Shown here: positions 1 through 64,000 of the stretch, one piece after another
How positions within the stretch are numbered: position 1 is the stretch's first letter
Layout: each line of letters starts with the position of its first letter
IMG/VR virus record: IMGVR_UViG_3300024290_000003
Span: 2,163 to 66,162 of that record
DNA from: a virus
Taxonomy: Duplodnaviria > Caudoviricetes
Length of the DNA: 64,000 nt
Reading direction: 5' to 3' (one strand)
Position numbers and translations under genes: made by a program
Notes under the pieces: model-generated
What the model saw: only the letters and a program-made list of their open reading frames with translations
What the model was told of the DNA's origin: nothing
Database searches by the model: none

Positions 1-1229
1 GCGGATTCGACGTAGTGATGGAGAATCTAACGACGGGCGGCCGCCGGACTATCGCCAACGTCTCGGCCCCGGCAGACACGACGTTTGCAAGCGCTCCATA
101 CCCGGTGCGCGTCGGGACGACAGCGTACAAAATCTGGTTTCCATCGTGGGATACCAACGGCAATCGAAACGCGATTATTCCTGGCGTTACGCCGGCTGTG
201 ACGTTCAATATCACGCGGCAACTGGGAACCTCGGCCCAGGAATACGCGGCCAACGCGACTAGCGTCGTCTGGACGACCGGGCAGTATCAGGATTCGGCAG
301 GAGGCACCGACACGCGCGTGACGGTCTCTTTCACGCCTCCGACCGATCCGGCTTTTGGTGGGGCTCGGCTAGTGGTGAAGCGCGATGATGGGAAGTTCTA
401 CGAATACGCCAAGGGACGGCTGAGTCCACTTGAATACTACATCCCAAACCCGCCGTCGTCCGTTTCTTGGACCGCCTATCTGGTATCGCAGGATACCAAT
501 GGCAACCGCAATTCGATAGTGGACGGCATTACTCCATCGGTGACGTTTACGACTGGATCGGCGACCGGAACCGGCGATCTGGCCCGTGCCAATCCGGGGA
601 CCTTCTCTTCCGAATTCCAAATCACGGGAGGCGTGTTCAAGGTAAAGAATCTCAACGCCGACACTATCGTTACCGGCAAGCTCCAAGTGGGCGGCTCTGG
701 CATGGTGAGCCAGATGAAGGTGTTCGATACCTTGGGCGGCAATATCGGATTCTGGGGCGATGACACGGCTGGAACAGGCTATGTAGGGATGTGGGCCAAG
801 CAGTGCAGAATCGGCGGTGCGAGTCCGTCGAGCGCCCCTCTGCAATGCGATACCAGTGGGAACCTGTCAATCACAGGGGGAACGATCTCGCTTGTGAGCG
901 GCACGGTAACGGTAAATGTTGACTCGACCAATTTCCTAAAAGTCACCGATACCGGCGGAAGCATTACGTTTTCCCAGATTCGCGGGATCGACATTACCAC
1001 GGGTTTTAATAGCGGCACGAACAAAGCAGTCATGACGGCTACTGGTAGCATAATCCTTACACAGGCTGGCACTAGTTCCATCCTGAACGCTACGAGCCTG
1101 CAATTCAATTTGACTCAGGTTGTGACTGGAAGGCAGACCGGGCCTGGGAATACGACCGATGTCACCGATGTGGCGACGCGGTTCAACAATCTTCTAACAG
1201 CACTTCGAACTCATGGCCTGATTACCTAG
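1..1229 (+). CDS. Tail fibre / host-specificity protein, C-terminal part (5' end probably outside window)
   Basis: Thr/Gly/Ser-rich beta protein; internal repeat SWDTNGNRNAIIPGVTPAVTF / SQDTNGNRNSIVDGITPSVTF; NLNADTIVTGKL motif; C-terminal FNNLLTALRTHGLI end typical of phage fibres. Confidence 0.65.
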   Translation, partial: GFDVVMENLTTGGRRTIANVSAPADTTFASAPYPVRVGTTAYKIWFPSWDTNGNRNAIIPGVTPAVTFNITRQLGTSAQEYAANATSVVWTTGQYQDSAGGTDTRVTVSFTPPTDPAFGGARLVVKRDDGKFYEYAKGRLSPLEYYIPNPPSSVSWTAYLVSQDTNGNRNSIVDGITPSVTFTTGSATGTGDLARANPGTFSSEFQITGGVFKVKNLNADTIVTGKLQVGGSGMVSQMKVFDTLGGNIGFWGDDTAGTGYVGMWAKQCRIGGASPSSAPLQCDTSGNLSITGGTISLVSGTVTVNVDSTNFLKVTDTGGSITFSQIRGIDITTGFNSGTNKAVMTATGSIILTQAGTSSILNATSLQFNLTQVVTGRQTGPGNTTDVTDVATRFNNLLTALRTHGLIT

Positions 1230-1635
1230 CGGCTGCGATGAACGTGGAATTACCGGATGGAATATACGGCGTGACGAGCGTGGACATGATACTGATGTCG
1301 GTCAGGTCGAATACCACTACAATAGACCCGGCATGGAAGAATCTGCGGGCCAGCCGACTATCCGCATGAACCGCTCCGTCCCGATCCTTGTATGTCAGCG
1401 TGACATCGTAGAGTTCCACAAAGGGGAACGGGCGATAAATGTATACCTCGACGTTCTGCTGGCAATCTTCGGAAGGATGGATGCTGGCGATGGCAGCGCA
1501 AACTGAAGCATCGCGGTGCAGCACGGTGACCTGCGGTTTAGGTACGGAAGGCGACACTCCGGAGCTTTCCTGCGCTCCAGCCTGAGAACAAAACAGCAGA
1601 ACAACGATTAAACCGGCCAATTTCATCATCTTCAT
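1222..1635 (-). CDS. Secreted hypothetical protein (reverse-strand moron)
   Basis: Signal peptide MKMMKLAGLIVVLLFCSQAGA; opposite strand to neighbours; upstream AGAAAGG RBS and TTGACT..CAAACT promoter-like sequence. Confidence 0.6.
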   Translation of the reverse strand: MKMMKLAGLIVVLLFCSQAGAQESSGVSPSVPKPQVTVLHRDASVCAAIASIHPSEDCQQNVEVYIYRPFPFVELYDVTLTYKDRDGAVHADSRLARRFFHAGSIVVVFDLTDISIMSTLVTPYIPSGNSTFIAAAR

Positions 1636-1706
1636 GCCTTTCTAGTGCAGTTTGCGCCTCTGTCGTATCAAAAGTCAAATTGCCGGGTACTACAAGACTG
1701 AAAACA

Positions 1707-2060
1707 ATGACAAAAGCACAAATCGACGCGCTCAACGTACTGCTGGATTCTGGACTTGATGCAGCCACTATCGGAGCGGAGGCCTCAGCTCAGGCAATTG
1801 AGAAAGCCAGACTCGCCAGCGTTTCTACGATTCCATTGCTCCCAACGCTATCCGACACCGACAAGGCAAATTTTAAGACGTGGCTGTTAGACGGAAAGGG
1901 CACGAACGATGCTCGCGGAGAAGCCCAACTCGCGGTAGATGCCCTGCTTGCTAACGATGCCCCTACTGCGGTTGCGCACGGCTTCCAACTCCTGAAGAAC
2001 GTAATATTCTTCATCTACCCAGACATCGGCGAAGCGGCACTAAAACAAATACAACAATGA
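1707..2060 (+). CDS. Hypothetical phage protein
   Basis: ORF coupled to next gene (ATGA overlap). Confidence 0.55.
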   Translation: MTKAQIDALNVLLDSGLDAATIGAEASAQAIEKARLASVSTIPLLPTLSDTDKANFKTWLLDGKGTNDARGEAQLAVDALLANDAPTAVAHGFQLLKNVIFFIYPDIGEAALKQIQQ

Positions 2061-2311
2061 GAATAACTATCGATAGACACACGCTGGCGCTGCTCCAAAA
2101 GCGAGACGCGCTGGCGAAGCGATCTTCCGAAATCGCACAAGTCGAGCAAGAGGCGCTTATGGACGTGCTCAACATGGAGCGCGAACGCGCAAATGCGAGG
2201 CCGTTCTCATCTGCCAGATGGGGATTCGACGCAACTAAAGAGGAGGCATTTCTTGAACTTGAGGAACTCCCCGCCGAAACTCCGCCGAACGCACTGGCGG
2301 CTGTGAATTAG
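2057..2311 (+). CDS. Hypothetical protein (possible fibre chaperone)
   Basis: Short helical ORF in tail operon. Confidence 0.5.
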   Translation: MRITIDRHTLALLQKRDALAKRSSEIAQVEQEALMDVLNMERERANARPFSSARWGFDATKEEAFLELEELPAETPPNALAAVN

Positions 2312-2314
2312 CGC

Positions 2315-2974
2315 ATGGCACTCTGGGCCGATCTCAATCAAGTTACCGCGAATGCCGCGTACTGGAGCAATCTGGGCGGCGGCAAGTGGGGGATCAAATA
2401 CCAATGGTTCAACGATTTCTTGAACTACCTGGACAACGGCTGGATCGCGGACCAGAATGCGGGAGGAAAAAACCTCAGCAATCTTGCGCAACTAGCCTTC
2501 AACGGTTCAGGGTTCATCAACAGTTCATTGGGCGTAGGAGTCGTGCCCACTCAACTGGGGCACTTTCGGAAGAATCAGAACACAAACACTATTGTCCTCT
2601 GCGAAAACCAGACCGCAGGCACCGCTGCTCAAGCGAATTTTAGGGCGCTAAATGATGCTGGTCGGCTTGGGCAATTCGGCGTGTTCTCTTCGGCCACGAC
2701 TCCTTATGGTGCCATCGCAGCAAACGACGCCTTCCTATATGCCACATCAAGCGTCACGCTCATGGCGGATATCGCCGGCGGTGTGGTCAAGTTCGCCTGC
2801 AATGGTAATGGAGAGTTCGGAAGGTTCGATTCAAACGGAGCCTTTCGATTGAGCGCTATCGCCATACCGGGAACTCCAGCAGCGGCGACATTCTACATTT
2901 TCATTGACTCGGCGGACAACAAGTTGAAATGCAAGGGTCCATCTGGGACCGTCACGACGCTAGGCAATCCATAG
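2315..2974 (+). CDS. Tail/fibre-associated protein
   Basis: Fibre-like segments GVGVVPTQLGHF, EFGRFDSNG and C-terminal KLKCKGPSGTVTTL. Confidence 0.55.
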   Translation: MALWADLNQVTANAAYWSNLGGGKWGIKYQWFNDFLNYLDNGWIADQNAGGKNLSNLAQLAFNGSGFINSSLGVGVVPTQLGHFRKNQNTNTIVLCENQTAGTAAQANFRALNDAGRLGQFGVFSSATTPYGAIAANDAFLYATSSVTLMADIAGGVVKFACNGNGEFGRFDSNGAFRLSAIAIPGTPAAATFYIFIDSADNKLKCKGPSGTVTTLGNP

Positions 2975-2984
2975 GGCCAAACTC

Positions 2985-4583
2985 ATGGGCTTCTTTTCGC
3001 AGTTTTTTGGTTTAGGCAAGACCGGGACAACCGACCGCACCCAGATCCCGGCGATTGCGAACTGGCAGAACCAGCAGTCACAAGGCTGGGGCAACAACGC
3101 CAATAACGCCTGGAATAAGGGCCAAGGGCTGAGCGACTGGGCCAGCGGCTACTACCAGGATCTCAGCAGAACCGGCGGTGTCGCTGGCGATCCCAACAAC
3201 AACTGGGACATGGGTCGCCAGGTGATGCCGGGTGTCCAGGATGCCATCAATAATCGCTGGAACAACCTGAATCAGATCCAGTCGAACTGGAACAACTTCT
3301 CGGGTAGCCCGTGGGGAGCGCAGGGCACTTCGGATCAGCTAAACAATGCAACCGATGCCATGGGCGGCAATATCACCGGCAATGACCAGGCGGTGAAAGG
3401 CGACATCGGTGACACGTTCGGGCGGCTGGGTACGGCCAATCAGAACACCAGCGGCGACATTCAGAAGAGCATTGCAGGTACATACGGCTCCATCGGCAAC
3501 AATCTGAACAACGATTATGGCCGGATGCTCACCGATACCAATTCGACCTATGGCGGCCTTGCGAATGCGACAGGGAGCACGTACCAGACGGCTCTGGACC
3601 GGCTCAGGATGTTGCAACCGGGCGGCGAGCTCCAGCGGGCGCAGGTATCGCGCTCCTTCGCGCCGCAAGCGGCAGCCACTGCCGACAGGCTCCGGGCCGC
3701 CGGCGTAGATCCCAACTCGCTGCAAGCGGCCGGCGTGATGAGCGGCGTGGACCGCGATCGTGCTCGTGCGATGGACGAAGCGGCGGGCCGCACGACCCAG
3801 GATTACGTCACCCAGGCCAACAACCTCGGCATCGGGCAATTGAACACGGGCATTGGCTTGGGCCAGAACCGGCTGAATACCGCTAACCAGCTTCAGGGTA
3901 CCGAGAATCAGCTATCGGCGAACTACGCACAGAACGCCGGTAACCAATCCCGTGCGGAACTGCTGCGGAGTCTCCAGAACAGTCAAGGGCTGGATCTCTC
4001 GCGGCTCGGACAGAATACCGCTGCCAGCAACAGGACGGCGGATCAGACCAATAACTACCTCCAGCAACGGATGGCGAATGCCCTCGGCTCGCGGGCGCTG
4101 GGGTTGCAAGACTATAACACCCAGACCGGGCTGTTGAACCAGCGCAACCAGGAGGAATTACTCGGACCGGCGGCGCTGTATCAGCAGTACCAAGCAGGTC
4201 AGGGGCAGAACGCCTACCGGCAGGGACAGCAGAATATCGGTGCAGCGGGCGTCGCTGGGCAGGGCGGCCAGCAGCTACAGGCTGGCTTGGGCGCAGGTGG
4301 CCTCGGGTTGGGCTACAGCAACGCAGCGGTCCAGAACTACCTTCGCAGTCTGGGGATCGAATCGCAGAACGCTGGATGGGGCAGCAAGTTAATAGGCGGT
4401 CTGCTTTCTGGCGGGTTCGGCGGCGGGTTCGGCGGCGGGTTTGGCGGCGGCACTAATCCCGGCATAACCAGCGGTAGCGGCGACTTTTCTGGAGCGCTCG
4501 GCAATGGCGACTTCAGCGGCGGTGGTGGCGGTGGCGGCATGAATATGCAGCAAATGATGCAATTGGCCGCGATGTTTGGTTGA
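2985..4583 (+). CDS. Gln/Gly/Asn-rich internal virion (DNA ejection/pilot) protein
   Basis: 532 aa low-complexity helical protein with Gly-rich hydrophobic C-terminus; first of three large ORFs after tail genes, as in podovirus ejection modules. Confidence 0.6.
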   Translation: MGFFSQFFGLGKTGTTDRTQIPAIANWQNQQSQGWGNNANNAWNKGQGLSDWASGYYQDLSRTGGVAGDPNNNWDMGRQVMPGVQDAINNRWNNLNQIQSNWNNFSGSPWGAQGTSDQLNNATDAMGGNITGNDQAVKGDIGDTFGRLGTANQNTSGDIQKSIAGTYGSIGNNLNNDYGRMLTDTNSTYGGLANATGSTYQTALDRLRMLQPGGELQRAQVSRSFAPQAAATADRLRAAGVDPNSLQAAGVMSGVDRDRARAMDEAAGRTTQDYVTQANNLGIGQLNTGIGLGQNRLNTANQLQGTENQLSANYAQNAGNQSRAELLRSLQNSQGLDLSRLGQNTAASNRTADQTNNYLQQRMANALGSRALGLQDYNTQTGLLNQRNQEELLGPAALYQQYQAGQGQNAYRQGQQNIGAAGVAGQGGQQLQAGLGAGGLGLGYSNAAVQNYLRSLGIESQNAGWGSKLIGGLLSGGFGGGFGGGFGGGTNPGITSGSGDFSGALGNGDFSGGGGGGGMNMQQMMQLAAMFG

Positions 4584-4586
4584 TCT

Positions 4587-4838
4587 ATGACACCTAATCT
4601 GAATCTCGGCGCTCTGGTTGGCAAACTCCGCAATATGAACCGGAGCGCAATCACGGCTCCCGGCAATCCGTTACCGCCGGAGGCCTCGTCTGTGCCAATA
4701 TCGACTCCCGCGCTGCCGAAGCTGCCGCGCCCGAAGCCGCTTAGCCCATCCGCGCCATTGCGTGCGGGACGGCGACCGCATGCAGTCCATCCGCTCAAGC
4801 CCAACTTTGCGAACATGCTGCGAGGATTGAACCGCTAA
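4587..4838 (+). CDS. Small basic Pro-rich protein
   Basis: Fills the gap between two large ORFs. Confidence 0.45.
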   Translation: MTPNLNLGALVGKLRNMNRSAITAPGNPLPPEASSVPISTPALPKLPRPKPLSPSAPLRAGRRPHAVHPLKPNFANMLRGLNR

Positions 4839-4849
4839 AGGAACCAACC

Positions 4850-6571
4850 ATGGGTCCAGTATCAAACTCGATGGGCGGTCTACCGCCGTGGCTGCTGGCG
4901 CTCATTCAACAGGGCATGGGCGGCGGTGGCGACTCTGGTGACGCTGGCGATGCGGGCGACGAAGGAGCGCCTGAGGAGGCTGGGGGCGGTTCGCCTTACG
5001 ATGGCGGGATCGGCAATCTTCCAAAGAAGCCGGTACCCACGACGCCGCCGTTCCTGCCGGGGCGCATTCCGGGCTTCGGGACACCACCAACGCCGATAGT
5101 ACCGGGTCCAGCTCCAGCGCCACAGCAGGCCCCTACACCCGCTCCGCAACAGGGCGGCTTGCGGTCACGCATCGGCGACATGCTCCAGAGCGGCATCGAC
5201 GCGGCGGCTACGCCCAACGTCGCTTACGGCGGGCCTGTGGATATCATGCGTGGGCTCCAGTCAGCCGATGTGCAACGACGCAACCGAGCGCTACAGCAGA
5301 TGCAGCTTGAGCGGCAACGGCAGCAGGACGAACTGGTACGCCGCAACACCGAATCGGAGATCGCAGCGCGCGGCGAGAACACGGAGACGCTTCGCCAACA
5401 GCGGGAAGCCACTGCCGCACAGAGACAGGAGCTTGCGCAACCGCGTCACGGTCAGATTCAGATTGACGCAGCCTACGCCAAAGAGAATCTGCCGTGGTTG
5501 AGGCCTGATCCCGATGGTACTTACTGGGTCAGCAAAGAAGTAGCGAACACTCTCAGCAAGCCAGAGAAGCCTGACAAAACTCCAAAACCTAGTATAGTTC
5601 CGCCAGGGGCCACGGTTGTTGATGAGAACGGTAAGGTGCTGTTTACAGCTCCGCCCAAGGATACCAAAGAACCGCCTAACGTCACCGAAGCGCAACTTGC
5701 GTGGATGGCAGAACACGATCCAGATCCGCAAGTGCGCAAGGATTCAAAGGCTGCGCTGAAAGGTCTTGCCAGCACAAAGCGCGAATCCACCGTCATTCGT
5801 GTGAACGAAGGCCAGCAAGAAAAGATATCTGAGAATCGCGCAATCAATCAGGCGTTCAATGACGCTGGCGGCGACTGGAATAAGGTTCTCGATAACGTTC
5901 GCGCTGGTAAGTATCCAGACTACGGATCGCAGATTGCCGACCATGCGCAGAAGATGGCCAAACTGCCGAGCGATTCCGCACGGCGGGTCGCATCGGCTGA
6001 CGCCACTGTGGATCAGGTCAAAGAAGCCATCGACGCCGTTAAGCGATTCACAACAGCGCACCCGGATTTGGTCGGCCCAGCGATCAATCCCACGAATCCG
6101 ATGCAGTCCCATCCACTGAATGCGCTCACGCGGCGAGCGGTAACGGCGGCTGGCGCTGAGCCTGCCGATATCGGCGAAGTGGACACTGCTCTCGAATCGG
6201 CGCTGGCGCTTCAGCCGGGGCAGCATAACTTCAGATCGCAATCGGCGCTCGACAATTTCAAGAAAGCGGCTGGAGTGGACCCGCGCACCGGGAAGGCGGA
6301 CGGCAGCCGGGGATGGTTGGTCAACCCCGACAAGGTGATTTCTGCGCTTCAAGGAATCTCCGACTTCAACCAAAAGTTGAAGAGAGACATTATCAGCACT
6401 ACTTCTGGCGGGACGCCGGCAACTGGTGGTCATCCAGCGGGCCGCAAGGCAAGTCCAGCCGCAGCGCTACCGCCCGAAGCTAAAGCGAAGTTGAAAGAAG
6501 GCGTTCACACTACGTTCGCCAACGGACAGACGTGGATGCTTCAAGGCGGTCAGCCGGTACAGGTTCAATAA
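4850..6571 (+). CDS. Internal virion / DNA ejection protein
   Basis: 573 aa; Pro/Gly N-terminus, coiled coil, IVPPGATVVDENGKVLFTAP and TTFANGQTWMLQGGQPVQV motifs typical of podovirus injection proteins. Confidence 0.6.
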   Translation: MGPVSNSMGGLPPWLLALIQQGMGGGGDSGDAGDAGDEGAPEEAGGGSPYDGGIGNLPKKPVPTTPPFLPGRIPGFGTPPTPIVPGPAPAPQQAPTPAPQQGGLRSRIGDMLQSGIDAAATPNVAYGGPVDIMRGLQSADVQRRNRALQQMQLERQRQQDELVRRNTESEIAARGENTETLRQQREATAAQRQELAQPRHGQIQIDAAYAKENLPWLRPDPDGTYWVSKEVANTLSKPEKPDKTPKPSIVPPGATVVDENGKVLFTAPPKDTKEPPNVTEAQLAWMAEHDPDPQVRKDSKAALKGLASTKRESTVIRVNEGQQEKISENRAINQAFNDAGGDWNKVLDNVRAGKYPDYGSQIADHAQKMAKLPSDSARRVASADATVDQVKEAIDAVKRFTTAHPDLVGPAINPTNPMQSHPLNALTRRAVTAAGAEPADIGEVDTALESALALQPGQHNFRSQSALDNFKKAAGVDPRTGKADGSRGWLVNPDKVISALQGISDFNQKLKRDIISTTSGGTPATGGHPAGRKASPAAALPPEAKAKLKEGVHTTFANGQTWMLQGGQPVQVQ

Positions 6572-8367
6572 TGCCATCCGCGTGGGATGTAGTAGACGAG
6601 AAGGTCGCCGATCCGTGGGGTGTTGTCGATGAAAAGCCCCTCGCGAATCCGGCCATGTTGCCGTTACCGAAAGCTGGCCAACCTCCAGCGGTAAACATGC
6701 AGGAGCAGGCAGGACCGCTGTCAAGCATGTGGCACAGTTTCACCAGTGCGGTGAATCCTGTTCCCGCTTTCAAAGAATATCTCAACCGCCCGAACGAAAA
6801 CCGGAAGCTATCCGGCGCGATGGAGGCCATCGGCAAAGCGCAGGAACAGAAGCGCGAACTTACCCCTGAAGAAAACGACGCCGTTGAGACAGGCATGAAT
6901 GCCCAAGTGAATAACCCGATGGCATACACGCCGGGGCCGTTCACGGAACCAGCGGTGCAAGCCGCGCAACAGGTCGCAACCGGAGATCCGGCTGGTGCGG
7001 TGGGTACTCTTGCTGGCGGCTATGCGCTTCCGGCCGCAATCCCCGGCATTGTGAAGGGAGCGCGTAAGATCGCCAGTGCGGTTGGTGGTACAGGCGAAGC
7101 AGTCGCTACGAGATCGCTCGGGGCCACGACGGGCGCTGGAAACGTCCCAATGAGCGAGGCGCTGAATAATCCAACGCCTGCGCTTGTGAAGCGAATGCGC
7201 CAGCCGGACGAAATGGCGGTAGTGAATGATTTCAAAGACGCCGTACAGAACGTAAAGGAATCGCGGGGCGCTGAGTATCGGCAGGCGCTGGAGAAAGTCG
7301 GCAATGAAGCTCCACCGGACATTACCCCGGAGGACGTTCAGGACAAGGCATTCCAGCAACTTGGCGAGTTCAATATCAAAGTCCGGCGCGTGCCGCCGAG
7401 ACCCGAAGTGCCAGAACTGCCGCACACCATTACTCCAGAGCAGTTGAAACAGTATCAAATTGCGGAGGCGGCGCAGAAATCCTGGGATGAGGCATTTGAG
7501 GGCAGGCAGCCGGGCGATCTACTGGATCTGGATTTCTCAAAGTCCACCATTCACAACCCTGCGGACCAAGCTCGCGTTAAGGGGATCGTGAGCGACGTTC
7601 TGAACTGGGGCAAAGACGCGAATGATTTCACGGTACTTGGGCTGGACACGTTGAAGCGGCGCATCCGTGACTTCTATTCGGATTCGAGCCAAGCACGGGC
7701 TTTGGTAAAGCGAATGGATGCGACTGTCACCGATTCATTGAACACCGTGCCTGGTTACCAGGACATGACGAAGGGATACGCGGAAGCATCCGACTTCTTG
7801 GATCAACTCGGGGAATTCTCCCTAGATGCCAAGAACCCCGGCACGGCGATCCGCAAGCTCACCTATGCGCTCAAGCAGAACAATCAGTACCGACAGGTGC
7901 TCACTGAGGCGCTGGATCAATACACCGACAAAGACCTGATGGGCCAACTAGCGGGACAGCATTTAAGCAACTGGACGCCGCGCGGTTTGGCTGCGTTCGG
8001 CGCTGGTGGGGCGCTGCTATGGAAGCTCATGAGCGGCACGATCACCCCGCACGCAGTAGTGGCGCTCTCAGTGACCTCGCCCCGGCTCATGGGCGAATTG
8101 ATGCTGGCAATGTCCAAGGTCAAGCCCGCTATCGGAGCAGCGGGCGATGCTGCGCAAGCCATAGCGCAAAAGAGTGTGCCGGCCGCTGCTGCATTCCAAG
8201 CGTCCAAGCCGCCGATGCTCCCTGTGGAAAAGCCACCCGCACTCAGCGCCAACGAAGCCGACAAGGTGTTCCCGCGCGAGCATCTGCCGGAGTTGGCGCA
8301 GCAGCGCGGCGTCACCATCGACGAACTCAAGCGCGAACTCGAAACGCTCGGCTACCAGATCAAATAG
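6571..8367 (+). CDS. Internal virion / DNA ejection protein
   Basis: TAATG coupling; Ala-rich helical; N-terminal WDVVDEK repeats; C-terminal SPRLMGE motif with hydrophobic stretch. Confidence 0.6.
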   Translation: MPSAWDVVDEKVADPWGVVDEKPLANPAMLPLPKAGQPPAVNMQEQAGPLSSMWHSFTSAVNPVPAFKEYLNRPNENRKLSGAMEAIGKAQEQKRELTPEENDAVETGMNAQVNNPMAYTPGPFTEPAVQAAQQVATGDPAGAVGTLAGGYALPAAIPGIVKGARKIASAVGGTGEAVATRSLGATTGAGNVPMSEALNNPTPALVKRMRQPDEMAVVNDFKDAVQNVKESRGAEYRQALEKVGNEAPPDITPEDVQDKAFQQLGEFNIKVRRVPPRPEVPELPHTITPEQLKQYQIAEAAQKSWDEAFEGRQPGDLLDLDFSKSTIHNPADQARVKGIVSDVLNWGKDANDFTVLGLDTLKRRIRDFYSDSSQARALVKRMDATVTDSLNTVPGYQDMTKGYAEASDFLDQLGEFSLDAKNPGTAIRKLTYALKQNNQYRQVLTEALDQYTDKDLMGQLAGQHLSNWTPRGLAAFGAGGALLWKLMSGTITPHAVVALSVTSPRLMGELMLAMSKVKPAIGAAGDAAQAIAQKSVPAAAAFQASKPPMLPVEKPPALSANEADKVFPREHLPELAQQRGVTIDELKRELETLGYQIK

Positions 8368-8370
8368 CAA

Positions 8371-8709
8371 ATGCCGCTCACGCACGGCGATATCGAGGGC
8401 TTTCTGCATTCGCAGATAGCCAAGATGGGGCACCCCGCGCATGCAGGCCGTCGCGAGGCTCTGGCACACATCGTAGAGCACAACCGCCAGCGGATGCTCC
8501 ACAAGATCACCGAAGACACCGAGCAGCACTCAAAGGAACATAACGATGCCCTCGCAGCCGCCGCCCCAGACAACGGGCCAACAGACGACAGCGCAGCCGA
8601 TTCAGCAGGGCCGCCTGAAGCGGGGAGTAGCGAAGAAGCTAAAGGCGCTCCAGCGTTGACCATCGTGATCGTCGGCCATCCAGCCGCCAAAGGGAGACTA
8701 CCGAAATGA
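8371..8709 (+). CDS. Hypothetical His-rich/acidic protein
   Basis: Coupled ORF. Confidence 0.5.
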   Translation: MPLTHGDIEGFLHSQIAKMGHPAHAGRREALAHIVEHNRQRMLHKITEDTEQHSKEHNDALAAAAPDNGPTDDSAADSAGPPEAGSSEEAKGAPALTIVIVGHPAAKGRLPK

Positions 8710-9269
8710 AGAAGATCCTGATTCTCGCCGTGTTTGCAATGGCGGCCGGATTCGCGCAAGCGCCGCTTGAGTGTTACTACGCGAACTCGAATCCATGCCA
8801 GACCATCAACGCTTTCTCGGGCGCCAACTTAACGAGTTCGTGCTACGCCAGAAGCGTCGATCCGAACTCGGGCATTCGCAAGAATACATCCGTCGCGGTC
8901 AGCGCCGCTACGAATGCCAGCCCTGTTGTCTTGACTAGCACTGGGCATGGCTTTGCGCTCGGGTCACGACCGAATGTCACGATAGCCGGCGGCACCGGGA
9001 ACTGGACAGCCATCAACGGGACATTCACGGCTACCGTTGTGGACGCTAACACATTCAGCATTCCGGTTGACTCTACGGCATTTGGCGCACTCGCCGGAAC
9101 GATCACGTTCACAACTACAGCGCCGCGCTCGACCCAAGCGGAATGGGCCGTGAAGCTATTCGCCTACGACGGTAGCGGCAATAACATCGGAGCGTTCTGG
9201 ATGAACGGGATTAGCAGCATGACGCAGAAGTGCTCCGATGCAGCCGTAGCGACCACCAACATTCAGTAA
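8706..9269 (+). CDS. Signal-peptide protein with FCCH-like beta domain
   Basis: MKKILILAVFAMAAGFAQ signal; SAATNASPVVLTSTGHGF...VDANTFSI motif of the E1-FCCH-like domain common in phage tails. Confidence 0.65.
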   Translation: MKKILILAVFAMAAGFAQAPLECYYANSNPCQTINAFSGANLTSSCYARSVDPNSGIRKNTSVAVSAATNASPVVLTSTGHGFALGSRPNVTIAGGTGNWTAINGTFTATVVDANTFSIPVDSTAFGALAGTITFTTTAPRSTQAEWAVKLFAYDGSGNNIGAFWMNGISSMTQKCSDAAVATTNIQ

Positions 9270-9283
9270 CAGGAGAAGAGTAC

Positions 9284-12200
9284 ATGAAGAGCGTTTTGAT
9301 GCTGGCGGCGCTGGTCAGCCTCCCGTTGAGTGCTCAGTATCGACTGATCCCCAACCCGGCGACCGGCAATATGGACTTTGTTACTACCGTTGTAGGCAGC
9401 GGCAATACAAACGGAGGCGTGTACATTGACTCAAACGGGCAATTCCACGCGACGGCCACTGGCGGTGCAGGGACGTTGTGCTGGACTAGCGCCAATGGCG
9501 GCGCTCCGGTCTGGGGTGCTTGCTCCGGTTCGGCAGCCACAGCATTCTCGGCGCTAACCGGAAGCACGAATACGTCTGCCGCGATGGTAATTGGCAGCGG
9601 CGCGTCATTGACCTACACGGGCACCGGAACGATCAACGCGGGCCTCATCAATAGCGTCGCGCTCTCTTCGCTCGGCACGGGGATACTTAAGAACACCACG
9701 GCTACCGGGGTTCCTTCGATTGCAGTGGGCGCTGATATCCCTGCTGTCGGTACTAGCGGCCAAGTCCCGTACAACAACGGCTCCGGCGCGTATGCCGCCG
9801 ATTCCGGGCTGGCGTATAACAGCGGCACTAAGGCGCTAGGCGTTATCGGGACCGTCACGACCGGGCAATCGGGTACTGGCACCGGGGCGGTCAAGTTCAA
9901 TGGCACGACTTCGGGCACCGTTACAGAGACAGTCTCGGCGGCGGCCGGTTCGGGCACCTTCCTGTGGCCAGTTCTCGGGGCATCGAACAATACGGCGGCG
10001 GTCATTCCATCGACGGTCACGCCGGCGGATAACGACTGCGCCAAATTCACGGTAGTCGGAGGCGTGGCGACGCTGAACACTGCCGGCGCTGCTTGCGGTA
10101 GCGGCGGAGGTACTCCTACCTTCCCCATCACAGTGGGCGGCACGGTGAACTCTGGCGGCATCCCGTACTTCAGCGGGGCCACAACCGAATCCTCCTCCGC
10201 TGCCCTGACCGCCAACAACCCCGTGATCGGCGGTGGCGCTGGTGTGGCGCCGTCCTCTGGCACGCGAACGGGGAACACCACGGTCTTCGCTACCTCCACC
10301 GGCGCTCTGACCAACGGCCATTGCCTGCAAGTGGACGCGAACGGTAACGTAGTGGATTCCGGTTCGACCAACTGCGGCGGCGGGGGATCGGTCGCATGGT
10401 CGGGAATCGGGAATGCTACGGCGGACCTGACGCTTGCCAATGTCGGCTTCAACACGACCTTCAACCAGACCAGCGCGACAAATTGGAAATGGGCGAACAC
10501 GACCGCAGCCGTCGTTGGCACTTCGCAAAGCTCTCCGATCCTCAATCTCTGCGGCACCGCCTTTCATGGGTCGGCTTCGGTAGCGGATTGCTTGACGCTG
10601 CAAGATATTCCAGGGGCAGGCAACGACGCCGCGATCACGTTCGCGGTAGGGCACCCCGGCCCCTCGAACGGCACCGTCACGACCACCTTCCCCGGCCCGG
10701 TCCAAGCCGGATCGTCGGGTGGCGTCGGCGGTTCTTTAACTCTTCCTGAAGGCACTGCGGCCTCGGCGTCCGCCTCGAACGATGTCTGCTATGGAGACTC
10801 AACGCTCCATGGAGTCAAATGCGCGTTTAACAACGGCTCGTTCCTGAACCTGCCACTAGAGACAGGGACCATGACGTCAGGCGACGTGGTGAGCGTGAAC
10901 GCCACTACGAACTTGATCCAAGATGCAGGGTTCCTCGCATCTAACGTGGTTCGCAAGGATGCTTCTAACACGGCAGGGGCGTCCATGGTGCTCGATATGA
11001 GCGCGGCGTCCGCTACGACCGGTCTAAGAATACCTACGGTGGCGGGCGCGATCCCTACTGTCGATGGCTTCCTGGCCAGCAACCTAACCAATCACACACT
11101 GGCGTTTGGCTCGAACGGAAATACCGGAGTAGCTGCGATGGCGGCGACAGGTACCGGCACGGCCACAACCTGCACCAATCAGGTAGTGACAGCCGTGAGT
11201 GGTGTGGCGGTGCCGACGTGTACGACCATTGTAGGCGGCATGATAGCGTCGTCCACAATCGATCTAACAAGCAAAGTGACTGGCGTGCTACCTAGCGCGA
11301 ATGGCGGAACCGGAGTGAACAATACGGCCACGCTGACCCTCGGATCGTCGAATCAGAACTGGGCGACACTCGGGACAGGCATCGTCAAGAATACGACGAC
11401 GACAGGTGCGTTGAGCGACGCGGACGCGACCGACATGGCGACGATCAGCTATGTCGCGGGCGGTGGTACAGCACAAGCCCAGACCGCGACCTACTCTCCA
11501 GCAATCGGCTCGCTCGTTGCTGGCACCAGGGTATGCTGGCTTCCTGCCGCGGCCAATACCGCCGCCGCCCCGACCTTCGCTCCGAACGGATTGACGGCCC
11601 ACACTATCGTGAAGGCAGGCGGGGCGCTGGTGGCGAATGACATTATCACGACTGCAATAGCGTGTGCGATCTATGACGCAACAGGAACTCAGTGGGAACT
11701 TCAAAATCCACAGACAGTGGCAGCGGGTGGCTCTGGCTACACGACAATTGACACGACAGGACCGGGCGGGGCACTCCCCGCCACAACCGCGCAGACGCAA
11801 AGAGCTACTTTTAATTATCAGTATCCCTTGGTAGCTCAAGACAATTCAGGCAGCACCCGGACTGACGTTTCGATTGTGGGCGCTTGTGACCCAAGAAAAT
11901 ACGCTTGCGAATATGATGAGTTCCTAGGAACAACCTCTACAGGCGGTCTTATCAATGGCGGATTGGGATTTACCATCAACGGTACAGGAGGCACTGGTTC
12001 CGTTATCACATCTTCCCCCACCGGAACTTATGGGGTCTGGCAATGTGCTACGGATACCACCAACGGACACAATTGCGATTTTTCACAGGTCACTGCTCCT
12101 TACACCATTTGGGGAAACAAGACCTTTGATATTCAGTTTCGCGCAGCCATAAGCGCAACAACGTCCATATCGTTTTTTGGAGGCGTTAGCGTTGGTAACG

Positions 12201-12547
12201 CTGGTGAAGCAAATTCCGACTACCTCGGCATCGGATACGACACAAGTCAAGGCACTCCCGATACTACGTATATGTGCGTAGCAGCTAAAAGTGCCGGGGG
12301 CGTGACGCGAACTTCCATAGCGGCAGCCCCTGCGGTGGATACTGGGTTTCACACTTTCCGCATTAGGTCTACCACGGCCGGCACGATACTGTGCTCGGTT
12401 GATGGCTCAGCAGAAACCACAGTAACAGGCGCGGCTGTGCCGAATACGAATGCGCTGTCCCCGGACTTCAGCGTCATAACCAGGACAACGGCAGCGCGGA
12501 ATTTTCAAGCTGATTTTTGGATGTCTTCTATTGCGATAACTAGATAG
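9284..12547 (+). CDS. Large fibre/adhesin-like protein with signal peptide and C-terminal lectin-like domain
   Basis: AGGAG RBS; MKSVLMLAALVSLPLSAQ signal; G/T/A/S-rich fibre repeats (LGTGILKNTT twice; TGVLPSANGGTG). Confidence 0.7.
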   Translation: MKSVLMLAALVSLPLSAQYRLIPNPATGNMDFVTTVVGSGNTNGGVYIDSNGQFHATATGGAGTLCWTSANGGAPVWGACSGSAATAFSALTGSTNTSAAMVIGSGASLTYTGTGTINAGLINSVALSSLGTGILKNTTATGVPSIAVGADIPAVGTSGQVPYNNGSGAYAADSGLAYNSGTKALGVIGTVTTGQSGTGTGAVKFNGTTSGTVTETVSAAAGSGTFLWPVLGASNNTAAVIPSTVTPADNDCAKFTVVGGVATLNTAGAACGSGGGTPTFPITVGGTVNSGGIPYFSGATTESSSAALTANNPVIGGGAGVAPSSGTRTGNTTVFATSTGALTNGHCLQVDANGNVVDSGSTNCGGGGSVAWSGIGNATADLTLANVGFNTTFNQTSATNWKWANTTAAVVGTSQSSPILNLCGTAFHGSASVADCLTLQDIPGAGNDAAITFAVGHPGPSNGTVTTTFPGPVQAGSSGGVGGSLTLPEGTAASASASNDVCYGDSTLHGVKCAFNNGSFLNLPLETGTMTSGDVVSVNATTNLIQDAGFLASNVVRKDASNTAGASMVLDMSAASATTGLRIPTVAGAIPTVDGFLASNLTNHTLAFGSNGNTGVAAMAATGTGTATTCTNQVVTAVSGVAVPTCTTIVGGMIASSTIDLTSKVTGVLPSANGGTGVNNTATLTLGSSNQNWATLGTGIVKNTTTTGALSDADATDMATISYVAGGGTAQAQTATYSPAIGSLVAGTRVCWLPAAANTAAAPTFAPNGLTAHTIVKAGGALVANDIITTAIACAIYDATGTQWELQNPQTVAAGGSGYTTIDTTGPGGALPATTAQTQRATFNYQYPLVAQDNSGSTRTDVSIVGACDPRKYACEYDEFLGTTSTGGLINGGLGFTINGTGGTGSVITSSPTGTYGVWQCATDTTNGHNCDFSQVTAPYTIWGNKTFDIQFRAAISATTSISFFGGVSVGNAGEANSDYLGIGYDTSQGTPDTTYMCVAAKSAGGVTRTSIAAAPAVDTGFHTFRIRSTTAGTILCSVDGSAETTVTGAAVPNTNALSPDFSVITRTTAARNFQADFWMSSIAITR

Positions 12548-12562
12548 CTCAAACAAACCATA

Positions 12563-13426
12563 ATGGACATTTTCGTAGTTTTGTTATTAGCTCAAACTCT
12601 GAACTCTGGAGTGCTGAGCAATGGCGCAGCGCTGGGTTCATCCTCATGGGTAGGCGGAACGATTGTTGTCGAGGGCGACTCAATCCCCGCCAACACCGGA
12701 GAATTGAGCAATACTGTGACAGCAGACCGCTATGGGGATCAACTCGTCAGCGCACTGCTTGGCAGTTCCGGGCATTCCTATGCATACTTCAACGTCGCTC
12801 GGGGCGGTACGTGCGTCGGGCTTACATGCTCGCTCCTACCCTCTATGTTATCGGTAGCCGCAGCCAACGTAGATGCTCATTTTAATGCTACCAGTGGTTG
12901 GAAAAACGTGGCCATCCTGAATGGCGGCTATAATGACTACTACAACTCCCAGACCGTCGCCCAGATCAAAGCAGATATCCATACATGGCTCTGCACTCGT
13001 AAGAATGTAGGGTTTAAGGTGGTCGTAGTGACGCCCACTAGCGGCCCGAATTTTAACGGAGTCTCGCCGCCTGGCACGAGCGCTTCTCAGGGACAGGCCG
13101 ACCGACAGGCGATTCGGGATGATTTAGTAACACCGAGAACATGCACCGACGTAAACGGCGCTTGGGCCTTTAACGTTCCAGATGCTGTCGCGGACCTATT
13201 TTCTGACACGGAGGTGGGTTGTCAGACATGCTATACGATCGGCACCGATGGCAGCAACCCGAGTGCTCATTGTCAATTTTTAGCAGGGCCGCATCCGACA
13301 GGTCCGACAGGCAAGGCTGCGCAGGGTGGGTGCGGAGGTATTAGCACTGATAACGGATACCAGAGATTTGCTTCAACGTCTCCATTCTCTCTAAAATCGG
13401 CACTCTCAACTATCGGGATCAATTGA
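12563..13426 (+). CDS. SGNH/GDSL hydrolase family protein (likely exported)
   Basis: Blocks VVEGDSI, NVARGG, GGYND, GPHPT. Confidence 0.75.
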   Translation: MDIFVVLLLAQTLNSGVLSNGAALGSSSWVGGTIVVEGDSIPANTGELSNTVTADRYGDQLVSALLGSSGHSYAYFNVARGGTCVGLTCSLLPSMLSVAAANVDAHFNATSGWKNVAILNGGYNDYYNSQTVAQIKADIHTWLCTRKNVGFKVVVVTPTSGPNFNGVSPPGTSASQGQADRQAIRDDLVTPRTCTDVNGAWAFNVPDAVADLFSDTEVGCQTCYTIGTDGSNPSAHCQFLAGPHPTGPTGKAAQGGCGGISTDNGYQRFASTSPFSLKSALSTIGIN

Positions 13427-14769
13427 AATTCCTCCCACGACTAATCATGCGGCCTGCGGCGTTGTTATTGCTGTTCGGATGCCGGTTGCTGGCGCAACCC
13501 GATATCACCACAATCAACTTCGGTAACGTGCGCCAGGACAATGTGCCGTATCTTCAGACTGTGACTGTCTCTGGCGCTGGAGCAGTATCGAAAGGGGCCT
13601 GTACAGACGTCGCCGCACCTGCCCCATTTGGGACTAACGCCCTATGCAACTCTGGCAACCTGCACGTCGATATCGACGGCGCATTCTCGCCTCCGACGCA
13701 GAAGATCCAGGTCTGGATCGCGGGGCCGACTAACATCGGCACCTATCAATCCACACAGGTCATCACCGGGTGTTCGGTCGGGTGTCCGTTCACTATCACG
13801 GTCAACCTGACCGGCGTAGCGTGGACTCCAGCCCTTTTCACCACCATCGGCGGCGGCCCCTGCGTCGGATGTACGAATTCCGACCCTGGATTTCAAGACA
13901 CCGACACCGCCAATAAGGATTCATTCATGCTCAAACTACTGATCACCGCAAGTCTGTTGTGCGCCTGTGCGTTTGCGCAGTGCGGGAAGTTGGTCGTCAA
14001 CCCGGTCACGGGGCAACTGGACTGCGTAGGCACTGCTGCTGCCGTCACATCCAACCCGTTCGACATGACATCCTTCGTAGTTCGGGAAAACTGGCTGAGC
14101 GATGCTCCATCGGCTACGAATGCGGTCGGTACATACGGCGTTGGCTTTTCAAACACCGGAGGCAATTCGTACACACTGACTGCTGGCCCTGATTTCAACC
14201 ATCACCACTTCATCCGTATGGGCGTCACCAACACCAATAATAACGATGCGTGTTATGTGATGTCCATGAATCAGGCTACGGTTCAGACCCTAGTGCTTGC
14301 AGGACTGAACGCCCCAGGGTCTGGGCAGGTAGAGTTTGGTGGAGTATTCAGGGTTCCAGCCATTACGAACGTCAATGTACGAATTGGTCTAACTGGGGCA
14401 GGACTGCCGACCTGCCAGAGCGCCGAGACGGTTGCGGAAGGGGTTTACCTCCGCTTCTCTACGGGTTCCTCCGATACTACTTGGAAATTCATCACTTCTG
14501 CCGCAAGCGCGAACACTGTTACCGACACCGGTGTGGCCGTTACGGCTGGCACTTGGTATCTGATACGGATCTACATCAACGCGGCCAATACCTGGAAAGT
14601 TGACATCACTCCAGGCGGCGGAGCGACCACCACAAAGACCAATACGACCAATATTTCAACGGCCGCCTTAAGCCCGAATATCTATCTAAAGACGCTGTCA
14701 ACCGTAGCAAATAATCTGGATATCCTGCCCCCTACAGTATTTGATATTACAGGGAGGATCGTGCCGTGA
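13423..14769 (+). CDS. Composite ORF: truncated secreted protein (13447-13926) in frame with a second secreted lectin-like gene starting at 13927
   Basis: Two signal peptides (MRPAALLLLFGCRLLAQ; MLKLLITASLLCACAFAQ after AAGGA at ~13915); C-terminal domain resembles that of 9284-12547. Confidence 0.6.
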   Translation: MKFLPRLIMRPAALLLLFGCRLLAQPDITTINFGNVRQDNVPYLQTVTVSGAGAVSKGACTDVAAPAPFGTNALCNSGNLHVDIDGAFSPPTQKIQVWIAGPTNIGTYQSTQVITGCSVGCPFTITVNLTGVAWTPALFTTIGGGPCVGCTNSDPGFQDTDTANKDSFMLKLLITASLLCACAFAQCGKLVVNPVTGQLDCVGTAAAVTSNPFDMTSFVVRENWLSDAPSATNAVGTYGVGFSNTGGNSYTLTAGPDFNHHHFIRMGVTNTNNNDACYVMSMNQATVQTLVLAGLNAPGSGQVEFGGVFRVPAITNVNVRIGLTGAGLPTCQSAETVAEGVYLRFSTGSSDTTWKFITSAASANTVTDTGVAVTAGTWYLIRIYINAANTWKVDITPGGGATTTKTNTTNISTAALSPNIYLKTLSTVANNLDILPPTVFDITGRIVP

Positions 14770-16967
14770 TGCCCGTGACGTTACGTTTGCTATTGCTGTG
14801 CTTTCCGGTTTGTGCGTGGTCCCAAATCACACTCGGTACCTTTCCGTTGAGCGGTGGAGAAGTCTGTCCTGCGAATCCAGCCCTGTTGTTTCAAGAAACT
14901 GGTCCAAACTCTGACGGCACGGGTCCCCCGAATGGTCAAGTTGCGTACGCACAATGCGTAGGCATCGCTACATCCAACGGCACACTGACGGTTGGCGCGT
15001 GGGTAGGCGACACGTTTTCGATGATGAAAACGCGACTGTGTACACCGGCATCGAAGGGACAGCCGTGCGTCACCGCTACTTCTGCACCCGCGTTGCTCTG
15101 GATCTACAGCGATGACACTACGTTCTTCTTCAAGACTGCTGGCACGTCCGTAACGCCGTCTGTCACCATCACCGACCAGGGCACCGGTTCCCAGACAATC
15201 AACGTCACATATCAGATGGTGCAGAACCCGGTAAAAGTCAAGTACACGTCACTCGCAAAACAGGCGGGCTGCACACAGTCCGATACGCACGTGTTTCGCC
15301 AAGGGGACCTGGACACGTGCGGTGCAAACAAGCCGTCAACGTTCTGGTCAAACAGCGGTGCCGTGCTTGCAACGGGAGCGAAGCTGGTAGATTCCATTTT
15401 CGGACTCATCATGACTGTGATTACTCCCACCGAACGCACACAGACACAGGACGCGATAGAGTCTCCATTCAACTGCGTGCCCTACTGCGCCGGTACGCCG
15501 CTTGTGAGCACCGTGGACATGGCCGGTTTTCAATTCCTCACCAACCCCGACACAGGCGGCGACGTTTGGACGAGCACCCCGGCAGGTGGACCGAACACGT
15601 TGAGATTTTTTGGCAACGACTGGCGTACCGGCATGTATTACACACAGTCTGACTTGAACATTCACAAAGTCACGTTCACCGCCGCGCCGAGCACCTGGAC
15701 GGATACGCCCTACTCATTCACTCCAGGTGACGGTGGAACGGCGACAGTGTTGGATCCTAATCGGGATGGGGAATTGTCGCCCGATAACTGGGGCTGTGCA
15801 ATATTCAAAGGCGGAACCAGCCGAAGCGCCGCGTTTGTAGACTTCAACACCTCGCCATACACACTGCATCAATTCAGTTATCAAATCGGCTCCATTGCTT
15901 CCAACCCGGATGTCTGTCAAGTGTCGATGGGCGTGGATCGTGTTTCCGGCTACCGCTACATGATAATCGTTTACAGCGACACAGCCCGGTACGCCCCGCG
16001 ACTGTTCGGTTACAACCCAACAACCAATGCGGTGACTGATTTGGGGTGGATGCCGATGATTCCGTTTTCCCCAACCGTATCCGGCAACCTTTGGTTTGGT
16101 AAAGCCACAAGCGATGCGGCGGTACAGGACAACAATTCAAACGCCTACATCTGGGGACACGCGACATGGGTGCAGCGCAATGGGATTCAGTACATCACCG
16201 ACGCCGGACTCGACATCAACCGGCACACGCAGTGGGGGATGGTGGGATTGATTCGGGTGAATGCCGGGTTGAACATGATGGTAGACGAAGCGTTCGGCGG
16301 CGGGATGACGGTCGTGCAAACCATCTTCACCAACGGTGCCCAATTCGACACTCACATTGCAGCCGCGAAAGCCCCGAATTCCGCCCGAATTGTAATCCTC
16401 GTTTCTTCCGAGTACTACACACAGGCGAATGCAATCACGGGGATCACAAATGGTGCGAGCCCTAACTTGACGATAGGAAGTCACACTTTTCTGGCGAACG
16501 ACCCGATACACATTAGCGGCGTACCGGGATGCACAAATGCCAACGGACCCACCACTGTTACATCCGTGCCCGATGGCACGCACATCATAGTGAATTCCTT
16601 CACTTGCAACTCGCCTTGGATACCCACGACTAACGGGCACGGTAGTAACTGCGGGAGCGGTGGAGCGGTGGCGCGCGACGTTAACAACGTGAATTTCCCG
16701 CACGTCATCGAAGCGGTGCTGTACATCCTGGACGAGTACGGCAATTGGGAAGTGCGACGGATAGGACGGCTCCCTCACATGGTATACTCTTCCGGCTATT
16801 GCTTCACAGCCGGGTACTTCGACCAGCCGCGTTGTTCACTCAACTTCACAGGTGAACAGGCGGCTTGTGCTGTCAACCCGAACGGAGTAGACCAGTTGCA
16901 AGTCATCACGTTCCGCACCGGGTATAGGGACACTCCTCCAGCATGGAAGTGCTGTTACGCTTATTGA
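14766..16967 (+). CDS. Secreted Cys-containing beta-rich (propeller-like) protein with FCCH-like domain
   Basis: Signal LRLLLLCFPVCAWSQ; ITGITNGASPNLTIGSHTF...ISGVPGCTNANG domain. Confidence 0.65.
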   Translation: MMPVTLRLLLLCFPVCAWSQITLGTFPLSGGEVCPANPALLFQETGPNSDGTGPPNGQVAYAQCVGIATSNGTLTVGAWVGDTFSMMKTRLCTPASKGQPCVTATSAPALLWIYSDDTTFFFKTAGTSVTPSVTITDQGTGSQTINVTYQMVQNPVKVKYTSLAKQAGCTQSDTHVFRQGDLDTCGANKPSTFWSNSGAVLATGAKLVDSIFGLIMTVITPTERTQTQDAIESPFNCVPYCAGTPLVSTVDMAGFQFLTNPDTGGDVWTSTPAGGPNTLRFFGNDWRTGMYYTQSDLNIHKVTFTAAPSTWTDTPYSFTPGDGGTATVLDPNRDGELSPDNWGCAIFKGGTSRSAAFVDFNTSPYTLHQFSYQIGSIASNPDVCQVSMGVDRVSGYRYMIIVYSDTARYAPRLFGYNPTTNAVTDLGWMPMIPFSPTVSGNLWFGKATSDAAVQDNNSNAYIWGHATWVQRNGIQYITDAGLDINRHTQWGMVGLIRVNAGLNMMVDEAFGGGMTVVQTIFTNGAQFDTHIAAAKAPNSARIVILVSSEYYTQANAITGITNGASPNLTIGSHTFLANDPIHISGVPGCTNANGPTTVTSVPDGTHIIVNSFTCNSPWIPTTNGHGSNCGSGGAVARDVNNVNFPHVIEAVLYILDEYGNWEVRRIGRLPHMVYSSGYCFTAGYFDQPRCSLNFTGEQAACAVNPNGVDQLQVITFRTGYRDTPPAWKCCYAY

Positions 16968-17722
16968 TAGTAGAAGGTTACGGCAAGAGCTAGCACCGGA
17001 CCAAACAGCCATGCTATCCAGGCTATGCCACGGTATCGAATCCATCCATTGCGGGCTGAAACAACCAACAGAAACGAAATCGATATCAGCAGTAGCAGCA
17101 TCGATCTTGGCTCAGGTACGGCAGAGGTTTCAGGCGACGGCGGGTCCGTTGCGGTTACCGACAAGATGTAGATGGATGACGTTACTGTATTGCTTCCGGC
17201 TGATGTTGCTTTGAGATCGACTCCCCAGGAAACTGGTTGATTGGCGGTAATCGGCTCATTCATCGTAAAACTTCGCGTATGAGGGGTTTGGTCTCCCTGC
17301 TCTACCGAGAAGCTTCCCGCTGGCTGGTTGTTGAAAAAAAAGTCGGCATCTACAGCTCCGTTCCCCAGATCTAGGATTATCGAATACGCAATATCGAACG
17401 TTACTGACAGAGTTCCGCTAGAGGTTGGGATCGTCGATTCGTTCCACAAAAAATCAGACTGCGCCTGGGCGCTATTGCCGATGTATCCAAAGCCCACCAC
17501 GGAAGCAAAAGCCCCATCTTTTAGAGTCGGGGTCCCGGAGATTGCAATCATTCCAAAGTATCCATCCGGGCAGGTGGCTTGCTGGTCGCCGCTCCCAGAC
17601 GCCGAAACCGAAACGTATTGCAATGAAGAGTTACGGCATGTAGTTGAAACCGCACTTGTGATTGTAGAGCAATTCAACGACAAATGGAGGGCGGCGGTAA
17701 AGAGCAGTAGGATGCGCACCAT
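16961..17722 (-). CDS. PEP-CTERM sorting domain protein
   Basis: Signal peptide, Ser/Thr-rich body, VPEPRSMLLLLISISFLLVVSAR motif plus TM. Confidence 0.8.
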   Translation of the reverse strand: MVRILLLFTAALHLSLNCSTITSAVSTTCRNSSLQYVSVSASGSGDQQATCPDGYFGMIAISGTPTLKDGAFASVVGFGYIGNSAQAQSDFLWNESTIPTSSGTLSVTFDIAYSIILDLGNGAVDADFFFNNQPAGSFSVEQGDQTPHTRSFTMNEPITANQPVSWGVDLKATSAGSNTVTSSIYILSVTATDPPSPETSAVPEPRSMLLLLISISFLLVVSARNGWIRYRGIAWIAWLFGPVLALAVTFYYQ

Positions 17723-17769
17723 AGCGGCTTGTGGACGCCAGCGCAGGGGCGAAACGTTTCGCGGAAATT

Positions 17770-18249
17770 ATGAGCTTCTATACCGAGATAATCCAGCACG
17801 ATCCACGGTTCCACTCGAACGATAGTATCCGCGACTTGAATCTCCTAGAGCCGATAACCCGCCGTGCGGTGGAGAACATCATTGCAGATGCCGCTGTAGC
17901 AAATATCACGCTCATGGTCACGGAGACGTTTCGATCAAAGGAACGGCAGGTGGTTCTCTTCAATCAAGGGGCGTCGCATCTGAAGGATGTCGGGGTTCAC
18001 CATTACGGACTGGCGTGCGATTTCGCCAAGGTCATTGACGGCAAGCCGTCATGGGCTGGCGATTGGGGTTTTCTGCGCGATCTAGCTAAAAAGCACGGCC
18101 TAATAAGCGGGCTCGACTGGGGGCAGCCATACGCGAAGCATTCCTTTGTGGACCCGGATCATGTACAGAGGATCATGATTTGGGAGCAGGCACGTTTGTT
18201 CAGCGGAGACTGGTACCCGGCTGATCCAAGCATAGAAATAGCGGTATGA
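17770..18249 (+). CDS. Endolysin, M15 family (L-Ala-D-Glu peptidase-like)
   Basis: TETFRSKERQ, HHYGLACDF, DPDHVQ zinc-peptidase motifs. Confidence 0.85.
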   Translation: MSFYTEIIQHDPRFHSNDSIRDLNLLEPITRRAVENIIADAAVANITLMVTETFRSKERQVVLFNQGASHLKDVGVHHYGLACDFAKVIDGKPSWAGDWGFLRDLAKKHGLISGLDWGQPYAKHSFVDPDHVQRIMIWEQARLFSGDWYPADPSIEIAV

Positions 18250-18280
18250 CGGCGCAAAAAGATCGACTCGTTCAAGTTCT

Positions 18281-18454
18281 TCAAGGGTGTGTAGGTGAAT
18301 CTGCACCCTGTCGCCATTCTGCTGGAGTCCATTCCGGGTGACCCATCATGCGATGGTCTCTTGCGTCCCGCCTGTTATTTATCGCGCTAAGGATCAGACC
18401 GGAGCCTAAAAATATGACGCCGATTATTTTAAGTGCGAATGCCAAGAGATCCAT
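18281..18454 (-). CDS. Small single-TM moron protein
   Basis: MDLLAFALKIIGVIFLGSGLILSAI preceded by GAGGAG. Confidence 0.5.
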   Translation of the reverse strand: MDLLAFALKIIGVIFLGSGLILSAINNRRDARDHRMMGHPEWTPAEWRQGADSPTHP

Positions 18455-18464
18455 TGCAACTATT

Positions 18465-18644
18465 CTACTCCTCGCGGCCACGCTCCACGCCACGACGTGG
18501 TACTTGAAACCATATCGCGCCGGCTGCGAGGAAAGCGGAGATCGGGCGCACCCATGCTATCGTATGATCCGCGCTTAACACGAAGAGCGCCGCGCTTCCG
18601 GCCAAAGCAACTAAATACGGTGCCCATTTCTCTGCTTTCATCAT
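18465..18644 (-). CDS. Small two-TM moron protein
   Basis: MMKAEKWAPYLVALAGSAALFVLS...; AGAGG upstream. Confidence 0.45.
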   Translation of the reverse strand: MMKAEKWAPYLVALAGSAALFVLSADHTIAWVRPISAFLAAGAIWFQVPRRGVERGREE

Positions 18645-18712
18645 GAAACCTCTACTCATTCTACTACTGGCCTTCTCGCTTCGCGCCGCCGACGTGCGCG
18701 TGCTCTGCACGC
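18643..18712 (+). pseudogene. Remnant duplicate of the 5' end of gene 19054-19800
   Basis: MKPLLILLLAFSLRAADVRVLCTP versus MKPLLVSLLLIVAIRAADVKVLCTP. Confidence 0.75.
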
Positions 18713-18716
18713 CGTC

Positions 18717-19052
18717 TCACGCAGGATCGGCTGGAGCCACGAGCTGAACATCAGTGATAAACACATTACTTGGATTTGTGCTGGTGCCGAAGATCGGCCG
18801 CTGCCATTCGGTTGGGATATCGAGCTGATCGAGAAGGGTCTTGCCGGGTTGAGACGGCTCAGGTTGAAGTGCATACCGCAGAATATTCAAGTCTTCTTTT
18901 AGACCGCCAAGTATCGGAGTGCCATCGTCCATTACCCCTTCGTGCGCGAATTGCGGGAGCCGCTTGCAAATGTCTTCCTGTTGTCGCACTCGCTCCTTGA
19001 GCAAAACGTTGAGCATGTGAATCGCCCGTTTTCGTAGTTGGATTTGATCCAT
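18717..19052 (-). CDS. Hypothetical moron protein
   Basis: MDQIQLRKRAIHML..., AGGAGAGG RBS. Confidence 0.55.
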   Translation of the reverse strand: MDQIQLRKRAIHMLNVLLKERVRQQEDICKRLPQFAHEGVMDDGTPILGGLKEDLNILRYALQPEPSQPGKTLLDQLDIPTEWQRPIFGTSTNPSNVFITDVQLVAPADPA

Positions 19053-19053
19053 A

Positions 19054-19800
19054 ATGAAACCTCTCCTAGTTAGTTTACTCCTGATCGTCGCCATTCGCGC
19101 CGCCGACGTGAAGGTGCTTTGCACGCCGGAGCCGCTGGCGGCCAACCTGCCGGGGATGTCGCAGCTTGGAATTTGGAATGTGATGCTGGTGAATACTATC
19201 CCGCACGCCGTGACCATCTCGCCGGAGCAGGTGCGCATGGCTGTGCCGCAACTGCACATGGTGGATCCGAAGCGCGTCCAGCAGATCGCCATGCGCACGT
19301 ATAACTCCAGCAAGTTTCAGCGGCTGCTCCGTGTGATGGGCTACGCCGATCTCGTTGGCCCCGTACTGGTCGGCAACGGCCGCGGCCTGATCTCCGTATC
19401 GCCAACCGGGATTGCGATCACCGCCCTGGTCTCGATGGTGCTGCACCGGACCAGCGACAACCTGAAGGCGCAACTGCCGGATCTCGCGGCATACGAGAGC
19501 AGCGCACTGACGGGCGACATCACGCTAGAGGCCGCCGGCACGCATGGGGCGTCGATCACGCTCACGGTGTACGCCGGAAAGATGAAGGGTGCCCACGAAC
19601 TCACGGGCGTGGTCTACAGCGAGACGGACGACGGGATGTTCCCGCGCCTGCCGCCGAAGCTTGACGGGGCCGGGCTCCTATGCCGATCCGGAGATTGCGC
19701 AACTACAATGCCAAAGAGCAGCATCCGAGAAGACCCGAAGCTCGGGGCTAAGGCCGAGGCGATTCCTTGGGTGACGATGGCCGAGATGTGCGGAATTTGA
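19054..19800 (+). CDS. Secreted/membrane hypothetical protein
   Basis: Signal peptide plus internal hydrophobic segment. Confidence 0.65.
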   Translation: MKPLLVSLLLIVAIRAADVKVLCTPEPLAANLPGMSQLGIWNVMLVNTIPHAVTISPEQVRMAVPQLHMVDPKRVQQIAMRTYNSSKFQRLLRVMGYADLVGPVLVGNGRGLISVSPTGIAITALVSMVLHRTSDNLKAQLPDLAAYESSALTGDITLEAAGTHGASITLTVYAGKMKGAHELTGVVYSETDDGMFPRLPPKLDGAGLLCRSGDCATTMPKSSIREDPKLGAKAEAIPWVTMAEMCGI

Positions 19801-20125
19801 GGCTATCAATCCGTCGCAGCGAGTCCCATTCTACGGTTGAGCAAAAAGGCATCCACTGGCACTGAGCACGACTCAAGACCAGTTCGTAGAAAAATGGAAC
19901 ATCATTTCGGTTGTTGGCGAATAGTTGCGGTATCAACATGCCGAACAAAAGCATAAACAAGATCCCAAGCAAGGCCGCGCATTGCACGGAGAAAACTGCA
20001 ATGACCAACCAAGTAGGCACCCCCGACCACGCGCGCCTGTGTCGCCCTAGCAATGCTATATGGGCACCAATCATTGTCTTTCGTAGCATACCACCTTGCG
20101 CGTAATCCTGAGACCGAAACCAATC

Positions 20126-20428
20126 ATGCCTAGATCCGACCAACCATCGCTCGACCTGCTCATCATGTTCCTCGGGCTGACGCTCGCAATCATGGGCGCA
20201 CTCACAGTATTCTTCACGCCGAAATACGAGACAGGATTCCAGCTAATCATCATGGCGCTGCTGTCTGCCTTCAGCGGGGCTTGCGGCGCGAAGTGGGGCC
20301 TGTCGCAGCAAGCCACCACACCGCCGCCCGCTGGAACCGTTCAACGCACCGAGTTGTCCACCAAGACCACCGAAGTCGCGCCCGCCGTCCCACCTCAGCC
20401 AACCGAAGTAAAGGAGAACCATCCATGA
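20126..20428 (+). CDS. Two-TM protein, holin candidate
   Basis: Two hydrophobic helices downstream of endolysin. Confidence 0.45.
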   Translation: MPRSDQPSLDLLIMFLGLTLAIMGALTVFFTPKYETGFQLIIMALLSAFSGACGAKWGLSQQATTPPPAGTVQRTELSTKTTEVAPAVPPQPTEVKENHP

Positions 20429-20586
20429 TAATTTACTTGAGTTTATTGGTCGCCCTGGTGGGCGTCCTGATGTACGCACTTTCCGCGAATCCGAAGCTAC
20501 AGGAGATCGGCCGCATCTCGTTTGCGATGGGCCTACTCGCTTTCCTGCTGCGAGTCAGCGACGCCGCTTTCCAGATCATCAAGTGA
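20425..20586 (+). CDS. Small two-TM protein
   Basis: AAGGAG RBS; MIIYLSLLVALVGVLMYALSANPKLQEIGRISFAMGLLAFLL. Confidence 0.65.
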   Translation: MIIYLSLLVALVGVLMYALSANPKLQEIGRISFAMGLLAFLLRVSDAAFQIIK

Positions 20587-20590
20587 TGCC

Positions 20591-20743
20591 ATGTGGCTTA
20601 TCTTGTTGATCGTTCTCATCCTGCTGCTGATCGGCGGATTACCGACGTGGCCCCACTCGCAAGGCTGGGGCTACGGGCCATCCGGCGTAGTGGGCCTGAT
20701 TCTGGTCATCATCCTGATCTTGCTGCTGCTCGGAAAATTGTAA
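20591..20743 (+). CDS. DUF3309 family small membrane protein
   Basis: LLIGGLPTWPHSQGWGYGPSGVVGLILVI signature. Confidence 0.85.
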   Translation: MWLILLIVLILLLIGGLPTWPHSQGWGYGPSGVVGLILVIILILLLLGKL

Positions 20744-21049
20744 ATGGACTTCAACAACATCCCAACCGCTGCGGCGATCACGATGTTCGGTGCTGTCGCG
20801 GCTGGCCCAGTGCTGGCGGCATTCAATTCTTGGCTGGCGAACCGCAACGCCAAGCGAGCAGCGGACGCCGCGAAGCTCGTGGCGGATGCGCTCAAAGAGA
20901 GCCATAGCACTACGGACGTTAAGCTCGCCGAGATACATACGCTGGTGAACAGCCGTCTCACCGAAGCGCTGGACTACATTCACAAGCTGGAAGTGTTGCT
21001 GCGCGACGCGACGGGACGGCCAGTAGAGGGAGAGCCGCATGGCCGATGA
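20744..21049 (+). CDS. Membrane-anchored coiled-coil protein
   Basis: N-terminal TM; EIHTLVNSRL motif. Confidence 0.6.
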   Translation: MDFNNIPTAAAITMFGAVAAGPVLAAFNSWLANRNAKRAADAAKLVADALKESHSTTDVKLAEIHTLVNSRLTEALDYIHKLEVLLRDATGRPVEGEPHGR

Positions 21050-21239
21050 GATCCGCCTAGTCGCGCAGCGTACGGTAGCCTACAGCCGCGACTGCCCGGT
21101 ATGCGGTAGCACGAACCGTATCGCCTTCCACGACGGCATGAAGGCCGACCAGACCTGCAAGCACTACATCGGCATGGCTCCTAAAGACGTGCGCCCTAAC
21201 ACCGAGGACGTGGCTTACATCGTGTTCGGCAAGGAATGA
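21039..21239 (+). CDS. Small Zn-ribbon-like protein
   Basis: CPVC...CKH. Confidence 0.5.
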   Translation: MADEIRLVAQRTVAYSRDCPVCGSTNRIAFHDGMKADQTCKHYIGMAPKDVRPNTEDVAYIVFGKE

Positions 21240-21244
21240 GGCAT

Positions 21245-21332
21245 TGGAGGAAGGTGGAGGAATCGAACCCCTATGGTTCAGCACCATACCGCTGCTTTCG
21301 AGGCAGTTTGCCGACCTTCGACGGCACCTTCC
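21245..21332 (-). tRNA. tRNA-Ser(CGA)
   Basis: GGAAGGT/ACCTTCC acceptor, loop CTCGAAA, long variable arm, GTTCGATTC, CCA end. Confidence 0.9.
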
Positions 21333-21417
21333 GGGGAATACGTCGTGGCCGCCCATGAATCTCTCATGGTGTCCTTCGCCCGGAGGAGGTCAAGTCCTTC
21401 CGGGGACCACGAAAATC

Positions 21418-21492
21418 TGGTCCAGGCGGCTGGATTCGAACCAGCGTGGGCTTGCTCCCAAGGCAAGTGGGTGGCCGCTACCCGACGCCTGG
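21418..21492 (-). tRNA. tRNA-Pro(TGG)
   Basis: CCAGGCG/CGCCTGG acceptor, CTTGC-CTTGGGA-GCAAG, GTTCGAATC, ACCA end. Confidence 0.9.
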
Positions 21493-21496
21493 ATTT

Positions 21497-21571
21497 TGGT
21501 GGACTCGCTCGGATTTGAACCGAGATCTGACTGGGTGCAGGCCAGCCGCTCTCCCGTTGAGCTACAAGCCC
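21497..21571 (-). tRNA. tRNA-Ala(TGC), atypical C33
   Basis: G3:U70 and A73 alanine identity; GCTGG-CCTGCAC-CCAGT; GTTCAAATC; CCA. Confidence 0.85.
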
Positions 21572-21619
21572 ACAAGAGAGCGATTTACGGGCGTGCTGAT
21601 GATGATGGGGTTGGAGGAT

Positions 21620-21696
21620 TGGAGCCGGTGACAGGAATCGAACCTGCGCAGTCCGCTTTACAGGAGCGGTGCTCAGCCAACGCGAGCGACACCGGC
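21620..21696 (-). tRNA. tRNA-Thr(TGT), atypical C33
   Basis: GCCGGTG/CACCGGC acceptor; CCGCT-CCTGTAA-AGCGG; GTTCGATTC; CCA. Confidence 0.85.
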
Positions 21697-21745
21697 CCGC
21701 GCGTGGTTCCTGTGGTTGTTTGCTCCACGAGATAAGCATATCACA

Positions 21746-22192
21746 ATGAAACTCGCATTCAAACTGGTATCCGCCGGTGGCCTGATCGACCGCGCAATCG
21801 GCTGGTGGACCCAATCGCCCTACTGCCACGTCGAGCTGGTGTTCGACCAGATGGGCGTGCCCGATGATTGCTTCAGCGCCGATCCGAAGCGTGGCGTGCG
21901 GTTCACGCATGTGGATTGGAGCGACACCAAGACGTGGAAGGTGGTCGGTCTGGCGGTGTCGGAGAGCCAGGAGCGCGTGGCCTACTTCTTTGCTCGTGAT
22001 GCGCTCGTAGGGCGAAAATACAACAAGCGCGGCATCCTGAGATTCTTGTTCGGATTCGTTAGCAGCAAGCCAAACGAGGAGTTCTGCTCACAGGTCATTC
22101 TGATTGATTGCCAACACATTGGGCTGTGGCCGGGCGATCCTCCGGTTCGCATCGACCCAGGCTTTCTAGCACAATTGGCGGAAGCGGAGTAA
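21746..22192 (+). CDS. Permuted papain-like amidase (YiiX/YaeF, C92-like)
   Basis: SPYCHVELV, GRKYN, EFCSQ (His before Cys). Confidence 0.7.
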   Translation: MKLAFKLVSAGGLIDRAIGWWTQSPYCHVELVFDQMGVPDDCFSADPKRGVRFTHVDWSDTKTWKVVGLAVSESQERVAYFFARDALVGRKYNKRGILRFLFGFVSSKPNEEFCSQVILIDCQHIGLWPGDPPVRIDPGFLAQLAEAE

Positions 22193-22243
22193 GCGGCTTC
22201 CGATCTTATCCACGAAAGGCACCCATTCCACAATGAGGTTCAC

Positions 22244-22627
22244 ATGCACTACGTCGAGGTTGACCTGTACGTATCGGAGCAGGCCATGTGGTTTCGCACT
22301 CTAGTCTTTTTCATCGCCGGTCTGTTTAGCCTCGCTGTGCTGGTGATGACCGCACAAGAGCGCTTCCGCTATATCCCGCAAAACGAGAAGGCTGAAGCGG
22401 CCTTCCAACAATCGCTACAGAATGCGGAACACCTCACGCAGCTTGAACGTTCCGTATCCGATCTCCGGGCGCTGTCCCTCGATGTTCGGCTGACCAAAAT
22501 CGAGGCTACGCTCGACACCATCTGGAAACTGTTGATGGGCATCCTGGTTCCGCTGGTGCTGCTGATCTTTGACCGCTTTATCATTAGCGTCATACCGATG
22601 TTCCGCAGAAAGTCCGATAGTAACTAA
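22244..22627 (+). CDS. TM-coiled coil-TM protein
   Basis: Two hydrophobic helices flanking a leucine coiled coil. Confidence 0.6.
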   Translation: MHYVEVDLYVSEQAMWFRTLVFFIAGLFSLAVLVMTAQERFRYIPQNEKAEAAFQQSLQNAEHLTQLERSVSDLRALSLDVRLTKIEATLDTIWKLLMGILVPLVLLIFDRFIISVIPMFRRKSDSN

Positions 22628-22641
22628 AAGGAGCATTACAA

Positions 22642-22764
22642 ATGAAGAAACTTGCCATCACCATTTTTGCCGTCGTAGTACTGGCGGTCGGCTACAAGGT
22701 GAGTACCGGATCCTTCGATATTGATCCTCCTCCCTGTTGGCCGCAATGTACCCCGGTTAAGTAG
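22642..22764 (+). CDS. 40-aa secreted Cys-peptide precursor (absent from ORF track)
   Basis: AAGGAG RBS; MKKLAITIFAVVVLAVGYKVSTGSFDIDPPPCWPQCTPVK. Confidence 0.75.
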   Translation: MKKLAITIFAVVVLAVGYKVSTGSFDIDPPPCWPQCTPVK

Positions 22765-22787
22765 GGAGATTTGCCTCGCCCGCAGAA

Positions 22788-23564
22788 TTGTGGCACACTT
22801 GCTCTACCGTGTGGATACAACTTCTGCGGGGCGGGGCGGTCATAGCTCTCGTCTTTCTGTTATCCCGCTATCTCTGGCTCGGCCTCGCTCGCCGCTATCG
22901 ATTCTTCTGCACCTATGCCGCCGTCCAGCTCACCGTAACGATCTCGTTCGCCTACTTCTTTGACTTACGCTCGCAAGCCTACGCTGTGGCGTGGGTGCTC
23001 TCGCGCTGGATTATAATCGCGCTACAGATCGCCGCCGCCGCTGAGGTCTATTGGATGATCGCTTATGCGCCACGCGGCACCCGCTGGCTTCCGCTGGTGG
23101 TCATGCTGCCCGTTGCCGCCCTCGGCTCCGGCGGCTTGATGGTCGTCCAAGGCTACGCCATCACTCCCGATTCCGGCTTCCTCCGCATCCTTCAAATCAC
23201 CTGCCTCGTATATTCCTCGCTCAGCTTCGCCGTCGTAATCGGTCTCCTGCTTCTCGCCGTGTTCCTGATTCTGGACGCGCAGCGCCACAATACAGTTGTC
23301 TATTGGCTCGGCCTGATGACGTACTTCACCATTCAGGGGCTGACGTTCTTTCTGCAATACATCGTTGCACTGAAGTGGGAATTGCTCTATGCGGCATTCC
23401 TGCCCGCTAATGCGGTCGTGCTGCTGTTGTGGGGATTGCTGACCACTAGCGCCGGAGAGCGGCCGCCGCCAGCGGTTAGACGACACACGCCATTTGCGGA
23501 TAAGATCCGTAAGAACGGCGTGGTACGGCGGTTCAAACTTGAGTGGGAACGCGCCGCGATCTGA
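22788..23564 (+). CDS. Seven-TM membrane protein (putative peptide receptor)
   Basis: Seven hydrophobic helices counted by eye, basic C-terminal tail, no kinase domain. Confidence 0.7.
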   Translation: MWHTCSTVWIQLLRGGAVIALVFLLSRYLWLGLARRYRFFCTYAAVQLTVTISFAYFFDLRSQAYAVAWVLSRWIIIALQIAAAAEVYWMIAYAPRGTRWLPLVVMLPVAALGSGGLMVVQGYAITPDSGFLRILQITCLVYSSLSFAVVIGLLLLAVFLILDAQRHNTVVYWLGLMTYFTIQGLTFFLQYIVALKWELLYAAFLPANAVVLLLWGLLTTSAGERPPPAVRRHTPFADKIRKNGVVRRFKLEWERAAI

Positions 23565-24006
23565 TCGAGTCCGATAACTGGCGAAAGGATTCCTCCCGCA
23601 GTTTCGGGCGCATTCGGATCTCAAACAACAACATTAAGTCGCGTTTCAAGCGAATCATGTTGGCAAATAAAGCGCTACGTTTACCGGCCCTGTAGGATTG
23701 CAGGCAGGCTTGCAGGTTGACCGCTATCACGTAGCGCGTCAGCGCACCGCAGGCAGCCTTCCGCCGGGTATCGTCCTTGCCGGATTCGCGCATCTCGCGG
23801 ATCGCCTGCGGCTCGTCCCTGGCGTCCAGCACGGGCTTCCAGCGGTCGAAGCCGGATGGGTTGGGATACAGTGGGCCGCTATTACGCCCCGGATGGTCCC
23901 GAAGCGCCTTCATTTCATCAAAGATAAGATTGCACGCCTTTTGAACTGCGGTCAGCGCAAGCTGGTACTCCTCGACTTCTTGGGTCGTCGGGTCCATCGT
24001 TATCAA
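23533..24006 (-). CDS. Hypothetical helical protein downstream of the repressor-like gene
   Basis: 157-aa ORF, same strand as 24218-24547. Confidence 0.55.
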   Translation of the reverse strand: MITMDPTTQEVEEYQLALTAVQKACNLIFDEMKALRDHPGRNSGPLYPNPSGFDRWKPVLDARDEPQAIREMRESGKDDTRRKAACGALTRYVIAVNLQACLQSYRAGKRSALFANMIRLKRDLMLLFEIRMRPKLREESFRQLSDSIRSRRVPTQV

Positions 24007-24217
24007 TGCCCCCTAAGTAACGCTGGTAACATCGTCATATTTGCACAGATTTAGCGCCAATTCAAGCGGATATTTCGGGCAGTTCTGTGGAAAACACCCG
24101 CCTAGAAATAGGTATAAGTACCACCCGCGAACAAGATTGCGATTATGGTACGTGTTTTCGTGGCTGCAAGTGCCGTGGAATCTGTCCGACATCAGCTTTT
24201 CAGAACAGAAACAGCGC

Positions 24218-24547
24218 CTACATGTACGGTTTTAACATTTCCAGAAGCATATTACGAAACAATCGCAACGCCACCGGCTTGCGGTTGCAGTCCTTGAGGA
24301 AAAGCCGAACGGCGTTGACGATTCGGTCTTCTTCGGTCATCGGAGGCTTCTCCTGGCTTTTTTCTGCAACCTCCTGTTTGATGTATGCGATCAGGACCGA
24401 GGCCATGTCAGTGCCCCTGTCCTCGCACAATCGCTTGAATGCCTTCCGCAGTTCGGCATCCCCAATGTCGAACGAGATCGGCACTCGATCCCCGTTAATT
24501 TCCCTATCCAAAATCGTCTCCTTGAAGATTTCCACAGATTTTCTCAT
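24218..24547 (-). CDS. Ribbon-helix-helix repressor candidate
   Basis: VPISFDIGDAELRKAFKRLCEDRGTDMASVLIAYIKQEV pattern; divergent from the early operon. Confidence 0.65.
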   Translation of the reverse strand: MRKSVEIFKETILDREINGDRVPISFDIGDAELRKAFKRLCEDRGTDMASVLIAYIKQEVAEKSQEKPPMTEEDRIVNAVRLFLKDCNRKPVALRLFRNMLLEMLKPYM

Positions 24548-24551
24548 CGGA

Positions 24552-24612
24552 CATGACAACAGGCCTTGACAAGGCATGTCAACATGCTCATAATCGTGTT
24601 CAGCATGTCAGC
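24552..24612 (+). promoter_or_regulatory. sigma70 promoter of early operon with operator repeats
   Basis: TTGACA(24566)-17 bp-CATAAT(24589); repeats CATGACAAC, CATGTCAAC, CATGTCAGC; palindrome TTGACA-AGGCA-TGTCAA. Confidence 0.8.
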
Positions 24613-24811
24613 ATCAACAATACAGCAAACCGGGCAGGATTCCAAACCAAACGTCAAAATCTTCTCGACGAGGGTACCAGTATCTTTAATCACGCGTGCA
24701 AAATTTGCAGCTCTTGAATCAGGAAAAAGCGTTCAGCAACTCTTCATTGAGGCCCTGGTCTCCCACCTAGACCGCGAAGATAAAGCGAAGGCACGGAGGG
24801 CGGCGCGGTGA
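24605..24811 (+). CDS. Arc/CopG-like ribbon-helix-helix regulator (cro position)
   Basis: KIFSTRVPVSLITRAKFAALESGKSVQQLFIEALVSHL. Confidence 0.75.
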   Translation: MSASTIQQTGQDSKPNVKIFSTRVPVSLITRAKFAALESGKSVQQLFIEALVSHLDREDKAKARRAAR

Positions 24812-25317
24812 GAAAGGGTAAGATTCAGCGGCAAGGATCGTCCTCCTCCAGCGCCGAATACCACGCTTGGCAGCGGATTAAGGACCGATGCGGAAAACCG
24901 TCCCATCACAAGTACAAACTCTACGGCGGCAGGGGCATAAAGGTCTGCGATAGATGGCTTGTTTCCTTTTTGAATTTTTGGGCTGACATGGGACCTCGCC
25001 CAAGCCTGAAGCATTCAATCGAAAGAATCGACAACGACGGTGACTACAGTCCAGAAAATTGCCGCTGGGCGACGCGCAAGGAACAGGCCAGAAATACCAG
25101 GAGAAACAGGTGGGTGACTTTTCGGGGAGAGCGTGTGTTGTTGATCGACTTGGCTCCGCGCCTTGGCATTAAGCTCCCGACTCTTTATTGGCGCCTTCAG
25201 CACGGCTGGAACCAAGAAGAGGCCTGTACGTTTCCATTGAGGCCGGGATATCGTCCACCTTCTGTATCGGTGGACGGCGACAGCATTCTGATCTACAAGC
25301 GGGAGGCCACGCGATGA
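24808..25317 (+). CDS. HNH-type homing endonuclease-like protein
   Basis: YGGRGIKVCDRW...SIERIDNDGDYSPENCRWATRKEQARN. Confidence 0.85.
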   Translation: MRKGKIQRQGSSSSSAEYHAWQRIKDRCGKPSHHKYKLYGGRGIKVCDRWLVSFLNFWADMGPRPSLKHSIERIDNDGDYSPENCRWATRKEQARNTRRNRWVTFRGERVLLIDLAPRLGIKLPTLYWRLQHGWNQEEACTFPLRPGYRPPSVSVDGDSILIYKREATR

Positions 25318-25986
25318 GCCATTACAAATGCATGGATTGTGGAGAGGTTCTAACGATTGGTTCTCCCCACATGCATGAAGGGACTGGCGTAGGCGGATTC
25401 GCTCGTATCGAACGCATCAAGGAGCCACAAGAGAAAGTTGTTCGTATCGAAATCCACTACGAAAACGGCGACGTGCGATTCGCTGAAGGCTCCGACGCGG
25501 ACAAGATCATGGACTACTGGCAATCCGGGGAAACGATGAACTACATCCACGGCGGTAAATATGAAGGCCCAACGCTAATACTGTCCCGTGCTGGCGAGGC
25601 CACGCGATGACGCCCCGCAAGCCGCCAACCCGCGCCTCGATCCCGGACTGGAAGCGCCGCTGCGCGGTGTACAAGACGTTTCTGATGTTGGCCAACCGGG
25701 AGTTGTATCAGGTCGCGCGGGACGTGATTGCGTTCAACGAACAGCGGTGCGAGGCGCTGCCGCGAAAGGAGTCTGCCGCGTGACCACACTCGAAATACTG
25801 AGCCGCGATTGGGCTGTCGGACGACACTCGCTCACGCCGGACGATATTCTCTACATGGAATCGTGCTACGTGCGGCAAGGTAAAACTCAGGACACGCGAA
25901 AGTCTCCAGCGGGTAGCACGTTAATTTATCGTTCGACCAGTCTCACGACACGGTTGCTGGAAAAGGTCTGGAGGAACGCCGCGTGA
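25314..25986 (+). other. Three small coupled ORFs (25314-25610, 25607-25783, 25780-25986)
   Basis: ATGA/GTGA overlaps with RBSs. Confidence 0.55.
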
Positions 25987-26438
25987 CCGCCCCGCGCACA
26001 TTGCAGCTCGTACCGATCAGCTTAGCTGAGGCGAACGAGTTTGTGCGCTTGCATCACCGTCACCATAATCCGGTGCCTGGGGCAAAGTTTTGCGTGGCTG
26101 TAGCGACTCCCGGTGTGGTGCATGGCGTCGCCATCGTTGGCCGACCAATAGCACGAATGGCTGACGACGGCTGGACGCTGGAAGTCAACCGGACCTGCAC
26201 GGATGGTACAAAAAACGTTAACTCGATGTTGTACGGAGCCTGCCAGCGTGCTACGTTTGCGCTCGGCTACAAAAAGCTCATCACGTACACTCTGCCAACT
26301 GAATCCGGCGCATCGCTCCGAGCTGTTGGCTGGACGTGCATCGGTTCCGCTGGCGGAGGTCGATGGAGCCGCGAGTCCCGACCGCGTATCGACACACATC
26401 CGCTTCAGGAGAAGTTGCGCTGGGAGGTGACCGCGTGA
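25983..26438 (+). CDS. XF1762 family protein
   Basis: PISLAEANEFVRLHHRHH...GVAIVGRPIAR...LEVNRTCTDG...ITYTL..ESGASLRAVGW. Confidence 0.8.
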   Translation: MTAPRTLQLVPISLAEANEFVRLHHRHHNPVPGAKFCVAVATPGVVHGVAIVGRPIARMADDGWTLEVNRTCTDGTKNVNSMLYGACQRATFALGYKKLITYTLPTESGASLRAVGWTCIGSAGGGRWSRESRPRIDTHPLQEKLRWEVTA

Positions 26439-27712
26439 CCGCCCCGCGCCTACTGTCCGGCGATGCTATTATGCGTTTGCTCAACGGGAGTGAGCGCGAA
26501 ATGCCAAGACAGAGGTGTCAGAATCCAACTTTGAGACAGCGGAAGGACGGCCTGTGGTACATCCTTCCTTGGGTTGACGTGCGCGACGGTTGCGGCGGTA
26601 CGGTCCGCATGAAGAAGAGGATCGTGCTCGGTCCGCTTACCAAGCGCGAAGCCATCATCAAGCGGAACCAGGTGATGGAAACCATCAACAATAGCAAGCT
26701 CGTATTGCAGAGCCAAATCAAGTTCGGCTATTTCCTGGACAACTACTACATCAAGTCGTATCTGGACCGTCCAGGAGTCCTGAAAAGCACCACGCAAGCG
26801 GCGTACATGAGCCACATCCGCGTTCACATACGCCCGACCTGGGGCGAGATGCAGATGAGCGAGATCACGACGCGGCGCCTGGACGATTGGATGGCGGCGC
26901 TGACTAAGGCCGGGTTGTCGTACAACGCGCGCCACGACCTGCTGACGATGATGAGCGGGATCTTTACCAAGGCCGAGGACTGGGGTGTGTGGGACCAGCG
27001 GAACCCGTGTAAGCGCGTGACGGTTGGCCGCAACCTTCCGGTACGCGAGAAGCGGATGCTGACCGATCAGCAGATCCGGCTGCTGCTGGCGGCGCTGCCG
27101 GATAACGGCGTGCGGCTGATGGCTGAGATTGCGCTGTTCTGCACGCTGCGGGTGTCGGAGATCATGGGCTTGCAATGGAAGCACATCGACTTCGAGAACG
27201 GCTGCATCCACGTTCGGCAGCGAATGTCCAACGACGGCGAGCTCGCTGAGCCGAAGACGCGGAAGGCATTGCGCGATCCGCAGATGGGGCATTTGGCCGA
27301 GCGGTTGAAGGCTTTCAAATATGCTGGCGTGGCGGGTAATGCCGCGCCTGGAACCGCCCCGGTATCCGGGATTGCTACACGCCAGCACCAGACCGCCGAC
27401 GATTTCGTGTTCCGCTTCCCGAGCCGCAACGGGGGGTACCTGGGTTCAAATGACCTCGTTAAGAAGTACCTCAAGCCGGCCGCGAAAGCGATTGGGATCG
27501 ACCATAACGGATTCGCATGGCATTCCCTGAGGCGCCAAGCAGTCACGAACTACAACTCCAGCTTGGGAGTGACGCAGGCGATGAACATGGCGGGCCACAG
27601 CACGGTTGCGATGAGCGCCCTTTACACAATGTCGGACGCTGATGCGGCGAACGCGGCGGTGCGGGCGTTCCAGGAGCGGATTGCGGGTGAACCGACCGGA
27701 GGTGTGCAGTGA
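26435..27712 (+). CDS. int: Tyrosine integrase
   Basis: SAM-like core domain; catalytic LRVSE, PKT, HSLRR, AGH, LY. Confidence 0.92.
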   Translation: MTAPRLLSGDAIMRLLNGSEREMPRQRCQNPTLRQRKDGLWYILPWVDVRDGCGGTVRMKKRIVLGPLTKREAIIKRNQVMETINNSKLVLQSQIKFGYFLDNYYIKSYLDRPGVLKSTTQAAYMSHIRVHIRPTWGEMQMSEITTRRLDDWMAALTKAGLSYNARHDLLTMMSGIFTKAEDWGVWDQRNPCKRVTVGRNLPVREKRMLTDQQIRLLLAALPDNGVRLMAEIALFCTLRVSEIMGLQWKHIDFENGCIHVRQRMSNDGELAEPKTRKALRDPQMGHLAERLKAFKYAGVAGNAAPGTAPVSGIATRQHQTADDFVFRFPSRNGGYLGSNDLVKKYLKPAAKAIGIDHNGFAWHSLRRQAVTNYNSSLGVTQAMNMAGHSTVAMSALYTMSDADAANAAVRAFQERIAGEPTGGVQ

Positions 27713-27960
27713 TTGAAAGATGCCAAGCCTACGATAAGGGACGCCATTGCAGGAAAAGCAAGAACCTGACGCGCTGTCGAATAACCATTCATCGTGAGCC
27801 AAGTTTTAACGCCAAGTTACCCGAAGGGGCAATTATTCTTCTTTGTCCCGACCATTTGCGGCTTTCTCAGCTTGAGGCATTGGTTATGCAGGATAGCCCA
27901 AAAGTGCGGTCAGCTGAACAGCAGCGCATCGCGGGCAAGCCAGAGGGCGGTGTGCAGTGA
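27709..27960 (+). CDS. Small Cys/His protein (cassette 1)
   Basis: Ends IAGKPEGGVQ. Confidence 0.6.
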   Translation: MIERCQAYDKGRHCRKSKNLTRCRITIHREPSFNAKLPEGAIILLCPDHLRLSQLEALVMQDSPKVRSAEQQRIAGKPEGGVQ

Positions 27961-28283
27961 TCGCCCAAGCCGTGTTGATTGAAGGTGCGGACGATGTTTA
28001 TGTCCTTGACGGTTATGTCAACAAGATAACCAAGCTGCGTCGAAAGACATGGCTGGCCCGTAGCGGTATCCGCTCTTCGGTATACGAAAAGGACGCCGCG
28101 TTTGAAACATACGAGGAGGCCTGTGTCGCTCTTATAAATAGAGCCGAGCAAGTGGTCGCATCAAAGGAAGTGGAATTGGACAAAGCCAGGGAGCGTCTTA
28201 GGAGACTCCGCAAGCGTTTCCAGTTACCGGAGGGAGTGGCGCTTGACGGAATCGCGGGCAAGGCAGCGGGCGGTGTCCAGTGA
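27957..28283 (+). CDS. Hypothetical protein (cassette 2)
   Basis: Ends IAGKAAGGVQ. Confidence 0.6.
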   Translation: MIAQAVLIEGADDVYVLDGYVNKITKLRRKTWLARSGIRSSVYEKDAAFETYEEACVALINRAEQVVASKEVELDKARERLRRLRKRFQLPEGVALDGIAGKAAGGVQ

Positions 28284-28849
28284 AGGGGCATATTCGCAAA
28301 GCCATCGTTTTAACGCATGAGCGCACCGCTCGAACTAGAGACGGCGGCGGATTCCACAGAAAGGCTAGTCTTGGCGAGGCTAATCCGATGTCTCGCCTAA
28401 GTGCCGTCGATGTTGCTGAGATTCGCGCATCCTTCGCCGCTGGTCATGATGTCAAAGTCATTGCCGCGAAGTATAATCTCAAACTTCAGTATTGCCGCGA
28501 GATCATCAGCGGAAAGTACTGGCGTCACGTTCCTGGGATTCCGAGCAGCGTGGCTATCCTTCCAAAGCGCTTGCATTTGGGCTGCGATCCGATGTGCGGA
28601 GAGTGCGTGGCGGTGCAGGAGGCATTCAACGACAAGATGGAGGTCTACGTTGAGAAGGCCAGGCGCTCGTTCTGGAAAGAAATGCGCCGTTTGCTTCCCG
28701 GTATGTTCGCTGCCGAATATCCTAAATGGCTTGATCTTGAAGTTAAGGAATTTAACGTTCGCACGCTTGAGATCGCAGCCGATTGGGCTTTTGAAGTTTG
28801 GAACCAGGGTGTGCCCATCGCGGGCAAGCCAGAGGGAGGGGCGCGGTGA
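28280..28849 (+). CDS. Protein with HNH-associated HTH-like module (cassette 3)
   Basis: GEANPMSRLSAVDVAEIR...IAAKYNL...IISGKYWRHV; ends IAGKPEGGAR. Confidence 0.6.
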   Translation: MKGHIRKAIVLTHERTARTRDGGGFHRKASLGEANPMSRLSAVDVAEIRASFAAGHDVKVIAAKYNLKLQYCREIISGKYWRHVPGIPSSVAILPKRLHLGCDPMCGECVAVQEAFNDKMEVYVEKARRSFWKEMRRLLPGMFAAEYPKWLDLEVKEFNVRTLEIAADWAFEVWNQGVPIAGKPEGGAR

Positions 28850-29366
28850 GCGAGAAGTTGAGCGATCGTAGCGTAGAGGCTCTAGGCGAAATCGTCGGGG
28901 CGTTGAATGAATATGCCGACCAGGTTGAAGCGCTGGAGCAGAAGCTGGCCGAGCGCGATGCGCTGATAGAGCGGATGGTGGATAGTCTCCGTAACGTGCT
29001 CGCGGATTGCGCTCTTTACAAGCCGGAGATATGGACCGCTCGCATGGACGATGCCACGGCACTATTGCGAGAGATGGATTGCGTACCACTCGCCGCGACC
29101 GAGCAGGCCGCGCCGGAAGGGGCGCTAACCGAGGGAGGGGCGCGGTGAGAACCGAAGCAGAAGTCCGGGCAATGGTTGGTAGGTTTGAACGATTCAACGA
29201 TAAACATCTGCAACGGATTTGTTCTGGAGTAACAGAAGAAGACTGCGGGGAAGTGGCTGTCGTGTTCAATTCAAACTCCTCGATGCTGTGCGCTCTTAGA
29301 TGGGTCTTGGGCGAAGACACTATTTCGGTGCAGCAAAATGCCTCCGCCAAAGTCGGACCGGCATGA
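28846..29366 (+). other. Two small ORFs (28846-29148 coiled coil; 29145-29366)
   Basis: GTGA coupling. Confidence 0.55.
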
Positions 29367-29551
29367 GATTCGCGCATGGATTGTCCGGTAAGTGAGAACT
29401 GGCCAGTGTTAAGTGGTTTAGTTTGCTACCACGCGCATAATTGGCAGAAGTAAGCGGGGGCCTAGATTACACAGGGCCGGGGTAGTTAAGTTGTTGAGTT
29501 TGTGAAGAACCGTTTGGGCGCTTTTTGGGCGCTGGAAAGGCGAAAGGCTGC
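29367..29551. other. Candidate attP
   Basis: Only sizeable non-coding gap downstream of int; GTTAAGTGGTT/GTTAAGTTGTT and tandem TTTGGGCGCT arm-like repeats. Confidence 0.45.
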
Positions 29552-30487
29552 ATGAATTGGGCGTTGATGGACGGCGATGCACTCACGGTTTTACGAACGC
29601 TGGAGAGCGACAGCATCGACTGCTGTGTGACATCGCCGCCGTACTGGGGCTTGCGCGATTACGGGGTGCCTGGACAGCTCGGCCTCGAGCGCACGCCTGA
29701 GGAGTACGTCGCCCGCATGGTGGAAGTGTTCCGCGAAGTGCGGCGGGTGATTCGTGGAACGCTGTGGCTCAACATCGGGGATTCGTATGCGGGATCGAGC
29801 ATGACGGGCGGAGGTAAAAGCCTCGAAACCAATCAGCACTTAGATCGGATGTTTAAGAAACCAAAGCAGGAAGTAAATGCCAAGCCCAAAGACCTCGTAG
29901 GCGTGCCATGGATGCTGGCCTTCGCGCTCCGCTCCGATGGCTGGTACCTGCGCTCCGAGATCATCTGGGCGAAGCCGAACCCGATGCCGGAGAGCGTTAC
30001 GGATCGCCCGACCAAGGCGCATGAGCAGATATTCCTGCTGGCCAAGAGCGAGCGGTATTTTTACAACGCCGATGCGATTCGGGAGGCCGACTCATGTCAG
30101 CAACACCATCGGAATGTGCTCAACGGAGCACCGAGTTTAGAACCATCGGGCGGACTTCGTAATGCCCACGGTGGGTTATGGGGTACTCCAGAAAAGAATG
30201 GATCCGGGCGCAACAAGCGCTCCGTCTGGACCGTCGCCACGCAGCCGACGCCAGAAGCGCACTTTGCCACCTATCCGATTGCGCTGATTGAACCGTGCAT
30301 CCTGGCAGGATCGCCGGAAAGCGGTAGCGTGCTAGACCCATTCGCGGGTGCCGGGACAACGGGACTGGCGGCACTTAAGCACGGGCGCACCTTCGTGGGG
30401 ATCGAACTGAACCCGAAGTACATCGACATCGCCAATCAACGCGCCTACGAGAAGATGCCGCTATTGGCGGCAGAGGCAACCGTATGA
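29552..30487 (+). CDS. DNA methyltransferase, N4-C/N6-A beta class
   Basis: VTSPPYW catalytic motif before VLDPFAGAGTT SAM motif. Confidence 0.92.
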   Translation: MNWALMDGDALTVLRTLESDSIDCCVTSPPYWGLRDYGVPGQLGLERTPEEYVARMVEVFREVRRVIRGTLWLNIGDSYAGSSMTGGGKSLETNQHLDRMFKKPKQEVNAKPKDLVGVPWMLAFALRSDGWYLRSEIIWAKPNPMPESVTDRPTKAHEQIFLLAKSERYFYNADAIREADSCQQHHRNVLNGAPSLEPSGGLRNAHGGLWGTPEKNGSGRNKRSVWTVATQPTPEAHFATYPIALIEPCILAGSPESGSVLDPFAGAGTTGLAALKHGRTFVGIELNPKYIDIANQRAYEKMPLLAAEATV

Positions 30488-33320
30488 CCGCCGCCGCGTT
30501 CATCGCCGAACTCGAAGCCGCGCTGAAGGAGACGCCGGGTGCGCAGGCCGTTTGCGTCGGACAGCTACAGATGGCGAAGGCGATCGCGCTGCTGCGGGCG
30601 GGGGAGGCGATGTCGGATTCCGGACCATACCACGTAAGTCGCTTGTCTGCTTGGTCCGCGTGGGACGAAGCAGCCGCCATGTCAACTGAGTGGCGCGAGG
30701 TGCCGCGATGAACTGGAGACCTATCAAGTGCGGTTTCTGTGGGCTAGAAACCAACAATTCCGACAAGCTTTGCAACACCTGTTGGGAAGTCATAAAGCGG
30801 CTTAAGGGAATGCCCCCGGCAGTAGTCAATAAGATCCTGATCTACTGCGGACACACCCCGGTTATTGAGGCGCCGCGATGAACGAGGCCCGCTACGTGGT
30901 CGGTCTGCCGGAAGGTGGCATGAAAATCGTGATCGTTCCAAACGAACTGCGGGATGCCATCAACGCGCACCTTGACGCCGCGATAGCCCGAGCGCCCGGA
31001 GCGGAGATGGACCGCGAGTACTTCTATTCGGTGCTGCTCGCATTCTTCGATGAGAACGGCTACCTGCCGGATTTCACGCTAGAGAAATTCAAGACAGTCA
31101 TGACCATCACCGATCTGCTCACCGAAATCGACCGCATGATCGCGGAGAACAATGACCCGGCGGCACTCGCCAACTTGGGCGCGGTCCTCCAGGTGAGGGG
31201 CGATGAGGCCATCCGCAAGGCCGTGGAGATTGTGCTGAAGAAGGGAGGGCGAGCCGCATGAGTTTGAGTTCTGGAGTCATCTCAACACACGACGTTCCGC
31301 AACCCTGGAGTGTTTGTAAGGCCTGCGGTTCAAGAATGAAAACGATGCCAGCCAATTACGGAGATCAGCATCGTTGTGGACCTTACGAATGGGCTGAAAG
31401 AACGAATGCGTTGCTGGAGCGGTTGATTGATATCGCTGTGGCCTTCGATGAAGCACGCAGGGGATTGCGATGACCACGATTCGCGGCACACGGCCCCGGC
31501 GCGTACCGACGTGGCTGATCCTGCTGTTCGACGCGGTGGCTCTGGTAGCTGTACTGTTCATGGCGGGCGCGTTCGGCGATGTCGGCGCGAGATTGGCGGG
31601 TGGACGATGAGCTTTACGCCGGGACCGTGGAAAGCAGTGCCGCTTGCCTCGGGAATAACCATACAGACCGACCCAGTTGATCTTCGGCGCAGTGGTATCG
31701 CAGAAGTTCGTCTTTGGCCGGGGAACGAAATAGCTAAGGGTAACGCCAGACTGATCGCCGCCGCTCCAGATCTACTGGAAGCGTGCAAAGCGGGTCGCCA
31801 GAAGCTCGTCACTTACGTTTCGGTTTACTCGGGAGATAAGGAATTGCGAAAGCTCCTGGACATGTGGGATGCCGCCATCGCCAGAGCCGAGGGCCGCACA
31901 TGACCGAGCTCCGCAACACGACCGTGCAGGTGAGCGCAGAGGGCACCATCATCATCCGCATCCGCGAGACGGGCCGGGTGCTCACGATCACGCGGAAGCT
32001 GGCGAATACCGAGATGGTCGCGCTGGAGACAATGCTGGCGCGGCAGGCGGATAAGGGGGCGGCTTAGATGAAAAAAGAACCAACTGAGAAAGTTATCGAG
32101 ACTTCAACCATTCGGCTCAGTGCCGATGAGACCCGCACCATTATGCGGGCTTCAATTAAAGGCAACTGTAGCAATGATTGGCGATGTTCCAGTCTCGTTG
32201 GCATGGGAATAATGCGCAAGGTACGTTCGACGCCCGATGAGTCTGTTGATAAAAAGCGAGAAGAGTTATGGAACAGAATATCGAAGGCCGTAGAAAAGCG
32301 AAATCGGACAGCGCTCGATTCTGCATCCAGCGAATTGGGCAAACTGGACAGGGACAAAGAGGCATACGTCTACGTGCTCACTGATATCGGAAAGCAAATA
32401 GCGCGTGGGATCACCGTGCGACTAAACGGACAATACGCATGACCGACGAACAGCGGCATCGCCTCGACATCGCCGAAGCCTACGCGCATCTGTTCTGGGC
32501 GCGTGCGCTGAACCCTGGCGTGGCGCGGGATGCGTTCGTCCGTGAAGCGAGAGCAGAAATTCGCCGGCTGAACCCGCCGGATGACGAGGAGAGCGAGTTG
32601 GAAGCGCGGCGCCGTCCGTGGCGCGGAGGAATGGTCGCGTGACGTCTGTCGAGCGTGCCGCGCATCTCTACGGGTGCTTCTATTCGTGGAAGGCTGCGGA
32701 AATCTGCAAAGAGGAAGGCATCTCAGCCGCGGACATGAAACGCGGTTACGAATTGTACCAAGCACGGCGAGATCAGCAGCTATTCGATGCGCGGTACTAC
32801 GGTTCGCCGGAGTACGGTCGTATCACGTTAGATGAAGCTGGACTCGCGGAGGCAGTGCACGAAGAGGAGAGATTATGCCAGCAACACAAGAAGCAATAGC
32901 GGCGGCGCTCGCCGAAGAGTCGCCGTGGAGTGATGGAGTGAAGTCGCTCATCAGGTGGCAATTCGAGTTGCATAGCGATTTCAAAACCGCGCTCTGGAAT
33001 GCGATTAAGACAGCGGACCAAGAGAACCTGTTGCGGCTGTCTTACGGGTTCCCGGAGGAAGTCAAGGCGTTCATCCACTGGAATTCCGGGGATCTCGGAG
33101 AGCAACTGCGTAAGTCAGGACTGGAGATATAACAATGTCGCGTAAAGCGCAATCAATCGAAGAAACAATCGGCGGCTATTTCGCCACGGCTACCGCTGAA
33201 CAGTGTCGCCAGATGATGCTGATGGCTCGCGGAATCATGAACGCGCGGTTCCCGAAGCAACCGGCGACGCGCAAGCCGCGCAAGAAGGGGGAGCCAAATG
33301 TCAGCGCAGCCGCAAACTAG
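30484..33320 (+). other. Run of about 12 small coupled early ORFs, including a TPGPW...NARLIAAAPDLLEA protein (31607-31903)
   Basis: Continuous start/stop overlaps; common phage early motif. Confidence 0.6.
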
Positions 33321-34299
33321 TCAGCGTATCCCGGCTATTGATTATCACGCCGCTCCAGGTCTATCGAATAGCGCTCTCGCTGACTTGGCTGTTTCGCCGC
33401 TGCGGTTCTGGCACTTGCATGTGAATCCCAACCGACCAGGGGAGGAATCCACGCCCTACCTGCAATTCGGAAGCGCCTTGCACACTGCTGTCTTGGAGCC
33501 CGATGAATTCGAGAAACGATATGCCTGCAAACTCGACCCAACGCTATACCCGAATTTGCTGGATACGATGGACGATCTGAAGGCGTGGCTCACGGAGCAT
33601 GGGATGCAGACCAGCGCCAAGCGAAAGCGAGAACTGGTGGATCGCGTACACGCCAAAGACCCAGACGTCCCTATTCTTGAACTGCTGAAAGAAGCGCACG
33701 ATGCAAAGCACGAGGGCAAGATTCAGTTTACCGTGGAGGACTGGATGCGGATCGGAGGTGCCGCTCACTCGCTCAGGAGTGAGCCCAAGGTAGCCGAGAT
33801 ACTGACAAATGGCGATGCGGAAGTGTCTTGCTTTGTCACCGACCCAGAGACGGGTGTACCGCTCAAGGCTCGGTTCGATTGGGTAACTCCCAAATGCACG
33901 CTAGACCTTAAGACCTTTTCTCAGCAACGATCCAAGACAATCGACAAGACTATCGCCGATGCTATTTGGTACGAGCGTTACTACATTCAGGCCTACTTTT
34001 ATAGCTTGGTGCGGGCAATCTCAAGCGGAGACACGACTGCCGCAGGTCCGCAAAAGGCACCAGAGTTCATCATGGCATTCGTTGAAAGCGAAGAGCCGCA
34101 CGAAGTTCGCATACGATCCTTTCGCCCGAAGGTGGCTGGCGAAATTAATCTGTTCTGGCAACGAGCGCGAATTGAGGTTCACGAGCTGATTCGACTGTAT
34201 GCAGATTGCTTAGATCGATTCGGGGATAAGCCGTGGCGCGATCCACGCGATGTAGATCCACTGGAAGATCACGAGTTGCCGGCATTGTTAGCGAGTTGA
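33298..34299 (+). CDS. RecE/DUF3799-like PD-(D/E)xK exonuclease
   Basis: YHAAPGLSNS, FGSALHTAVLEP, KARFDW, DLKT, YYIQAYFY. Confidence 0.85.
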   Translation: MSAQPQTSQRIPAIDYHAAPGLSNSALADLAVSPLRFWHLHVNPNRPGEESTPYLQFGSALHTAVLEPDEFEKRYACKLDPTLYPNLLDTMDDLKAWLTEHGMQTSAKRKRELVDRVHAKDPDVPILELLKEAHDAKHEGKIQFTVEDWMRIGGAAHSLRSEPKVAEILTNGDAEVSCFVTDPETGVPLKARFDWVTPKCTLDLKTFSQQRSKTIDKTIADAIWYERYYIQAYFYSLVRAISSGDTTAAGPQKAPEFIMAFVESEEPHEVRIRSFRPKVAGEINLFWQRARIEVHELIRLYADCLDRFGDKPWRDPRDVDPLEDHELPALLAS

Positions 34300-34305
34300 A
34301 ACCCT

Positions 34306-35316
34306 ATGGCATTCATTAAAGCTGTTCGACAAACCGTTCCGATGCTCATCAGCTTGTCTGGTACAAGCGGCAGCGGGAAGACCATGAGTGGGCTGCTGTT
34401 GGCCGCTGGCTTGGCTGGAACAAACGGACGCATCGGCATGATAGACGCCGAGAACAAGCGCGGCAGTCTCTACGCGGATGATCCGTTGGTTACGTCCGCA
34501 CTTCCGCAAGGCTACGAGATCGAGGAAATCTCCGCTCCGTATACCCCAAAGAAATACATAGATCGCATCACCGAGGCCGAGAAGTCAGGCATCTCCGTGT
34601 GCATCATTGACAGCACATCGCACGAGTGGGAAGGCGAGGGCGGATGCTGCGACATAGCGGAAAACAACAAATTGCGAGGCATGCCGAACTGGGCAATGGC
34701 AAAGCGCGAGCACAAGAAGTTCCTGGCTTATTGCCTGTCTTCCAACATGCATATCATCTTCTGCCTGCGTGCTAGGGAAAAGATCAAGATCGTAAAGGTC
34801 AATAACAAGGAAGAGATCGTACCGATCGGCATCCAGCCTATTGCCGAAAAGAACTTCGTATTTGAAATGCTGCTATCTCTGCAATTCGACGAGGCGACGC
34901 ATTATGCACGCGGCATTAAAGTTCCGAAGATGCTCGTGGACGTGTTCCCTGGCGACCGGATGATTACGAAGGCCGACGGCGAAAGGATGCGGATCTGGAA
35001 CGAAACTGGTGCCACTGCAGAACCAAACGAGCAACTGAAGAAGCGAGCTCGTTCGTCAGCAGAACAAGGCATGGCGACCTACACGGCGTTCTTTGCGGAA
35101 TTGAGCACTCAGCAAAAAAAGGTCATCCGAGATTCGGTTCACGATGAACTTAAGGCAATCGCGGCATCCGCGGATAAGTCCGACGCCCCTCAGGAAGTCT
35201 CGGAGTTGCCTGATCCATTTGAGTTTAGTCCAGGCCACAGGCTCGTTTGTAAAGGCGTGCTTTACGAGGCTAATAGCGACCTGACGTCTTGGACTAAGGT
35301 TGAGCACGCAGCATAA
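34306..35316 (+). CDS. AAA-family ATPase (Sak4-like recombination partner)
   Basis: Walker A GTSGSGKT; IIDSTSHEWEGEGG; follows the exonuclease. Confidence 0.8.
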   Translation: MAFIKAVRQTVPMLISLSGTSGSGKTMSGLLLAAGLAGTNGRIGMIDAENKRGSLYADDPLVTSALPQGYEIEEISAPYTPKKYIDRITEAEKSGISVCIIDSTSHEWEGEGGCCDIAENNKLRGMPNWAMAKREHKKFLAYCLSSNMHIIFCLRAREKIKIVKVNNKEEIVPIGIQPIAEKNFVFEMLLSLQFDEATHYARGIKVPKMLVDVFPGDRMITKADGERMRIWNETGATAEPNEQLKKRARSSAEQGMATYTAFFAELSTQQKKVIRDSVHDELKAIAASADKSDAPQEVSELPDPFEFSPGHRLVCKGVLYEANSDLTSWTKVEHAA

Positions 35317-35736
35317 ACGGCCCGCCGAGCCAATCGGCAGAAAGGAAAACCCGTATCGCGTAAAGCCAATAGCAAGGTTCGTACCGCGAGATGTTGAAAT
35401 TCCCTGATTAGCCTTCGCGAGGAGGCCGATCAGGTAGGCTGCCGCGAAATGGAGGCATCACGACCGACTCCCGTTCGGTTGCTCCAAACGGCGACAGCCG
35501 ACCTGATCGAAAGGTCACGGTTTGCTGGCGGGGGAGCCACGGTTCCCTGACACCTCGGTTCACGGGCGATGATCCACGCCAGCAGTGAGATTGGATTCGT
35601 CGCGCGGCTGTCATGCGCGTGGCGACGGCTGGCGTCGGCGAGATACGCGCCGAGGGATGCGGACCAGACGATGGATACCGTACCCAGTACCCGCAAGGGA
35701 AAAGGCACCTTGCCACGACGGTGGCACGCCAGCCTG
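35317..35736 (+). ncRNA. Candidate large structured RNA (strand inferred from operon)
   Basis: ~420 nt without a credible coupled gene; nested stems TGCTGGCG/CGCCAGCA and GGCTGGCGT/ACGCCAGCC enclosing several hairpins. Confidence 0.55.
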
Positions 35737-35756
35737 AGTTTGAAGAAAGGAAGCAA

Positions 35757-36245
35757 ATGCAGCCAACCGATACAACACAGACCGTACAAGTTTCAGAGGA
35801 ACTGGTGCAGTCAGTAATTGATAACTACAAACGCCAAGCAGCGACTCACAACGCTCATGTAGACGTGATTTGGAAAGATATGTGGGATTCGGTGTACGAC
35901 TCCCGCTCGCGGGGATTCCATGCACCTGACCCGCCGCAGCAATTCTACTGGGTTGCCAATGAACCGCTGCTGCGCCAGATCGCAGGCATGATCGGAGGGA
36001 TTCCTGGCGTCGATCCATTCATCGACATACCTGCGCCTCCGATTCCGCCGCCTGCGGTGGCTCACCCGAGCATTCTAGTCACAACCGAGCCATCTCTGAT
36101 CCCTGGCTCATTCTTGGCTCAAGGCGATAGCCCATCGGTGCCAGAGGGCGCGAGGGCACCGGACGCCAGCGGCAGGATCTACCAGAAGAAGGTGTTCCTG
36201 CATACGCCGTGGACGACAATCGCGGGCTGGATACCGATAGCGTAG
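35757..36245 (+). CDS. Pro-rich hypothetical protein
   Basis: GAAAGGAAG RBS before MQPTDTT. Confidence 0.6.
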   Translation: MQPTDTTQTVQVSEELVQSVIDNYKRQAATHNAHVDVIWKDMWDSVYDSRSRGFHAPDPPQQFYWVANEPLLRQIAGMIGGIPGVDPFIDIPAPPIPPPAVAHPSILVTTEPSLIPGSFLAQGDSPSVPEGARAPDASGRIYQKKVFLHTPWTTIAGWIPIA

Positions 36246-36332
36246 CGACTTTCGGCAGCGCCGGGAGCGTTGCTACAGGCGTTTCCCGCTGCCGGGACTG
36301 GGCCGGTGTTGTGCTAAAGGGGGCATCGGCCC

Positions 36333-36912
36333 ATGAAAGGACTTATGGACAATAGCGAACAACTCAGCCCAATGGACCGGCTCGCCGTGGGCCTGCTGAT
36401 AGAATCCGCCGCGCCGGATCGCGACCGCCTGATCCACGCGCAAGCGGATTTGGCACACAGCCTCTACGCCGAGCGCACGGAGTGGCGTACCCAGGCGCTG
36501 CGCAATCAGTGGGGCGCCGCGCTACTCGGCTGCACGGTCGGCGTCATTGGGTCGGTGCTGCTGATGGTGCTGTGCGGAGGAATCCGATGACGCTGGAACG
36601 CTCACGGCGGTTCGTCATTGTGCGGGCCGCCATTCTCTCGGGAGGCAGATGACAAAGGGCGAATCAATCTTAGCAAGCAGGCTTCTGGATCAAGCCTCCG
36701 TAGAGTTCCATGAACACGGCTGTAACGACATGGACCCTGAGTACTTTGAGGATTTGGAGCCGGAAGACATCCTGCAGTTGGTCGATGGATACAACGAATG
36801 GCGCAGCGGTGGATGTGGTGGTGAAAATTGGGAGCCAGTAACTATCAGGAATATCGGTGATGACGAGTGGATGGCCTATCTAGCACACGTCATCGGGAGA
36901 CGTGCCGCGTGA
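36333..36912 (+). other. Small ORFs (36333-36590 with C-terminal TM; 36649-36912 acidic)
   Basis: RBS and coupling. Confidence 0.5.
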
Positions 36913-37039
36913 CCATCGCCCTATCGCTGGCCATCCTGTGCGCCGCCGCTGCCCTGGCTTGGGTCTGGTGGACGCGCGACCGCGACCTGCTGCGGAATTC
37001 GCGGAGCCAGGCGCTGCGGAAGCTGCTGGAGAAGGCGCA

Positions 37040-37780
37040 ATGAAGCCGCTGGCTTTGGATCTCTTCTGTGGTGCTGGTGGGGCAACCAAGGGACTGCAAT
37101 GTGCTGGCTTCCACGTAACGGGAGTGGATATCCGGCCACAGCCTAAGTACTGCGGAGATCTGTTCTACGAGGCCGATGCGATGACGTTTCCACTCGATGG
37201 CTATGACTTCATCTGGGCGAGTCCGCCCTGCCAGGCACACACGACCATGAAGTCGATGTGGAACGCCAAGGACCATGCAGACCTGATCCCAGCAACGCGC
37301 ACACGACTTATTTCATCGGGTCTTCCGTGGACGATGGAAAACGTTCCCGGATCTACTCTGATGGACGGCGGGTTCTTTCTATGTGGGTCAATGTTTGGAC
37401 TTGGAGTTGAAGTCTATGACGGCTGGCGGCAATTGCGAAGGCATCGGTGGTTCGAGTCCACCATTCACGTGCTGGTCCCACCATGCCGTCATAACGGCCC
37501 GACGATAGGATTCTACGGAGATCACGCCCGCGACCGGCGGCGGAAAGCTGGAGTCAGGGACAGGGGTCTCGACTTTCCCGATGCGGATAAGTTGGAACTC
37601 GGCCGCAAGGCGATGGACATGCCGTGGTCTGACTGGGCTGGCATCTCGCAAGCGATCCCGCCAGCTTATTCCGAATTCATCGGCAGGCAGGTTATGGAGC
37701 TTTTGGAGCACTCGGCTGACAGGCAGCAGCAACGGCGCGAGAAGCGCGAGGCCGAGCTGCGGGAGTTGGTGACGCTGTGA
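37040..37780 (+). CDS. DNA cytosine-C5 methyltransferase (short phage type)
   Basis: LDLFCGAGG, WASPPCQ, MENV, SQAIPPAY. Confidence 0.88.
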   Translation: MKPLALDLFCGAGGATKGLQCAGFHVTGVDIRPQPKYCGDLFYEADAMTFPLDGYDFIWASPPCQAHTTMKSMWNAKDHADLIPATRTRLISSGLPWTMENVPGSTLMDGGFFLCGSMFGLGVEVYDGWRQLRRHRWFESTIHVLVPPCRHNGPTIGFYGDHARDRRRKAGVRDRGLDFPDADKLELGRKAMDMPWSDWAGISQAIPPAYSEFIGRQVMELLEHSADRQQQRREKREAELRELVTL

Positions 37781-38176
37781 AACGCCACTGGAGACGTGAG
37801 GGGGAATTTTATCGCCTAATCGATTCCCATGGATGGATACGGGCGATTATCTACTTTGAAATCGAGTGGCAGGGCCTCGGTCCGCTAGGCACTGGCAAAG
37901 TGCAACAGTACAACGATACCCAGAAGCGCCGGCTGATGCGCAGTATGGAAGCGATGCTGACGAAATGGGAGCGGTTGTGAGTGTGACCCGCCACGTAGTA
38001 GTCAATTTCTTCACAACACCGGAAGAGTTGCGCAAACTCGCTGATGAGATGGAAGCCTTCTGGCCCACTTGTCAGCCTGGGCAGGACAAAACTTCATCTG
38101 TGGTGTGGGGAAAGGACACGGTGCTGCACATTGTTGTGGATCAGGACCGCATAAAGACTCCTGGATGGGGCGAGCG

Positions 38177-38596
38177 ATGACCATTTCACCCGCCGAGGTC
38201 GCCGCGCTGAAGGTGCCCGAAGCGAACATCCAGGAGACGGTTGTGCAGTATCTCCAGTTGGATGGGTGGAGAGCCTTCCGCACTGAGTTGACGGTACAGC
38301 GTGAGCGTGGGCGCGTTGTTGGCGAGCGGGGCCAGCCGGATTATCTGTTTATCCGGTACCAAGATCCCGCCGCGTTCGAAGAGTACGAACAGAAGCGGTG
38401 GGCTGAGATCATGTGGATCGAGTTCAAGGCCGGCGGCGAGAAGCAGAAGTGGGCGCAATCTAACTCGCTTAGCGCCAAGTTCCAGCGGGCCTGGCACGCC
38501 GCGGAGCGATCACGCGGGGCGCTCGTGCTGGTTGTGGATGACATCAACAGCTTCATTGAATGGTATATGACCTGCGGACTTCTGAGGCGCAAATGA
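38177..38596 (+). CDS. VRR-NUC-like PD-(D/E)xK nuclease
   Basis: EANIQ..., GQPDYL, WIEFK. Confidence 0.7.
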   Translation: MTISPAEVAALKVPEANIQETVVQYLQLDGWRAFRTELTVQRERGRVVGERGQPDYLFIRYQDPAAFEEYEQKRWAEIMWIEFKAGGEKQKWAQSNSLSAKFQRAWHAAERSRGALVLVVDDINSFIEWYMTCGLLRRK

Positions 38597-39229
38597 GACT
38601 CGATTGCACGGTCGAGGAAGGCTACCGCGAGCTGGCTGATGACGCGCGGGAATTGTTAGATGAGGGGCTTGCGATTCTGAGGCGCGACATCATGCGCTTC
38701 GACGAAGACAACGATGACTACCCGCTGCCATCACAACGGGCGCTACTGGAGCGGAAGAAGAAGGTTTGCAAAGCTGTTACGCGCTGGATGGCCGATCTAA
38801 CCCGCCTGAAGACACGGGCGCTGATCGAGAAGTGACCGGAGTGAGCATGAAGCAGGAGAGCCAGGGGTGACAGGCGCGATGCAGCACAACATCGGACTCA
38901 TCATGATCTGCGTGCCCTTACTGGCATGGTGGCTGTGGGGCCTATGGGTGCTCGGCTTCAAGGATTGGATACGAGCCACGGGTGTATGTGCAGCCATTCT
39001 TATATGGTGTGCGATTGCAGGCTATCTTCTATCGAGGCACGGTTGATAGGCGCGAGGGGCGAAACAAATATCGATGAAAACGTTGTATTCACAGGCGCTT
39101 GCTACTATAATGGGAGTCGAGGGATCAACACTCTGGCTCGCTACCAGGGTGCCCAAGACAGTCGGGCGTACCACGGGCTGCGGGTCGCATCCGCAGCCCA
39201 GCTCGAACTCCAATGCGACTGGAGACGAT

Positions 39230-40138
39230 GTGGCTAAACAGCTACCGTACTACCCCTATTACACAGCCGACTTCCGCGAGAGCAAGCACGTTCTCGCAAT
39301 GAACCTATCCGAAGTGGGCCTTTATCAACTCTCTCTCAATTGGGCCTGGGACTACGGCTCGATACCGGATGATCCAGGTGAACTCGCCAGACTTCTGCAG
39401 CGCGACAGAAACGAAGTGAAGCGAGCGTGGCCGAAGGTGCGACCGTGCTGGGTGCCGTCTCCAGAGCAAGGCCGCTTGGTCAATCAGCGGATGGAAGCTG
39501 AGCGTGTCAAGGCAATCGACAAGTCAGATAAGGCCTCAGTATCGGCCAAATACTCACACAGCGCCAGACGTGCGAACGCACTTGCGAAGGCAAAAGCGGT
39601 CGCTATTGCGAACGCAAGTGCGAACGCACTTGCGAACGGTGTTGCGAATCATATTGCGGATGAATTGCATCGCGCGTCTGGTATCTCTTCTGCTGATACT
39701 GAGAATACTTCAGAGAACAGAGAAAACCCAAACGCGCGCGATGCAATAGCGAACGCAATAGCGAACGTTAAATTTGATGTGTTGCCTGGGTGCCAGTTGT
39801 TCATGCAGGAATACCCCGGTGAACTCAACGACTTGGTGCCGCAATTGTACATCTCTCTCATCGAGAACGCTGTTGATGAAGTCAAGCTTTTCATAAACTT
39901 GAAGCTGCACAGACAGTCTCGTAAGTGGAAAGACGGATTCGTTCCGACCGCCGAAAACTTTCTATCGAAGGGCATCTGGAAGTTTCCGCCGCCGAAGGAA
40001 CCAGACAAGCCTAAATCCAAACTCGATGAGCAACTTGCGCAGGTGGTGGCTCAGATGGCCAGCGAGCCAAGGCCGGAACCCAAGCGCAGCCCGAAGGAAA
40101 TTCACTTGGAAAATCTTAGGCAGAAAGGCGAGATGTGA
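39230..40138 (+). CDS. Replication initiator, YdaU/DUF1376 family
   Basis: LPYYPYYTADF...EVGLY...W..GSIPDD...RLVNQRM; C-terminal FVPTAENFL. Confidence 0.85.
   Translation: MAKQLPYYPYYTADFRESKHVLAMNLSEVGLYQLSLNWAWDYGSIPDDPGELARLLQRDRNEVKRAWPKVRPCWVPSPEQGRLVNQRMEAERVKAIDKSDKASVSAKYSHSARRANALAKAKAVAIANASANALANGVANHIADELHRASGISSADTENTSENRENPNARDAIANAIANVKFDVLPGCQLFMQEYPGELNDLVPQLYISLIENAVDEVKLFINLKLHRQSRKWKDGFVPTAENFLSKGIWKFPPPKEPDKPKSKLDEQLAQVVAQMASEPRPEPKRSPKEIHLENLRQKGEM
39571..39768 (+). repeat. Origin iterons within initiator gene
   Basis: TGCGAA at 39571, 39583, 39607, 39619, 39631, 39643 (12-bp period) plus GCAATAGCGAAC twice. Confidence 0.75.
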
Positions 40139-40617
40139 TCGAGGAAAAAGTAGCAGCGTTTCAGGTGGCTCGTCTGTCTGGGCTCAGTTTCTTTCCAAAC
40201 CAGGACCCAGCGGTGCAGGAGCTCGTAGCAGCATTGCAGGTTGCCGACAGCGAAGGCATCGCAAAAGCGACCGTGGACGACTTGCTCCACGATGCGATTG
40301 AGTGTCCGAAACCATCCGAGATCCGCAGAATTGCCAACTTGAAAAACGAGAAATCCGCGCCGGCCGAACCTTACTGGATGCAGGATCCGACGCCTTCGCA
40401 CTACTGCCATTTGTGCAAAGGCTGGGGCACTTGCGGCACTCCACCGAACGCGGATTTCTGCTCATGCAGCAACGGGCGCACTGTGAGAAACGATCCAAGG
40501 CTGGGCGACAAGTGGCTTGCGATCGTGAACAGCGGGCGGGCGTCTGGAAACATCGCCGCGCTTGCGCGGGCCGTCGATAGCGCGAATCGCACCGGGCGGA
40601 CCCTGGAGCGGCTATGA
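40135..40617 (+). CDS. Helicase loader-like protein with Zn finger
   Basis: Follows initiator; CPKPSEIR motif; CxxC..C..CxC. Confidence 0.55.
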   Translation: MIEEKVAAFQVARLSGLSFFPNQDPAVQELVAALQVADSEGIAKATVDDLLHDAIECPKPSEIRRIANLKNEKSAPAEPYWMQDPTPSHYCHLCKGWGTCGTPPNADFCSCSNGRTVRNDPRLGDKWLAIVNSGRASGNIAALARAVDSANRTGRTLERL

Positions 40618-43444
40618 CCACACGGCAGCGGGCGTGGAGCCGAACACGACTCGTCAACTTACTCTGCGATGAGCGTGATCTAGACCCGGTAAGGGGATGG
40701 ACATCCATCTTCAACCTTGTGGGGCATCTCTCGTCTGAACAATTATCCAACGAAGTTAGAACGGCCACGTCTCGGCAACGGCAGTTCCGCGCCGAGCGCG
40801 AGCGGCTGGAAACAACGAAACCTGCGAGGGCGCTGTGAAACTGGCCATGTGGACGCTGCTGCTGCGATGCACGCCGCTCGCGTGGCAGAAGCTGATCGCG
40901 CACGACGATGACGGGAGCCTGCGCTACCGATGGGCGTTCTGGGTAATGCGCAACGCCTGGGGCGCTGGCGACGATGCGATAGGTCGTGAGTACTTCCCGC
41001 ACTGGTGGGCGGCTGAGGAGCGCGTGAGACGCGGGCAATCGATTGGAAGGTTGGCGTGAAGCAGCTGAAGCAGCTCTACAACCGCGTGACGCGCCTGCCA
41101 GAGTTGCCGATACGTCCAGTGCCACGCAGTAAGTACAAGTGGTGGCGAAAGGGAAGCGACGGTTGGGAATTGATTCTGATGGGAGAGCCAGACTGTTTCG
41201 CTTATGTCATACGTTATTGGAACCGAGCACGACACACTTCGGCATGGTGCTGGATTCTGTACATGCCACGCGGCCCCTTGAATGAAACCGCACGCGGTTG
41301 GGCATCTGCTCCGCACACTGCCAAGCGGCAAGTTGAGGCCGCTATCGAGGAGCACTGGCGATGAATCTGTACTCACACTGGACAACCCTCGCAGATGTGG
41401 CCCCGTTTCATCGCGGCGTGACTTGGCGCGAGTGGCAGTGCTGGCGCGTGGCGCAGATGGCGACCGGATGGCTGGCATTGCACGCAGGCGAGAATCCGCT
41501 GGCCAATCGAGCGATCGCGACAAAGCGCGATTCCTACGGCTGGAAAAGCGCATGACCAAGCTCCGCGGCCGCACGACGCCCCGCACGCCATACGACACGG
41601 GCTACAGCTTGGGCGCCCGCAACATCCACTCGGCGATGCTCCCGTACACCGATTCGGCGAGTTATCTGGAGTTCTATCGCGGGCACCAGGCGGGCTACGC
41701 GCAATGGCGGGCGACAATGGCTACGGCGTGGCAGCGGGCCTGCTACGAGGCGCTGGAGCGTACGCAGGGGCTGGAACCGAAGCGGAAGAAAGCGAGGGCG
41801 GCGTGAGTTGTCCATGTCCAGAGTGCAACAACGATTGGGGCGGCACTTGCCTCTACGAACAGATCAAGACCGCTAAGCAGGAGCGCGACTCCGCGCTGGC
41901 AAAGGTCACCGAAAAAACGAACGAGGTCCTAGCTCTCATACGGGATGAGTTCCGCTTGGTTGCGAAGCTGGCCGAGCAGGCGGCGCTGGTTGAGCGGCTC
42001 AGGGCGGCGCTGGAACCGTTCGCGGCCTACGGAGAAACGCTGGAGTCTGTAAATTGGCTACCCGATGAGTGCCCGGTGAGCGCGACACCAGAAGCGTACC
42101 TGACGGCTTCCCTGCGAGTTAAGCATTTACGCCGTGCTCATGAGGTATATGCAGGCATAGTCTCCGCCACGCCCGCCGCAGCGCTGGAGGCGCACGACCG
42201 GGAGTTGCTCGCTGGATTTGCGCTGAAATCACACAAGTGGACCGGATGCCGTGCCGGTGGCGATCCAACTGAGGCCGGATCAAACGAATGGATTCGGTAC
42301 TGCGAAGTGTGCGGAATGGAGGATACCTGCGAAGATCCGCTACCGCCGTGCCCGCCGTTTGAGCACGAATGGTTGAAAAAGCACGACCGGGAGTTGCTGG
42401 AACGGGTCATTCACGAAATATCCAAATGCACCTGGGCACCGGGATTCGTAACAGCCGACCGCATCCGCGCACTCGCCGCAGCCCCGCAGGCCGCGCCGGA
42501 GGAGAAAGCATGAGAACCTGGAGCAGACAATTTCTTTGGGGGCATGGGGGGGTATTTGATTCTGATGGCAACAGGTCTCGGGATCGATGGCATGGGATCT
42601 GCTGTTAATGCCAAAACAGCGCATAATCTCGCTGGATTCTGCTTCGGAGCCGCATGTATGCAGGCGCTAGCCAGATATTCGGCGAATAGACGCGGATGGT
42701 TAAAGGACGAGGATGCTGAAGCGCCCGCGAGCGGGACGGAGGGGCGATGAACGATTATCTGTTGCCAAAAACCCGAGTATTGCTGTATAGTTGGGCGAGA
42801 AACACAACTGACCGGATTTGTTCTATGCGTCGTGACCGGCGGCGCTGCACACCGAGTTTTCGTGCCTGACACCCCAACTATCCAAAAGCTGAAGCCCGCT
42901 GACTTGCCCCGTTCCCTCCGAATCGTCAACCCGCCCGAAGGCCATAACTCCTACATTGGCCGGAAACACGCGCTGCGCTTGCTCAAGCAAGGCCGCGGAC
43001 GCCTGGAGAACTCCAATACCTCGATACGGTTCTGCGATGCGTCACAGAGCGTTTTAGCGGCCCGGAATGCGGCTTTATGGTGCGAGCGGCAACGCAAACG
43101 TCTGGCGGCAATCCAGCAGGAGCGGGGATACGATGGCGTGAAGCGCCCATTGCGCCTTGAAGAACTGAAAGCGATACCTTTTGCCGGAGACGTGCGCTGT
43201 CTCATCTGAGCCGAGAATGCAGCCCGCGCGCCTCAGTGACGCCGACAGGAGCGAGTACGAGGCCATGCGCTGGGCGTTCTGGCAGTGCACCGAATCGCTG
43301 CAGGCCGGCGCCGATCTGCGGATCGTCCACACCGACAACTGGGCGGTGGTAATCGTACGTACGCCGGCGGCCACGCGCGAGCTGGTGGCCGTGGTTAGCT
43401 CGATGCTGGGGTCTTGGCGGCATCCGCACTGGACGGCGGGCTAG
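40614..43444 (+). other. nin-like run of small coupled ORFs, including 41803-42513
   Basis: Overlapping start/stop codons. Confidence 0.5.
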
Positions 43445-44591
43445 GATTCGGGTGATTCCCCCAGAATGCCCAGCCTGCAAAGAGACCCATGCCGAACGCG
43501 CACACGATGCAGGATAATCCAACCCACATGAGATCGTTGAGCGCTTCGGTCATGGCTGTGCCTTTTTCTTCGCGGCTTTGGGTTCGGTCAACTGAAGTAT
43601 GAGGAGCAGTTCGTCGCGCGTTACGGCAACGCGGTCTTCGGGATACCATTTGCCGCCGCGCGATTCGCGCTCCGCCTCGCCAAGGATGATGTAGCCTTCA
43701 TACAGGCGGAACGACAAGCGTCTTGATTTTGTCCATGTTACGACTCTCATTGGGCGGTGCCTTTCTTCGCGGATTTGGGCGGGCGCGGGGTGTAGGTGTG
43801 GGACGCATCGCCAGGACAATGGTTGGCGATAGTGCGATGATCCCAATAGCGTTGACCGCAGTGGGCACACAGCGGCTTGCGGCCTCCGGAGCGACCGCCT
43901 TTCTTGTGCTTGCGGAGCGACTGCAAGAGCCGCCCGGCGTTGGTGGAATCGGTCATGACATTCTCCAGTATCCGTCGGAGCCAAGCGATTCAGGCTTGAC
44001 GGTTGCGTGTCGCTTCATGCGGTAGCAGTTGGGGACCTGCCTCGGTTTCACGTTCAGGTACGGCGGTGGCTGGTCGATGTGGATGAGCAAGCGCGGCACC
44101 GGTTTTGCTTCTTTGAGGTGCCAGCACTGTTTAACCCCGTATGGATTCTTGCCGTTGTAGAAGTCTTCTTCGCAACCTTGGCAATGCGATACGTCGATCA
44201 TGGATTTAAGGGCCCCTTTCGGCCGTTTTTGAGAACTCCTCAAAGAATGCGGCTAGTCGGCGGATCTCCCGTTTTGACGCACAAGCAGCCAAAAATACGA
44301 TTAGCACCTCAATTGTTGACATCCCTTCGGTCCATTGGCGCGGAATCATTGGCCAGCCTCCTTTGGATCGTCTGTGGAATCGTTTATGAGGGCAATGGCG
44401 GCACGAGCGGTAGACTTCGGGTCGTCATCCCCAATCCAGTACCAATCATTGCCCTCTGCAAAATTGCTCTCGTCGGCATAAACCTCCAATGCGGTTAGCA
44501 GCACGCTAATTTTTGCTCGGTAGGTATTCAGCATCTGGTCTATTTCCTCACCGACGCGCTTTAGTATAAGTCCCACGCTTTCATCAGGCAT
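43395..44591 (-). other. Reverse-strand small ORFs (about 5)
   Basis: Coupled short ORFs downstream of the DUF3560 gene. Confidence 0.5.
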
Positions 44592-45521
44592 TTAGCGGGC
44601 CTCCTGTACCTCGGTGTAGGCGTATTTCATAGCGTACTTGCGTTGATCCTCTGGCAGTGGAAAGCAGATGTTAGGTACAGCTACGGTGCTTGGGTTGAGC
44701 TTTACAATCGGCTCCCAGCGTCCGCGAATCTTGACCGCCTGTTTGCCCTTGAGCGTTTCTTTGGTGAACACTTCCCGGCCGCAAGTCGCTAAGCAGTGCT
44801 CGTAAAACTCTAGCTTTTCGTGCTGTTCGTCAAGCAACACTGTCAAACGGTTGCGGTAGTCGTCAGCAATTGGCTCGGGCGTGCTGTAGTGATAAAACTT
44901 CCCTTGCAGCCGATTTTCGAGCACAGCGATTTCGGCCTTGGTTTCTTTGATGCGATTGCCCAGATAGCGCGGATCGCTGTATTGCGAACCATCGGCGGAT
45001 GCACGAGCGCAAACAGCGCGGCGCTCGTAATACTTGGCCTTGTCGCCTTCCTCGAAACCGCGTTCAAACGTTTTGCTGATGCGATCGCGGAATCTTCTAT
45101 CGCGTCCCTCGGAGTAATGGCCTACCAGAATCGGCTGGCCTAACGGAATGCAATCTGCCATGCTGTGGGCTCGGTTGTATAGGGCGGTGCTGGATTCCTC
45201 GGCCTTATCCGCTCGATCTTCGTATCGGTCGGCGCGTTCAGCGGCCCGTTCTTGCTTCACTTCGATCTGTTCAGCAAAGCTAAGGCGTTCGCCTTCCGTG
45301 CCTTGGTTCTCAAAACCGAGTTCGGCGAGCAACTGGGCCAGGAAGTATGTGTTTCCGGCCTTTGCTCGGCTGATCCAGCAGCCATTGCGATTGCTCCACA
45401 GGCATGAGTTCTTGAGTTCGTTCCGCTTGGTTTCCGGCAGAGACAGCCAGTCGGCTTTGCCGCCAGTGAAAATGTTCAACTTGTCTGTTTCCAGGTTGTG
45501 GACGTAGTATCGATTAGACAT
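44592..45521 (-). CDS. DUF3560 domain protein
   Basis: ERAAERADRY...IPLGQPILVGHYSEGRDRR...KAKYYERRA signature. Confidence 0.85.
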   Translation of the reverse strand: MSNRYYVHNLETDKLNIFTGGKADWLSLPETKRNELKNSCLWSNRNGCWISRAKAGNTYFLAQLLAELGFENQGTEGERLSFAEQIEVKQERAAERADRYEDRADKAEESSTALYNRAHSMADCIPLGQPILVGHYSEGRDRRFRDRISKTFERGFEEGDKAKYYERRAVCARASADGSQYSDPRYLGNRIKETKAEIAVLENRLQGKFYHYSTPEPIADDYRNRLTVLLDEQHEKLEFYEHCLATCGREVFTKETLKGKQAVKIRGRWEPIVKLNPSTVAVPNICFPLPEDQRKYAMKYAYTEVQEAR

Positions 45522-45550
45522 TGTGAAAGCTCCATTCTTTCTCAGTGTTA

Positions 45551-45625
45551 GGGGAACTGGAAGTTTACGGCTTCCACGTTCCCCGCTTACAGAACCATCT
45601 TAAATCCAACGTTGGATATTGTCAA
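45551..45625 (-). promoter_or_regulatory. sigma70 promoter with spacer palindrome and leader hairpin
   Basis: TTGACA-17-TAAGAT; ATCCAACGTTGGAT palindrome in the spacer; GGGGAAC..TGGAAG/CTTCCA..GTTCCCC hairpin. Confidence 0.75.
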
Positions 45626-45798
45626 GGATTATCTTGAACTATTTTGCGAGCGGCTTTGGTCTCGCGGATCTTGAGCACGCGCGCGCTGGCCTCGGTGCGC
45701 CATCCTGCCGAATGGCAAGCGGGGCAGAATACGGGCAGCTTGGCCGTGCGCCGCAGCCAGGTGTGGTGGCAGCGCAGGCAGGTGAGCTCGGACTTCAT
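45622..45798 (-). CDS. Small Zn-finger protein
   Basis: CLRCHHTW...PVFCPACHS.GW. Confidence 0.65.
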   Translation of the reverse strand: MKSELTCLRCHHTWLRRTAKLPVFCPACHSAGWRTEASARVLKIRETKAARKIVQDNP

Positions 45799-46455
45799 GA
45801 GCGTGCCTCGGGTTTCTCTGGTGCTTTGGGCGGGATGTGATTCAGCACGTAATGCGTCTCGTACTCGGGCGGCATCAATCCCAAGTCCCGGCTGATGAAG
45901 GTTTTTCCGCAGGCGCAGCGCACCTTCTGCCACTTCCAGAACGTCCAGCAATACCACGGGCAGGGGATATCGGGCATATAGCCCAAGAGCGGATCATAAC
46001 GGGCTGTCATGGCTGGACCTTGCATTGTGGCTCCTGACTTCGATGAATCATCCAATCGACTTGCCCGTCAATGTGGTGTGTTAGCCAGCCCATTTCAAGT
46101 GCGTAAGTGTGAACCTTGCTATTGACGGAGACCGGCAGTAGTTTGGTTTTATCAGCCTCCCGCACTTTGCGCTTGGCGTCCTCCCACATCACTAGCTTTC
46201 GATCAGTGGTTTTCATGGTGTCTCCTTTGGGGGTTAGGCGGCAAATACGGCTTTGAATTGTTCGTTGAAGCCGCGCTCATACGCCAGCTTGTCGGCGAGC
46301 ATGGTTTGCAGCCGGACCCCGATCTTAGCCTCGCGCCTTGCCATGCCGTAAGGGTCTACGATGCCGACCACTCCGGGAGCCATTAGCTTGCGTGCGAACG
46401 CATCGCCGAGCGACCGTCCCGCGTGTTCCGCTGCGCTTAATTGTTTTATCATCAT
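45795..46455 (-). other. Three small reverse-strand ORFs
   Basis: 46234-46455, 46007-46216 (AAAGGAGA RBS), 45795-~46025. Confidence 0.55.
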
Positions 46456-46460
46456 GATGT

Positions 46461-46489
46461 ATCTTAATACGTCATCACAGAACAGTCAA
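46461..46489 (-). promoter_or_regulatory. sigma70 promoter, leaderless-type
   Basis: TTGACT-17-TAAGAT, 5 nt before the ATG at 46455. Confidence 0.7.
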
Positions 46490-46593
46490 GCACTATTTCG
46501 CATCCAGCGCATTTTTCCGCGCTTCTAGCTGATTCCATGGGAGATTGAGTTACGTCCGCTCTACGCAAACAATCACTTGCTGAGTCCTTCGGA

Positions 46594-46878
46594 GTGCCGG
46601 CCGACTTGGTGTCAATCCAGGATGCGGCCGCGATCATCGGAGTAACGCGCTACGCCGTCTATGACTGGTTCCGCTCTGGCAAGATCGGCCTCTATGGCCA
46701 CCCAGGCTCTTACCGCGTCTCTGTCGCTGAATGCCTACCGCGAGTGACGGCCAAGAATCGGCTAAAGCCGCATTTGAGACCTCATGGCTTCAAGAAGAAA
46801 AGCGTTCGCTCTGGCAAACAGTCCCAAAGTGCCGAAATATCGGCACCTGATCCAGCAGCCGGAGAGCCTCGGTCGTGA
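46594..46878 (+). CDS. HTH (excisionase/MerR-like) DNA-binding protein
   Basis: LVSIQDAAAIIGVTRYAVYDWFRSGKI...SYRV. Confidence 0.75.
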   Translation: MPADLVSIQDAAAIIGVTRYAVYDWFRSGKIGLYGHPGSYRVSVAECLPRVTAKNRLKPHLRPHGFKKKSVRSGKQSQSAEISAPDPAAGEPRS

Positions 46879-47411
46879 TGCGTATACTTGTGCAAAGTAT
46901 GCGCGAGTGTTGATAAATAAGGACTTGACTGCTGCTGTGCCCAATGTATTGCCCAGAACCAGGCAGCCGGCGACGCCATAACGCTCCATCTGCCGGTATT
47001 TCGGCGCTAGGGTGGTCTCGATCCGACGCCGACCCGACCAGAGGGGAGGGGCATCAATCTTTGCAGGGTGCCTCAGCGTGCGGTGCCTGCTGAAGTGGTT
47101 TTCGTAAAAAAAAATATGTGGTTGGGGAGTTTGGGGGATGGGGATTGTTGGGGCGTAGATGGGGGTAGGTTGCGATATGGGGTTTGAGTTAGTGGAGAAG
47201 GGTCGCGCGGTGAGGCGGTGGTGCGGGGAGCACGGGCTGCACCGGGGGAAGGAGTGTCCTGGGTGCCGGGAGGAGCGAAAGTGGACCACTTCTGATTCGT
47301 ATGCGCGGCTGGTAGTGGCGCAGATGTTGAAGCAGATCGAGGCGTTCGAGCGCAGAAGGGCGGTGGGTTGATGTACGGTAGTTATACTTCTGTACGTGGC
47401 CCAAAAAGGGC

Positions 47412-47864
47412 TTGTTTTGGACCACTCTGGTCCAAAAAGGCGGGATTTTGAACCGCTTTTCGAAGGTTCCGCCGGAGGTTTTGTACGATCAAAACCTTAC
47501 CGTAGAGCACCTTAGGGTGTACGGGGCGCTGGCTTCGAGCGTTCGCGGCGGGCGCAACACGACAAACATTGGGCAGCGGCTGATTTCGAAGCTGACGAAA
47601 CTCAGCAAAACCACTGTAGGCAGGAGACTTAAGGAATTGGCAGAGTTCGGGCATGTGGTGTCAGAAGTGGACCACAAAGGGATGCGGGCGCACTTTCGAA
47701 TGATATCGCCGGTATTTGCGGTTTATGATCGCAAAAGCTATGGAAGGAAAGGCGTTAATGTTGGCGGCATGAGTTCGACAGTGCGCGTGGCGAGTGCCTG
47801 GGCGAAGACCAGCGTGGACCGGTCGGAGATCGACGCCATTCTGGGGCGGAAGGAGAGCGCGTGA
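47412..47864 (+). CDS. Winged-HTH protein
   Basis: FSKVPPEVL...LRVYGAL...LSKTTVGRRLKELAEFGHV. Confidence 0.7.
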   Translation: MFWTTLVQKGGILNRFSKVPPEVLYDQNLTVEHLRVYGALASSVRGGRNTTNIGQRLISKLTKLSKTTVGRRLKELAEFGHVVSEVDHKGMRAHFRMISPVFAVYDRKSYGRKGVNVGGMSSTVRVASAWAKTSVDRSEIDAILGRKESA

Positions 47865-48218
47865 GCGAGACCGAAGAAGGCGTGCTCACTACCGTTTTCG
47901 TCTGCGATGGCATAGATGCTGGCCATGTTGGGCTGGTTCTGCGTGGAGTTCCACTGACGGAATACGACGGCGAGATCGTGCCGGGAGTAAGGATGACACC
48001 AAAGCAAGCACGTAACATCGCCGGACTGCTGCTGGAAATGGCCGAAGATGTTGAACGGGAGAGCGTGTGAGCTACCTGATCGCGCCGCGCTACGGAACGC
48101 AGGGGCGCAAGTGGGCGCTGATGGACTCGACCGGGGTGCTGTACTACCGGGCGAGCGTGCAGGAGTTGCTGGACCACCTGCTGCGGTTCAGCGGTAGGAT
48201 TGAGGTGGAGATACGGCC

Positions 48219-48653
48219 ATGAGTGCGAGGCCACGTCAGAACGACTGCCAGCATGAGCCGCCGTATCCCGATCACGATTGCGTGGTATTTAGCATCCGAT
48301 CGCCTGAGATGACGGCTCATCTGGCGAGTCACCGCTGTGCAATCGAGGAGCCGCATTCGGTTGCTGTGTGCGGGGAATGGTGTCGCACAGCCGACGACCC
48401 GCAGGGCGTGAGCGAGGCGGATGCAAAGTACACCTGCCCGGTCTGCCTGTTCCCGGCGATGCCGCATGAACCAGCGCCGCTATCCGAGCATATCTGCCCG
48501 TGCTGTGGGACGCAATTCGGTTACGACGACGCCATGGAAAGCCACGCGGAACTCCGCGAGCGCTGGAAGGCGGCGGGGTGCCCGTGGCATAGCAAGCGGA
48601 TGAAAGCGCCGGACGGTTGGGACCCGAAAGTGCAATTGGCCGCCGCCTCATGA
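48219..48653 (+). CDS. Cys-rich CPCC-type protein
   Basis: YTCPVC...ICPCCGTQFGYDD. Confidence 0.65.
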   Translation: MSARPRQNDCQHEPPYPDHDCVVFSIRSPEMTAHLASHRCAIEEPHSVAVCGEWCRTADDPQGVSEADAKYTCPVCLFPAMPHEPAPLSEHICPCCGTQFGYDDAMESHAELRERWKAAGCPWHSKRMKAPDGWDPKVQLAAAS

Positions 48654-48858
48654 TCGACCTGCGTATCAGCATCCACGAATACGGCGCACGCGGCCATCAG
48701 TCGGGGCGCGGGACGCACGTCGATGCGGGCGACCACAGCGGCAACGGGCCGGCGGTGCGGGTGCGGTGCCTGGGCGAGCAACCGGATGACGACCAGCGGA
48801 CGCGCTGGCTTGCGGAGGAATCGCGGGCCTATGCTCGGTTTCGGAGGAGTTTGAGCAG

Positions 48859-49659
48859 ATGACAGCGACCGAGCAGAACGTTACCAATGGCGTTGGCGGG
48901 GTAGTTCACCGCTGGAGCCACCATGAGCAACTATACCTCCGGCTTCTGAAGCGCTGCCTCACGCGCGAACTTTTCCCTGACGGCCATGTGGCGATGGATC
49001 TGATGACTCACCGGGTTGTAGATCCATCGCTACGGCGCGTTGGACGCGACTGGCCGAGCGAAGCCGAGACTATGATCGGCATGGAGCGCCTGAATAACGT
49101 TCAGCAACTTGTGGGGAACGTGCTGAAGTACAGCATACCCGGCGATCTGGTGGAGTGTGGCGTATGGCGCGGCGGCTGCACCATTTTCATGCGTGCGCTG
49201 CTCGCTCTGTTCTCCGATAACTGCCGGCGCGTCTGGGTCTGCGATTCCTTCCAAGGCCTGCCGAAGCCCGATGCTGAGCGGTATCCAGCCGATGCCGGAG
49301 ACCGCCACCATGAACTTGCGCCGTACCTCGGCGTCTCGCTGCGCGAGGTGAAGGACAACTTCCGGCGCTACGAAATGCTGGATGATCGCGTCAAGTTCGT
49401 AGAGGGCTGGTTTGCCGACAGCCTGCCGGCGGCGCCCATCGATAAGATCGCCGTACTGCGCATCGACGGCGATATGTACGGCTCGACTTGGGAAGCGCTG
49501 ACGGCGCTTTATCCGAAGGTATCGGAGGGCGGCTACGTGATTGTGGACGATTACGCGCTCAAGGGATGCCGGGCCGCGGTGGACGATTTCCGCGAACAGA
49601 ACGGGATGGTGAAGGACTTGGAAGTAATCGACTGGACCGGCGTGTGGTGGATGAAATGA
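48859..49659 (+). CDS. TylF/MycF family O-methyltransferase
   Basis: TMIGMERL, PGDLVECGVWRGG, DSFQGLP, LRIDGDMYGST, VIVDDY. Confidence 0.93.
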   Translation: MTATEQNVTNGVGGVVHRWSHHEQLYLRLLKRCLTRELFPDGHVAMDLMTHRVVDPSLRRVGRDWPSEAETMIGMERLNNVQQLVGNVLKYSIPGDLVECGVWRGGCTIFMRALLALFSDNCRRVWVCDSFQGLPKPDAERYPADAGDRHHELAPYLGVSLREVKDNFRRYEMLDDRVKFVEGWFADSLPAAPIDKIAVLRIDGDMYGSTWEALTALYPKVSEGGYVIVDDYALKGCRAAVDDFREQNGMVKDLEVIDWTGVWWMK

Positions 49660-49949
49660 AAGGCACAGATTTTGTTGATCTAACTCAGGAAGTAATCGCC
49701 AACAAGGCCGTGTTTTGCCCGCGTTGCGGTAAAAATCCACTTATCATTGGATGGGAAAACACGCTGTTCGCTGTCGTGTGTCCCGATGGCATATCGTCGA
49801 TACCGCCTATTGTCCCGTTATGCCAATGTCACCACAACATCGAAGCTGCGATCACGGCGTGGAATTCAATGAGCCTTCCTCAGCTTTGTATGGAGCTACC
49901 AGCCGAAACAGTTGAGCGACATCCTGCTGAAGTGTGGTGGATGAAATGA
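49656..49949 (+). CDS. Lar-like Zn-ribbon protein
   Basis: CPRCG...C...EAAITAWN. Confidence 0.55.
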   Translation: MKGTDFVDLTQEVIANKAVFCPRCGKNPLIIGWENTLFAVVCPDGISSIPPIVPLCQCHHNIEAAITAWNSMSLPQLCMELPAETVERHPAEVWWMK

Positions 49950-50260
49950 CGAACGTTGTTGACTTAACTCAGGAACTGATTGGCTACAACGCCGTGTGCT
50001 GCCTGCGTTGCGGTAAAAAGCCTCGCGTCTTTGGATCGGGCGATCTGGGAAAACTCGGCAATGGTTTATTCAGTATCGTCTGCTGCCATGGCACCAACTC
50101 TTACACGTCCATCGAATCGGCGATTGAGGCGTGGAATCAGATGAACCCTGCGCCCGTTATTGCAGAGGCGCAGCACACAGCCGAGCAACCGGAGCAACTG
50201 GAGCCGCTGAGTGCTCGCCTGCGCCGTTTGGCCGATGAAGCTGAGGAGCGGGGATTGTAA
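49946..50260 (+). CDS. Lar-like Zn-ribbon protein (paralog)
   Basis: CLRCG...ESAIEAWN; shares VDLTQE start with previous gene. Confidence 0.55.
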   Translation: MTNVVDLTQELIGYNAVCCLRCGKKPRVFGSGDLGKLGNGLFSIVCCHGTNSYTSIESAIEAWNQMNPAPVIAEAQHTAEQPEQLEPLSARLRRLADEAEERGL

Positions 50261-50261
50261 A

Positions 50262-51107
50262 TTGCCCTGGACACCGCATCAGGCCATAAAGCACAACAAG
50301 GCCGCAAAGCTCAAAGGTTTGCAGCACCAGTGGAGCGATGTCGCTAACAGCGTGCTCCAGCGAACGGGCGATGATGCGCAGGCTATCCGCACGGCGAACG
50401 GGGTTTTGAAGAAAGAACGGGCGGCAGGAACGAAAGTGAGAGTGAGGCATCCATGAGAGTCGAACGGCGATGGTTCTTTAGATTATTGGCTGGCTTGATA
50501 CCGGGATTGGCCAGCGCGGGGCAGGAAAAGGAAATCGACAAGATCAGGGCCACCGATGGGTACGACGTAATGACCCCGGCTCCGAGAATATTAGGGGTTG
50601 AAATCCCAACCGATCTTGATGAGACGGATGAGTTCATAATATTTCGAACCATCGGCCCAGACGGAGATAAAGAGCACAAAATTCCGTGGTACGGGTTGCA
50701 TTACGCACTCCATTACGGCCATCTCAATCACCTGTGGCCGTCATCGAAATTAGTCGCGGGTCACTCCCATGGTATTCAATCGGGGAAACGTCATGATGAA
50801 TAGAGGCAGAGGCTATGAAGGAATCAACCGCGCGGTCGGCCATAAGACCGGTCGTCCTAGAGAAACGCATCCATCCGTCCGCAATGAGCCGCTCAAAGCA
50901 GACGAAACCACCATGGCCGGTCCTGCGCGAGACCCTGAGAGCTGGGCCTCCGACGGCTACGGCTTCACCGAGCACGGCCCGACCGAGTGGGACTCCAAAT
51001 CGGGCGACAGCCAGGACGACGGCAACGCCTCGATGATGATGCGCTCGATGCCGAAAAAGAAGCCGATGCGCGGCATGGCGCGGAAGATGAGCGGATTGCA
51101 GAGGTGA
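50262..51107 (+). other. Three small ORFs (50262-50456 basic, ChaB-like; 50453-50803; 50793-51107)
   Basis: PWTPHQA...QWSDVANSVL...AIRTAN motif; coupling. Confidence 0.5.
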
Positions 51108-51111
51108 CACG

Positions 51112-51642
51112 ATGAACCCGCAAATTCTGATGGCGTTAATGCAGCAGTTCCGTAATCAGCAGCAAGGCGGTGGCGGCAATGGCTGGGGCGGCGGTGGATA
51201 CGGCGGCGGTCAGGGCGGAAGCGGCTGGGGCTACCCGCCGTCACGCGATCCGAATTACTACCAGAATTACGCGCAGCAAAATCAGAACCAAAATTATGGG
51301 TCTGGCGGTGAAGACCCATCGTCCTATGGCCATCCCTATGGCGGCGGGTATGGTTACGGTGGCGGGTATCAGGGAAACGGCGGCGGGTTCGGATTCGGCC
51401 AGCAGCAGCGCAATCCCTGGGGTGGTGGGGGTTGGGGCGGCGGTTGGGGCAACAACTACTATCAAAATCGGATGCGCCAACCTCAAGATCAGCGTCCAAT
51501 CAACGACGCCGCGCCCGCAGCTACAGAGACCGCTCAGTCAGGCAGTGCCGATCAGAGCGCCGCGCCGAGCAACAGTTCCGGTTCAATGCAGTGGCCGCGA
51601 ATGAGCGGTATGTTCGGCCGCAGACAGGCCTACGAATTTTAG
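51112..51642 (+). CDS. Gly/Gln/Tyr/Asn low-complexity (prion-like) protein
   Basis: GAGGTG RBS; GGGYGGG, YYQN and WGGGGWGGGWG repeats. Confidence 0.7.
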   Translation: MNPQILMALMQQFRNQQQGGGGNGWGGGGYGGGQGGSGWGYPPSRDPNYYQNYAQQNQNQNYGSGGEDPSSYGHPYGGGYGYGGGYQGNGGGFGFGQQQRNPWGGGGWGGGWGNNYYQNRMRQPQDQRPINDAAPAATETAQSGSADQSAAPSNSSGSMQWPRMSGMFGRRQAYEF

Positions 51643-51657
51643 CAAAGGAGAAGTACA

Positions 51658-51963
51658 ATGCCAGTCAAATTCACAGTCGATCACGTCAAGGCGGCGCAGC
51701 AGCAGGCCGAACTCATTCGCCTTCTTTTCGATGAACTCCGGCGGTTTGCCAACGAGAGCACACACATGGATGACCCGTTGCATCCGGCGCGGCTCGAAGC
51801 CAAAACCATCCTCGACAGTTCCAAGTTCCGCGACATGCCCGATGCTCTGCTGTCTCTCAGCAAGGCTCTGGTCGTGTTTCAAGCGAAGTACGACGGACTG
51901 GCCGGCGCAGAGGAAGCCTCAAAAACTCCCGCTAAGCCCGCGCCAGCGCCGGCCAAGGTATAG
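51658..51963 (+). CDS. Hypothetical protein
   Basis: AAGGAG RBS. Confidence 0.65.
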   Translation: MPVKFTVDHVKAAQQQAELIRLLFDELRRFANESTHMDDPLHPARLEAKTILDSSKFRDMPDALLSLSKALVVFQAKYDGLAGAEEASKTPAKPAPAPAKV

Positions 51964-51967
51964 CGCC

Positions 51968-52378
51968 ATGCTGGGCATGTACAACCGCTCGAAACGCAAC
52001 GGCGGCTTCCTGTCGGGGCCGAACCATCGGCTGTTGGGCAACGACGATCAGATGTCGCGTGCCGCAGCCATGCAGGAGCCGGATCAGGACGATTCCGGTT
52101 CCGGTATGGCGCTCAAAGACGATGACACCGATGATCAGGAGCACCAGGGCGGCGGCAAGGACGCCGCTCCCAACTACCGCAAGGCCGATGGAATGGACGA
52201 TTGCGGCGGATGCATCCATTTCGATCACAGCCAGGGCGAGTGCAAGATGTACGACTTCCCGACGACCGCCGACATGGTGTGCGATTCCTACAAGCCTGAA
52301 GGCGACGAAATGAACCCGGCGGGCGGCGACGGCATGACGATGCCGCAGGCGAACACGGTCGGCAGCCCGCCGTACTGA
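51968..52378 (+). CDS. Acidic protein with HiPIP-like four-Cys motif
   Basis: PNYR...CGGCIHF...CKMY...VCDSY. Confidence 0.55.
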   Translation: MLGMYNRSKRNGGFLSGPNHRLLGNDDQMSRAAAMQEPDQDDSGSGMALKDDDTDDQEHQGGGKDAAPNYRKADGMDDCGGCIHFDHSQGECKMYDFPTTADMVCDSYKPEGDEMNPAGGDGMTMPQANTVGSPPY

Positions 52379-52379
52379 C

Positions 52380-53048
52380 GTGCCGCGCAAAAAGACCACG
52401 CCGCAAGGCTACAGCCACGTCCTGCTCGCGCGGGAAATCTGGCGCGAGTACGAAGATAAGCGCCCCAGCCCAGGCGAGTACGATAACTGGGTCCGCGAAA
52501 CCGCTGCCAAGTTCGAAGTTGATGAATCGCTCATCCGGCAGCAACTCGCCACGCAAGCCCGCGCTTTCCGGGCCAATAAAAAGAGCGTCGAGGCCACAGT
52601 AGCGCAGCAGGTCGCCGAACTGGTCGGAGCGACGCAGGAAAAGGCGCTGCTGACGCTCGCAGCCGGTCTCGAAGCCGGGATCGCCAAGCCGCTACTCGAC
52701 AAGAGCGGCAAGCCGATCCTCGATGAGGACACCGGCAAACCGATGGTGTTCGAGGTCCCAGACTGGGTAGCGCGAATCGCGGCCGTCAAAGAGATCAACA
52801 AGATTTATGGAGCCTACGCGCCTTCTCAGGTCGAGATCAAGGAAGAGAAGCACGTCTTCCATCACCTCAGTGAAGCGGAGTTGATGCAGAGAGCACATGA
52901 ACTCGCCATCGACATTAGTCGACTTGCAACGGAAGGTTCTCGAACAGGAGAAATTACGGGACGAACTGACCTACCGGAAGCTGGAAAAGGACGCGCTTTA
53001 CTGGCTGACCCATCACACAAAGACGAAGGACGAACAAGACCCAGTTAA
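52380..53048 (+). CDS. Terminase small subunit candidate
   Basis: Directly upstream of TerL; PDWVARIAAVKEINKIYGAYAP and LSEAEL segments. Confidence 0.6.
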   Translation: MPRKKTTPQGYSHVLLAREIWREYEDKRPSPGEYDNWVRETAAKFEVDESLIRQQLATQARAFRANKKSVEATVAQQVAELVGATQEKALLTLAAGLEAGIAKPLLDKSGKPILDEDTGKPMVFEVPDWVARIAAVKEINKIYGAYAPSQVEIKEEKHVFHHLSEAELMQRAHELAIDISRLATEGSRTGEITGRTDLPEAGKGRALLADPSHKDEGRTRPS

Positions 53049-53592
53049 TCCGTACAAGCCCTTCCCCGATAAGCCCTATTTCAAGCCAATCATCGAGGTT
53101 CTGGAGAACGAAAGCCCGGTTTTCCTGCGCAAGAGCCGCACGATGATGATTTCGTGGCTCGTAAGCGGCTGGGCGGCCCATAAAGGCTTCACGAAACCGG
53201 CGACGCGGGTCATTTTCCAGTCTGAGGACGAAGATCGCGCCATCAACGACATCGAGTATGTCAAGCAGCTTTGGAAAAACTCCGATCCATGGATTCGGGA
53301 CCGTTGGCCGGCTCGAAAGAACGTCGATTTGCAGCCGCGGGACTCGTTTGAACTGGCGAACGACAGTAGTTTCATTGCGCTGGTAGGGAATCCGTCGAAG
53401 ATCCGCTCGTTTCACCCGACGATTTACGTTCTGGATGAAGCCGCGCACGTTGAGCAGGGCGAGGAAAGCTGGAACGTGGCCATGGCGACCGAGGCGCTGC
53501 ATATGATCGGGCTATCGAGCGTCGCTCCGGGATGGTTCCAAGACGTTATCGAGTTTGCAACCCCGGTAGATTGGCCAAAATACGCACTGTGA
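52897..53592 (+). CDS. Terminase large subunit, ATPase domain only
   Basis: Walker A-type LRKSRTMMISW; Walker B YVLDEAAH; coupling motif GLSS. Confidence 0.8.
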   Translation: MNSPSTLVDLQRKVLEQEKLRDELTYRKLEKDALYWLTHHTKTKDEQDPVNPYKPFPDKPYFKPIIEVLENESPVFLRKSRTMMISWLVSGWAAHKGFTKPATRVIFQSEDEDRAINDIEYVKQLWKNSDPWIRDRWPARKNVDLQPRDSFELANDSSFIALVGNPSKIRSFHPTIYVLDEAAHVEQGEESWNVAMATEALHMIGLSSVAPGWFQDVIEFATPVDWPKYAL

Positions 53593-54437
53593 TTGATTCC
53601 ATCTTCATCGTCGAGCCGCAAGGGTACGCACATCACTGCTTTGAGGAAGTCGCACTGGGCCTACACTACGGCGCGAAGGAACTGGGCCTCGATTGGCCGA
53701 TCCATCGCGGACCTGTTCCACATGGAACATCGCCGCTGATCCTGGGCGCGTGCCTGCTGCCCAATTTTGCGGGCATCCCGAAAAGTGCGGTGATCTTCAA
53801 TCTGGAGCAGTGTCCCGGTCAGTGGTTCGACCGTCCAGCCTATTGCGAATTGCTGATGTCGCATGAGGTCTGGGACTACGACGCTGGCAACATCGCGGCG
53901 CTGCGTGGGATCGGCATCAACGCGAAGCTGTGCCGGATCGGTTACGTACCGCAACTGTCGCGTATTGAAAAGCTCGATGAAGACATTGATGTTCTGTTCT
54001 ATGGTTCTCTAAATCTTCGCAGGATCGCCACCGTCATGCGGATGGGCAGCCGATATATGCAAATTTATACTGGCTCGCAAACTTGCGGTGAACGACTTTA
54101 CGGCGAAGAACGCGATAAAGCCATCGCCTCGGCGAAAATCGTTCTGAACCTGCACTACTATCCGGCGGCACGCTTCGAGATTGTGCGCTGTTCCTATCTG
54201 CTGGCCAACAAGAAATGCGTCGTGAGCGAGCGCGGAGCCAGCCCCGAGTATGAACAAGAATTCGCCGACGGTATCGCGTGGGCCGATTACGGCGATCTCG
54301 AAGCCAAGTGTGCGGAGTTACTTGCGAATCCCGCAGAACGTGAGCGCATCGCGCAAAACGGCTTCGACACGTTCTCGAAGATGAAGCAGTCCGACTATCT
54401 CGCAGAAGCACTATGCTTACAGCCCCAACCGGCGTAA
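53589..54437 (+). CDS. Glycosyltransferase (GT-B, CgeB/Glyco_trans_1_2-like)
   Basis: DIDVLFYGS, AKIVLNLH, FEIVRC, ERERIAQNG. Confidence 0.8.
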   Translation: MIDSIFIVEPQGYAHHCFEEVALGLHYGAKELGLDWPIHRGPVPHGTSPLILGACLLPNFAGIPKSAVIFNLEQCPGQWFDRPAYCELLMSHEVWDYDAGNIAALRGIGINAKLCRIGYVPQLSRIEKLDEDIDVLFYGSLNLRRIATVMRMGSRYMQIYTGSQTCGERLYGEERDKAIASAKIVLNLHYYPAARFEIVRCSYLLANKKCVVSERGASPEYEQEFADGIAWADYGDLEAKCAELLANPAERERIAQNGFDTFSKMKQSDYLAEALCLQPQPA

Positions 54438-55351
54438 TCCAGCCCTGCGAGGGGCTGTCGATGTGCCGCCTGAAGACCGGATACCCGGTAATCCGCGTCC
54501 ACTACACGGCGGACCCCGAAAAAGATGCGGATTGGGCCGCACGCGAAAAACCCAAGTTCTCCGATGCGTACTGGCAACAGGAATACGAGATCAACGCCTA
54601 TGCCCGGAGCGGCCAGCGCGTTTACCCGGAATTCGATCCCGCGATTCACGTTATCCCAGATGAGAAGATCCCGAAGCGTGGGACGCGCTACATGGCCATC
54701 GACCCGCACCCGCGCACGCCGCACGCCTTTCTCTGGGTGCTCATCGACCGCTGGAGCGATTGGTACGTCTACCGCGAACTCTGGCCGAGCGTCATCAGCG
54801 GAATCCCGGCCTCGCTTCGTGACGACACGCCGGAGAACAGCTACACCATTCGCGAATATGCCGAGACGTTGGCCCATCTCGAAGGCAACTACATCGAATG
54901 GCGCAACCCGGAGACGGATCGTGAGTACGGGATGTACCGCCGGAACGCCCTCGGCGAACGCATCGTTTATCGCTTCATGGATCAGGCCGGCAAAGGTTTT
55001 CAGGCTAGTTCAGAAGCTGAGCAACTGGAGACCTATGCCACGCGGTACCAGCGCTACGGCATCTATTGCCTAGACCCGAAGAAATCGCACAAGTCGGGCG
55101 AGGACGCGATCCGGGCGCTGCTCAAGCCGCGCAAGCACGACACGTACGGGACATGGCCGCGCCTGCACATTGCCGCGAGCTGCGTCGAGCAACGTTTGGA
55201 ATTTCAAAGATTTCGTTACAAGGTGACCCGCCGCTACAACGAAGAGCGGGAGTTGAAGCAAGAGGGGATTGAGGCGCGGTGCCATCTTCTCGATCTGCTG
55301 CGCTACCTGGCGACCGCGAACATCTCACACTCAGAATCCCTAGCATCGTAA
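54413..55351 (+). CDS. Terminase large subunit, lid plus RNase H-like nuclease domain
   Basis: VHYTADP, WQQEYEI, GQRVYPEF, YMAIDPH, HLLDLLRY. Confidence 0.8.
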   Translation: MLTAPTGVIQPCEGLSMCRLKTGYPVIRVHYTADPEKDADWAAREKPKFSDAYWQQEYEINAYARSGQRVYPEFDPAIHVIPDEKIPKRGTRYMAIDPHPRTPHAFLWVLIDRWSDWYVYRELWPSVISGIPASLRDDTPENSYTIREYAETLAHLEGNYIEWRNPETDREYGMYRRNALGERIVYRFMDQAGKGFQASSEAEQLETYATRYQRYGIYCLDPKKSHKSGEDAIRALLKPRKHDTYGTWPRLHIAASCVEQRLEFQRFRYKVTRRYNEERELKQEGIEARCHLLDLLRYLATANISHSESLAS

Positions 55352-55361
55352 GGAGAACTCA

Positions 55362-55742
55362 ATGGAAACCACTCTTCACACCGATTGTGGCGACGGCCGC
55401 CGTCGTGCCGATGTCGGCTCGGCGTTCAACGGAACGGCCCCTGTCGCCAAAACCGCCAACTATTCTATCGTGCCAACGGACGTCGGCACTTGCTTCACCA
55501 ACAAGGCGGCTGGCGGCACGGTCCAGTTCAAACTTCCCGCGCCGAAGTTCGGCATGTGGTTCATGTTCATCGTCACAGCGGCGCAGACGCTCGAAGTTTT
55601 ACCGAACGGCAGCGAGAAGATCAACAACGGCTCGACGAAGATCAGCGCCGCTGGATCGCAGGCGGGCGTTGGCGTGGCTTACGTGGTCTTCGACGGAACA
55701 CAGTGGAGCACGTTGCTGTCAGGAACGTGGACTACTTCGTAA
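55362..55742 (+). CDS. Small virion/decoration-like protein
   Basis: AAGGAG RBS; KTANYSI..TD...VQFKLP motif. Confidence 0.55.
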   Translation: METTLHTDCGDGRRRADVGSAFNGTAPVAKTANYSIVPTDVGTCFTNKAAGGTVQFKLPAPKFGMWFMFIVTAAQTLEVLPNGSEKINNGSTKISAAGSQAGVGVAYVVFDGTQWSTLLSGTWTTS

Positions 55743-55753
55743 ACCAGGCGTAA

Positions 55754-58081
55754 ATGGCGTCTCAAACCATTCCCGTTCCGGGCACGGTCAAACGTGCGCC
55801 CGATGGTCTCATCGAGGTCAACCGCAGTACCGGCGGCAACGACCAGAAGGATGACGATCGTGCGCAATTGATCGTGAACCGGCAGAAGCGCTCGTACTAC
55901 TGGCAGAAGGACAACTTCTATCCGCAGTTTGAGCAAGTGTACAAGTCGTACAAGTGCGAGCGCGATCCGGTTGCAAAGGATGACAAGCCGAACGAGGCCG
56001 ATCCGACACAGACATCAATCGGGATGCCCGATACGTGGATGGTGGTTCGCCGTACGGTGGCACGCATCACGGCGCAGATTCCGAATCTTCGATTCAACGC
56101 CAAAGATCCGATGATTTCGGAACTGGTAGCGCGAAGCCTGATGTACCAGTGGGATAAGAGCAAGACGCAGCGCATCCAGAAGATCCACGCAACGCAGGCG
56201 GCGCTATTCGGCATCAGCATTCGACCGTGGTTTTGGGCATCGGAGGATTACAAGCGCTTCCGGCGCGTGAATCCGATGAAGCCGCAGCTCGATCCGGCCG
56301 ATACGGACCAGATTATCGCTACTTATGGCGATGAACTGAAAAAGATGGCCGCCCAGCAGGGCTATTCGGTCGAGCAGGCGCTGGAGGACCCCAGTGTTCG
56401 ACCGATCATCATGGCGAACCTGCTGGCCGAGCATTCGCGCGGCGGAATGTTGCCGGTGAAGTACGAATACACCGGCTATGAGGGGCCGAAGTGCGACTTC
56501 CTGTTGATGGCAGATTGCTTCCCTGAGCCAAATTTCAGGTCGCTCCAGAGTTCCAACTGGTTCATCGTCGAGCGGAGGCGCAATCTGCAATGGATGGAGA
56601 AGTTCGTCGAGCGGTACCCCGATTTCCGGCGCGGGTTTCAAGCACTCATGGACAAGTACCCTGACGGCACTGTCTGGAACTACCAGAGCAACGAAGTAGC
56701 GGGGCTGCGGCGCCAGATGGAGAGTGCCATCGGGCGAACCAATAGCGCAAACCAGCAGTATGCTGAAGCCAAGACGAAAGAGTGGACGATTCAGGAACAG
56801 TGGGTTCCGGGTTATGAATCGACGCTCTCGATGGTTGGCGAAAAGAGCGTGTTCCTGGGCGAGATGCCCGCACCATACATGCTGGATGGGAAGATCCCGT
56901 TCACTGAATTGGTGCTGATCGAAGAACTCCTGAGTGGCGTCGGCGACTCGACCGCTCGCGTGATGCGCGGCTTGCAATTGCTCCATGATCGGCAGACGAA
57001 TACGCGCGTCGATTTGACCCACGATATTCTGCGACCGCTCTATGAGACCGATGACCCGGAACTGTACGAGAACGCCGAGAGCAAATTAGCGCGATTCTCC
57101 GGCGGCCGGCTGGTTCTGGTGCAGCGCCGCGGCAGCTTCGGAGTAGTCGGCGAACAGGCGGCAATGGCTGCTGTAGCGAATGGCCTCCAGGACGATCAGG
57201 CGATCAGCCGGTTGCTCCAGATGGTGAGCGGAGAGACCAATATGAGCATGGCCGCGAATGTGGACCCAAGCCAGTCCCGCACGGCTACCGGCGCTCGCAT
57301 CATGGCTTACAACCAGGATGTGCTGACGAAGGATCAAGTCGATTCGTTCAATAATTCGCTGAATGCCGACGCCGAAATGATGTTTCTGCTGAACCGTTCG
57401 GAATTATCCAGCGCAATTGAATTTCAGGCAGGCCAGTACCGGCGTCTCTATACCGAAGGCGAGGACATGATCCGCGAGGAATGGGTCAAGGCCGAGCCAG
57501 AGATGTTCCAGATCGACGGCGAGATCACGGCTGAAGTCGGCTCCACGCTGGCAGATGACGACGAAGCGAAAGTAACCAAAGCGACGAATCTGTTCCACGC
57601 CGCGACGCAGTTTCCGAATCTGCTCAATCCGAAGAAAGCGACGCAGGATTTCATCATTGCGATGGGCAAGGGCAAGGAACTCCAGCAGTGGGCACCGGAC
57701 CCGCAGCCTCCGCCGCCCGAAAAGGAAGTCAATACTAGCCTGACGATTGCGGCGAAATGGGAGAGCCTGACCCCGCAGGAAAAGCAGGCGATCATGAATC
57801 GAGCGCACGTTCAGATTCAGCTTGTGCCGCCGACAGATCCGCAATTGCAGCCACCGCAGCCGCCGCCTGATGTGGGCCCACCGCCCGGTGCCGGAGCGCC
57901 GGGGCCTGATGGTGGTGGCGGTCCTCCCCCCGGTCCTCCGAGCGGTCCAAGCGGCGGCGGACCTGCGCCGGAATCCGCTCCAGCGGGACCATCCGGCCCT
58001 GAGCCGTTGATTGCGGCATCGGCGCTCGCGGCGGCGCGTGGGCGATCTCCGTTAGGCGGGGCGCACGGATTGCCGCAATGA
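55754..58081 (+). CDS. Portal protein
   Basis: 775 aa after terminase; RTATGARI motif; Pro/Gly-rich tail. Confidence 0.8.
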   Translation: MASQTIPVPGTVKRAPDGLIEVNRSTGGNDQKDDDRAQLIVNRQKRSYYWQKDNFYPQFEQVYKSYKCERDPVAKDDKPNEADPTQTSIGMPDTWMVVRRTVARITAQIPNLRFNAKDPMISELVARSLMYQWDKSKTQRIQKIHATQAALFGISIRPWFWASEDYKRFRRVNPMKPQLDPADTDQIIATYGDELKKMAAQQGYSVEQALEDPSVRPIIMANLLAEHSRGGMLPVKYEYTGYEGPKCDFLLMADCFPEPNFRSLQSSNWFIVERRRNLQWMEKFVERYPDFRRGFQALMDKYPDGTVWNYQSNEVAGLRRQMESAIGRTNSANQQYAEAKTKEWTIQEQWVPGYESTLSMVGEKSVFLGEMPAPYMLDGKIPFTELVLIEELLSGVGDSTARVMRGLQLLHDRQTNTRVDLTHDILRPLYETDDPELYENAESKLARFSGGRLVLVQRRGSFGVVGEQAAMAAVANGLQDDQAISRLLQMVSGETNMSMAANVDPSQSRTATGARIMAYNQDVLTKDQVDSFNNSLNADAEMMFLLNRSELSSAIEFQAGQYRRLYTEGEDMIREEWVKAEPEMFQIDGEITAEVGSTLADDDEAKVTKATNLFHAATQFPNLLNPKKATQDFIIAMGKGKELQQWAPDPQPPPPEKEVNTSLTIAAKWESLTPQEKQAIMNRAHVQIQLVPPTDPQLQPPQPPPDVGPPPGAGAPGPDGGGGPPPGPPSGPSGGGPAPESAPAGPSGPEPLIAASALAAARGRSPLGGAHGLPQ

Positions 58082-58308
58082 CGGCGGAAAACATCCGCAC
58101 CGCGCACGGTCTCTGGGACAATCTGGCGTTTCGGGAATTTCTGGACGCATTCGTCGAAGAGGAAATGTCCGCACGGCTCCAGCGCCTGCGTATTAGCGTC
58201 CAGGACGGACAGCCTGTAGCGGCGGCGCTCATTGAGGGCGAAATCGCCGCGCTCGAATCGCTGCCCAAGATTTTCAAGAAGCACGCATCGAAGTATCAAC
58301 CAGCCTAA
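58078..58308 (+). CDS. Small post-portal protein
   Basis: IEGEIAALESLP motif; conserved position in podoviruses. Confidence 0.65.
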   Translation: MTAENIRTAHGLWDNLAFREFLDAFVEEEMSARLQRLRISVQDGQPVAAALIEGEIAALESLPKIFKKHASKYQPA

Positions 58309-58339
58309 GCCCGCGTGACACGCGGCAGAAAGACAAACC

Positions 58340-59611
58340 ATGGCAGATGTATTAGAAGCAACGCCCGACACAGGCAACGTAGAGGTCACCGAAAACTACG
58401 TCAGTGGAGTCCTGCTACCCGGAAGTTCAGGCTCCCTTGGCGATGCCGAGGAGCGACCGTCTGCGCCGGCTACGACACAACAGCCGGAGCCAGTCGCGCA
58501 ACCCGAGCCGGAAACGCAACAGGCGGAACCTGAGACCCAGGCAACCGCCGCTGCGGAGCCAACCGCCGAAGAATTGATCCAGCAATTCGCGAAGCAGACG
58601 GGTCTAAACCCAAACGACCCGGCGCAACGGAAGGTGCTGAAGCAACTCGCCGACAAGGAAGCTCACATCCGTAAGCTCGAAGCAGAGAATCGAGGCTTTC
58701 GAGAGCGCCCGGAGGAGGACAACCTTACCGAATGGGAACGTGCGCTTATCGAAGAGGCGAATGCAGCCGCGCAGCCAGCGATGGAGACAGCCGGAGCGAA
58801 ACCTGCCGCGCCAGCAGCCCAGCCTCAGCAAGCCGAAGCAGCGCAGAAACTTGGAGATGTTGGAGACAACTGGACAAAGGCAGAAGAGGCGTTCAAGGAT
58901 CTCAATGCAGCATGGGATCACGCGCAAAAGACCGGCGACCTGACCAAGGTACGCGACGTTGAGAATGCCATCTACATGCGGCAAACGCTGAACATGGGCG
59001 TGCCGATCATGGCCGACATTGCGCAGCGGGTGGTGATGGATATCATCCAGAAGCAATTCGGAGATATCCTGCCGAACGTCAAGCAGCAGGTTGAATTCCA
59101 GCAAGAAGTGCAGTCCAAAGAGTTCGCCATCCAGCAACTCAAGAAGACTCCGCAGTTCGCCCAAGTCGAGGAGATTTTCAAACCGCTTGGCGAGAAGCCG
59201 ATTGACATCGAGGGGCAGGAGTTCCCCGACAATGCTCTGAACCGCATCATTCGGGATCATCCGAGCATTCTCGATATCAGGGTTGACCGCCATCCGGTCT
59301 CAGGAAAATTCCTCACGTCGCAGCAGGCCCAAACTGCAACCAAGATCGCCCAGTACAAGACAGTGCTCGGAATTCATCGGATGCAGCAGAAGCAAGGTAT
59401 TGATCCGGCCAAGGCTCAGCAACTTGTCGAGGCTGGCAAGCGCATTACCGCGCGAAACCAGGCCGACAAGACGCGGCAGGGCATCAACGCCGGGTCCGGT
59501 GTAACGAACGCTCCTGGAGGCTCGCGAGAGTCGTCCAGCTACGTCGAGCAGTTGGTCAACGGCCAACCGGGTGGACCGCTTCCCTTCTCCTCGATCTTTG
59601 GCAATAAATAG
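58340..59611 (+). CDS. Capsid scaffolding protein
   Basis: Acidic, Gln/Glu/Ala-rich coiled coil directly before capsid gene. Confidence 0.7.
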   Translation: MADVLEATPDTGNVEVTENYVSGVLLPGSSGSLGDAEERPSAPATTQQPEPVAQPEPETQQAEPETQATAAAEPTAEELIQQFAKQTGLNPNDPAQRKVLKQLADKEAHIRKLEAENRGFRERPEEDNLTEWERALIEEANAAAQPAMETAGAKPAAPAAQPQQAEAAQKLGDVGDNWTKAEEAFKDLNAAWDHAQKTGDLTKVRDVENAIYMRQTLNMGVPIMADIAQRVVMDIIQKQFGDILPNVKQQVEFQQEVQSKEFAIQQLKKTPQFAQVEEIFKPLGEKPIDIEGQEFPDNALNRIIRDHPSILDIRVDRHPVSGKFLTSQQAQTATKIAQYKTVLGIHRMQQKQGIDPAKAQQLVEAGKRITARNQADKTRQGINAGSGVTNAPGGSRESSSYVEQLVNGQPGGPLPFSSIFGNK

Positions 59612-59622
59612 GGAGATCAGAA

Positions 59623-60834
59623 ATGGCCCAAGTAATTGGGGATCGCACAACTAATCAGGCAATCACAGAAACCCGGCTAATTCGACAGGTCGGGGCTGAG
59701 ATTTCCTTGCTGGAGCCGAACGAGGCTCCTCTCATCACGTTTTTGAACCGGCTCAAAAAGCGGCGTGCCGTGAAATCGCCGCGCTGGGAATGGTTCGAGG
59801 ACGACTATGTGGCGCGGTGGACGCAGAACGGCACCTCCACAGTCGCCAACAGCACTTCCTCGACCACCATTACCGTTGTTGACGGCACGCTGTTCGTGCC
59901 CGGCGACACGTTCGTGGTGCCTAAAGCCACGTCCAGCTCATCCGCGCCCGAAGTCTGCCGCGTGACCGTGGTTTCCACCAACACCCTCACCGTCGTGCGC
60001 GATATTGGCGGTGTCGGAGCCGATACCATCCTGCCGAGCGCGGCGCTGCGCTTGATGGGCACGTCCTACGAAGAAGGCGGCACGATTCCGTCCGCCAAGA
60101 CCACGGCTCCGGTTGGCAAGATCACATATACCCAGATTTTCAGGGACGTGATCGACATGGCCAACACCAACATCGCGTCTGCTCAGTACGGTACGTCGAA
60201 TGAGCGCCAACGCCTGCACCAGAAGGCGCTAAAGTCCCACAAGATCAAGATGAACATGGCGTTCCTTTTCGGACAGCCATCGGAATCTCTCGCGGGCGGT
60301 CCTACCGGTAAACCCATTCGGACCACGATGGGGCTGAACAACACCATTTCGACAAACGTGGTGGACGCGGCCGGCACTCTGACCATGAAGACCTTCGAGA
60401 CGTTCTCCCGCGCCGCCTTCCGTTATGGCAAGAACGAAAAGCTCTTGCTATGCTCGCCCATCGTCAAAAGCGCCATCAACTCCTGGGGCAACAACTACCT
60501 CATGGTGAAGCCCGGCGAGAAGAAATGGGGCGTGAACGTTCAGGAAGTGCAGACGGCGCACGGCACCTGGCTCGTGACAAACGACTGGATGCTCGAAACT
60601 GCCATCAGCGGCCAGAACGGATTCGGCAACATGGCCTTCTCGATTGATGTGGACATGCTCGACATGATCTATCTCAGCGGGAACGGCGAAAACCGCGATA
60701 CGCACATCCGCGAGAACGTCATCCTGGATGGCCGCGACGCCAAGGTGGACGAAATCCTCAGCGAAATCGGCTTGGTCGTGATGCAAGAAAAGTGGCATGC
60801 GAAATTGTTCGACGTGACCGACTACAGCCAGTAG
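59623..60834 (+). CDS. Major capsid protein (SU10/DUF5309-like)
   Basis: ISLLEPNEAPL, WEWFED, YTQIF, RTTMGL, ILSEIGL. Confidence 0.85.
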   Translation: MAQVIGDRTTNQAITETRLIRQVGAEISLLEPNEAPLITFLNRLKKRRAVKSPRWEWFEDDYVARWTQNGTSTVANSTSSTTITVVDGTLFVPGDTFVVPKATSSSSAPEVCRVTVVSTNTLTVVRDIGGVGADTILPSAALRLMGTSYEEGGTIPSAKTTAPVGKITYTQIFRDVIDMANTNIASAQYGTSNERQRLHQKALKSHKIKMNMAFLFGQPSESLAGGPTGKPIRTTMGLNNTISTNVVDAAGTLTMKTFETFSRAAFRYGKNEKLLLCSPIVKSAINSWGNNYLMVKPGEKKWGVNVQEVQTAHGTWLVTNDWMLETAISGQNGFGNMAFSIDVDMLDMIYLSGNGENRDTHIRENVILDGRDAKVDEILSEIGLVVMQEKWHAKLFDVTDYSQ

Positions 60835-60977
60835 CAATAACTGATTTAGTATCATGAGTTTCTATAACAATATCGAACTTATCAAGCTATTGTTATAGGG
60901 GCCTTGATGCGGCCACAATCAGGTCGATTTGGCGCGGAGACAACTGGAAACATCTGACGATGCCATAGCACCTCCTC

Positions 60978-61010
60978 TGGGGCGCTCTTCTGCGGGTGCC
61001 CCACATTTTT
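60978..61010 (+). terminator. Intrinsic terminator after capsid gene
   Basis: TGGGGCGCTC..GGGTGCCCCA followed by CATTTTT. Confidence 0.6.
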
Positions 61011-61031
61011 CACACAACCGAAAGGAACACA

Positions 61032-61424
61032 ATGTCAGCAGTAACAGAACCGCTGCGAGCGCCTGTGCAACAGCCGGAGCGCCGCGTATTTTACTCCCGC
61101 AACGCTGGGCTGTGCATCAGCGCCAACAAGGGCCGCAAGGTCATGATTGACGGCGAACTGAAGCGCGACGGCGAGAAGATGATCGAGTTCATTCCGCAAC
61201 CGGATGACTACGGCCAGTTCGTGACGGAGGACCCGGAACTGATCGAGTTCCTGGAGCGGCGCGTCGCAACAGTGGGCGACGTGATGCTGCCGGAAAAGTA
61301 TAACGAACTCACGACTCCGCTTGAGATGCGCGTTAAGGAACTGAAGGACGAAAACGCGCGGGTGATCGAGGACAGAAATCGGCTCATCAAGATGTTGGAA
61401 GAACTCAAGAACAAGGCGAAGTGA
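61032..61424 (+). CDS. Hypothetical protein with C-terminal coiled coil
   Basis: AAAGGA RBS. Confidence 0.65.
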   Translation: MSAVTEPLRAPVQQPERRVFYSRNAGLCISANKGRKVMIDGELKRDGEKMIEFIPQPDDYGQFVTEDPELIEFLERRVATVGDVMLPEKYNELTTPLEMRVKELKDENARVIEDRNRLIKMLEELKNKAK

Positions 61425-62197
61425 AAGTAGACCTGTTCGTTTTCAGCTACCGCAACGGGCCAGCGTCGGCGCGTGACGCGATCTCGGTGATGCGTAACTA
61501 CGCCCTAAAAGAGGGAATCGACGTTCATCATCGGGATTACGGCAACGCGCTGATCCATCGTGCGCGGAATACGGCGCTGGCGGCGATGCGGCCCGATGCC
61601 GACTTTGCCCTTTTCGTGGATGACGATATGGTGCCGCCTACTGAGTCGATCATCCGGCTCGCGGCGCACGATGTGCCGGTGGTGAGCGCCCTATGCACTA
61701 CGCGCGTGCCGCCGGTCGAGATTGCGGCGAAGGTTTACGACCCGATTGCGGATCAGTTCTGCCCTCTGGAATGTGTCAATCTGACACGGTTGATTACCGG
61801 GCAGTTTGGCATCGGAACTGGGTTCGTGATGATCCGGCGCGATGCCGTAGAAGCATTGTGCGGATATTACCTGTCGGCTCACGATTGGCTGGATGAGAAC
61901 CGCCGTCGCATGGATCGGCTCCATGTGCGTTCGGAGAACCGGGAGAAGGAGCGCAAGCGGCTGGAACAGATCCGCATGGCGAACTGGGCCAAAGAGAAGC
62001 ACCTTCGGGTGTTCAGCTATTTCGTCGGGGAAAACGAAATGGAACTGGGAGAGGATATTACGTTCTCGCGGCGGCTGATTCGGCTTCGCATTCCGGTTTC
62101 AATTGACGGCACGCTGATACCGGGGCACATCGGCGAGCGGCCCTATTCCGTTTACGACGTGCTGAACGATGAAGAGAACGTTGTGAAGGTCGCATGA
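61421..62197 (+). CDS. Glycosyltransferase-like protein (GT-A fold)
   Basis: IHRARN, LFVDDDM, GTGFVMIRR, GEDITFS, GHIG. Confidence 0.8.
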   Translation: MKVDLFVFSYRNGPASARDAISVMRNYALKEGIDVHHRDYGNALIHRARNTALAAMRPDADFALFVDDDMVPPTESIIRLAAHDVPVVSALCTTRVPPVEIAAKVYDPIADQFCPLECVNLTRLITGQFGIGTGFVMIRRDAVEALCGYYLSAHDWLDENRRRMDRLHVRSENREKERKRLEQIRMANWAKEKHLRVFSYFVGENEMELGEDITFSRRLIRLRIPVSIDGTLIPGHIGERPYSVYDVLNDEENVVKVA

Positions 62198-62904
62198 CCA
62201 CAGTCGATATCGAGACGCAGGCCGATCCAGACGGGCTGGCCACTACCAGCCTGAATCTGAAGTTTGTCCTGCGCCACAAGGTTGTGCCGGACTTCTATTC
62301 GGTGCCTGATTCCTCGCAAGCAGGCGGCATGGGTGGAGTCGGCTATGTCGGCTGGCGGCGCAAGTCTATATCGCAGGCGATCACGCAAGGTCAGCAGACT
62401 TTCGATCTACCAGACGATTTCGGCACGATGAAAACGATCTCTCTCGGGATCGCTTCCATCAATAACCAACTTGAATTTGAAACGCATGAACTGAGCTATA
62501 TCGGCGATAATCCGACGCTAGTCATGATGGCCGAGAGCGCGACGGTGCAGGTTCAACCGACAGGGTGGTATCTGGTCTGGACTTCGGCCTCCGGTGGCCA
62601 TCCAGCGGGCTATCGCACGGTGAAGTTCGACGCGCCTTCGGATGCGGCCTATACGTGCCGCGCCGTCTACTACAACCAGATCAATTTCGCGGACGACACC
62701 ACCTCGGTGGACCTGAACGTATACATCCCGCAGCCGTATCAGTGGGCGCTGGTCTGCGGCCTCCAGCGAGAGCTTTATGCGACGCGGCTCTCACAGGGGG
62801 ATGATCGCTACCAGCGGGCCGACTCCGAGTACAGGCGCATCATCAATCAGGCACGACGGAACATGGAGCACACGGCGCAGCACAAGCCGAAGATCATTCG
62901 CTAA
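62194..62904 (+). CDS. Head-tail adaptor / tail tubular protein
   Basis: GQQTFDLPDDF, IPQPYQWALVCG; position after capsid genes. Confidence 0.7.
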   Translation: MTTVDIETQADPDGLATTSLNLKFVLRHKVVPDFYSVPDSSQAGGMGGVGYVGWRRKSISQAITQGQQTFDLPDDFGTMKTISLGIASINNQLEFETHELSYIGDNPTLVMMAESATVQVQPTGWYLVWTSASGGHPAGYRTVKFDAPSDAAYTCRAVYYNQINFADDTTSVDLNVYIPQPYQWALVCGLQRELYATRLSQGDDRYQRADSEYRRIINQARRNMEHTAQHKPKIIR

Positions 62905-64000
62905 TGCCACGCCAAGTCGATCCAGAGCCACAACTAGAGTTCCACGGCGTATACACGGCGGGAAACCCGATTCGGCGTCCCGCGCACACCGCTGCCAAGT
63001 GTCTGGACTTCCGGGTGATGCCGGGATACTATCTGCGGCTGCGCGGCGGGCGCAAGGCTCGATACAACATCCCCAGCGCCACTTCCGTGCTCCGCATCGT
63101 GCCATACCGCGACCCGCATTTCTTCGGCTGGAGCTATCATCCGATGCAGGTCAACCTGAGCGGCACGGTGAAATGGGTTCCGTTCCAGATCGCCACCTAC
63201 CAGCCCGACCCGTTCAACATCATCGAGGTTATAACCGGAACTTATGATGGGAACTTCTCCCTTACCAATCCCGCAGCAGCCTGCATCTTGGCCGACCGTC
63301 CACTGCTCTACAACGGACTGGGGGTTCTCAGCGGCAGCGGATCGCAACCCGCCTTCTCGACATACTACTCTAGCGTCACGCGCTACTACGGACTGGACGC
63401 TTATGCTCCAGGCGGTGTCGCTCCATCGGTTGCATTCGCGGCTGGCGCCGGGAACAATACAGTGGCGACCAGCGTGGACATATACGTGGGGCTGTACAGC
63501 TCTCAGACAGGCCACTACTCGAACGGGGTCAAGTGCGGCACTATTACGACGACCGGAGCAACCGGCACGATAACGGTGTCGAATTTAGCGCGGATCGTGC
63601 CGAGTTACCACAACGCCACTGAACAAAGCGAATTATTCTACGTGTTCTACGCGACAGTGGACGGCGGAACGGTACCCTATTTGATCCTGAATTCCGGTTT
63701 GACCGGACCATTCACGGTGGCAATCAGCAGCGGCTCGGCGTCGCTATCAATCGCTTCCGGCACAACGAACGGCTGGGTGCTGGACCTCACCAAGGAGATG
63801 CCGTTCCAGAACTATCCGCCGCGGCCGATGCAAAGCGTCTGCTACGTCAACGGGCGGGTCTATGGTTGCCTGCTGGCCGGCGGCTCTGGCACGCGCTCAG
63901 ACTTCAGCTATGTGCCGGCCACGAAGGATCTCGCGGCGGTAGTGTGGTCGCAGGCCGCAAGCGATTCCGCCCGGCAGAACGTTGTCGGGGATCCGAATCA
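62904..64000 (+). CDS. Tail nozzle/stabilisation protein, N-terminal part (runs off window)
   Basis: TAATG coupling; MPRQVDPEPQLEFHGVYTAG...; not in ORF track, consistent with no stop in the window. Confidence 0.6.
   Translation, partial: MPRQVDPEPQLEFHGVYTAGNPIRRPAHTAAKCLDFRVMPGYYLRLRGGRKARYNIPSATSVLRIVPYRDPHFFGWSYHPMQVNLSGTVKWVPFQIATYQPDPFNIIEVITGTYDGNFSLTNPAAACILADRPLLYNGLGVLSGSGSQPAFSTYYSSVTRYYGLDAYAPGGVAPSVAFAAGAGNNTVATSVDIYVGLYSSQTGHYSNGVKCGTITTTGATGTITVSNLARIVPSYHNATEQSELFYVFYATVDGGTVPYLILNSGLTGPFTVAISSGSASLSIASGTTNGWVLDLTKEMPFQNYPPRPMQSVCYVNGRVYGCLLAGGSGTRSDFSYVPATKDLAAVVWSQAASDSARQNVVGDPN

Follow-up and report, generated by a model that had tools for sequence, protein, structure and literature searches.

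A small gene for a putative exported peptide and the gene that follows it, encoding a stand-alone seven-helix membrane protein (here the 7TM protein), form a real, conserved pair in the window, by which we mean the whole 64,000-nucleotide stretch of phage DNA analysed here. Sequence comparison indicates that the pair belongs to a chromosomal cassette of Acidobacteriota from which the phage captured it, that it is not specific to phages, and that the phage has the cassette in a reduced form. A sequence-only reading of the window had proposed a phage peptide-signalling system; the same pair occurs in chromosomal Acidobacteriota loci, which argues against a phage invention. The best explanation, to which we give about an even chance, is that the phage carries the core of an undescribed Acidobacteriota module consisting of an exported peptide and its membrane partner. 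The module is common in soil Acidobacteria and previously undescribed; within the text that a full-text literature search opens to view, no published description of the peptide/7TM pair was found.

The phage peptide gene

The features of the two genes are as follows.

22628–22633, plus strand: Shine-Dalgarno sequence AAGGAG, read from the sequence, 8 nt 5' of the peptide ATG
22642–22764, plus strand: gene for a putative exported peptide of 40 aa, placed by the ORF reading, its relatives and the aligned peptides
22642–22692, plus strand: predicted peptide leader, residues 1–17
22717–22749, plus strand: Pro/Cys core of the peptide, residues 26–36
22735–22737 and 22747–22749, plus strand: codons of Cys32 and Cys36
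22809–23564, plus strand: gene for the seven-helix membrane protein, which has 251 aa with GTG 22809 as the start codon and 258 aa with TTG 22788
23490–23558, plus strand: predicted cytoplasmic C-terminal helix of the 7TM protein, residues 228–250

The 40-aa ORF has the strong ribosome binding site, export-type leader and two cysteines that the sequence-only reading had ascribed to it. The leader starts with two Lys and continues as a hydrophobic run, sites obeying the (-3,-1) rule are present according to a crude script, and the tail is Pro-rich, with five Pro within the final 25 residues and Cys32 and Cys36 as the sole cysteines. The cleavage sites are weak and less canonical than those of the chromosomal peptides, and the phage peptide may therefore remain anchored in the membrane.

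Judged by its relatives, the small ORF is more than a chance reading frame. It is annotated as a gene in public collections, and a 38-aa relative, 83% identical, comes from a contig of 67,870 bases; a 7TM protein 77% identical to that of the phage is on a contig of equal length. When contigs from four soil runs were compared with the region, two runs were identical in sequence, and one low-depth soil-run contig had a single synonymous change at 22701; this comparison carries no information on function.

A conserved pairing and a variable peptide family

Homologues of the 7TM protein were collected with profile A1, built from six sequences, which returned 67 library representatives at E ≤0.001. 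With a second profile, A2, hmmsearch gave the phage protein (locus L001) an E-value of 9.9e-53 over profile positions 4–238, a full-length family match; this score is partly circular, because the same protein is the first row of A2, and it is the A1 search that supports family membership independently.

The flanks of these homologues contain adjacent ORFs for signal-plus-Cys peptides. Every one of the six GTDB loci retrieved with distant relatives of the 7TM protein had leader-plus-Cys ORFs upstream. When a fixed filter was applied to 37 distinct loci, 16 had leader-plus-two-Cys ORFs upstream of the 7TM homologue (25 ORFs). The density of such ORFs is 0.78/kb in the 900 bp upstream and 0.039/kb in the rest of the same loci, counted there on both strands, a difference of about 20-fold. 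Among the closest loci (hmmsearch E <1e-45) the upstream two-Cys peptide ORF is present in nine out of ten; it is absent from one close relative, L003. The strict filter finds no two-Cys peptide in 21 of the 37 superfamily loci, of which, by eye, ten have upstream Pro-rich ORFs with signal peptides and three have two-Cys peptides downstream. Some branches of the 7TM family are accompanied by Pro-rich peptides that contain no Cys.

Peptide genes are often repeated in tandem, with three copies in L004, four full copies and one cut copy in L006, two in L007, two in L009 and three in L043, and multi-repeat peptide precursors also occur in the family. Metagenome locus L002 has a 40-aa peptide relative, preceded by a GAGGAG site, in front of a 7TM gene whose product is 35% identical, and GGAG-type sites precede the peptide ORFs in L002 and L004–L009. 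In an alignment of 19 peptides both Cys are invariant, the loop between them varies from two to seven residues, and a (-3,-1)-rule site follows the hydrophobic run in 18 (by the same crude script rule). In the phage-like peptides the loop reads C-x-P-x(1-2)-C and the hydrophobic run is followed by Lys-Val-x-Thr, whereas the chromosomal peptides have an Ala-x-Ala-type site, and C-x-P-C cores are found among them. The P-x-C-x-P-x-C motif put forward from the phage sequence is thus too narrow for a family with this range of loops and with Cys-free branches.

The chromosomal cassette and its reduced phage form

Other genes recur beside the chromosomal pairs. Across the 37 loci there is an XRE regulator in 16, a 152-aa protein in 13 and a partner of ∼180 aa with one transmembrane segment (1-TM) in 17. 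In the chromosomal cassettes the 7TM gene is preceded by the peptide genes and followed by the gene for the 1-TM partner, and there are also the regulator, which is of the CI-like XRE type, and a palindromic site. An operator-like TTGTTCTG-N4-6-GAAAA element lies 5' of the peptide genes in all five loci checked. Some chromosomal pairs adjoin housekeeping genes, for example one for a UbiX-type flavoprotein.

Searching the six-frame translation of the phage window by hmmsearch, with E up to 10, gave no relatives of the XRE, 152-aa or 1-TM proteins, and there is no copy of the operator-like TTGTTCTG element near the phage operon; as a result, no output route is visible in the phage. Of the cassette genes, the phage and the two loci closest to it, L002 and L003, have the peptide/7TM core only (L003 being the locus that has no upstream peptide). 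A gene for a PAS histidine kinase lies directly downstream in L003 and a receiver-domain gene accompanies L002, and neighbours of this kinase/regulator type are confined to these two of the 37 loci. No genes for an exporter or an outer-membrane route were found in the loci examined. Nor were there further phage copies, either in IMG/VR with three profiles, where the scans depended on short patterns and are weak evidence, or in GenBank phages with tblastn.

A seven-helix protein with a conserved cytoplasmic face

The GTG at 22809 is the start used in database gene calls and is common to the homologues. The alternative TTG at 22788 lies 23 bp past the peptide stop, in agreement with the spacing first noticed, so that the intergenic gap is 23–44 bp depending on the start. 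Neither the peptide gene nor the 7TM gene has a match in Pfam, PHROGs or NCBIfam, and in particular the 7TM protein has no kinase (HisKA/HATPase), TPR, HTH or other domain from these collections, as the sequence-only reading had supposed for kinase and TPR domains. No fused 7TM forms were seen among proteins of 502–2000 aa, which is weak evidence. Profiles of the 7TM, XRE, 152-aa and 1-TM families gave only chance-level matches among the PDB sequences, and Foldseek gave no match for the 7TM model at E ≤0.001 in PDB or BFVD. The 7TM protein thus matches no characterised family in these structure and profile searches or in Pfam and NCBIfam.

An AlphaFold2 model based on 62 aligned relatives has a pLDDT of 90.9 and a pTM of 0.83, and was used in place of one from a six-sequence alignment (pLDDT 50.8). 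Its helices span residues 2–23, 31–49, 56–85, 94–115, 123–155, 160–185 and 190–211, with an additional helix at 228–250. Counted on the sequence, the loops proposed to be inside contain six Lys/Arg and the outer loops two, and the C-terminal tail is basic. The model accordingly places the predicted N-terminus outside and the C-terminus inside, as in GPCRs and rhodopsins.

Structural comparison points to the same general arrangement. The best match is the adhesion GPCR 8jmt_A (Z 12.7, rmsd 3.8 Å, 174 aligned residues), followed by the GPCR-like domain of LYCHOS (Z 11.5) and by receptors for peptide hormones, V2R among them (Z 10.8), all of them below the Z of ∼13 up to which helical bundles can match by arrangement alone. 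The best Foldseek matches are rhodopsins, with E-values of 0.12 and above and TM scores of 0.39–0.46, and sequence identity to the structural matches is 4–15%. The predicted likeness to GPCRs and rhodopsins, seven helices with the N-terminus out and the C-terminus in, is one of fold only and implies no G-protein or retinal machinery; we know of no G-protein or arrestin coupling partners in bacteria.

Conservation among the 62 relatives is concentrated on the cytoplasmic side, the cytoplasmic third of the helices averaging 1.99 bits as against 1.45 for the outer third (Mann-Whitney p = 3.6e-5). Of the seven positions with the highest conservation, five are at or near the inner face, and the conserved cytoplasmic face comprises an R-R-Y loop, Glu79, Asn161, Trp208, Gly216-Glu217 and the C-terminal helix. 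Between the two phage copies, substitutions affect 12 of 75 outer-face positions and 26 of 94 inner ones (Fisher p = 0.09). The outer face has no excess and is not diverging faster, so that at this scale there is no sign of ligand–receptor co-diversification.

These patterns bear on the idea that the peptide is a substrate of the 7TM protein, which would mature, modify or move it as AgrB does AgrD, with the receptor elsewhere, for example in the kinase or regulator of L003 and L002. The presence of those two neighbouring genes, and the lack of an output domain in the 7TM protein, speak for it. However, such neighbours are too rare among the loci to be the rule, the peptides already have Sec-type leaders and signal-peptidase-type sites, and the invariant or near-invariant Tyr, Glu, Asn, Trp and Gly-Glu are mostly cytoplasmic, with no periplasm-facing set of Cys, His or Ser. 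Compared with Pfam and NCBIfam, the 62 family members also include no exosortase, CPBP/CAAX protease, rhomboid or other membrane peptide-processing family. We consider a processing role quite improbable.

Co-folding of the peptide and the 7TM protein

When the 7TM protein and the full-length peptide were co-folded, the score was 0.32 (0.35, 0.32 and 0.24 in the individual runs), compared with 0.00 for the best of three controls. Contact agreement between the runs was at least 81% and the pLDDT of the partner at least 62. Among 80 solved complexes 58 reach the mark used, as do 2 of 110 mismatched pairs, counts that are rough here because our own alignments were used. Passing scores of 0.60 or less were given by seven of the 80 solved complexes and by both of the passing mismatches, and a pass in this weak class is more often wrong than right unless the pairing is likely beforehand. 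The co-fold that the sequence-only reading had called for is thus positive relative to its controls, though in the weak class only. The conserved inner face, the variable outer face and the weak co-fold fit a peptide with a membrane receptor.

The same co-fold would also suit a peptide that is retained in the periplasm as a sensor or small subunit, its abundance, redox state or loss reporting the condition of the envelope to the 7TM protein; MgrB–PhoQ and CpxP–CpxA are models for such an arrangement. Sec export in a diderm delivers the peptide to the periplasm only, the weakly cleaved phage peptide may stay anchored there, and the C-x-P-C cores resemble redox-active CxxC motifs. Against this, the variable Cys loop and the branches without Cys make conserved redox chemistry unlikely, and for the same reasons we rejected a thioredoxin-like CxxC enzyme. 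Up to five tandem copies and the multi-repeat precursors, moreover, fit a product that is consumed or diluted better than a stoichiometric subunit. We regard the periplasmic sensor as a rather unlikely account of the pair.

Position of the pair in the phage genome

The neighbouring features in the window are listed below.

21716–22192, plus strand: gene for a 158-aa protein (PHROG 1128, E 5e-17), possibly the first of the same operon, outside the conserved module
22244–22627, plus strand: gene that stops 14 bp short of the peptide gene; its 127-aa product contains two hydrophobic segments
23533–24006, minus strand: convergent ORF (157 aa, function unassigned) that overlaps the 3' end of the 7TM gene
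24218–24577, minus strand, and 24566–24811, plus strand: divergent ribbon-helix-helix gene pair, a putative switch, given as context
24566–24594: promoter-like site matching at 11 of 12 positions, within the ribbon-helix-helix pair
24574 and 24603: two GCATGTCA(A/G)CAT repeats at the ribbon-helix-helix gene pair

The 127-aa protein has no relative in the chromosomal cassettes. A scan of the sigma-70 type found no promoter before the peptide operon and no terminator after it, and Acidobacterial promoters may differ from that type.

Some 2–5 kb upstream, on the same strand, are an endolysin-like gene (17731–18249) and several small membrane-protein ORFs, which together with the resemblance of small Pro-rich exported Cys proteins to o-spanins could suggest that the pair is a spanin-, holin- or antiholin-like part of the lysis cassette. 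This is scarcely credible, and we rejected it: with Cys32 and Cys36 as its only cysteines the phage peptide has no lipobox Cys in its leader, three minus-strand tRNA genes lie between the pair and the lysis region, and the same pair is found in chromosomal loci beside the UbiX-type flavoprotein gene and with an XRE regulator.

The sequence-only reading had the pair abutting the divergent repressor region, whereas in fact the 157-aa minus-strand ORF intervenes. An operator common to the switch and the peptide operon was looked for and not found. Nothing in these results connects the pair with the lysis–lysogeny choice. Of the outcomes named beforehand as fatal to the ligand/receptor proposal, those open to sequence analysis did not occur: homologues have adjacent Cys-peptide ORFs, and the membrane protein matches no characterised family. 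The pairing itself stands, backed by its conservation, and the co-fold is a weak pass; the attached roles in density sensing, superinfection control or the switch find no support, with a gene in between, no shared operator and neither an output domain nor a fused form of the 7TM protein. The pair sits in an accessory region ∼2.8 kb upstream of the integrase gene, and lysogenic-conversion genes are often near the integrase.

Comparison with known systems

To our knowledge, SdpC/SdpI/SdpR is the only well-known bacterial case in which a signal passes through a membrane protein lacking an enzymatic output domain. It appears closest to the present pair in logic, not in sequence. In Bacillus subtilis (PMC2910880), the exported peptide SdpC binds the kinase-less membrane protein SdpI, which then sequesters the repressor SdpR. 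The present pair likewise has a proposed exported peptide acting on a kinase-less polytopic membrane protein and, in chromosomes, a regulator gene nearby. Unlike SdpI, which is basically a 6-TMS protein, the present one has seven predicted helices in a GPCR-like arrangement and no sequence relation to it. Unlike SdpR, an ArsR-like autorepressor, the chromosomal regulator is XRE/CI-like, and the phage operon has none. There are also no SdpAB-type maturation genes, and the peptides are much shorter than SdpC and not hydrophobic.

The SdpC/SdpI precedent joins immunity with signalling (PMC2910880), and it raises the possibility of a toxin/immunity pair. The peptide would then kill in the manner of a bacteriocin, and the 7TM protein would shield the producing cell, here the lysogen, as SdpI does against SdpC, the prophage thereby helping its host to kill non-lysogens. 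Tandem small exported disulfide peptides beside a polytopic membrane protein are a common bacteriocin/immunity layout, and the place of the pair in the accessory region near the integrase is in keeping with such a function. The 19 exported tails, however, are short, hydrophilic and Pro-rich (medians 23 aa, GRAVY -0.37 and net charge 0), none of them having a net charge of +2 or above, and are for that reason unlike membrane-active peptides and toxins. Neither Pfam SdpI (0 of 62 family members at E ≤0.01) nor another immunity family is matched, the loci examined offer no way out through the outer membrane, and conservation on the cytoplasmic face would be needless in a protein for immunity only. 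A toxin/immunity function therefore seems unlikely to us.

As in arbitrium (AimP/AimR/AimX) and other RRNPP systems of Bacillota phages and bacteria, a small phage peptide, made with a secretion leader, is encoded near a lysogeny control region. RRNPP receptors are cytoplasmic HTH-TPR proteins and their peptides are imported via Opp; here, by contrast, the adjoining gene encodes an integral membrane protein of seven helices that lacks TPR and HTH domains, the host is a diderm and both Cys are retained in the peptides. Agr (AgrD/AgrB/AgrC/AgrA) and Com are similar in pairing a constrained Cys peptide with a polytopic membrane protein. In those systems a histidine kinase serves as the receptor and a protein for processing or export is required, while the present pair has no kinase domain, no AgrB-like gene and, on the weak evidence already given, no fused longer form. 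That the pair fits neither arbitrium nor Agr/Com, as the sequence-only reading held, is borne out.

Proposed mechanism and significance

In the peptide/membrane-partner module that we favour, the small gene would give rise to a Sec-exported and cleaved peptide, whose Pro-rich tail of ∼23 residues would form a disulfide loop between its two Cys in the periplasm. The next gene would supply a stand-alone seven-helix inner-membrane protein. Binding of the exported peptide to the variable periplasmic face of this protein would change what the conserved cytoplasmic face holds or releases. In chromosomes the likely downstream partners are the ∼180-aa 1-TM protein and the CI-like XRE regulator with its operator-like site. 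Because all of the chromosomal partners are absent, the phage copy is most likely an accessory (moron) operon, and the pair may plug into or interfere with a host circuit, or act on another phage or host protein. As Sec export in a diderm reaches the periplasm only, cell–cell signalling would need an extra route across the outer membrane.

A bolder version, which we judge improbable as a whole, would make the pair a kinase-less receptor of GPCR-type fold with a disulfide-loop ligand, native to diderm soil bacteria, its core captured by a temperate phage. It would let lysogens or infected cells detect one another, or allow the phage to imitate a host signal, and the pair would act on the nearby ribbon-helix-helix switch through a regulator kept at the membrane. 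Such a system would amount to a Gram-negative counterpart of arbitrium made up of entirely different parts.

As far as we know, bacterial peptide signalling is known almost only in Gram-positives, through histidine kinases or through imported peptides and cytoplasmic receptors, and communication between phages by peptides (arbitrium) is known from Bacillota only. The peptide gene and the stand-alone seven-helix protein described here recur together throughout a major soil phylum that has been little studied, accompanied by amplified peptide genes and a dedicated regulator, and a temperate phage has acquired the two core genes. The question of what the two do is directly testable, since a peptide of ∼23 residues with one disulfide can be synthesised. 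If they prove to be a toxin with its immunity protein, or an envelope sensor, the present work would still name and link at least four unannotated protein families. If they are ligand and receptor, they would represent a new class of bacterial receptor, in an arrangement like that of eukaryotic peptide-hormone receptors, and would offer a first way into the study of sensing by peptides in Acidobacteriota and the phages of this phylum.

Gene order around the peptide and membrane-protein genes

The window covers 64,000 of the 66,162 bases of its IMG/VR virus record, which CheckV rates complete. Its source is a temperate tailed phage, which also encodes an HNH endonuclease and a Mom-like protein. 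The features around the peptide gene, the seven-helix (7TM) protein gene and the putative lysis–lysogeny switch are as follows:

17731-18249, endolysin-like gene
21418-21696, minus strand, three tRNA genes (Pro-TGG, Ala-TGC, Thr-TGT)
21716-22192, plus strand, first of two genes 5' of the peptide gene, with short gaps
22244-22627, plus strand, second of these genes
22642-22764, plus strand, 40-codon peptide ORF, AAGGAG 8 nt upstream
22788 (TTG) or 22809 (GTG) to 23564, plus strand, membrane-protein ORF; GTG 22809 is the start in database gene calls and homologues
23533-24006, minus strand, 157-aa ORF between the pair and the ribbon-helix-helix genes
24566-24594, promoter-like site between the divergent ribbon-helix-helix genes (24218-24577, minus; 24566-24811, plus)
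26336-27712, tyrosine integrase

Because only short gaps separate the peptide gene from the two same-strand genes before it, the peptide/7TM pair may form the end of a four-gene operon. The sequence-only reading had the pair abutting the repressor region; it lies close to the putative switch without touching it, since the 157-aa minus-strand ORF intervenes.

Several further elements were seen nearby. Two direct repeats of GCATGTCA(A/G)CAT (24574-24585 and 24603-24614, spaced 29 bp) fall inside or just past the promoter-like site and are candidate operator sites. The plus-strand ribbon-helix-helix gene probably starts at ATG 24605, 11 nt past the -10 element, rather than at TTG 24566. The 14-nt motif ATTT(G/C)CACAGATTT occurs at 24039-24052 and 24528-24541, 5' of the 157-aa minus-strand ORF and of the minus-strand ribbon-helix-helix ORF (119 aa), which suggests a promoter or operator element common to the two. 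No operator common to the switch and the peptide operon was found. Some 1.8 kb past the endolysin-like gene begins a series of small ORFs (110, 52, 73 and 101 aa, at 20096-21049), each with one or two hydrophobic segments and none with a PHROG match; these are possible holin- or spanin-type genes. The tRNA trio sits between these small membrane-protein genes and the peptide-bearing operon.

The peptide and its pairing with the membrane protein

The earlier description of this region, a short cysteine-bearing ORF with an export-type leader followed by a seven-helix protein, is how the sequence reads. The 40-aa product begins Met-Lys-Lys, continues with a hydrophobic run and ends in a Pro-rich tail holding Cys32 and Cys36. 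A profile built from this peptide and its relative at the metagenome locus L002 retrieved three called proteins: the window's own, a 38-aa protein at 83% identity and a 39-aa protein at 43%. The contig holding the 38-aa relative is 67,870 bases long, as is the one carrying the closest 7TM relative. Judged by these called proteins, the peptide ORF is a real gene.

At L002, 115 bp separate a 40-aa ORF, itself preceded by GAGGAG, from the 7TM gene of 35% identity that follows; the small ORF shares the Met-Lys-x-Leu-Ala start of the window peptide and ends in Pro-Pro-x-Cys-x-Pro-Pro-x-Cys. A second metagenome locus, L003, has no comparable peptide ORF. Searching GTDB genomes with three distant family members gave six loci, five labelled Acidobacteriota or Bryobacteraceae and one Rhodospirillales. 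In every one of the six, the 7TM gene is preceded by at least one, and up to several, ORFs of 34–45 aa that open with a hydrophobic leader and finish in Pro-x-Pro-x-Cys-x-Pro-Cys. The peptide genes of the Rhodospirillales-labelled MAG (L006) are identical to, or one residue off, those of an Acidobacteriota MAG from the same project (L007), and the two loci score alike against the 7TM profile; from these matches, the Rhodospirillales label is likely a binning error.

Profile matches turned up in 29 of 401 sampled Acidobacteriota genomes. We kept 37 distinct loci, leaving out the window itself (L001), L010–L014 (duplicates of L004–L009) and a fragment (L015). A filter for ORFs of 20–75 aa with a hydrophobic N-terminus and Cys-x(2-7)-Cys within the last 28 residues identified 25 ORFs in 16 of the 37 loci, on the same strand and within 900 bp 5' of the 7TM gene. 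The density of such two-Cys ORFs was 0.78 per kb upstream, against 0.039 per kb elsewhere on both strands (10 ORFs). The peptide was present in nine of the ten loci whose 7TM score was E <1e-45, and the pairing is maintained down to ∼20% identity of the 7TM protein.

The peptide gene is often amplified, with three tandem copies in L004 and L043, two in L007 and L009, and four full copies plus one cut at the contig end in L006. Among the 21 loci with no two-Cys upstream ORF, ten show, by eye, upstream signal-peptide ORFs with Pro-rich tails, as three tandem genes in L031, and three (L025, L026 and L044) have two-Cys peptides downstream. Four of the ten, on more distant 7TM branches (L019, L028, L029 and L035), carry a single upstream signal-peptide protein of three to five internal Pro-rich repeats (oriented positions 1127-1399 in L028 and 1062-1382 in L029), with a signal-peptidase-like site kept in every repeat of L029. 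The predicted architecture of these repeat-built proteins is a multi-core precursor design.

Both cysteines are invariant in an alignment of 19 peptides, and 18 of these have, by a crude criterion, a (-3,-1)-rule site past the hydrophobic run. The predicted exported tails have a median of 23 residues, a net charge of 0 and a GRAVY of -0.37; none of the 19 reaches a net charge of +2. The phage peptide has poorer cleavage sites than the chromosomal peptides, whose sites are of the Ala-x-Ala type, and so may stay anchored.

The seven-helix membrane protein

The 7TM protein matched nothing in Pfam, PHROGs or NCBIfam. When 5.8 billion proteins were searched by word index, only six came back: itself, one at 77% identity on the 67,870-base contig, and four at 34–37%, all on short contigs. 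A profile run against 1.84 billion cluster representatives gave 67 at E ≤0.001, nearly all of 250–280 aa and matching end to end; no longer fused forms were found, which is weak evidence. In the ESM Atlas the protein falls among unnamed clusters in which the commonest phylum is Acidobacteriota.

With 62 relatives aligned, AlphaFold2 predicted seven membrane helices and a C-terminal helix (pLDDT 90.9, pTM 0.83); a six-sequence alignment had given a poor model (pLDDT 50.8). By manual count, basic residues are concentrated in the loops following helices 1, 3 and 5 and in the tail, which places the N-terminus outside and the C-terminus inside. Foldseek gave no match at E ≤0.001 in PDB or BFVD. Exhaustive structural alignment ranked adhesion GPCRs top (8jmt_A, Z 12.7, rmsd 3.8 Å over 174 residues), followed by the LYCHOS GPCR-like domain and several peptide-hormone receptors (Z 9–11.5). 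As the alignment tool cautions that for helical bundles Z under ∼13 can reflect arrangement only, the modelled fold is a GPCR/rhodopsin-like seven-helix arrangement and no more than that.

Across the 62 relatives, the cytoplasmic third of the helices is more conserved than the outer third (1.99 versus 1.45 bits; p = 3.6e-5). Among the best-conserved positions are the Arg-Arg-Tyr loop that follows helix 1, Glu79 close to the cytoplasmic end of helix 3, Asn161 where helix 6 begins, Trp208, and the Gly216-Glu217 pair beyond helix 7. Conservation on the outer face is mainly at Tyr58 and Trp62. Between the two phage copies, the outer face did not change faster (12 of 75 positions, versus 26 of 94 on the inner face; p = 0.09).

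A chromosomal cassette and a reduced phage copy

Comparing neighbouring ORFs all-against-all over the 37 loci revealed recurrent partners. An XRE-type HTH protein of ∼285 aa, with only weak matches to Pfam HTH_19 and a C-terminal half that looks LexA/CI-type in sequence, is present in 16 loci; a 152-aa protein, on the opposite strand, in 13; and a ∼180-aa protein with one N-terminal membrane helix, directly 3' of the 7TM gene, in 17. By sequence the last, the 1-TM proteins, split into three clusters, and hhalign links two of these at 82% probability. All three partners lack both a Pfam family and a relative of solved structure.

In all five loci checked among L004–L009, the stretch separating the 152-aa gene from the first of the peptide genes holds a putative operator, the imperfect palindrome TTGTTCTG-N4-6-GAAAA. 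L016 has a looser copy, and L008 a perfect GTTCTGAAATCAGAAC 5' of the longer XRE-type ORF. Other neighbours of the cassette are housekeeping genes, such as one for a UbiX-type flavoprotein. These recurrent chromosomal partners and housekeeping neighbours indicate that the peptide/7TM module is chromosomal and old in Acidobacteriota, and that the phage holds a reduced copy.

When the window was translated in six frames, profiles of the three partner proteins had no hit up to E = 10, and neither the surroundings of the phage operon nor the loci L002 and L003 contain the operator-like element. These two loci, the nearest cellular relatives of the phage copy, also have none of the three partners within the short contigs at hand. 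The 7TM gene adjoins a membrane PAS histidine kinase gene in L003 (1990-3255) and a receiver-domain gene in L002 (1551-1889, minus strand).

Proposed mode of action

The persistent pairing and peptide gene amplification, the conservation pattern and the co-fold argue for a peptide and a membrane partner over two unrelated neighbours. A receptor that binds diverse ligands but acts on one shared downstream partner would be expected to vary on its outer face and stay constant on its inner one. Co-folding the 7TM protein with the full-length peptide, using our own alignments (one per partner), gave a weak pass: 0.32 (runs 0.35, 0.32 and 0.24), with 0.00 for the best of three controls. The runs share at least 81% of contacts, with a partner pLDDT of at least 62. 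The mark passes 58 of 80 solved complexes and lets through 2 of 110 mismatches; scores of 0.60 or under account for only seven of the 80 solved complexes and for both of those mismatches.

A Sec-exported peptide in a diderm cell would stop in the periplasm, so signalling between cells would need a further step. Given this stop, the lack of an outer-face excess, the missing peptide in L003, the weak cleavage sites, and the absence from the phage of a visible output partner and of an operator shared with the switch, we put the chance that the pair is a peptide and its membrane receptor at about even, and consider it improbable that it feeds the lysis–lysogeny decision.

A full-text literature search, judged by titles and the starts of abstracts, found no published description of such a pair, and none of the cassette's protein families is represented in the profile libraries; the module seems not to have been described in the literature. 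Mechanistically, its closest precedent is SdpC/SdpI/SdpR: as PMC2910880 describes, SdpC is exported and binds SdpI, a membrane protein that is not a kinase, and SdpI in turn sequesters the SdpR repressor. Since the two systems have no sequence relation, any likeness would be one of working and not of membership; by analogy, the peptide/7TM module may work as SdpCIR does.

What the first reader, a model, noticed from the sequence alone, without database searches (positions are those of the whole stretch)
35317..35736. ~420-nt densely base-paired segment in the early operon: candidate novel structured RNA
Seen: the largest break in an otherwise stop/start-coupled operon. It holds hairpin CCTGAT..ATCAGG (35403-35434), GACCT/AGGTC, an 8-bp stem 35523/35577 closing a multibranch domain, GTCGC/GCGAC, and a 9-bp stem 35627/35726 closing four hairpins (TCGGCG/CGCCGA, GCGG/CCGT, CCC-GCAA-GGG, TGCCAC/GTGGCA). 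It ends just before the next RBS. I do not recognise tmRNA, RNase P, SRP or intron signatures. Inference: an undescribed ncRNA or a large cis-acting leader.
Basis: partly seen in the sequence, partly recalled or inferred. Interest (0 to 1): 0.75.

Follow-up and report, generated by a model that had tools for sequence, protein, structure and literature searches.

The report
Structured non-coding gap in phage operon
A 440-base gap between two early genes of a soil phage is probably non-coding and folds into two unusually stable RNA domains matching no known RNA family, but only one short diverged copy from another sample supports it, so function is unproven.

Summary
The 441-nt gap (35317-35757) folds better than shuffles: z -3.50, 0 of 100 as stable. 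The signal sits in two domains. Domain 35397-35525 has z -4.96. Domain 35597-35740 has z -3.97 on + against -1.58 on -. Across the window the gap ranks 10th of 433 windows, so it is notable but not unique.

A second soil metagenome holds a diverged 151-nt copy of 35355-35504 with 10 substitutions and six indels, none a multiple of three. That argues against coding there. In hairpin 35411-35426 the changes keep the stem and a GNRA loop. Another contig there joins an identical 35315-35417 to a different upstream sequence.

Rfam gives nothing. No homologue turned up in IMG/VR, GTDB genomes, 45 related loci or 13 related virus records. No ORF in the gap has real relatives. An iteron origin lies elsewhere, at 39571-39783.

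Best reading: a new, rare structured RNA segment of the early transcript, probably a cis-acting intercistronic leader. Large-scale covariation and expression are untested.

The parts
34306..35316 (+). Upstream gene: AAA_24 / Sak4-like recombination ATPase. Its stop codon TAA 35314-16 marks the left edge of the element.
   Evidence: Pfam AAA_24 E 2e-07; phrog_1366 E 4e-64; locus L015 matches residues 1-332
35317..35396 (+). 5' spacer with two weak hairpins, not more stable than shuffles. The left boundary is shared with a second genomic context in run X6.
   Evidence: z -0.59, 60 of 200 shuffles as stable. Contig record 14 of X6 is identical over 35315-35417 but has a different sequence before 35315 (tables 7 and 8).
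35397..35525 (+). Domain A: hairpin 35403-35434 with a GCGA loop, long imperfect hairpin 35437-35499, and hairpin 35500-35522 with a GAAA loop. An alternative fold pairs 35428-34 with 35502-08.
   Evidence: z -4.96 on +, -3.43 on -. Alternative fold -57.6 against MFE -58.0 kcal/mol. 28-nt inverted repeat I1.
35411..35426 (+). Inner stem-loop GCCUUC-GCGA-GGAGGC. The X6 variant has C12>A with G25>T (C-G to A-U), U15>C (U.G to C-G), one base lost on each strand (35413, 35423), and loop GCGA>GCAA, so a GNRA loop is kept.
   Evidence: tables 3 and 4 mapped on the pair table (all these pairs P = 1.00)
35518..35596 (+). Domain B: three-way junction closed by TGCTGGCG / CGCCAGCA. Not more stable than shuffles.
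   Evidence: z -1.11, 27 of 200 shuffles as stable; I2
35597..35740 (+). Domain C: hairpin 35597-35625 plus a multibranch domain closed by the 9-bp stem 35627-35 / 35726-34, holding four hairpins, one with a GCAA loop. Its stability is specific to the + strand.
   Evidence: z -3.97 on + (0 of 200 as stable) against -1.58 on - (19 of 200); centroid nearly equal to the MFE; I4
35613..35756 (+). Possible N-terminal extension of the next ORF (in-frame ATG at 35613, no Shine-Dalgarno before it). It overlaps domain C.
   Evidence: Codon score in this frame turns positive from about 35560-35620. The ESM Atlas holds the 162-aa form that starts at 35757. The protein database's copy is only 126 aa.
35745..36245 (+). 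Shine-Dalgarno AAAGGAAG, then the orphan ORF (ATG 35757, 162 aa).
   Evidence: Sequence. Only the window's own protein was found among 5.8 billion. No Pfam or PHROG hit.

Best explanation
The gap is non-coding. It is transcribed on the + strand as part of the long early (recombination and replication) operon of a temperate soil phage. Two domains, 35397-35525 and 35597-35740, form a stable, well-defined RNA fold. The most likely role is a cis-acting intercistronic leader for the variable gene cluster that follows (orphan ORFs at 35757, 36333 and 36649). In that role it would be a processing and stability element, or a switch that sets how much of the downstream cluster is expressed. Shown: the structure exceeds shuffles; domain C is strand-asymmetric; the region is non-coding in 35355-35504; one hairpin is preserved in a diverged copy; it belongs to no known family. 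Inferred: it is transcribed, and it acts in cis. About 0.6 that the structure is under selection as RNA; about 0.4 for the cis-leader mechanism.
For: (1) Fold: z -3.50 for the whole gap, -4.96 and -3.97 for the two domains, 0 of 200 shuffles as stable for each.
(2) Strand: domain C has z -3.97 on + against -1.58 on -. For the whole gap the + strand centroid (-181.8) is close to the MFE (-187.9); on - the centroid is -147.9 against -180.4. All neighbouring genes are on +.
(3) Non-coding: the X6 copy of 35355-35504 has indels of +1, -1, +2, -1, -1 and +1. These break the 33-aa and 35-aa + strand ORFs there.
(4) Structure kept: 7 of the 10 substitutions fall at paired positions and touch 6 pairs; 5 pairs stay canonical, including one double change from C-G to A-U. 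The two deletions in the stem lie on opposite strands of the same helix, and the GNRA loop is kept. The variant's MFE is -56.2 against -58.0, with the same three-hairpin layout. Random mutants with the same number of changes average -49.5 +/- 5.5.
(5) Modularity: an identical 35315-35417 is joined to a different upstream sequence exactly at the stop codon.
(6) The element ends at a strong Shine-Dalgarno. No promoter-like site and no + strand terminator-like site lies in 34800-36400.
(7) Near-isoenergetic alternative helices exist in both halves: -58.0 against -57.6, and -103.7 against -100.3 kcal/mol.
(8) GC is 0.60-0.65 against about 0.52 in the flanking genes.
Against: There is only one diverged copy. 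It is 151 nt, at depth 2, from a metagenome contig, and it covers a third of the element. Nothing is known about conservation of 35505-35756. 9.8% of random mutants are as stable as the observed variant. Four of the five single changes at paired positions are transitions that often keep pairing by chance. Compensatory-looking changes in an inverted repeat can also arise by template switching. Nine other 441-nt windows of this window, mostly coding, score as well or better. Parts 35317-35396 and 35518-35596 are no better than shuffles. No homologue was found in any assembled collection searched. Nothing here tests the cis-leader mechanism.
Confidence: 0.4

Rival explanations
1. A free-standing, stable non-coding RNA cut out of the operon transcript that acts in trans, for example on a host or defence protein or as a scaffold, in the manner of other large phage-associated RNAs.
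For: It is large, multi-domain and rich in GNRA loops, with a well-defined ensemble. It behaves as a module with its own left boundary. The neighbouring slot after the AAA_24 gene holds varied accessory genes in relatives.
Against: It has no promoter-like or terminator-like site of its own. It abuts the next gene's ribosome-binding site. No ends or abundance data exist. It is very rare in the databases, unlike known widespread RNA classes.
Confidence: 0.2
2. Functionless filler: a GC-rich remnant left at a mosaic junction (a decayed gene or captured foreign DNA) that folds well only because of its composition and a few chance inverted repeats.
For: The slot after the AAA_24 gene is a hotspot of gene exchange. 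The downstream ORFs are orphans. There are no homologues outside two short contigs. The genome-wide rank is only 10th of 433. Indels that are not multiples of three are also what neutral DNA shows.
Against: Shuffles that keep dinucleotide content do not reach the observed stability: 0 of 200 for each of two domains. Stability is strand-asymmetric. The changes in hairpin 35411-35426 keep the stem and the loop type. No trace of a decayed gene was found by tblastx against 45 related loci, and no ORF in the gap has real relatives.
Confidence: 0.25
3. The last 145 nt are coding: the next gene starts at ATG 35613 (210 aa), so the true gap is about 296 nt and domain C is mRNA structure inside a coding region.
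For: The ATG at 35613 is in frame with no stop before 35757. The codon-usage score in that frame turns positive from about 35560-35620.
Against: There is no Shine-Dalgarno before 35613, and a strong one (AAAGGAAG) before 35757. Two independent gene calls start at 35757 (162 aa) or later (126 aa). No homologue exists to show conservation of the extension.
Confidence: 0.15
4. A DNA-level element: a replication origin, single-strand initiation site or recombination site that works through hairpins in DNA.
For: Domain A is stable on both strands, z -4.96 and -3.43. It sits in the recombination and replication operon.
Against: A classical iteron origin is present elsewhere: about 8 copies of a 12-nt TGCGAACGCANN unit at 39571-39783 inside the DUF1376 primosomal-like gene, which is also the best-folding spot of the window. 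The gap has no iterons or AT-rich tract. Domain C is stable on + only. The stems hold G.U pairs, which are A.C mismatches in the other strand.
Confidence: 0.05

Closest known systems
Intercistronic RNase III processing hairpins of the phage T7 early operon (recalled from general knowledge; no paper read here)
   Same: Structured RNA placed between genes of a phage early polycistronic transcript, with no promoter or terminator of its own. It contains a long imperfect duplex: 28-nt arms, 79% complementary, 35427-35509.
   Different: T7 sites are single hairpins of roughly 60 nt. This element is about 420 nt with about 12 hairpins in two strongly folded domains. No cleavage evidence exists.
Large ornate phage- or prophage-associated RNAs GOLLD and ROOL (Rfam families; bioRxiv 10.1101/2024.12.08.627333 and PMC5737381, seen only as search listing and start of abstract)
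   Same: A large multi-hairpin RNA of unknown function carried by a phage genome.
   Different: No match to these or any other Rfam model even at E up to 10. It is smaller. It is not beside the phage's tRNA genes at 21421-21696. It is known from only one phage lineage.
Riboswitch or attenuator-type 5' leaders
   Same: It ends at the ribosome-binding site of the next gene. It has two sets of mutually exclusive, near-isoenergetic helices.
   Different: No known aptamer matches: the best is Guanidine-III at 13.9 bits against a gathering score of 36. There is no terminator-like hairpin with a U tract on +. It is several times longer than typical leaders.

Membership tests
Any Rfam 15 family (4227 models, including tmRNA, RNase P, SRP, group I and II introns, GOLLD, ROOL, HEARO, OLE, raiA and riboswitches) | Covariance-model score at or above the family's gathering score | tested here: not met
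   The only hits at gathering score in the window are 3 tRNAs at 21421-21696. With E up to 10 on 35200-35850 and 34900-37000, only Guanidine-III (13.9 bits), Bcj11 (14.4 bits) and Ocean-VII (13.1 bits) appear, all far below their cut-offs.
Guanidine-III (ykkC-III) riboswitch | Score of at least 36 bits and a compact H-type pseudoknot | tested here: not met
   13.9 bits, E 2.5-8.2, with a 23-nt insertion where the model has 4. That the two CCAG stretches cannot pair as the consensus CCGG does is my own reading of the printed alignment.
tRNA / tmRNA | Detected by ARAGORN | tested here: not met
   0 genes in 35000-36300
Protein-coding gene (either strand) | An ORF with homologues or codon-level conservation | tested here: not met
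   - strand 102-aa ORF: 0 hits. - strand 119-aa ORF: 4 weak hits, all singleton repeat-derived proteins. No positive codon score in any frame over 35320-35500. Indels in the diverged copy are not multiples of three. The status of 35613-35756 is open.
Iteron-type replication origin | Arrays of direct repeats, usually with an AT-rich tract | tested here: not met
   Only 2-copy repeats of 9-12 nt and a 2-copy 10-nt tandem occur in the gap, and GC is 0.6-0.65. A true iteron array is at 39571-39783.
RNase III-type intercistronic processing site | A duplex of about 20 bp or more in an intergenic part of a polycistronic transcript, and cleavage by RNase III | tested here: inconclusive
   A duplex is present: 28-nt arms, 79% complementary, and the alternative fold is within 0.4 kcal/mol of the MFE. 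Cleavage is not testable with these tools.

The most novel reading that the evidence does not exclude
A new class of large (about 350-420 nt), two-domain structured RNA of soil phages. It would be built around two sets of mutually exclusive helices and act as a sensor or switch, or as a trans-acting decoy or scaffold against the host, rather than as a passive spacer. It is mobile as a module between phage genomes, as the second upstream context in run X6 suggests.
Probability: 0.15. Interest if true: 0.8.

Novelty: new variant of a known kind. Interest (0 to 1): 0.5.

Why it matters
Few bacterial or phage RNAs longer than 300 nt with complex folds are known, and each has proved instructive. 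It would also give a handle on how accessory gene clusters in phage early operons are controlled. As it stands it is a well-documented candidate, not a demonstrated RNA. Its rarity in assembled data is the main obstacle.

Tried and rejected
Homologue hunts, all negative:
- blastn of 35250-35800 against 50,697 phage records.
- blastn, nhmmer and tblastx of the gap against 13 and then 45 related loci fetched through the AAA_24 gene.
- Exact or gapped patterns in viral contigs (0 hits; 18 hits, all only 16-21 nt long by blastn, so chance).
- Two patterns in genome contigs (0 hits).
- The whole records of 13 related viruses (best E 0.033, a 16-nt match).
- Loci found through the downstream 162-aa, 85-aa and 87-aa ORFs (none; 2 loci that share only the 87-aa gene).
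- Earlier notes of this scan (nothing relevant).

A self-comparison within the window found no second copy.

ORFs in the gap were searched as proteins. The four hits to the - strand 119-aa ORF are singleton, repeat-derived sequences, one of them an insect hypothetical protein. I rejected them as homologues.

Sequencing runs: no RNA holder was listed among the 6 runs, so expression is untested. The parts of the stretch without cover in X4, X5 and X6 say nothing.

No covariance model could be built, because only one full sequence is held. The ESM Atlas gave no usable look-alike for the 162-aa ORF.

The supplements of the papers listed were not opened. They may list unnamed RNA motifs that I could not compare.

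Full report
Context. The window is most of a 66,162-base IMG/VR virus record that CheckV rates 100% complete. The finding lies in a long run of + strand early genes:
- N6/N4 DNA methylase, 29525-30487.
- PD-(D/E)XK exonuclease, 33298-34299, and an AAA_24 / Sak4-like ATPase, 34306-35316.
- The gap.
- Three small ORFs without family matches: 35757-36245, 36333-36590 and 36649-36912.
- A DNA methyltransferase, 36902-37780.
- A DUF1376 primosomal-like gene, 39074-40138.

Noticed in passing
window 39571-39783 (inside ORF 39074-40138): About eight copies of a 12-nt unit TGCGAACGCANN in two blocks, with several inverted repeats, inside the DUF1376 primosomal-like gene. It is the best-folding spot of the whole window on both strands (z -4.3 and -5.5). 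It is probably the phage's iteron-type replication origin, placed inside the initiator gene as in lambda (the lambda comparison is recalled).
   Followed up: partly
L001-L015, just downstream of the AAA_24 gene: The gene after the Sak4-like ATPase differs between related phages: SSB in L007 and L009, GapR-like in L011, HTH in L013, Rv2632c-like (weak) in L015, and no family in five others. This is an accessory-gene exchange hotspot.
   Followed up: partly
window 36649-36912; L071 3001-3249 and about 5659-5882; L072 1820-2047: The 87-aa orphan has relatives at 67% and 57% identity in two other IMG/VR contigs. L071 seems to hold two copies about 2.6 kb apart. None of these is preceded by anything like the gap.
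   Followed up: partly
window 35757-36245: Three different start calls exist for this orphan: 126 aa in the large protein collection, 162 aa in the ESM Atlas, and 210 aa from the longest ORF. It has no homologue and no confident fold (Atlas pLDDT 0.63, pTM 0.36).
   Followed up: partly
window 56191-56631, 45313-45753, 47371-47811, 23410-23850: Other 441-nt windows that fold better than the gap after correction for composition. They were not examined. 45313-45753 and 23410-23850 include intergenic sequence by the ORF list.
   Followed up: no
window 35641-35727: Weak resemblance to the Guanidine-III riboswitch consensus (shared GACGA, CCGUACCC and ACGACGG strings). It scores 13.9 bits against a cut-off of 36, with a 23-nt insert, so it is most likely chance.
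   Followed up: yes
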